Positions 1 through 29,012 of a DNA stretch of 29,012 nucleotides are shown piece after piece. The notes below the pieces were generated by a model. That model was not told the DNA's origin. It did not search any database and saw nothing but the letters and a program-made list of their open reading frames with translations. Made by a program: the position numbers and the translations under genes. Position 1 is the first letter of the stretch; every line of letters starts with the position of its first letter. Origin of the DNA: an uncultured bacterium (GTDB lineage: Bacteria; Actinomycetota; Actinomycetes; S36-B12); NCBI GenBank assembly GCA_903954205.1, contig CAJBMR010000261.1, forward strand, positions 1-29,012, read 5' to 3'.

Positions 1-107
1 CCTCGATAGGCGGGTTGTCCGCTCACCATTTCAGCGTGAAGTCAGCACGACTGATGCAGCCGAGGTGACGCCGCACCGCGGTCTGCGAGATCCACGCACC
101 GGTCCTG

Positions 108-674
108 TCAGGAACCCACGGGAGAATCGAGTACGTCCCTCGTCGACACCACGGTGGCGAACTCGCCGTGCAGATTCGCCGCGGTCACGCGGGCGATCTC
201 CTCTGCCGGGATCACGGCACCATCCGGGCCGGTGCGGTCAAAGGTATGGGTCGCATCGATGACGAAGGTGACGTCGTAGCCGAGGTTGCCCGCCATACGC
301 GCCGTGGTCTCGCAGCAGTGGTTGGTCGTCACGCCGCAGATGGTCAGCCGCTGGATGCCGCGCTCCGTGAGCCAGACGTGCAGGTCCGGATCGCCGTAGA
401 AGGCAGAATTGACGTGCTTCGTGATGAGTACGTCGCCCTCGATGCCTGAGCGCAGGTCGTTGCCGGGCTGGCCGGGCCGCAGCGGGGATCCGGGCGAGAT
501 CGAGTCGTGGCGGACGATGACGATCGGGCGCTCGGCCGAGCGCCATGCGGCGATGAGTCCGGCGATGTTGGCCTCGCACTGCGGGTTGTCGCGCCGACCC
601 CACGCAGTGTCGTCGAAGCCCTCCTGTACGTCGACGACGACGAGCGCATGCTGAGGATCGGAAGTAAGGACCAT
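108..674 (-). CDS. Isochorismatase-family cysteine hydrolase (188 aa)
   Basis: Motifs ALVVVDVQEGF (catalytic Asp), ITKHVNSAF (Lys) and GVTTNHCCETTAR (cis-peptide/Cys). Start moved to ATG 674 (MVLTSDP), which has a TAGCCT -10 box 7 nt upstream. Confidence 0.9.
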   Translation of the reverse strand: MVLTSDPQHALVVVDVQEGFDDTAWGRRDNPQCEANIAGLIAAWRSAERPIVIVRHDSISPGSPLRPGQPGNDLRSGIEGDVLITKHVNSAFYGDPDLHVWLTERGIQRLTICGVTTNHCCETTARMAGNLGYDVTFVIDATHTFDRTGPDGAVIPAEEIARVTAANLHGEFATVVSTRDVLDSPVGS

Positions 675-680
675 GGCCCT

Positions 681-692
681 GAGGCTAGCCTC
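681..692. promoter_or_regulatory. Palindrome GAGGCTAGCCTC holding overlapping -10 hexamers (TAGCCT on both strands) for two divergent leaderless genes
   Basis: Perfect 12-bp palindrome in a 23-bp intergenic gap. TAGCCT (+, 686-691) is 6 nt before ATG 698; TAGCCT (-, 687-682) is 7 nt before ATG 674. Confidence 0.7.
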
Positions 693-697
693 CGGGA

Positions 698-1069
698 ATG
701 CATATCGAGATCGCACTCGACGTCAACGACGCCCCCGGCATGATCGCCTTCTGGTCGGCGGTGCTCGGGTACGACGTCGAGGATGAGGGGCGCTTCGACG
801 CACCCGATCGCGTCTACTGGTCACTCGTCGATCCCGCTGGCCGCGGGCCGCGCCTGGTGATCCAACGCGTGCCCGAGCCGGTGACGGCCAAGCCGCGGAT
901 ACACATCGACGTACATGAGCTCGACATCGAGACGGCGGCCGCGCGCGCGGTCGAGCTGGGAGCTACGCGGATCGATGACGAGCCCGTCACCGAAGTCGGC
1001 GCGGCCTGGATCCGGCTTGAGGACCCCGAAGGCAACGTCTTCTGCATCGTGCAGGAGCGCCGCCCCTGA
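698..1069 (+). CDS. VOC/glyoxalase-like family protein (123 aa)
   Basis: IALDVND..MIAFWSAVLGY, RLVIQRVPEP..K.RIHIDV, LGAT, W..L.DPEGNVFCI match the actinobacterial glyoxalase-like pattern. Confidence 0.88.
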   Translation: MHIEIALDVNDAPGMIAFWSAVLGYDVEDEGRFDAPDRVYWSLVDPAGRGPRLVIQRVPEPVTAKPRIHIDVHELDIETAAARAVELGATRIDDEPVTEVGAAWIRLEDPEGNVFCIVQERRP

Positions 1070-1136
1070 GACACGCGCGACACTTAGCACTCGAAGGTGC
1101 TTGTCTGCTAGGCCCCTCGTGTCGCAGTCTTCGTCC

Positions 1137-1652
1137 ATGGGGATCGAGGTCTCGGCCTTCGCCGGCAAGGACCGCCGCCTGGCCGGCTTCATCCTGGCCG
1201 GGCGCTGGCCCGACACCACGCGCGAGTGGACCCAGTTCCTCGCGATCGCCGTGCGCTTCGCGGCCACGCCTGGCCTGCTGCAGACGACCACCGTCTTCCG
1301 CGCGGTCGATGACCTGCCCGACGACCCCGAGCCCGAAGTGGTCGGCCTCATCACCGCTGCTGGGCCGGTGCTCGGTGAAGGCGCACCGAAGCCCGGGCAG
1401 TTCGCCGATCCGCAGCCCGCGGCCCTCATCGTCCTTCACCCACCCACGGAAACGCGGCCATCCACTCCCGAGGCCGAAGGTGCCGCGTCAGGTTGCGTGC
1501 TGCTGCCCGGTATCCCTCACCTGGGGCTCGATCACCGGGCGGGATGGGTGGAGGCGGAGGCTGATGGCACGGTGACGCGTCTGCTCAGCAGGGTGAGCGT
1601 CAACCTGGGCGAAGATCCCGACATCGCAGTCCTCGCCACGCTCTGTGCGTGA
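1137..1652 (+). CDS. Conserved actinobacterial hypothetical protein, often auto-annotated 'peptidase' (171 aa)
   Basis: GF.LAGRWPDTTREW.Q.L..AVR.A..PGLL.TTTVF and LHPP.ET.PS.PE..GAASGCVLLPGIPHLGLDHRA.WVEAEADG resemble a recognisable mycobacterial/actinomycete family. Start ATG 1137 has CAGTCT 6 nt upstream. Confidence 0.7.
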   Translation: MGIEVSAFAGKDRRLAGFILAGRWPDTTREWTQFLAIAVRFAATPGLLQTTTVFRAVDDLPDDPEPEVVGLITAAGPVLGEGAPKPGQFADPQPAALIVLHPPTETRPSTPEAEGAASGCVLLPGIPHLGLDHRAGWVEAEADGTVTRLLSRVSVNLGEDPDIAVLATLCA

Positions 1653-1655
1653 CGC

Positions 1656-2273
1656 TCAGGCGGACTGGCCGTCGCCGGCGTCACCACTGCCGGTGAAGTA
1701 GATCAGTTCGATACGCGCCAGGGTGCCCAGCGGGTCGAAGAGAGGTACGGCCGCGACCAGCGGGTCCTTGGCAAGCGCAAACGTGTCGTTGACCGCGGGC
1801 TGCGGGCGGAACCACTCGGCCGGATCCTCGGCCGCGGCAGCCATGTAGTCGATCCAGGCCTCGTTGTGTGCGAGGTAAGCCTGTTGCGCATCCAGCAGTT
1901 GCGTGTGCCAGGGCGTGATGCCGACTCCAGCGACGAACCCGCCCGCGTCGGCGATCGCCACCCCTCCACGCTCGGCGACATCGGAGAGCTCGGCGCGCAA
2001 CTGCTCGCGCTCCTCGTCAGTGAGGTTCTCGGTGTCATACGCCGACAGCACCTCATCGAACTCTGCCTGGGTCGCCATCATCGCCATCTCGGACTGCTCA
2101 ACAGTCGCGACGAGGCTGTCGGCCTCGAGCGAGCGCAGGGCCAACTCCGCCGCGGCGGCGAAGTTGGCGACCGTGATGAGCACCAGCGCGGAGATCCCGA
2201 TCGTCCACACCACCCAGGCGGGCACCCCGCGCCTGGGTGACTCCTGACCGGTCTCCAATACCTCCTGGCTCAC
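1656..2273 (-). CDS. Hypothetical membrane-anchored helical protein (about 205 aa)
   Basis: Hydrophobic segment VPAWVVWTIGISALVLITVANFAAAA followed by an acidic helical region. The upstream part of the track ORF overlaps the FAD gene antisense. GTG 2273 has CAGGAT 6 nt upstream; ATG 2309 is an alternative start. Confidence 0.65.
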   Translation of the reverse strand: MSQEVLETGQESPRRGVPAWVVWTIGISALVLITVANFAAAAELALRSLEADSLVATVEQSEMAMMATQAEFDEVLSAYDTENLTDEEREQLRAELSDVAERGGVAIADAGGFVAGVGITPWHTQLLDAQQAYLAHNEAWIDYMAAAAEDPAEWFRPQPAVNDTFALAKDPLVAAVPLFDPLGTLARIELIYFTGSGDAGDGQSA

Positions 2274-2307
2274 GTGACCATCCTGGGCTACGACTACCTT
2301 TGCTCGC

Positions 2308-3750
2308 ATGTCGGCCACCCCGGACACGGCCGCGCCCGGCGGGTCGGCCGAGCCATCGGACTCGCCGCCCTGGCGCGCGACGTACGACGCCCGGGTCGCG
2401 CGGCTGCGCGCGCAGTACGACGCCATCCCGGCCGGGGCACCCGTGCGGCTGGCGAAGCGCACCTCCAACCTCTTCCGGCAGCGCGCAGACTCCACGGTCC
2501 CCGGTCTCGACGTCGCCGACTTCGATGGTGTCCTGTCCGTCGACCCCGTCGCCCGCACGGCCGAAGTCCAGGGGATGACGACGTACGAGCACCTCGTCGA
2601 GGCAACCCTCCCGCACGGGCTCATGCCGCTATGCGTGCCGCAGCTCAAGACGATCACCCTGGGTGGCGCGGTGACAGGCCTCGGGATCGAGAGCACGAGC
2701 TTCATCTGGGGGCTGCCGCACGAGTCAGTCATCGAGATGGATGTCCTCACCGGAGACGGCCAGATCCTCACGGTGAGCGGCCGGCCCGACGACCCGCACC
2801 GCGATCTCTACTACGGCTTTCCCAATTCCTACGGCACGCTCGGCTACGCCCTGCGCCTGAAGATCGAGCTCGAGCCGGTCAAGCCCTTCGTGCGCCTACG
2901 CCACATCCCCTTCCCCACCGCACAGGCCATGGCCGATGCGATGGCGCGGATCGTCGAGACACACGAATGGGACGGTGAGGCCGTCGACTTCCTCGACGGC
3001 ACGGTCTTCTCGGCCACCGAGCAGTACCTCACTCTCGGGCGCATGACCGATGACGCTGGCGGTCAGCAGCCGAGCGGCTACACCGGCATGGACATCTACT
3101 ACCGCTCGATCCAGCGCAAGCGCGAGGACCTTCTCACCATTCACGACTACATCTGGCGCTGGGACACGGACTGGTTCTGGTGCTCGCGTGCCTTCGGCAC
3201 GCAGAAGCCGCTCGTACGTCGATTCTGGCCCAAGACCAAACTGCGCAGTGACGTCTACTGGAAGATCATCAAGTGGGATCGGCGCACGAAGTTCTCCACC
3301 AAGGCCGCACGCATCCGCCGCCGTCCCGCGCGTGAAGAGGTCGTGCAGGACATCGAGGTGCCCATCGATCGCCTCGGGGAATTCCTCGACTTCTTCCACC
3401 GCGAGGTCGGCATCGAGCCGATCTGGGTCTGCCCGCTTCGGCAGCGAGACCCGGCCGCCCGCTGGCCGCTCTACGAATTCGACCCGCAGGTCACCTATGT
3501 CAACGTCGGCTTCTGGTCCACCGTGCCCCTGCCGCCGGGGGTGGACCCCGCCGAGGGCCGCGTCAACCGGCGGATCGAGGCCACGGTCACCGAGCTCGAG
3601 GGGAGGAAATCCCTGTATTCCTCGGCGTACTACTCCCCTGAGGAATTCTGGAGCATCTACGGAGGCGGGGACTACCAGCGGCTCAAGGGGGTCTACGATC
3701 CCGCATCGCGGCTCCTCGACCTCTACGACAAGGTCGTGCGCCGCCGCTAG
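2308..3750 (+). CDS. FAD-binding oxidoreductase (Rv3719/BfaA/TmsA-like; probable 10-methylene fatty-acyl reductase)
   Basis: RLAKRTSNLFR, AEVQGMTTYE.LV..TL..GLMP..VPQLKTITLGGAVTGLGIESTSF..GLPHESV.EMDVLTG, FPNSYGTLGY (FAD_binding_4 type); adjacent to a Cfa-like methyltransferase. Confidence 0.88.
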   Translation: MSATPDTAAPGGSAEPSDSPPWRATYDARVARLRAQYDAIPAGAPVRLAKRTSNLFRQRADSTVPGLDVADFDGVLSVDPVARTAEVQGMTTYEHLVEATLPHGLMPLCVPQLKTITLGGAVTGLGIESTSFIWGLPHESVIEMDVLTGDGQILTVSGRPDDPHRDLYYGFPNSYGTLGYALRLKIELEPVKPFVRLRHIPFPTAQAMADAMARIVETHEWDGEAVDFLDGTVFSATEQYLTLGRMTDDAGGQQPSGYTGMDIYYRSIQRKREDLLTIHDYIWRWDTDWFWCSRAFGTQKPLVRRFWPKTKLRSDVYWKIIKWDRRTKFSTKAARIRRRPAREEVVQDIEVPIDRLGEFLDFFHREVGIEPIWVCPLRQRDPAARWPLYEFDPQVTYVNVGFWSTVPLPPGVDPAEGRVNRRIEATVTELEGRKSLYSSAYYSPEEFWSIYGGGDYQRLKGVYDPASRLLDLYDKVVRRR

Positions 3751-3778
3751 GCACACAGCATGACCCTCGGGAGGAATC

Positions 3779-5041
3779 ATGGACCTCGCCACCGCCTTCG
3801 CCACCGTGGTGCCAGCCGAACGCCGAGTCGGCTTCAAGGCATACGACGGCTCGAGCACCGGCCTCATCGGCGCCGAGGTGGTCCTAGAGATCACCAGCCC
3901 GCGCGGTGTCCACTACATCGCAGCCTCGCCCAACCAACTTGGCCTTGCGCGCGCCTACGTCACCGGTGACCTCGAGATCCACGGCGACGTCTATGAGGCT
4001 CTCAACCGCCTCTACCCCATGCCCCTTGACCACGTGTCCGTGGTGGACCGCGCACGCCTGGTCAAGCGATTCGCCCGCGAGGCACTCGTGCGCCCCGAGC
4101 CTCCGGCGCAGGAACGAGCCCTCGGAGGCCGCCGTCACTCCAAGCGGCGTGACGCCGAGGCGATCCATCACCACTACGACGTGAGCAACACGTTCTATTC
4201 GATGGTGCTGGGCCCATCGATGGCCTACACCTGCGCCGTCTTCCCCAACAAAGAGGCATCGCTCGAGCTCGCGCAGGAGGAGAAGTTCGACCTCGTGTGC
4301 CGCAAGCTCAACCTCCAGCCGGGCATGCGCCTGCTCGACGTCGGCTGCGGCTGGGGCGGCATGGTGCTGCATGCCGTCAAGAACTACGGCGTATCCGCCA
4401 TCGGCGTGACTCTGTCCCAGCAGCAGGCGGAGTGGGGCCAGCGGGCCATCGAGGATGCCGGCCTGGGCAATCAGGCCCAGGTCCGCTTCAGCGACTACCG
4501 CGATGTCAAGGAAACCGGCTTCGACGCGATCTCCTCGATCGGGCTCACCGAGCACATCGGCCGCGCCAACTACCCCTCCTACTTCTCCTTCCTCTACGGC
4601 AAACTCAAGCCGGAGGGGCGACTGCTCAACCACTGCATCACCCGGCCGGACGGTAAGTGGCCCGCGCTCTACAAGCGCAGCTTCATCAACCGCTACGTCT
4701 TCCCTGACGGCGAGCTCACCCCGCCCGGACCGATCATCACCGACATGAACGAGGCCGGATTCGAGATCCGCCACGAGGAGAACCTCCGCGAGCACTACGC
4801 CCTGACGCTCAAGCACTGGTGCGAGAACCTCGAGCGCAATTGGGACGCCTGCGTGGCCGAGGCCGGCCTCCCGACCGCGCGCGTGTGGCGCCTCTACATG
4901 GCGGCATCGCGCCTGGGCTTCGACATCAACACGATCCAGCTGCACCAGGTCCTCGGCGTCAAGGTCGGCGAGCGCGGCAAGTCCGGTATCCCGCTGCGAG
5001 TTTCGGGTGAGACCTGGTCCCTCACCGCCCCCGAAGGCTGA
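3779..5041 (+). CDS. cfa: Cyclopropane-fatty-acyl-phospholipid synthase-family SAM methyltransferase (Rv3720/BfaB/TmsB-like)
   Basis: AIHHHYDVSN.FY..VLGPSMAYTCA, LLDVGCGWGG (SAM motif I), GVTLS..Q, FDAISSIGLTEHIG, RYVFPDGEL, HYALTL..W; SD GGAGGA upstream. Confidence 0.88.
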   Translation: MDLATAFATVVPAERRVGFKAYDGSSTGLIGAEVVLEITSPRGVHYIAASPNQLGLARAYVTGDLEIHGDVYEALNRLYPMPLDHVSVVDRARLVKRFAREALVRPEPPAQERALGGRRHSKRRDAEAIHHHYDVSNTFYSMVLGPSMAYTCAVFPNKEASLELAQEEKFDLVCRKLNLQPGMRLLDVGCGWGGMVLHAVKNYGVSAIGVTLSQQQAEWGQRAIEDAGLGNQAQVRFSDYRDVKETGFDAISSIGLTEHIGRANYPSYFSFLYGKLKPEGRLLNHCITRPDGKWPALYKRSFINRYVFPDGELTPPGPIITDMNEAGFEIRHEENLREHYALTLKHWCENLERNWDACVAEAGLPTARVWRLYMAASRLGFDINTIQLHQVLGVKVGERGKSGIPLRVSGETWSLTAPEG

Positions 5042-5086
5042 TACGGTCCGGCTCCCGGAGCGTCCGGTATCGAGGCAGGAGTCGAT

Positions 5087-5461
5087 ATGAGCGCAATGCA
5101 GGATCCGAACGCCGACGGCGAGACCCTCTACCGCGAGTTCGTCGCCGCTGTTGCCGCCAAGGACTGGACCGCCGTTGACGCGATCCTGGCCGCGGACTTC
5201 CAGTCGGCGCACACCGACGGTCCGCGCGACAAGGCCGCCGAGATCGAGATGCTCAAGGCCCTGGACCTTGGCACCTACTCGCTCACCGACTTCGCCACGA
5301 CCCGCGGCGGGGACACCCTCGTGGCCACGCATTGGCTGTCGGTCGAGGAGACCATTGACGGCTCGCGTCTGTCGACCAAGGCCGCGCCGCGCCTGACCGT
5401 GTGGCGCAACGGCGCTTCCGGCTGGCAGATCATCGCGATCGCCAACCTCAACCCCGCCTGA
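5087..5461 (+). CDS. NTF2-like / DUF4440 family protein (124 aa)
   Basis: A.A..D..A.DAILA.DF....DG....KA..I...., then R.T.VW.....GWQII; SD GGAG upstream. Confidence 0.7.
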   Translation: MSAMQDPNADGETLYREFVAAVAAKDWTAVDAILAADFQSAHTDGPRDKAAEIEMLKALDLGTYSLTDFATTRGGDTLVATHWLSVEETIDGSRLSTKAAPRLTVWRNGASGWQIIAIANLNPA

Positions 5462-5465
5462 CGCG

Positions 5466-6272
5466 TCAGTAGAGAGCGGGGCCGGCGAGGTTCATTCCGC
5501 CGTCGGCCACCAGGGTGATGCCCGTGATGTAGTCACCCGCAGGACTCATCCAGAAGCCGATGACCGCAGCGACGTCGTCCACGGACTGCAGCCGCTGAGC
5601 GGGAATCACCTGGGCGACCTGCTCGGGATCGAGGCCGTAGCGCTCCCAGGCCTCGGTGTGCACGATGCCGGGTGCGACGGCGATGGTGCGCACACCGCGC
5701 GAACTCCACTCCTGGGCCCAGGTCGCCGTGAGGCTTTCGACACCCGCGCGGGCCGCTGACGAGTGAGACATGCCGACGATGCCGCGGTGCGGGGTCAAGG
5801 TCATGGTGACGCTGGCGATCTTGCCGTAGCCCGCGGGCAGCATCGAGCGCTTGGCTACCTGGGTCGAGACGTACCAGGTGGCGTCAAGATTGAGTCGCTC
5901 CACAGCGCGGAAGCCGTTGTAGGAGATGTCCTCCGCGCGCGCGACGAACTGCCCTCCGGCGTTGTTGACCAGCAGGTCGATGCGCTCCATGTTGCCGAGC
6001 ACGGCGTCGATCAGGGCATCGACATTCTCAGGCTCGCGGATGTCGCAGGGGTACGCCGAAGCCGCCCCGCCCGCGGCCTCGATGGCGGCCACAGCCTCCG
6101 CCAGCGGCTCCTCGCGACGACCGGTGACCGCCACGCGAGCACCCAGTCGGGCGAGCAGCTCGGCGGTCGCGCGGCCGATGCCGGTGCCACCGCCCGTGAC
6201 GAGCGCCGTACGACCCGCAAGCGAGCCGGGAGCGAGGGAGTCGAGGGCGTCGGGTCTGCGCGGGGGTGCCAT
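5466..6272 (-). CDS. SDR family oxidoreductase, peroxisomal trans-2-enoyl-CoA reductase / citronellol dehydrogenase-like
   Basis: TGGGTGIG, VTGRR (NADP-type), LVNNAGGQF, HSSAARAGV (PECR-type motif in place of YxxxK), VAPG; TAGGGT 6 nt before the ATG. Confidence 0.88.
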   Translation of the reverse strand: MAPPRRPDALDSLAPGSLAGRTALVTGGGTGIGRATAELLARLGARVAVTGRREEPLAEAVAAIEAAGGAASAYPCDIREPENVDALIDAVLGNMERIDLLVNNAGGQFVARAEDISYNGFRAVERLNLDATWYVSTQVAKRSMLPAGYGKIASVTMTLTPHRGIVGMSHSSAARAGVESLTATWAQEWSSRGVRTIAVAPGIVHTEAWERYGLDPEQVAQVIPAQRLQSVDDVAAVIGFWMSPAGDYITGITLVADGGMNLAGPALY

Positions 6273-6296
6273 GCGCCCACCCTAGTGACGCCCACC

Positions 6297-6363
6297 TTCG
6301 TTCAGTGGCGACTTATCGCACGTTCCCGGGCGAAAATGACGCTGTAAGTCGCCACTCAACGAA
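6297..6363. repeat. 19-bp-arm inverted repeat (one mismatch) around a 29-nt loop; terminator- or MITE/REP-like
   Basis: TTCGTTCAGTGGCGACTTA (6297-6315) and TAAGTCGCCACTCAACGAA (6345-6363); 12-bp perfect core. Lies immediately downstream of the CsoR-family stop codon. Confidence 0.7.
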
Positions 6364-6365
6364 CG

Positions 6366-6755
<390 letters not shown>

Positions 6756-7448
6756 TCAGCCGATTGGCTCGACGGAGACCTGGCTTGCGATCTCACCGGG
6801 CAACTCGACGTACTCCCCCGCCGAACCGACGAGCACTCCGGTGGCTGCGCGCTGCACGCGCACGGCGCCGCCGGGGACCACTCCCGCCCGCTGGAGCAGG
6901 GCGACCACCTCCGGGTCAACCTGTGCGCTCTCACCGATACGTCGCACGGTGACACGCACCGTGTCGTCGCCCGCGGCCCGATCCAGGCTCACCCAGTGCT
7001 CGCCGCGCGCCGCTGACGGCTTGGCGCCGGGCACGAGCTCCTCCAGTCCCGGGATGGGATTGCCGAACGGCGACTCGGTCGGGTTGTCGAGGATCTGCAG
7101 GATGCGCCGCTCCACCGTGTCGGACATGACGTGCTCCCAGCGGCACGCCTCAGTGTGGACATCTTCGATCGGCAGGCCGATGACATCGATGAGCAGGCAT
7201 TCGGCGATGCGGTGCTTGCGCATGACCCGGGTGGCGTACTCGCGCCCTCGCGGAGTGAGCTCGAGGTGGCGATCACCCTCGACCGTGAGCAGGCCGTCAC
7301 GCTCCATGCGCGCGACCGTCTGAGAGACCGTGGGGCCGCTCTGGCCCAGACGCTCTGCGATGCGGGCGCGCAGGGGCACGATGCCCTCCTCCTCGAGTTC
7401 GAAGACCGTCCGGAGGTACATCTCCGTGGTGTCGATGAGGTCGCTCAC
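6756..7448 (-). CDS. ideR: Iron-dependent repressor IdeR/DtxR
   Basis: DLIDTTEMYLRTVFELEEEGIVPLRARIAERLGQSGPTVSQTVARMERDG, MRKHR.AE.LL, HTEACRWEHVMS with the metal ligands conserved, plus a C-terminal FeoA/SH3-like domain. Start GTG 7448 (ATG 7457 alternative). Confidence 0.95.
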   Translation of the reverse strand: MSDLIDTTEMYLRTVFELEEEGIVPLRARIAERLGQSGPTVSQTVARMERDGLLTVEGDRHLELTPRGREYATRVMRKHRIAECLLIDVIGLPIEDVHTEACRWEHVMSDTVERRILQILDNPTESPFGNPIPGLEELVPGAKPSAARGEHWVSLDRAAGDDTVRVTVRRIGESAQVDPEVVALLQRAGVVPGGAVRVQRAATGVLVGSAGEYVELPGEIASQVSVEPIG

Positions 7449-7523
7449 GTCCAGCATTCAACCCCATTCACCGGCCCGCCGCCCCCGCGTGCCCCCGGGT
7501 CGAGCAGCCCCTAGCCTGCGAGG

Positions 7524-8882
7524 GTGCCCGCTGTTGCCTGGTTCCGCCGCGACCTACGCCTGGGGGACAACCCCGCGCTCAGCGCCGCGGCCGCCCTCGA
7601 CGGGCAGGTCGTGCCGCTCTTCGTCGTCGACCCCGCCGTGTGGGACCCCGCAAGCGACGTGCGCCGCGCCTACCTCGTCGACTCCCTGCGCGCACTCGAC
7701 GCCGACCTCGACGGGCAACTCCTCCTGCAGCACGGCGACCCCGTCGAGCACGTCGTCGCCGTCGCTCGAGCAGCGGGCGCGAGCGAGGTGCACGTCGCCG
7801 CGGACTACGGCCCCTACGGCGTGCAGCGCGATGAGCGCGTGCGCGCCGCCCTCGCCAAGCAGGGCATCGAGCTCGTGGAGACGGGCTCGCCGTACGCCGT
7901 CGCTCCGGGCCGGGTGACCAAGGACGACGGCACGGCGTACCGCGTCTATACGCCGTTCTATCGCGCCTGGATGCGCCATGGGTGGCGCGCGCCGGCCGCT
8001 GACGTCGAAGCGGAGTACGTCATGCCGCTCGAGTGCCACGGCTACCCCGAGCGCCCGGATCTGCCGTTCGCGCTTCCGGCGGCGGGAGAGGCTGCAGCCC
8101 TGGAGCGATGGGCTGCCTTCCGCGCTGCGGGCCTTACGGCGTACGACGACACGCGCAACTTCCCCGCGCTGGACGGCACGTCGTCGATGGGCCATCACCT
8201 CAAGTGGGGTGAGATCCACCCGCGCACGATCCTTGCCGATCTCGGCGACTCAGCGGGCGAGGAGACATTCCGCAAGGAGATCGCGTGGCGGGAGTTCTAC
8301 GCCGACGTCATGCATCAGCGACCCGAGAGCGCACGCGCGTCGATGGATGTGCGGTTCGACGATGACTTCGCGTGGGACTCCGGTGAGCGGGCCGACGCAC
8401 TCTTCGAGGCCTGGGCTGCAGGTCGTACCGGCTACCCGTTTGTCGACGCCGGGATGCGGCAGCTCCTCGCCGAGGGCTGGATGCACAACCGCGTGCGCAT
8501 GGTGGTGGCGAGTTTCCTGGTCAAGGATCTGCATCTGCCCTGGCAGAGGGGTGCGGCGCACTTCATGCGCTGGCTGCGCGATGGAGACCTCGCGAGCAAT
8601 TCCCACGGCTGGCAGTGGACGGCTGGCTGCGGCACCGACGCCTCGCCGTACCACCGTGTCTTCAATCCCGTGGGGCAGGGAGAAAGATTCGACCCGAATG
8701 GTGACTATGTCCGTCGCTACGTGCCGGAGCTCGCCCATCTGCCTGGCAAGACCGCGCACACCCCCTGGGACACCCTCGGCGGCTACGACCACGGCTACCC
8801 CGAGCGGATCGTCGACCACGCCGCCGAGCGCCTCGAGGCCCTGGACCGATTCGCCCAGATGAAGGGAAGCCCGAAGACCTGA
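7524..8882 (+). CDS. phrB: Deoxyribodipyrimidine (CPD) photolyase
   Basis: WFRRDLRL.DNPAL, YRVYTPFYRAW, TS.MGHHLKWGEI.PR, EIAWREFY, GRTGYPFVDAGMRQL..EGWMHNRVRMVVASFL.KDL...W, DGDLASN..GWQW, RVFNP..QG..FDP.G.YVRRYVPEL. Confidence 0.95.
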   Translation: MPAVAWFRRDLRLGDNPALSAAAALDGQVVPLFVVDPAVWDPASDVRRAYLVDSLRALDADLDGQLLLQHGDPVEHVVAVARAAGASEVHVAADYGPYGVQRDERVRAALAKQGIELVETGSPYAVAPGRVTKDDGTAYRVYTPFYRAWMRHGWRAPAADVEAEYVMPLECHGYPERPDLPFALPAAGEAAALERWAAFRAAGLTAYDDTRNFPALDGTSSMGHHLKWGEIHPRTILADLGDSAGEETFRKEIAWREFYADVMHQRPESARASMDVRFDDDFAWDSGERADALFEAWAAGRTGYPFVDAGMRQLLAEGWMHNRVRMVVASFLVKDLHLPWQRGAAHFMRWLRDGDLASNSHGWQWTAGCGTDASPYHRVFNPVGQGERFDPNGDYVRRYVPELAHLPGKTAHTPWDTLGGYDHGYPERIVDHAAERLEALDRFAQMKGSPKT

Positions 8883-8895
8883 GACACTCGGGTCC

Positions 8896-9651
8896 ATGTC
8901 AGCGGTAGCGGTGCTGTCCCTCAAGGGTGGCGTGGGCAAGAGCACAACCGTGCTCGGCCTGGCTGGCGCCGCGTGGGCTCGGGGTATCCGGGTGCTCGTC
9001 ATCGATCTGGACCCGCAGGCCAATGCGACCGTGGCACTCGACCCGCCACCCTTCTCCTTCACCATCGGAGATGTCCTGGCCGATGGTCGCCCGGGCATCG
9101 CCCGTGAGGCCATCGTGAGCACCGGCTGGGGCCCGCAGGTCGATCTGCTTCCCAGTGAGGAGGCGGTGGCCCACCGCAACCGCCCGGAGGGCCAGGACTC
9201 TGCCACGCGCCTGCGCGTGAGCCTGGCGGGCGTGATCGACGGCTACGACCTCATCCTCATCGACTGCCCGCCGTCGCTGGATGAGCTGACCCGCAATGGC
9301 CTGGCCGCGGCAGAGAGTGCACTCGTCGTCACCGAGCCGGGCTTCTTCGCGCTGCAGGGAGCCACGCGCGCGCTGCTCGCGGTCGAGGCTGCGCGCACGT
9401 CGGTCAACCTGCGCCTGCAGCCCGCGGGGGTGCTCGTCAATCGTGTGCGCAGCAACCTCTCGGAGCATCGCTACCGCATCGAAGAGTTGAGGCAGGTGTA
9501 CGGCGACCTCGTGCTCGACCCGGTCATCCCCGAGCGCTCCGCCGTTCAGCAGGCCCAGGGAGCAGGCGTGCCCGTGCAGGCCTGGCGCTCCCCCGGTGCT
9601 GCCGAAGTGAGTGACGCCTTTGACGACATCCTCGACCGCCTGCTCGCCTGA
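8896..9651 (+). CDS. Orphan ParA/Soj-family ATPase (251 aa)
   Basis: Deviant Walker A SLKGGVGKSTT, VLVIDLDPQANAT, YDLILIDCPPSL..LTRNGLAAA, GVLVN, IPER.AVQQAQ..G.PV. No parB nearby. Confidence 0.92.
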   Translation: MSAVAVLSLKGGVGKSTTVLGLAGAAWARGIRVLVIDLDPQANATVALDPPPFSFTIGDVLADGRPGIAREAIVSTGWGPQVDLLPSEEAVAHRNRPEGQDSATRLRVSLAGVIDGYDLILIDCPPSLDELTRNGLAAAESALVVTEPGFFALQGATRALLAVEAARTSVNLRLQPAGVLVNRVRSNLSEHRYRIEELRQVYGDLVLDPVIPERSAVQQAQGAGVPVQAWRSPGAAEVSDAFDDILDRLLA

Positions 9652-9690
9652 CCGACGTACTGTTGGCCCACAGCCCACTCCGGAGGACCC

Positions 9691-10008
9691 ATGGCACCGC
9701 AGACGCCTCGACCCGCGCTGAGCCGCGCCCCCGATGCTGAACTCCACCCCGTGAGCGGGCGACCCCTGCCCGCGCCCGTGCCCGGCGGCGTCAAGGAGAG
9801 CAAGGAGAAGCCGAAGGCCAAGAGCCTCAAGGCCGGCAAGGGCGCGACATCCGCCGACGCCATCACAGGGCCCGCCAAGGACAAGTACGTCGACCTCGGC
9901 GCGCGCGTGCCAAAGTCGGTGCGCAAGCGACTGCGAGCCGAGGCGAAGGCACAGGCGCTCGCACCCGACGAACTGCTCTCCCGCATCCTCGACGCCTACC
10001 TGCCATAG
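9691..10008 (+). CDS. Small protein with a disordered N-terminal tail and a predicted C-terminal ribbon-helix-helix domain (ParG-like architecture)
   Basis: SD GGAGG 5 nt before the ATG. Pro/Lys-rich low-complexity N-half, then YVDLGARVP (strand), KSVRKRLRAEAKAQ (helix), PDELLSRILDAYL (helix). Confidence 0.65.
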   Translation: MAPQTPRPALSRAPDAELHPVSGRPLPAPVPGGVKESKEKPKAKSLKAGKGATSADAITGPAKDKYVDLGARVPKSVRKRLRAEAKAQALAPDELLSRILDAYLP

Positions 10009-10090
10009 GCCGAGCGCACCGCCTCGCATACCTGCCGTAGGCCGAGCATCGCCTCGCCTACCTGCCGTAGGCCGAGCGCATCGCCTCGCA
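9994..10090 (+). repeat. Three tandem 30-32 bp repeats, each with a GCCTAC-N5-GTAGGC-type hairpin
   Basis: Units at 9994-10025, 10026-10055 and 10056-10087: GC(C/A)TACCTGCC(A/G)TAGGCCGAGC(GC)A(C/T)CGCCTC. The first unit overlaps the RHH gene's last codons and stop. Confidence 0.9.
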
Positions 10091-10092
10091 AG

Positions 10093-10144
10093 AACGACGC
10101 TTGGGGACACCCATGGGTGTCCGTGAGTGTCCCCAAGCGTCGTT
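10093..10144. terminator. Perfect 18-bp inverted repeat between convergent genes (likely bidirectional terminator) with a nested 18-bp palindrome
   Basis: AACGACGCTTGGGGACAC (10093-10110) / GTGTCCCCAAGCGTCGTT (10127-10144); GGACACCCATGGGTGTCC (10105-10122) is self-complementary. Confidence 0.7.
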
Positions 10145-10163
10145 AACGGATGTGAGTGGGTGG

Positions 10164-11417
10164 CTAGGGCACGGGGTGCTCGGCGTCGTATCTAAGGAAT
10201 GCCGGGACGGCCGCCACGAGCGCACCCGTGAAGACGAGGCAGAGCAGTCCTCCCGAGACGGCAGACACGGTCTCGCCAAAGACCCCGGCCACAGCACCGG
10301 CCTCGACATCGCCGAGGCGCGGTCCGCCCACCACGACAACGGTGAAGATGCCCTGCAGCCGCCCGCGATAGTCGTCGGGTGTCGCTGCCTGCAGGATCGT
10401 CGAGCGGAAGATCGCGCTCACCGCGTCCGCTCCGCCCGCGATGGCAAGCAGGACGAGCGCCACGGGGAGGGACCGGACGAGGCCGAAGACCGCGATGGCC
10501 CCACCCCAGATGCAGATGGAGATGACGACAGCGAGCCCCTGACGACGAACCTTGCCGAGCGGCCCGGAGAGGACGGTGGCGACGATGGATCCCACAGCGG
10601 GCGCAGCTGACAGCAGGCCGACAATGAGGGCGACGTCGGCGAGCGAGCCTCCGTACCAAGCCGTGGCAATGGCGGGGAAGAGGGCGCGCGGCATGCCGAA
10701 GACCATTGCGACGATGTCGAGATAGAAGGACATCTGCAGGTTGCGCTTGCCCCTGAGGAAACGGATCCCCTCGAGCACACTGCGCCAGCCGCGCGCGGCA
10801 TTGGGAGCGACACCCTCCGGCGGGAGCGAGGGCAGGCGCCACATCGCCCAGACAGCGATGCCGAAGACGACGAGATCGAGGAGGTAGACCGTCGACACCG
10901 TGCCTGTGCCGGCGATGAGGAGGCCCGCGATCACCGGCCCGATCGTGAAGGCAAGCCCCCAGGTCAACGTATTGAGCGCATTGGCCGCGGGCAGCAGGTG
11001 CAGGGGCACCAGCCGGGGGACGATGGCCTGGCGCGCCGGATTGGCGACGGCGAAGAAGCCCGACTGCACCGCGATGATCGCGTAGAGCAGCGCGACCGAG
11101 TCTGCTCCGGCGAGGGACTGCAGGACGAAGTCCAGCGTGCTGGCCCACAGCCCAACCGTCGCGATAAGCGCCACCTTCCGGCGATCGAAGCGGTCAATCA
11201 GCGCACCGCCGTAGAGGCCGAGGACGACGAGTGGCACGAGTTGGAAGAGGCCGGTGAGACCCACCGCCCAGGAGGATCCCGTGAGGTCGTAGACCTCGAG
11301 CGCGACGGCGACCGACGTCATCTGCTGGCCAGCCGTGCCCACGCTGTGCCCGATCCACAGACGCCGGAAGGGGGCGCTTTCGCGCAGGGGGGTGAGGTCG
11401 ACGAAGAGTCGGGCCAT
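10164..11417 (-). CDS. MFS transporter (EntS/MFS_3-like, 417 aa)
   Basis: LFVDLTPLRES..FRRLW.G, VALEVYDLTGSSWAVG, GGALIDRFDRR (motif A), multiple TM helices, DYRGRLQG.FTVVV.GGPRLGD. Start ATG 11417 directly after the pdxH stop. Confidence 0.9.
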   Translation of the reverse strand: MARLFVDLTPLRESAPFRRLWIGHSVGTAGQQMTSVAVALEVYDLTGSSWAVGLTGLFQLVPLVVLGLYGGALIDRFDRRKVALIATVGLWASTLDFVLQSLAGADSVALLYAIIAVQSGFFAVANPARQAIVPRLVPLHLLPAANALNTLTWGLAFTIGPVIAGLLIAGTGTVSTVYLLDLVVFGIAVWAMWRLPSLPPEGVAPNAARGWRSVLEGIRFLRGKRNLQMSFYLDIVAMVFGMPRALFPAIATAWYGGSLADVALIVGLLSAAPAVGSIVATVLSGPLGKVRRQGLAVVISICIWGGAIAVFGLVRSLPVALVLLAIAGGADAVSAIFRSTILQAATPDDYRGRLQGIFTVVVVGGPRLGDVEAGAVAGVFGETVSAVSGGLLCLVFTGALVAAVPAFLRYDAEHPVP

Positions 11418-11418
11418 C

Positions 11419-12084
11419 TCAGGGTGAGAGTCGCTCGACGACCCACGCTCCCGCGTCGTCGAGTCCGCCGTCGCGCACGCGGCGATAGCGGAGCCGATCA
11501 TGCAGGCGCGACTCGCGTCCCTGCCAGAACTCCACGGACTCGGGTACGACGATCCACCCACCCCAGAAGTCAGGCAGCGGCACGTCATCGGGGAATCGCT
11601 CGAGCATCTGTGCGTGGCGATCGTCGAGCACTGCGCGATCGTCGATGATCTCGGACTGCCGGCTCGCCCACGCGCCGAGGCGCGAGCCGTGCGGACGCGA
11701 GGCGAAGTAGTCCGCGGCCTCGTCGCGCGACACCTCGATGGTCGCGCCGACGACAACGACCTGCCGATGAAGGGGCAACCACGGGAAGACGCATGCCGCT
11801 CGACGTGTGGCCTCGAGTTCACGTCCCTTGCGCGAGGCGAGGTTGGTGTAGAAGGCGAAGCCGCGCGCGTCGGCCTCTTTCAGAAGCACGGTGCGCGCAC
11901 TCGGCACCCCCTCGGCCGACACAGTCGAGAGGACCATGGCATTGGGCTCCACGATCCCTTCCGCGACCGCGTCTGCCAACCACTGCCGGAATTGCGCCAG
12001 GGGATTCGGGGCGAGGTCTGCCTCGACCAGGGTGCCCCGGTCATAGGCCAGGCGCATCGCCCTGAGGTCGTGCTCGTCCGTCAC
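11419..12084 (-). CDS. pdxH: Pyridoxine/pyridoxamine 5'-phosphate oxidase
   Basis: EPNAM.LST....G.PSARTVLLK, F.FYTN..SRKG.EL, FPW..L.RQV, YFASRP.GS.LGAWAS.QS, P.FWGG, VEFWQGR.SRLHDR. Confidence 0.96.
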   Translation of the reverse strand: MTDEHDLRAMRLAYDRGTLVEADLAPNPLAQFRQWLADAVAEGIVEPNAMVLSTVSAEGVPSARTVLLKEADARGFAFYTNLASRKGRELEATRRAACVFPWLPLHRQVVVVGATIEVSRDEAADYFASRPHGSRLGAWASRQSEIIDDRAVLDDRHAQMLERFPDDVPLPDFWGGWIVVPESVEFWQGRESRLHDRLRYRRVRDGGLDDAGAWVVERLSP

Positions 12085-12209
12085 GGGCCGATCCCATCAC
12101 GACCCGGTCCGGCCGGCACCGCCGACTCAGCGGAGGAGCCTGCCCGATCGGGGACGCTGCCTCCGCCGCCCCGCAAACCGGTGCGCCGGCCGTGGGGTTG
12201 AATGGGCCC

Positions 12210-13367
12210 ATGAGCGATTTCGTGCCCGGCCTCGAGGGTGTCGTCGCATTCGAGACCCAGATCGCCGAGCCCGATCGGGACGGCGGCTCGCTGCGCTACC
12301 GCGGCATCGACATCGAGGACCTCGTAGGGCGGGTGTCGTATGGCAACGTCTGGGGCCTGCTCGTCGACAACGAGTTCAACCCGGGCCTCCCGCCCGCTGA
12401 GCCATACCCGATTCCTGTCCACTCCGGCGACGTGCGCGTCGACGTGCAGTCGGCCATTGCGATGCTCGCGCCGGGATGGGGCCTCAAGCCGCTGCTCGAC
12501 ATCGATGACGACACGGCACGCGAGAATCTCGCGCACGTCTCGGTCATGGCCATGTCTTTCGTGGCGCAGGCCGCCCGCGGCCTCGGCGTACCCATGGTCC
12601 CCCAGACCCGTATCGATGACGCGAGCACGATCGTGGAGCGCTTCATGACACGCTGGCGTGGGGAGCCGGATCCCCGCCACGTCCAGGCCGTCGACGCCTA
12701 CTTCGTGTCTGCCGCCGAGCACGGCATGAACGCCTCGACATTCACGGCTCGCGTGATCGCATCGACCGGTGCGGACGTCGCAGCCGCCATCTCCGGCGCC
12801 ATTGGCGCCATGAGCGGTCCGCTGCACGGCGGTGCGCCCTCACGCGTGCTCGGCATGATCCAAGAAATTGAGCGCACCGGCGATGCCGAGGGCTACGTCC
12901 GCGGCGTACTCGATCGCGGCCAGCGCCTCATGGGCTTCGGTCACCGCGTCTATCGCGCCGAAGATCCCCGCGCCCGAGTGCTCCGGCGTACGGCGCAGGA
13001 GCTCAATGCACCGCGCTACGAGGTCGCACTCGCGCTCGAGACTGCCGCACTCACCGAACTTCGTTCCCGTCGACCCGATCGCATCCTAGAGACGAACGTC
13101 GAGTTCTGGGCGGCGATCATGCTCGACTTCGCCGAGGTACCCCCTCAGATGTTCACCTCGATGTTCACCTGCGCTCGACTCGCTGGGTGGAGTGCTCACG
13201 TCTTGGAGCAGAAGCGCACCGGTCGACTCGTGCGCCCATCGGCAAGGTACGTCGGTCCCGGGCCGCGCATCCCCGAGGCAGTGCCCGGCTGGGATGCGCA
13301 GATGGTCGCTCCATCGGGCTACACCCCATCGACGCGCGAATCCCGGCCGACCTCGGTCCGACGCTGA
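12210..13367 (+). CDS. citA: Citrate synthase 2 (actinobacterial CitA type)
   Basis: MSDFVPGLEGVVAFET.IAEPD..GG.LRYRG.DIEDL, SAAEHGMNASTFTARV.ASTGAD, SGPLHGGAP, MGFGHRVYRAEDPRA, NVEFWAA..LD. Confidence 0.95.
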   Translation: MSDFVPGLEGVVAFETQIAEPDRDGGSLRYRGIDIEDLVGRVSYGNVWGLLVDNEFNPGLPPAEPYPIPVHSGDVRVDVQSAIAMLAPGWGLKPLLDIDDDTARENLAHVSVMAMSFVAQAARGLGVPMVPQTRIDDASTIVERFMTRWRGEPDPRHVQAVDAYFVSAAEHGMNASTFTARVIASTGADVAAAISGAIGAMSGPLHGGAPSRVLGMIQEIERTGDAEGYVRGVLDRGQRLMGFGHRVYRAEDPRARVLRRTAQELNAPRYEVALALETAALTELRSRRPDRILETNVEFWAAIMLDFAEVPPQMFTSMFTCARLAGWSAHVLEQKRTGRLVRPSARYVGPGPRIPEAVPGWDAQMVAPSGYTPSTRESRPTSVRR

Positions 13368-13383
13368 GATCTGCACTGCGTAG

Positions 13384-15698
<2,315 letters not shown>

Positions 15699-15787
15699 GG
15701 CTCACGCTGTCAGAGGTGGGATCTACGCTCGCGTTATGCACGCGATGCGAGCAGCGGCCGTCGAATGCAGTCGCCGTCCGCCGATTG

Positions 15788-15943
15788 CTATCCACAGGTG
15801 CACTGCGTCGCACGCTGGCAACCTTGCCAGCACCCGCCGTCATCCACAGGTTCGTCAAGGTCGACGCTGGCAACCTTGCCACGGGCCGGCGTTATCCACA
15901 GGTACGCCGAATCTGCCGCTGGCAACCTTGCCAAGGGCCGGTG
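15788..15943 (+). repeat. Three 52-bp-phased units: DnaA-box-like 9-mer (NNATCCACA)GGT - N13 - CGCTGGCAACCTTGCCA - N10
   Basis: ATCCACAGGT at 15790, 15842 and 15894; CGCTGGCAACCTTGCCA at 15813, 15865 and 15917. Spacers are constant in length and differ in sequence. The period is not a multiple of 3, so the array is non-coding. Confidence 0.92.
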
Positions 15944-16004
15944 TGAAGCGCGGTATTCGAGGCGGAAGGCCGGGATGGGGCAACCCCGCTAGTCGAGGTC
16001 GCGG

Positions 16005-16091
16005 TCAGCGCGTGAGAGCGGCCACGATGACGGCAGCAACCAGGAGTACGAGGACCCCTACGGTCACGAGGCGTCGCGCGCGGTGGTCCAT
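16005..16091 (-). CDS. Unannotated 28-aa single-pass membrane peptide MDHRARRLVTVGVLVLLVAAVIVAALTR
   Basis: Translated by hand from ATG 16091 to TGA 16005: basic N-terminus, about 19 hydrophobic residues, C-terminal Arg. TAGAGT -10 box exactly 6 nt upstream, as for neighbouring leaderless genes. Confidence 0.7.
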   Translation of the reverse strand: MDHRARRLVTVGVLVLLVAAVIVAALTR

Positions 16092-16144
16092 ATGACCACT
16101 CTAGGGATGCCCGACCGCGCATACCGACCCGCTAGCCTGCCGGT

Positions 16145-16402
16145 GTGGACGCACGCCTCACGATCGAGCAGATCGAGGCTGACCCTGCCCTGCGCAGCCG
16201 GGACGACGACGGAGTAGCGGCGATCGCCACAGGCACCGTGCTGTGGATTTTCGCGCTCGTCGCGGTGCTGGTCTGGGGGTCCGCATGGGGCGTGGACACT
16301 GAGCGGTGGACCCTGGTGTGCGCCATCGGGGCTCTACTGGGGATCCCGGGGCTGGCCCTCGTGCTCGGCCGGCGCCACAGGCGCCGCTCGCGTCAGTCCT
16401 GA
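16145..16402 (+). CDS. DUF2530-like small membrane protein
   Basis: DP.L...DDDGVAAIATGTVLW..AL, W..VCAIGA.LGI.GL plus an Arg-rich tail; position next to DUF3027 as in Rv0879c/Rv0877; TAGCCT 6 nt before the GTG. Confidence 0.8.
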   Translation: MDARLTIEQIEADPALRSRDDDGVAAIATGTVLWIFALVAVLVWGSAWGVDTERWTLVCAIGALLGIPGLALVLGRRHRRRSRQS

Positions 16403-17280
16403 TCGGCTGAGTCGGACGCCTCGTCGGCATCATCCGAGGCGTCAGCCAACTCCTCGCTAACGACGAACTCCTCCACGGTGGCCGCAATGTCCTGCGTCAC
16501 GGCTTCGACAACCTCGTCGACGATCGCATCCGCCTGGTCCAGGTCGAGAGCGTCGAAGCCCACGAAGTCCTGGGTGGGGGCGCCCACCGGCTCCTTCTCG
16601 GCGAGGGCGATCTCGGAGTGAGCTCCGCACCCAAAGGCCAGTGACACGACGCAACCATCGGCAGGCGACATGTCGTGGGCGCAGACCCCGAAGGCCTGGC
16701 TGAGGGGACCGCCGATGGGCAGGAGGAATCCGCATGATGCGCACGTCTGCGACACCGAGCGCGCCATCGGTGCCTCCGGGCCGCGCTCGCCGGACCACCA
16801 ACGGTCCGCAGCATCGTCGCGGCCGTGAGCCGAGAGCACGCGGGATCGGCCGAGACCGATCTCCCACTGGCTGGGGTGGACGGGGCTGCGGTCGGTCGCA
16901 CCCTCCAGGTCATACAGCCCCGTGAGACCAGCCGTGAGTCGCGGGTCGTCTGCGGGCGTCGGCCAGATGGTGCCGACGGCCAGGTCACCGGGACGCACGC
17001 GCTCAGCCCACGGCACCCAGGTCGGAGCCACAAGGGCCTCGGGTCCGGGCAGCAGGACCACCTCGTCCACGGTCGCGGCCTTGGCTCGCGGTGCGCGAGC
17101 GACGGTCACCGACCAGCGCCAGCCGACGTACGCCGGATCAAGGCACGCGAAGTAATGGGTGGCCACGCGCTCGTCGTCGAACTCGACACCGACGTGATCG
17201 CCGACCGTCCCCCAGGGCGCGTCCTCCTCGGCAGCGACGCGAGCAAGATCGGTGGACTTCGAGAGCACGGTGTCAGACAT
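16393..17280 (-). CDS. DUF3027 domain protein (Rv0877-like, 295 aa) with an acidic C-terminal tail
   Basis: ATHYFAC.DP.Y.GWRW.VTVAR, TVDEVVLLPG..AL.AP.WVPW.ERVRPGDL, EIGLGR.RVLS..GR..A..RW..G..GP, C.SCGF, FGVC.....PADG.VV...FGCGAHS. Confidence 0.9.
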   Translation of the reverse strand: MSDTVLSKSTDLARVAAEEDAPWGTVGDHVGVEFDDERVATHYFACLDPAYVGWRWSVTVARAPRAKAATVDEVVLLPGPEALVAPTWVPWAERVRPGDLAVGTIWPTPADDPRLTAGLTGLYDLEGATDRSPVHPSQWEIGLGRSRVLSAHGRDDAADRWWSGERGPEAPMARSVSQTCASCGFLLPIGGPLSQAFGVCAHDMSPADGCVVSLAFGCGAHSEIALAEKEPVGAPTQDFVGFDALDLDQADAIVDEVVEAVTQDIAATVEEFVVSEELADASDDADEASDSADQD

Positions 17281-17287
17281 CAGCGCA

Positions 17288-17764
17288 TCACTCCACTCCG
17301 GGCGAAGGGATGAGTTGGAAGACCCACAGGCCGAGAGTCCCCTCGGCACCCGCCACGACCTGGAGCGAAACCCCGTCGGCCGGGACCTCCTGCAGGTCGG
17401 GGTAGGTGAAGCGGTAGTACGTCGAGGTGATGGGCTGTTGCGTGAGTCGCTGGGAGCCGATGACCGGGTACCAGCCCGCGTCCGCCACCACCGGATCGAC
17501 GCTGATGCCGATGACCTGACCGGGAATCACCGGGATGCGAGCGACGTCGGCCCCGTCGAGTGCCTCGGTCACCACATCCTGAGCGCAGGTCTCTGCACTC
17601 AAGGGCTCACCGTCGAATGACCAGCACAGTGCCGCTCGGTTCGCTGACGTCATGCCCGACACGACGGAGACGCCGGGCGGGGGCTTCTCGCACGCGGTCA
17701 GCGCAAGGACACCCACGAGGGCGAGGGAACCCGCAAGCACGGGACGGCCGAATCGGCGCAGCAT
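17288..17764 (-). CDS. Putative lipoprotein (DUF2771/Rv0875c-like by position)
   Basis: Signal peptide with lipobox LTA-C (MLRRFGRPVLAGSLALVGVLALTAC), followed by KP.P.V.V.SG; lies between cspB and DUF3027. Confidence 0.7.
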   Translation of the reverse strand: MLRRFGRPVLAGSLALVGVLALTACEKPPPGVSVVSGMTSANRAALCWSFDGEPLSAETCAQDVVTEALDGADVARIPVIPGQVIGISVDPVVADAGWYPVIGSQRLTQQPITSTYYRFTYPDLQEVPADGVSLQVVAGAEGTLGLWVFQLIPSPGVE

Positions 17765-17776
17765 GGGATCGGCCCC

Positions 17777-18160
17777 TCAGACGTCGAAGTCGTCGGCGAC
17801 GGCCCGCATGACGGCGGCGAGCTTGCGGCAGTGGTCGTCGCTCGGGTAGCGGCCACGGCGGAGTTGATTGGAAGCGCTGTCCATAAGCTTGATGAGGTCC
17901 TCGAGGATGATGGCGACATCCTCCGCGGGCTTGCGCCCCGCCTTGACGATGGAGGTCGGCTGCTCGAGAACGGTGACACTCAGGGCCTGCTTGCCGCGCT
18001 TGCCATCGACGACGCCGAACTCGACCTTCGCACCCTGCTTGAGCGAGGTGGTGCCCGCAGGCAGCACCGAGGCATGCACGAACACATCCTCGCCGTCGTC
18101 CGACGCAAGGAAGCCGAAGCCCTTGTCCACGTCGTACCACCTGACCTTGCCGGTCGGCAT
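17777..18160 (-). CDS. cspB: Cold-shock domain protein with a C-terminal helical extension (CspB/Rv0871 type, 127 aa)
   Basis: MPTGKVRWYD..KGFGF (RNP1), DVFVH (RNP2), L..G..VEF.V.DG.RG.QA, then K.AED...I.EDLI..MD.....LRRGRYP.....KLA.V.RAVAD.FD. Confidence 0.9.
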   Translation of the reverse strand: MPTGKVRWYDVDKGFGFLASDDGEDVFVHASVLPAGTTSLKQGAKVEFGVVDGKRGKQALSVTVLEQPTSIVKAGRKPAEDVAIILEDLIKLMDSASNQLRRGRYPSDDHCRKLAAVMRAVADDFDV

Positions 18161-18249
18161 GGCAGCCCCTTCTCGCATCCAGCGCCCGAACGGGCGCAGG
18201 GCACCAGGCTAGACGGGGTCGGGGGCTCACGCGCCCCTAGGGTGTCGCC

Positions 18250-18468
18250 ATGGCATCCCCCGCCTCCCCCGGAGATCGACTCCTCAGGATCGGCGCCGTC
18301 GTGACGGTCATCGGGCTGGTGTGCACGGTCATCGCCATGCTCCCCCTGGTCATCCCGAGCCTGGAGCTCCCGTCAGCCTGGTGGTTCCTCTCGATGATCA
18401 CCGGAATCGGGCTCGCCCTGGTCATCGCCGGGCTGGCCGTTTCAGCCCGGTCGAGGCGGCGCGGCTAG
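18250..18468 (+). CDS. Hypothetical two-TM membrane protein (72 aa)
   Basis: Two hydrophobic helices and an Arg-rich tail; TAGGGT 6 nt before the ATG. Confidence 0.7.
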   Translation: MASPASPGDRLLRIGAVVTVIGLVCTVIAMLPLVIPSLELPSAWWFLSMITGIGLALVIAGLAVSARSRRRG

Positions 18469-18476
18469 GGCGCGAA

Positions 18477-19073
18477 CTACGCGCGGGCCAGCCAGGCCGG
18501 CAGATGCGTGAGGTCCGGCAGCACGGCGTCAGGGCCTACCGCGTGCAACTCCTCGACCGACGTGGGTCCCGTCGCGACGACGATCGCGTGCACGCCCGCC
18601 GACCGGGCCGCGCGCACGTCTCCGGGGTGGTCGCCCACATAGGCCCACGCAGCGTGCTCGCGCAGCGCCGTCGCCTTGCCCTCCGCAAAAAGGTCACCCA
18701 CGATCACGTCCGCATCGAGGCCGGCCGCCTCGAGTGCAAGACCTGCAACCGCGCCGTACTTCGCCGTGACCACGAGCACCTGCTCACCGCGCGAACGCAC
18801 CGTCGCGATCGCCTCCGCAGCACCGGGCATCGGACGCGTGAGCGGGATCCCATGCTCGCGATAGTGGGCGCGATAGGCCGCGAGAAGTACGTCGTAGGGC
18901 TCATCAGGCAGCCAGCGAGGGAAGACGTGATCGAGGGGCAGCCCGATGGTGGAGCGGATCTCGTCGCCATCGGCCTGGACGCCGTACTGGGCGACCACGT
19001 GCTGGACCGAGGCGACGATCCCATCGGCGGAGTCGACCAGGGTCATGTCGAGGTCGAAGCCGATCGAGCGCAC
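18477..19073 (-). CDS. HAD-superfamily hydrolase (phosphoglycolate phosphatase-like)
   Basis: Motif I GFDLDMTLVDS, IGLPL, motif II VVTAK, motif III K, motif IV YVGDHPGDV.AAR.AG...V.TG. Confidence 0.9.
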   Translation of the reverse strand: MRSIGFDLDMTLVDSADGIVASVQHVVAQYGVQADGDEIRSTIGLPLDHVFPRWLPDEPYDVLLAAYRAHYREHGIPLTRPMPGAAEAIATVRSRGEQVLVVTAKYGAVAGLALEAAGLDADVIVGDLFAEGKATALREHAAWAYVGDHPGDVRAARSAGVHAIVVATGPTSVEELHAVGPDAVLPDLTHLPAWLARA

Positions 19074-19101
19074 CCGATGAGCCTAGGGGTAACGTCATCC
19101 G

Positions 19102-21036
19102 GTGCCCGTCCGCAGCCTCGCCGACGACCTCCGCGGTCGATCCGACGACGAGTTGGGGCGCCTGCTGGCTGGGCGCCCTGATCTGCTGCACCCCGTCCCC
19201 GCCGACATGACCGCGCTGGCCTCACGCGCGGGTTCGGCCGTGTCGACGGCACGCGCACTCGACCGCCTTGACGGCGTCACCCTGGCGGTCGCTGCCGTCG
19301 TCGCCACAGCCGAACCGTGCAGCACCGATGCCGTCCTCTCCGCCTTCGATTCCGGTCGCGCGGTTGTCGTGAACGACGCACTCCACCGACTGCGCGAACT
19401 CGCTCTGGTGTGGGGCGACGACGACGCCCTCCGACTCGTGCGCACCGCACGCGAGTCGTTGTCGGGGGCGGGTGCAGCGAGCCTGGACTGGCCACCCCCA
19501 CCCGTGGCAACCATCGAGCGAGATGCGGCGCTCGTCGAGCGCACCGCTGGACAGCATGCACTCGCCACAGTGCTGGGCGTGGTCGCGATCGCCGAAGCGT
19601 GGGCTGGCGACGAGGCACCCGCGGTGCTGCGCAAGGGCGGCCTCGGGGTGCGAGACCTCTCCTCCGCAGCACGCACCATCGATGTCGATGAGCGCACCGC
19701 GGCGCTGTGGATCGAGACGGCGTACGCCGCACAGCTCATCGGCAAGGACGGGGAGGCGGATGAGCGCTGGCGGCCGACCACCGCCTACGACGAATGGCAC
19801 GATGCCCCACTCGCCGAACAGTGGCTGCGGATTGCCCGTGCCTGGTGGACGAGCCCGCGCGCGCCCGCGCTAGTGGGTGCAGAAGCCAACGCCCTCTCTG
19901 ACGACGTGGAGCGACGCGGGCAGCCCTTCCTCCGTGAACAGGTGATCGCGGTCCTCAGTTCCCTGCCTGCAGGCTGCGCCCCCCGCGACACCGGTGACGT
20001 CATCGGATCCATCGATGCCCGCGCACCGCGCCAGGCAAGCGCGCAGCGCAGCGAGCAGATTCGCGCCATTCTCGAGGAGTTGGAGATCCTCGGCTTCACC
20101 GGCGGTGGCGCACTGGCCCAGATGGGCGGGTCAGCGGCGACCGATGCGGGGGACGCGCAGGTGGCTGTGAGCGCGGCAATGCCGGCGCCCCTTGACCACG
20201 TCCTGCTCCAGGCCGATCTCACGGCCGTCGCTCCCGGGCCGCTTCTCCCGGACCTCGCTCGCGAGCTGCGCCTCATGGCGGATGTGGAGAGCACCGGCGG
20301 TGCCATCGTCTACCGATTCAGTGCCGCCACTGTGCGACGCGCACTCGACGCCGGACGCGACGCCACTGAGATGCTCGATTTCCTCGCTCGGATCTCGCGC
20401 ACGCCGGTGCCCCAGCCTCTCGCCTACCTCGTCGAAGACGCGGCCCGCAGGCATGGCACGGTCCGCGTGGGCATCGCGACGGCGTACATCCGATGCGACG
20501 ACGAGACGGCACTGGCCGCACTCCTCGCAGATCCGCGGTCTCAGGAGCTCGGCTGCGTGCGGGTATCGCCCACCGTGGTGACCGTGTCTGGACGGATCGA
20601 GGATGCGATAGCAATCCTGCGCGACCTCGGGCTGCACCCCGTCGCCGAGACTGCCGACGGCTCCATCGCCCATGCCCCACGTCGGCGCGCCCGGCCGCCA
20701 CGATCAGGGACTGGATCACCCGTTGTACGCCGCGATGCGCAGCCTGCCCTGATTCGGGCCGCCGTCACGACCTTGCGCGGTGGTCAAGCACCACACTCCT
20801 CGTTGTCGAACGGCCGCACCGCCACTCTGGGCGCAATGCCAGCCGCCGACACGCTGGCCGTGCTCCGCAAGGCCATCTCCAGCGAGGTGCCCGTACGCCT
20901 CAGTTATGCCGACGACGAGGGGTGCGTCGATCCCTTGCGACTTCAGGCCGGCGTGCTCACCGCTGTGGATCGCATCACTGGGGAAGTGCGCACCTTCCAC
21001 GTGTCGCAGATCCACGCGGCCGCACTCGACGGCTAG
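19102..21036 (+). CDS. XPB-associated helicase-domain protein (Rv0862c-like; Helicase_C_3 region plus a C-terminal WYL-like domain)
   Basis: SLAD.LR.R.DDEL..LL..RPDL..P.P.D...LA.RA N-terminus; DHVLLQADLTAVAPGPL...LA.EL...ADVES.G...VYRFS..TVRRALDAG...P.PQPLAYLV.D.ARRHG; C-terminal V.LSY...VDPLRL.AG.L.A.D....VRTF.VS.I. Confidence 0.88.
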   Translation: MPVRSLADDLRGRSDDELGRLLAGRPDLLHPVPADMTALASRAGSAVSTARALDRLDGVTLAVAAVVATAEPCSTDAVLSAFDSGRAVVVNDALHRLRELALVWGDDDALRLVRTARESLSGAGAASLDWPPPPVATIERDAALVERTAGQHALATVLGVVAIAEAWAGDEAPAVLRKGGLGVRDLSSAARTIDVDERTAALWIETAYAAQLIGKDGEADERWRPTTAYDEWHDAPLAEQWLRIARAWWTSPRAPALVGAEANALSDDVERRGQPFLREQVIAVLSSLPAGCAPRDTGDVIGSIDARAPRQASAQRSEQIRAILEELEILGFTGGGALAQMGGSAATDAGDAQVAVSAAMPAPLDHVLLQADLTAVAPGPLLPDLARELRLMADVESTGGAIVYRFSAATVRRALDAGRDATEMLDFLARISRTPVPQPLAYLVEDAARRHGTVRVGIATAYIRCDDETALAALLADPRSQELGCVRVSPTVVTVSGRIEDAIAILRDLGLHPVAETADGSIAHAPRRRARPPRSGTGSPVVRRDAQPALIRAAVTTLRGGQAPHSSLSNGRTATLGAMPAADTLAVLRKAISSEVPVRLSYADDEGCVDPLRLQAGVLTAVDRITGEVRTFHVSQIHAAALDG

Positions 21037-21096
21037 TACGTCGAGTGACGACTCGTGACGTGCGGCATGCCATTGGGGACCAGCACTCCCTCCGCC

Positions 21097-22215
21097 TCAG
21101 CGATCTCGAGCGGGATGGATCTCAGCACCCCAGGTCGTGAACTCCGAGAGGATTGCCGGGACGGGATCGACGCCGATCCCGGGGCCGGTGGGGACGCGCA
21201 GTCGTCCATCGTCGAGCACAAAGGGCTCGGTGATGTCGGTCGCGAAGTAGCGGCTCGATGCGCTCGTGTCTCCGGGCAGCGTGAAACCCGGGAGTGCCGC
21301 GAGGGCGACGTTGGCGGCACGCCCGATTCCGGTCTCGAGCATGCCCCCGCACCACACCGGCACACCGCGCTCCATGCAGAGGTCATGAATTGCCTTGGCT
21401 TCGAGGTAGCCGCCCACGCGCCCGGGCTTGATGTTGATGACGCTTGTCGCTCCAAAGGCGATCGCCGTATCCGCGGTCGCCACGGAGATGATCGACTCAT
21501 CGAGACAGACGGGGGTGGTGATCTGCCCGGCGAGCAGGGCGTGACCACGAAGGTCGTCCTCCGGTAGCGGCTGTTCGACGAGGAGCAGACCGAAGGAGTC
21601 CATGGCCCCGAGCAGTGCCGAATCCTCACGCGTGTAGGCCTGGTTGGCATCGGTCTGCATCGGCATGTCGGGCCAGGTCTCGCGCACCGCGCGCACCGCA
21701 TCGAGATCCCAGCCTGGCTCGATCTTGAGCTTGATGCGCCGATAGCCGGCATCGACGTACGTCGCCACTTCCTCGAGGAGGGCGTGGATGCTTGCGGGGA
21801 TACCCACTGAGACACCGCAGTCGACCTCGGTGCGCACGGCTCCGAGGTAGTCGGCGAGCGACTGCTCGCGCTGGCGCAGCCACGCGTCGAGCACGGCGGT
21901 CTCGAGAGCGGCCTTGGCCATGGGGTGGCCCTGGTAGCGACGCAGGCGAGCGTGGACCTCGTGCGGGTCGAGCAGGCCGTCGGAGAGCGCTCCAGGGATC
22001 AAGTGCTCCACGAGTACGTCGACGGCGCCATCGACGTACTCCGCTGAGTACCCCGGCCACTCCATCGCGACGCACTCGGCCCAGCCCGAGACGCCATCGC
22101 TGACAACTTCGACCAGGAGCACATCGCGCGCATCCTGGGTGCCGAAGGATGTGCGGAAGGGACGCACAAGCGGCATGTCGATGCGGTGCAGGCGGACGAG
22201 ATCGATTGATGTCAC
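21097..22215 (-). CDS. menC: Enolase-superfamily N-succinylamino acid racemase / o-succinylbenzoate synthase (NSAR/OSBS)
   Basis: MPLVRPFRTSFG, RRIKLKIEPG (KxK), metal ligands in DAN / EQP / LDES, NIKPGRVGGYLEA, VWCGGMLETGIGRAAN, FTLPGDTSAS; closely resembles Amycolatopsis NSAR/OSBS. Confidence 0.93.
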   Translation of the reverse strand: MTSIDLVRLHRIDMPLVRPFRTSFGTQDARDVLLVEVVSDGVSGWAECVAMEWPGYSAEYVDGAVDVLVEHLIPGALSDGLLDPHEVHARLRRYQGHPMAKAALETAVLDAWLRQREQSLADYLGAVRTEVDCGVSVGIPASIHALLEEVATYVDAGYRRIKLKIEPGWDLDAVRAVRETWPDMPMQTDANQAYTREDSALLGAMDSFGLLLVEQPLPEDDLRGHALLAGQITTPVCLDESIISVATADTAIAFGATSVINIKPGRVGGYLEAKAIHDLCMERGVPVWCGGMLETGIGRAANVALAALPGFTLPGDTSASSRYFATDITEPFVLDDGRLRVPTGPGIGVDPVPAILSEFTTWGAEIHPARDR

Positions 22216-23030
22216 GGACTCTCCTCCGGGGTCAGGACGTAGGCTCCGGCACTAGTGACCGCGGACACACGCAGTCCCGCGTCGAAGCCGGCGGTAAGCG
22301 CTGCGCGCACCGCGAGGCGCCACTGCAACCCGAGATCAGGGTCGGCCTGCCTCATGCTCACGATATCGTCGGGAAGCGACACCAGGACGGTCTCCCTGGG
22401 TGCGGGCAGGTCCGTCAGTCGTGGACCGCCGTCGTCGACCCGGATGAGATCCCGGGTCGATCCGAGGTGCGCTTCATGGTCGGGGATGAGCAGGTCCCCG
22501 CGTGCAGCAGCGTGGGCTCGCTCGGAGTCCACCACCCACCACGCGACCAGGCGATCGGTGCGATCACCGGCATTGATCGCATCGGTCATGACGCCGTAGA
22601 AGTCCGGGTGGTAGTCGCGCACCTCCACGCCGAGCCGGTTGACGTTGAGATGCGCGTTGCGGCGTACCAATGGATCGAAGGTCCACGCCACGACCGGGAT
22701 GCCCTGCTCGATTGCCCAGGCCCGCTGGTGCTGCTTGATCGCGGCACCGATGCCGCGATCGCGCATGCCATCGACGACAGCGGCCATGTGGCTGTGCAGG
22801 AAGACGCCGCCGGGTAGCGATGGATCGCGTGCCGGGAAGCCGAGAGCGGCGCCCACCACGCGATCGCCCTCGTCATCGATGACGACACTGCAGTAGCCGC
22901 CCGCGTGCAGAAGGGCGCGCAGCAGGTTGGACGTGACCTGCGTGCCCTCCCCGGGCCACACCTGGTCGAAGATCGCCCGCGCCGCGGCCATGGAGTCGGG
23001 CTCGTCCGCCACCTCGATGCGCAGGCCCAT
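22212..23030 (-). CDS. GNAT-family acyltransferase (probable D-amino acid N-succinyltransferase)
   Basis: LHSHMAAV....RDRGIG..IK..QR.WA...G...V.WTFDPL.RRNA.LN...LG, DFYG.M.D.IN.GD.TDRL...W. Start ATG 23030 has TACGGT 7 nt upstream; GTGA overlap with menC. Confidence 0.85.
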   Translation of the reverse strand: MGLRIEVADEPDSMAAARAIFDQVWPGEGTQVTSNLLRALLHAGGYCSVVIDDEGDRVVGAALGFPARDPSLPGGVFLHSHMAAVVDGMRDRGIGAAIKQHQRAWAIEQGIPVVAWTFDPLVRRNAHLNVNRLGVEVRDYHPDFYGVMTDAINAGDRTDRLVAWWVVDSERAHAAARGDLLIPDHEAHLGSTRDLIRVDDGGPRLTDLPAPRETVLVSLPDDIVSMRQADPDLGLQWRLAVRAALTAGFDAGLRVSAVTSAGAYVLTPEESP

Positions 23031-23160
23031 GAGCAGCACCGTATCGAGTCGGACTTCGTCACCCGTCGACGCGGTTCCCCTGGACTCACGCGCGTCGACG
23101 GATGACAGGGGCCGACCCACCGACGCCGTAGCCGGGGCATCCATGCGGCACCATGGGCCG

Positions 23161-24294
23161 GTGACCCGGGACATCCTCGCCGCAGCGCGCTCTCGTCAGG
23201 CCGACCTCATCGAGGGCGTGCGCACCCTGGTCGAGGTCGAATCGCCGTCATCCGACATCGAGGCGTGCCGCACCTGCCTGGCCACCGCGAGCACCCTGAT
23301 CGAGTCATGGCTCGGCAGTCCGGCCCGAATCACGGAGCACGGGGGGAGGCCAGTGCTGCGCTGGGGGCCGGACCATCCCCGCGTGCTCCTGCTCGGACAC
23401 CTCGACACGGTGTGGCCGATCGGCACTCTCGATCGGATCCCGTGGGCGGTGGATGGAGACCGCATGACGGGGCCGGGAGTCTTCGACATGAAGGTCGGTG
23501 TCGTCCAGGCAATCGGTGCCGTGGCGCTGCTGGGTCTCGATGCCTCATCAGGGGTCGGACTGCTCTTCACCACGGATGAGGAGATCGGATCCGAAACCTC
23601 TCGAGCCGTCATCGAAGATGCCGCCCGCCACGCCGACGCGGTGCTCGTGCTCGAACCCTCGATCGAAGGCCAGCTCAAGACCGCGCGCAAGGGCACGTCG
23701 TGGTACCTCGTGCAGATCAACGGGCGCGCCGCGCATGCCGGCCTGGACCCCGAGCGCGGCATCAACGCCCTCGTCGAGGCCGCAGACCTGGTCCGTGACG
23801 CCGTCACCTGGGCACAACCCGACCTCGGCACGACCGTGACGCCGACCACCGCGCGCGCCGGAGTGACCGAAAACACCGTCCCGGACTCCGCAGTGATCGG
23901 CATCGACGTACGCGCCTGGACCGCCGAGGAGCAGCAGCGCATCGATGACCTGGCGCGCGGCTGGGGACCCACTCACCCCGAAGCGGGGGTCGCCATCATC
24001 GGTGGCGGCATCAATCGCCCGGCCATGGAGCAGTCCGCCGGTGCCGGCCTCGCACAGCTCGCCGAGGAGTGCGCTCTGCGTCTGGGGATCGAGCCCATCG
24101 GATCACGTGCCGTTGGCGGCGCGAGCGATGGCAACTTCACGGCCGCGCTGGGCATCCCGACACTCGACGGACTCGGCGCCGTGGGCGACGGCGCGCATGC
24201 CGACCACGAGTGGGCCAGCGCCCGCGCAGTCCCCGAGCGCACCGCGCTCGTCGCGGCGCTCACTGCCGCCATCCTCGCCGGGGAGTCTGCGTGA
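23161..24294 (+). CDS. M20-family metallopeptidase (probable N-succinyl-L-amino acid desuccinylase)
   Basis: LVEVESPS, LLGHLDTVW, GPGVFDMK, DEEIGS, VLEP, GRAAHAG..PERG.NA, GGASDGNF, DGLGA.G.GAHA.HE. Start GTG 23161 with CACCAT 6 nt upstream. Confidence 0.9.
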   Translation: MTRDILAAARSRQADLIEGVRTLVEVESPSSDIEACRTCLATASTLIESWLGSPARITEHGGRPVLRWGPDHPRVLLLGHLDTVWPIGTLDRIPWAVDGDRMTGPGVFDMKVGVVQAIGAVALLGLDASSGVGLLFTTDEEIGSETSRAVIEDAARHADAVLVLEPSIEGQLKTARKGTSWYLVQINGRAAHAGLDPERGINALVEAADLVRDAVTWAQPDLGTTVTPTTARAGVTENTVPDSAVIGIDVRAWTAEEQQRIDDLARGWGPTHPEAGVAIIGGGINRPAMEQSAGAGLAQLAEECALRLGIEPIGSRAVGGASDGNFTAALGIPTLDGLGAVGDGAHADHEWASARAVPERTALVAALTAAILAGESA

Positions 24295-25946
24295 CCGACG
24301 GTCCCCTTATCGTCCAAAGCGACAAGACGCTGCTGCTCGAGGTCGATCATCCGGCTGCCGGCGATGCGCGCCGCGCCATCGCTCCCTTCGCCGAACTCGA
24401 GCGCGCCCCTGAGCACATCCACACCTACCGGGTGACGCCCCTCGCGCTGTGGAATGCCCGCGCAGCGGGACATGATGCCGAGCAGGTGGTCGACATCCTG
24501 CTCACCTACTCCCGTTACGCCGTCCCGCACGCACTTCTCGTCGATATCGCCGAGACGATGGACCGCTACGGCCGCCTTACGATCGCCAAGCATCCCGCCC
24601 ACGGGCTCGTGCTCAGCACGACGGACCGACCCGTGCTCGAGGAAGTCCTACGCAGCAAGAAGGTCGCACCCCTGGTTGGTGCCCGCATCGACGACGACAC
24701 CGTCCTGGTCCACCCGAGCGAGCGCGGCCACCTCAAGCAGGTCCTGCTCACCCTGGGCTGGCCGGCGGAGGACCACGCCGGATACGTCGACGGCGAGGCC
24801 CATGCCATCGAACTCAACGAAGACGGATGGACCCTGCGGCCGTATCAGCGCGATGCGGTCGAGGGGTTCTGGGCGGGAGGCTCGGGCGTCGTCGTACTCC
24901 CCTGCGGTGCCGGCAAGACGATCGTCGGTGCCGCAGCGATGGCACGCGCCCAGGCGACCACCCTCATCCTGGTCACCAACACCGTGTCCGCGCGCCAGTG
25001 GAAGGCCGAGTTGCTCGCGCGCACCAACCTCACCGAGGACGAGATCGGCGAGTACTCCGGCGCGCGCAAGGAGATCCGCCCCGTCACGATCGCGACGTAC
25101 CAGGTGATGACGACCAAGCGGAAGGGCGTCTTCCCGCACCTCGAGGTCTTCGACACGCGCGACTGGGGCCTCATCATCTACGACGAAGTGCACCTGCTGC
25201 CGGCACCGATCTTCCGCTTCACAGCCGACATCCAGTCGCGGCGCCGACTCGGTCTCACCGCCACACTGATCCGCGAAGACGGGCGCGAGGGAGATGTCTT
25301 CACCCTCATCGGCCCTAAGCGCTACGACGCCCCGTGGAAGGAAGTCGAAGCACAGGGCTGGATCGCACCGGCCGAGTGCGTGGAAGTGCGCGTCACGCTC
25401 CCGGACTCCGAGCGCCTCGTCTACGCGACAGCAGAGCCTGACGACCGCTATCGACTCGCGGCCACGACCGGGGAGAAAACACGGCTGGTCGAGCAGCTGA
25501 TCGAGCGACATGCCGACGAGCAGGTCCTCGTCATCGGCCAGTACCTCGATCAATTGGCCGAGATCGCCGAGCACGTGGGCGCGCCGACCATCACCGGCGA
25601 GACGGGGGTCAAAGAGCGCGAGCGGCTCTTCGAGGCCTTCCGTCAGGGCGAGGAGCGCGTGCTTGTCGTGAGCAAGGTGGCCAACTTCTCCGTCGACCTA
25701 CCCGAGGCCTCCGTCGCGATCCAGGTGAGCGGCTCCTTCGGCTCGCGCCAGGAAGAGGCGCAGCGACTCGGCCGCCTCCTACGCCCCAAGGCCGACGGTC
25801 GCCGCGCCCGCTTCTACACCGTCGTCTCGCGCGACACCGTGGATGCCGACTTCGCCCAGAACCGACAGCGCTTCCTCGCCGAGCAGGGCTACGCCTACCG
25901 AATCGTCGACGCCGACGAGATCGACACCGCCGAGGAGCTGGGATGA
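24291..25946 (+). CDS. ercc3: XPB/ERCC3-family DNA helicase (551 aa)
   Basis: DGPLIVQSDKTLLLEV, FAELERAPEHIHTYR.TPL.LWNA, LRPYQ, VVLPCGAGKT (Walker A), DEVH, LGLTAT, FGSRQEEAQRLGRLLRP. Start GTG 24291 overlaps the M20 stop. Confidence 0.96.
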   Translation: MTDGPLIVQSDKTLLLEVDHPAAGDARRAIAPFAELERAPEHIHTYRVTPLALWNARAAGHDAEQVVDILLTYSRYAVPHALLVDIAETMDRYGRLTIAKHPAHGLVLSTTDRPVLEEVLRSKKVAPLVGARIDDDTVLVHPSERGHLKQVLLTLGWPAEDHAGYVDGEAHAIELNEDGWTLRPYQRDAVEGFWAGGSGVVVLPCGAGKTIVGAAAMARAQATTLILVTNTVSARQWKAELLARTNLTEDEIGEYSGARKEIRPVTIATYQVMTTKRKGVFPHLEVFDTRDWGLIIYDEVHLLPAPIFRFTADIQSRRRLGLTATLIREDGREGDVFTLIGPKRYDAPWKEVEAQGWIAPAECVEVRVTLPDSERLVYATAEPDDRYRLAATTGEKTRLVEQLIERHADEQVLVIGQYLDQLAEIAEHVGAPTITGETGVKERERLFEAFRQGEERVLVVSKVANFSVDLPEASVAIQVSGSFGSRQEEAQRLGRLLRPKADGRRARFYTVVSRDTVDADFAQNRQRFLAEQGYAYRIVDADEIDTAEELG

Positions 25947-26449
25947 GCGACGAGCGCGTAGCGACCCAGCGCCAGCAACTCAGCGAGTTCACCCTCGCCA
26001 TCTATGCCGCCATCACGCTGCTCGGTGTCATCGCCGCAGCGAGCTGGAAGGGCCTTTTCGTCGATGATGCCGAACTCACGGTCATCATCATCGCCACGAC
26101 CGTGACGGTTGCCGTCGCGCATCTTTGGGCTTCGGTCGCGGCCCACCGCCTGGTCCACCGCAAGCCGCCGTCGCGTGCCGAATGGCGGGAGGAACTCCGC
26201 AATGCCGCCGCGATCCTCGTGGTCGGCGGGCTCGCCATCGCGGCGTTCATCATCTCGGGAATGTTCGGCCTAGACCTCACCGGAGAGGTCTTCGTCACCC
26301 TGGTCATGCTCATCGCCGTGCTCTTCGTCGTCGGCCTCATCGGAGCCCGCCGCGAAGGGCGGTCGTGGCTCGTGGCCCTGTGGATCGGGCTTCTCGACGC
26401 CTCGATCGGCATAGCAGTCCTGCTCGCCAAGGTGATCTTCGGCGGCTAG
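25943..26449 (+). CDS. Hypothetical integral membrane protein (about 4-5 TM)
   Basis: Hydrophobic helices, AIYAAITLLGVIAA and AHLWA...AHR; ATGA overlap with the xpb stop. Confidence 0.75.
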   Translation: MSDERVATQRQQLSEFTLAIYAAITLLGVIAAASWKGLFVDDAELTVIIIATTVTVAVAHLWASVAAHRLVHRKPPSRAEWREELRNAAAILVVGGLAIAAFIISGMFGLDLTGEVFVTLVMLIAVLFVVGLIGARREGRSWLVALWIGLLDASIGIAVLLAKVIFGG

Positions 26450-26928
26450 GAGCCAGCGCGCAGCCCCACGGATCCGGCGAGGCTGAAGGTGACGCTGGAG
26501 ATCCCACTCAGGCCGGGGATGGGAATCGAGATGTCGTTCATCGTCACCGAACCCCCCAGCAGGAGCGTGCTCGGATCATCACCGGGCTGCGGCGTGGCCT
26601 CAACCGACATGGGCACATCGACCTGGCCGGCCTTGGCATTGCCCGACACCGTCCAGGGGTGGTCCGCCGCCGATCCCTCCGCCTCGAAGATGAGCAGATC
26701 GCCGTCGAAACGCTTGATAAGCGCGCGCGCAGCACCCTGCATGAGGAAGTTGGACGCCTTGAGCTTCTCCAGCGACATCTCGATGCGCAGCCGCACGGTC
26801 GACTTCGCCACGTGCAGCCCGCCACCGGTCACCGGAGCGCTCACCTCGAGCGAGGTGGGGAAGTCATGGGTTTGCAGGGTGATCGGGCTGCCGGGCTCGA
26901 TCGTCCAATTACCGGTGGATTCACTCAT
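26446..26928 (-). CDS. Hypothetical protein, possibly a divergent YceI-like beta-barrel
   Basis: Strand-rich pattern W.IEPGS.I.L.T..., V.L.I.MSLE.L...N, LIFEAEG, WTV.G......V.VPM; CAGGCT 6 nt before the ATG. The family call is weak. Confidence 0.5.
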   Translation of the reverse strand: MSESTGNWTIEPGSPITLQTHDFPTSLEVSAPVTGGGLHVAKSTVRLRIEMSLEKLKASNFLMQGAARALIKRFDGDLLIFEAEGSAADHPWTVSGNAKAGQVDVPMSVEATPQPGDDPSTLLLGGSVTMNDISIPIPGLSGISSVTFSLAGSVGLRAGS

Positions 26929-26965
26929 GAGGCAAGCCTGCCACGAGCAACGCGGCCGTCGGACA

Positions 26966-28916
26966 CTACCCGCGCACTCGAGTGCCCGCGGGATCGTAGA
27001 ACGGGGTTCGACTCCCGCGTGCCACGTGATCGACGCCGCGCACGCGCACGCTCAGTCTCGTGTCCCGGGGGTCGACATCGACGCCCACCACCGCCAGCCC
27101 GATGGCGCTCCCGACCGTGTATCCGAAGGCCCCGCTCGTGAGGCGCCCCACGGGCTCACCGTCGACGCACACCGTCTCCTCGCCCCACAGCCGCACACCC
27201 GGATCCTCCAAGGCCACATGAATGACGCGCGTGGACGGGACCTGGGCACGCTGCTCGAGTGCGCGCTGACCCGCGAATTCGACTTCCTTGTTCCAGGCAA
27301 CCGCGAAGCCCAGTCCGGCCGAGACGGGATCGTCGTAAGGCCCCATGTCATGACCGAGGTGCCGGTAGCCCTTCTCCAGCCGCAGTGAATCCAGCGCGAG
27401 GTAGCCCGCCATGCCGAGCCCCAGATCAGCCCCGGCATCCGACAGCGCGTCCAGCAGATTCACCGACAGATCCGCATCGCAATAGATCTCGAAGCCGAGC
27501 TCGCCGGTGAAACTGACCCTGAGGGCATAGGCGAATCCGTCGCCAATCTCGACGCGACGCCCTGCGAAGTAGGGATGGGCTTCGGCAGACCAGTCGTCGG
27601 GAGAAACGCGCGTCAGCAGGTCGCGGCTGCGAGGACCGAAGACGCCGAGGACGGCGGTGCCCGCCGTGAGATCGGTCACCGTGGCAGCCTGGTCCCGCGA
27701 CCGTCGTCTGAGGAGCCACAGCATGCGGTGCCGGCTCGATGTCGGCGTCACCACAAGGAAGCGGTCGGCAGCCACGCGTGTGACGGTGCCGTCCGCCTCG
27801 ATGCCGCCGTGGTCGTTGAGGAAGAGGGTGTACGCCGCCCGGTCGACGGGCAGATCCACGTCTGCGCTGGCGGCGAACTGAAGGGCCTCGACCGCACCCG
27901 CGCCAGCAACCTCGAACTTCGCAAACCCACTGAGGTCGATCACCCCCACGGCCTCGCGCACCGTCGCGTGCTCTCGGCCGACGACGTCATGCCATCCGGG
28001 GCGACGGAAGTCGTAGGCATCGACGAGTGCGGGAGGACCAAACCACAGGGGACGCTCGAGTCCGTTCAACTCCCCCATCACCGCGTCGGCTTCGACGTGG
28101 CGCTGATAGAGCGGAGTGCGCCGAACACCTCGCGGGGTCTCAGACTGGTAGCCGGGCCAGTGCATCGCGTAGAGGCGCCCGAGGCTCTCGCGCGTCCGCT
28201 CGTGGAGGTAGCGACGATTGGCCTGGTGGGGGGAGAACCGCTGCACATCGACGGCACTGGAGTCAAAGCATGGCGCTCCGGACAAGATCCAGCGCGCGAG
28301 TTCGCGACCGACGCCCGGCGCATAGATGATGCCCTGCGAATTCATGCCCGCGGCGACGAAGAGCCCCGCGACCTCGGCCGTCTCCCCCATGATCAGGGTG
28401 GTGTCGGGGGTGAAGCTCTCGGGGGCGTTGACGAAACGGTCGTAGCCTGCCGATGCGAGCGGTGGCACTGCGCGTTCGGCCGCGGCCCGGATGTCGCCGA
28501 TGTGTTCCCAGTCGGCATCGAACATCGCATGCCCGTCCGAGGCGATATCCGATGTCGGGCGCGGGACGCCGCGGGGCTCGAACGCCCCGAGGAGGAGGGC
28601 ATCACCCTCGGGGCGGATGTAGTAGCTGTTGTCGACGTCGCGCAGCACGGGGAGCCCGGAAACGTCAGCGCCAAGCGCATTCGAGCGCACATGCACGTGC
28701 TCGGCGGCGTAGAGGGGCACGGCGACACCCACTGTCGCAGCGAGGTCACGCGTCCACAGTCCTCCCGCGAGCACCACGGTGCGCGCGCTGATGGCACCGC
28801 GCGTGGTGCGCACGCCGACAGCTCGGCCATCCACGACATCAATCGACGTGACGTCGAGGCCTTCGCGCAGCGTCACGCCGAGCGCATGCGCAGCCTTCGC
28901 CAGTCCGAGCGCCGCC
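26966..28916 (-). CDS. GcvT-family FAD-dependent oxidoreductase (dimethylglycine/sarcosine dehydrogenase-like), 5'-truncated
   Basis: VVLAGGLW, AAEH, VLRD.D...YIR, NAPESFTPD...MGE, GMNSQG, WP......RG.RRTPLY, G.ERP.WF, G.IDLS.F.KF, YT.FLN..GG.EAD.TV, SFTGELGFE, SLRLEKGYRH.G.D. The N-terminal FAD-binding GxGxxG region is missing, and the track's ATG 28939 lies in foreign sequence. Confidence 0.9.
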
Positions 28917-29012
28917 AAACTGGCTTTTGGTAATTCCATAAAGTGAAAACATCTGGTCGTCCCACTCCAAAATATTATTTACAATATCGTAATCCCAAAT
29001 GCCAACGCCACC
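28908..29012 (-). other. AT-rich foreign fragment encoding part of a PAS/PAC sensor domain; probable chimeric junction
   Basis: Minus-strand frame from 29012 reads GGVGIWDYDIVNNILEWDDQMFSLYGITKSQFGGA, a typical PAS_3 start, with AT-rich codons. It joins out of frame to the GC-rich GcvT gene at AGCGCCGCC (28908-28916). Confidence 0.8.

Follow-up and report, generated by a model that had tools for sequence, protein, structure and literature searches.

Organization of the locus

The window analyzed herein is the whole 29,012-nucleotide stretch of contig CAJBMR010000261.1, which belongs to the metagenome-assembled genome (MAG) of an uncultured organism (2.45 Mb, 534 contigs, 88% complete). An MFS transporter gene (Pfam MFS_1) on the plus strand at 14514-15698 forms the left border of an insertion site. 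On the other side, a gene for a 28-aa membrane peptide lies convergently on the minus strand at 16005-16091 and is the first gene that a transcript through the site would reach. Between them, three units are arranged head to tail on the plus strand: unit 1 at 15788-15839, unit 2 at 15840-15891, and unit 3 at 15892-15943. The spacing read from the sequence is exactly 52 bp, and Tandem Repeats Finder reported a period of 52 with 2.5 copies and a score of 160. The three units with an exact 52-bp period described in the initial annotation are thus confirmed.

Each unit is built from two blocks separated by a 13-nt spacer. The left block, ATCCACAGGT, is unchanged at 15790, 15842, and 15894. The right block, TGGCAACCTTGCCA, is unchanged at 15816, 15868, and 15920; the chance expectation was 0.08 matches, and none of 100 shuffles equaled the observed count. 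The spacers are almost wholly different among the three units, so that the description of two invariant blocks around a diverged spacer of constant length is borne out by the sequence and by the motif positions. The invariance of both blocks together with the divergence of the spacers in one array indicates selection on the blocks but not on the filler. The three 52-bp repeats, real and maintained by selection, represent one copy of a genus-confined repeat family.

In unit 1, a DnaA-box-like CTATCCACA followed by G occupies 15788-15797, and after a 19-nt gap GGCAACCTTGCC follows at 15817-15828, where it is embedded in an 18-bp palindrome, GCTGGCAA-CC-TTGCCAGC. Similarly, unit 2 carries TCATCCACA plus G at 15840-15849 and GGCAACCTTGCC at 15869-15880. 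Its spacer is nearly the same as that of one unit in relative L036, whose MFS protein is only 78% identical. Unit 3 has a perfect box, TTATCCACA plus G, at 15892-15901 and GGCAACCTTGCC at 15921-15932; the 2.45-Mb assembly has only 16 perfect TTRTCCACA sites, of which this box is one. Within the window, the composite unit occurs at 15788-15943 only.

A CRISPR array was considered under the usual features of repeats of 23-47 nt, unique spacers of at least 21 nt, and cas genes, and it was rejected. The variable parts of 13-19 nt are too short and often identical between units, arrays of the family also run in frame inside an ORF, and no RNA family was matched. Elsewhere in the window, a ParA/RHH pair at 8.9-10.1 kb has separate, unrelated 32-bp repeats.

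Conservation of the locus among relatives

The interval between the MFS and DUF2530 genes had been singled out in the initial annotation as the place to look for conservation. At least 8 relatives have an array there, flanked by the MFS gene and the 28-aa peptide/DUF2530 genes, with 1-4 units and a period of 45, 51, or 52 bp. Lake-metagenome DNA contigs reproduce the three-unit form, and one of these contigs has a go-back joint consistent with an extra unit. In four relatives without an array at this locus, the MFS stop codon is followed by the convergent peptide gene within 0-70 nt; one of these, G023, has an MFS protein 96% identical to that of the window. The short intergenic region in the array-less relatives indicates that the promoter described below and the array form an insertion in a 3'-3' intergenic region, which has been gained or lost among close relatives. 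Arrays are absent from G001, G008, and G014, whose genomes are largely complete, and from G023. The 28-aa peptide gene is kept in all relatives, with the array present or absent, and is a neighbor outside the repeat family.

The site had also been proposed as a possible origin remnant that GC skew might locate. The cumulative GC skew is monotonic and runs straight through the array, where GC is about 0.67. The dnaA gene, together with its own box cluster, lies on another contig, C383. With no skew switch, dnaA elsewhere, and array-less relatives with a short intergenic region, an origin or origin remnant was rejected.

A predicted PafBC-type promoter precedes the array

The PafBC consensus, tGTCgg(N10)tA(N3)T, describes a hybrid promoter with a -26 element and a normal -10 element and without a -35 element (PMC8635444). 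The plus-strand segment at 15708-15729, which had been overlooked upstream of the first unit, fits this consensus: a -26 element TGTCAG at 15708-15713, a 10-nt spacer, and a -10 element TACGCT at 15724-15729. It has no -35 element, and no sigma-70 -35/-10 pair was found at the site. The distance to the first unit is 58 nt (15730-15787). By its match to the consensus, the segment is assigned as a putative PafBC-type damage promoter in front of the array. The same type of motif, TGTC[AG]GACC..TACGGT, is borne by recA in four genomes of the genus, and two WYL-domain proteins of the source genome, 334 and 349 aa long, are candidates for PafB and PafC. Both observations speak for this motif as the damage promoter in use in the genus.

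The link between promoter and array is not confined to the window. A relaxed form of the motif was found upstream of 19 distinct arrays, on the same strand, at 28-121 nt and often at exactly 51 nt; its background was 0.0018 per 260-nt window. The motif covers nearly all arrays outside the nuclease gene described below, including those at this locus in the relatives, and it lies likewise on the appropriate strand at an array downstream of a glmM-like gene.

At 15736-15738, 6 nt past the -10 element, an ATG in leaderless geometry opens a 119-aa ORF (15736-16095, plus strand). The ORF reads the three units in three different frames, and no Pfam match to it was found. In the relatives, the position of the start codon is ATG, GTG, or TTG in some and ATC, ATA, GAC, or ACG in others, and the frame through the units varies between loci. 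This indicates that translation is not the conserved feature. A small inverted repeat, GCTCGC...GCGAGC, at 15727-15752 on the plus strand (arms 15727-15732 and 15747-15752) overlaps the -10 element and the predicted transcript start; in the close relative L069 this hairpin is a perfect palindrome with 11-bp arms, and the loop sequence is unconserved. The weaker DnaA box reported at 15734-15742, TTATGCACG, did not hold up: it lies in the hairpin loop, contains the ATG after the -10 element, and is conserved in no relative.

Transcription and RNA structure

The expression data are Logan contigs of two RNA libraries, which prove neither start nor strand. One low-depth RNA-library contig spans 15564-15778 and runs on into a first unit; either carried-over DNA or read-through from the MFS gene could account for it. 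At a permissive threshold, Rfam gave only chance microRNA-type matches over 15000-16800. In 105 distinct units, alifold and mutual information revealed no covarying RNA structure, only a trivial GGCA/UGCC mini-stem. The unit folds were no more stable than those of shuffled sequences (mean z-score -0.35).

The left block matches the DnaA boxes of the source organism

The boxes flanking dnaA in the source genome are TGATCCACAG, TTATCCACAA, TTGTCCACAG (twice), TTATCCACAG, and GTGTCCACAG, which follow the pattern TTRTCCACAG. Among the 16 perfect TTRTCCACA sites genome-wide, the next base is G in 14. The same extra G follows the box in 87 of the 105 units, and the unit consensus is YRTCCACAG. The initial proposal that the left block is a DnaA box is consistent with this match to the genome's own boxes, extra G included, and the block is a credible DnaA box for the source organism. 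Position 1 of the box in the units is C in 59 and T in 32, and position 2 is T in 61 and C in 42. This poor retention of the initial TT indicates that many units would be weak boxes at best.

The right block is a symmetric inverted repeat

In the window, the palindrome has 6-bp arms, TGGCAA and TTGCCA, around a non-palindromic CC center. The inverted repeat of the initial annotation is therefore present, but not as a 14-bp palindrome. Across the family, the only constant is GGCAA-NN-TTGCC. The center is CC, GG, or CG, and the polarity relative to the box can flip. Invariant arms, a variable center, and flipping polarity are as expected of a symmetric dimer site, and they agree with the earlier suggestion of a dimer-type site.

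Several identities of the palindrome were considered and rejected. An operator of the LacI family, as first suggested, would have the 14-18-bp form TGnnAnCGnTnnCA with a central CG; the center is CC in the window, and the outer T and A are conserved at only 61% and 35%. For LexA, the genus has canonical SOS boxes of the form TCGAAC-N4-GTTCGA, as in front of recA, which are unlike GGCAA-NN-TTGCC. Restriction-like avoidance was rejected because non-array GGCAANNTTGCC sites stand at background level in array-less genomes. No candidate gene for a palindrome-binding protein was found.

The units form a dispersed family confined to one genus

The core TCCACAG-N19-GGCAACCTTGCC was found at two further places of the same MAG. 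Contig C93 holds three copies with a 45-bp period and two or three inverted copies 1.1 kb away, and contig C284 holds units at its broken end, downstream of the glmM-like gene. The source genome thus has at least 3 unit loci, and the relatives have 2-6, so that the locus is not unique. All 9 of the GGCAANNTTGCC sites in the source genome fall in units, and none stands alone.

Units were present in 18 of 24 sampled genomes of the genus (Ca. Nanopelagicales MAGs) and in none of 16 genomes sampled from other genera. An exact-pattern scan of 185,579 species, with one genome per species, placed the arrays essentially only in MAGs labeled Candidatus Nanopelagicales, Actinomycetota, or 'uncultured Actinomyces'. 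The few matches in other phyla were single and attributable to chance.

The period varies across the family (44, 45, 50, 51, 52, 62, and about 140 bp), and even at the window locus it is not constant among relatives, which removes the claim of a helically phased 52-bp array. The initial annotation had itself named a dispersed family without conserved phasing as what would speak against it. That condition applies in part, given the several loci per genome and the variable period. The gap between box and palindrome stays at 18-19 bp while all else varies.

The satellite arrays, which stand apart from the nuclease gene described below, lie mostly in convergent intergenic regions and converge on unrelated genes, for example glmM. 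In genome G004, several dispersed copies are nearly identical and have about 330 bp of flanking sequence in common. This indicates that some spread as a unit has occurred; an alignment of three G004 copies showed no terminal inverted repeats or target duplications. With tandem units of 40-100 bp at several loci and a copy number that differs between strains, the family has the features of a MIRU-like minisatellite.

The home of the family is a DUF222-HNH gene

A 555-aa ORF (P0001) on contig C93 contains the three 45-bp units in frame, where they are translated as 3 x TVHSDAGIPSGNLAA. The ORF contains a DUF222 domain (E 1.3e-11) and is homologous over its full length to a canonical DUF222 paralog (hhalign probability 98.6%). 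Its HNH Pfam match is sub-threshold (E 0.11), and 12 orthologs show no variation in the catalytic D-H, N, and H residues or in the Cys residues. The DUF222 part was predicted confidently (pLDDT about 90, residues 10-240), and the C-terminal half was poorly modeled from 12 sequences. Foldseek against the PDB and a wide VIA search gave nothing above helical-bundle noise for the DUF222 fold, and searches of P0001 in NCBIfam, PADLOC, and PDB sequences gave no match.

Among 18 HNH orthologs examined, 17 are leaderless genes behind the same PafBC-type promoter, and the 18th runs off the end of its locus. The synteny PhyH, HNH, M20 is kept across the genus, and the gene is mostly single-copy. Directly upstream of its PafBC promoter lie 2-3 inverted units, a layout that recurs in many species, and the disordered linker that joins the DUF222 and HNH domains contains another 1-3, in frame. 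A unit in the HNH gene was found in all 19 genomes of the genus that have a unit anywhere, and G014 and G023 have the HNH gene without the repeat segment and no unit anywhere in the genome. The home copy of the family thus surrounds a resident gene for a predicted DUF222-HNH nuclease of the REP13E12 type. No DUF222-HNH ORF was found at the window locus. The initial statement that no matching gene is present is true of the window; it does not hold for the family, which is tied to the gene on contig C93.

In the most distant orthologs (41-44% identity), the unit lies in the same linker but inverted. This indicates a constraint on DNA, not on RNA or protein. A protein-level meaning of the 15-aa repeat (VHS....GNLA) was rejected as the primary one, because the satellites use other frames and the units of G012 are inverted; in both G012 and G022, the units run opposite to transcription.

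DnaA boxes are enriched at DUF222 promoters across the class

The association of boxes with DUF222 genes was examined with 28 DUF222 genes, one per genome, sampled across the class, by comparing the 250-nt upstream windows with the remaining 71 kb. RTCCACA was found at 17 positions in the upstream windows and at 14 in the rest, an enrichment of about 12-fold (Poisson P about 2.5e-13). The reversed motif occurred 3 times, and shuffles averaged 1.4 with at most 6. The distance from box to DUF222 gene start is 46-191 nt. Similarly, a second DUF222 paralog of the source genome (contig C213) carries one box, 33 nt ahead of its PafBC element. The class-wide enrichment indicates that the association between DnaA boxes and DUF222 promoters is general. 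In the genus of the source organism, the association has been elaborated into a tandem composite unit.

Comparison with known systems

Clusters of DnaA boxes outside oriC are known from E. coli (datA, DARS1/2) and Bacillus subtilis, and IHF or Fis sites are present at datA/DARS. DnaA also acts as a transcription factor at the dnaA, nrd, and sda promoters. Like datA/DARS, the array has several co-oriented, consensus-type boxes away from the origin and a putative site for a second protein. Unlike them, it has each box fused to a palindrome at 18-19 bp and the pair tandemly repeated; the family is multi-copy, variable in number and place, located behind a putative damage promoter, and also present inside a coding region. 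When the array was compared with a datA-like locus, boxes of the organism's own consensus were present, and a single conserved locus with a conserved internal geometry was not found.

PafBC (RecA-NDp) promoters and the damage-inducible REP13E12/DUF222-HNH genes have been described in mycobacteria (PMC8635444, PMC6789036, PMC10589994). The same 22-nt architecture (-26 GTC, -10, no -35) is found here at the DUF222-HNH gene and at recA, as in the mycobacterial regulon. Unlike the genes of that regulon, the window copy has the putative promoter and no gene.

MIRU-VNTR minisatellites are built from mycobacterial interspersed repetitive units (PMC3635867). By description, the present units resemble them as actinobacterial interspersed tandem units of about 45-55 bp, intergenic or in frame, with a strain-variable copy number. 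The array units differ in their bipartite protein-site anatomy, their fixed promoter partner, and their linked nuclease gene.

The F-plasmid sopC locus consists of 43-bp tandem repeats, each with an inverted repeat. The present arrays are similar in having direct repeats of about 45 bp, each with a short inverted repeat that a dimer could bind. They differ in being chromosomal, dispersed, and partly coding, with no partition or replication-initiator gene attached.

DnaA-box clusters, PafBC promoters, 13E12 genes, and actinobacterial minisatellites are thus known kinds. In the literature searched, no description was found of tandem DnaA-box/palindrome units at PafBC promoters, nor of the combination reported here, in which such units follow a PafBC promoter and occur both within and next to a DUF222-HNH gene, with boxes enriched at DUF222 promoters throughout the class.

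Proposed function of the units

The reading we favor, with somewhat better than even confidence, takes the units as double-stranded sites that would bind DnaA and a dimeric protein and would gate a damage-inducible promoter module, of which the window has a gene-less satellite. The module would consist of a PafBC-type damage promoter and 1-4 tandem units 30-140 nt downstream, each unit pairing the organism's own DnaA box (Y-R-TCCACA-G) with GGCAA-NN-TTGCC at the fixed distance of 18-19 bp. DnaA would load the left block, and a putative dimeric protein would load the palindrome. Transcription from the neighboring damage-inducible promoter may then be gated by the loaded units in response to DnaA or replication status, through looping or a roadblock. 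The units would act from the upstream side at the nuclease gene, and in the satellites they would form a roadblock downstream of the promoter. In the window, a start near 15736 would be expected, with the transcript extending into the convergent 28-aa peptide gene. The anatomy, the dispersal, the ties to the promoter and to the HNH gene, the match of the left block to the local DnaA box, and the DNA-level conservation are shown; binding by DnaA and a dimer, and gating by that binding, are what we infer. The anatomy given in the initial annotation is right, and its reading as a helically phased replication scaffold is largely replaced by a dispersed family with a variable period, a promoter, and a tie to an HNH gene.

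The blocks are retained in three reading frames, whether or not the surrounding sequence is coding, and also when inverted within the gene of a 41%-identical ortholog, and selection at the level of DNA follows from this. Several points count against the favored reading. Many boxes have a poorly kept initial TT, no candidate gene for the palindrome-binding protein was found, and the palindrome is never seen alone. Arrays stand upstream of the HNH promoter but downstream of the satellite promoters, so that no single gating geometry fits both. Two further observations argue against gating. G014 and G023 carry the HNH gene without units, which indicates that the gene works without them. The convergent intergenic sites and the near-identical G004 copies look like selfish spread and not like a host function.

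Alternative explanations

Alternatives are taken here in descending order of weight: a neutral minisatellite, a datA-like locus, nuclease sites, and an RNA function. The array could be a selfish, essentially function-free minisatellite of the MIRU type, in which the module is a decayed or internally deleted DUF222-HNH derivative copied to neutral sites, and the blocks would seem conserved because the copies are young or homogenized by gene conversion. Much of the distribution would be expected from such an element: units of 44-52 bp in 1-4 copies between relatives, the extra-unit variant in one lake metagenome, harmless convergent sites, dispersed G004 copies with their shared flanks, a contig that breaks at the repeat (C284), and presence or absence that varies among close relatives. 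However, youth or gene conversion would preserve the spacers too, and the window has diverged spacers beside exact blocks. The blocks are kept in the opposite orientation in the 41%-identical ortholog, and the 18-19 bp gap is fixed where everything else is variable. We regard this explanation as improbable, and it is the first in weight among the alternatives.

A replication-control locus is also rather unlikely. Here, the array would be a datA/DARS-like site of DnaA titration or reactivation, or an origin remnant, with DnaA and a dimeric factor bound in helical phase. The period is unconserved even at the window locus (45, 51, and 52 bp), and the family is dispersed, with a copy number and location that differ between species. 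The array is absent in G023, despite its 96% identical MFS protein, and in G001, G008, and G014; no GC-skew switch was seen, and dnaA lies elsewhere. The explanation also leaves the promoter and the tie to the HNH gene unaccounted for. In its favor are the match of the left block to the local DnaA box with the extra G, the co-orientation of the boxes, the conservation of the locus in at least 8 relatives, and the roughly 9 boxes that the arrays add to a genome with 16 perfect ones.

The units might instead be recognition sites of a mobilization or nuclease machinery, which we consider doubtful. The palindrome, with or without the box, would be bound or cut by the DUF222-HNH nuclease, with DnaA as a host factor, and the satellites would be non-autonomous targets or passengers. 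DnaA has a precedent as a host factor at the Tn5 outside end, and some HNH restriction enzymes recognize palindromes as dimers. The co-occurrence of units and HNH gene in 19 of 19 array-bearing genomes of the genus is consistent with this, as are the inverted arrays that flank the promoter together with the DUF222-coding segment, the invariant catalytic and Cys residues in 12 orthologs, and the 51-nt distance from promoter to array that recurs at several unrelated loci. However, the syntenic, mostly single-copy HNH gene is not hopping, the G004 copies lack terminal inverted repeats and target duplications, the palindrome is not avoided elsewhere in the genus, and the DUF222 fold has no informative match.

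An RNA-level function, as a damage-induced non-coding transcript (antisense to the convergent 28-aa peptide gene in a type I toxin-antitoxin-like layout, or a protein sponge) or as a small leaderless protein with repeated motifs, is very improbable: the promoter, of leaderless geometry, is directed toward the array, the resulting transcript would run against the peptide gene, and one RNA-library contig enters a first unit, but there is no Rfam match and no covarying structure, the frame through the units is unconserved and the start codon is absent in several relatives, units upstream of the HNH promoter and in G012/G022 oppose transcription, satellites converge on unrelated genes such as glmM, and the peptide gene is equally conserved without the array.

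Implications

In Actinobacteria, few genes are as strongly damage-induced or as often duplicated as the DUF222-HNH (13E12) genes, for which we know of no function. The family described here provides three testable handles: a bipartite motif that travels with the DUF222-HNH gene, a gene-less promoter-plus-site module, and a class-wide, statistically strong association between boxes and DUF222 promoters. If DnaA binds the units, the PafBC damage response would be linked to the control of replication initiation.

A more far-reaching reading is offered tentatively, and we regard it as improbable. DNA damage would lead PafBC to turn on the nuclease and open the satellites, and the nuclease (at the palindrome) and DnaA (at the box) would meet on the arrays. 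The arrays would act as damage-controlled DnaA sinks that restrain re-initiation, or as defined nick or entry sites for recombination or replication restart, and the units would be the first visible cis-partner of DUF222-HNH (REP13E12) nucleases. If this were true, the class-wide boxes at DUF222 promoters would reflect a general coupling between the nuclease family and the replication initiator.

On a modest reading, the units are a MIRU-like family with an explicit protein-site anatomy in streamlined freshwater Actinobacteria. The repeat family also explains assembly breaks in MAGs of these Actinobacteria.

Repeats and short features at the array site

The intergenic site of the 52-bp array (window 15788-15943) is a hotspot for repeat expansion. 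In two relatives carrying the same locus (L070, at about 3870-3950, and L064, on the reverse complement), extra short tandem repeats are found upstream of each array, between the promoter and the units. These repeats, of about 18 bp (GGATGGCCGTCGGGAAGC, four copies) and about 16 bp (GGGAGCGGGTGCAGAA, four copies), are unrelated to the units. Elsewhere in the window, three tandem 32-bp repeats (9993-10090, TRF score 154) were found downstream of a ParA/RHH-like gene pair, and their sequence is likewise unrelated to the 52-bp array.

A small inverted repeat (window 15727-15752) overlaps the -10 and the predicted start of the array promoter. In the close relative L069, its counterpart forms a perfect palindrome whose arms are 11 bp long. 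The inverted repeat could serve as an operator, or it could form a hairpin at the 5' end of the transcript.

Beside the array, a gene for a 28-aa single-helix peptide (window 16005-16091, minus strand) has a leaderless-type -10 and is divergent from DUF2530. All relatives examined keep this gene, whether or not they carry the array, and its product is probably a true small membrane protein that ORF callers overlooked.

A dispersed element in an array-bearing relative

At least three contigs of the array-bearing relative G004 (L080, L081, and L082) carry copies, 83-89% identical, of a dispersed element about 330 bp long. In order, it consists of about 40 nt, the PafBC promoter, a 51-nt stretch, one to three units, and about 115 nt of tail sequence that holds a hairpin with a 13-bp stem. 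No terminal repeats or target duplications were visible in these three copies.

DnaA boxes and PafBC-type promoters at other loci

Across 28 genomes of the class (L109-L138), the 250-nt stretches preceding DUF222 genes showed an enrichment of about 12-fold for the DnaA-box-like motif RTCCACA. The motif was present upstream of 9 of the 28 genes, often as 2-3 boxes placed 46-114 nt ahead of the start, and a PafBC-type motif was located directly upstream in about half of the same gene set. The source MAG carries two further pairs of perfect DnaA boxes away from the dnaA region (contig C346, 2322-2341, and contig C422, 2448-2488), one of them with 11 bp spacing. Both pairs are candidates for DnaA-regulated promoters or for part of a split origin.

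In the same MAG, a PafBC-type motif on contig C258 (3182-3219) is followed at once by a perfect SOS box, TCGAACATCTGTTCGA, with a 95-aa ORF downstream. The arrangement is that of a textbook dual-control damage promoter. A PafBC-type promoter was also found at a Phd/YefM-like antitoxin gene (contig C89, about 3001, minus strand), with a leaderless start 6 nt past the -10.
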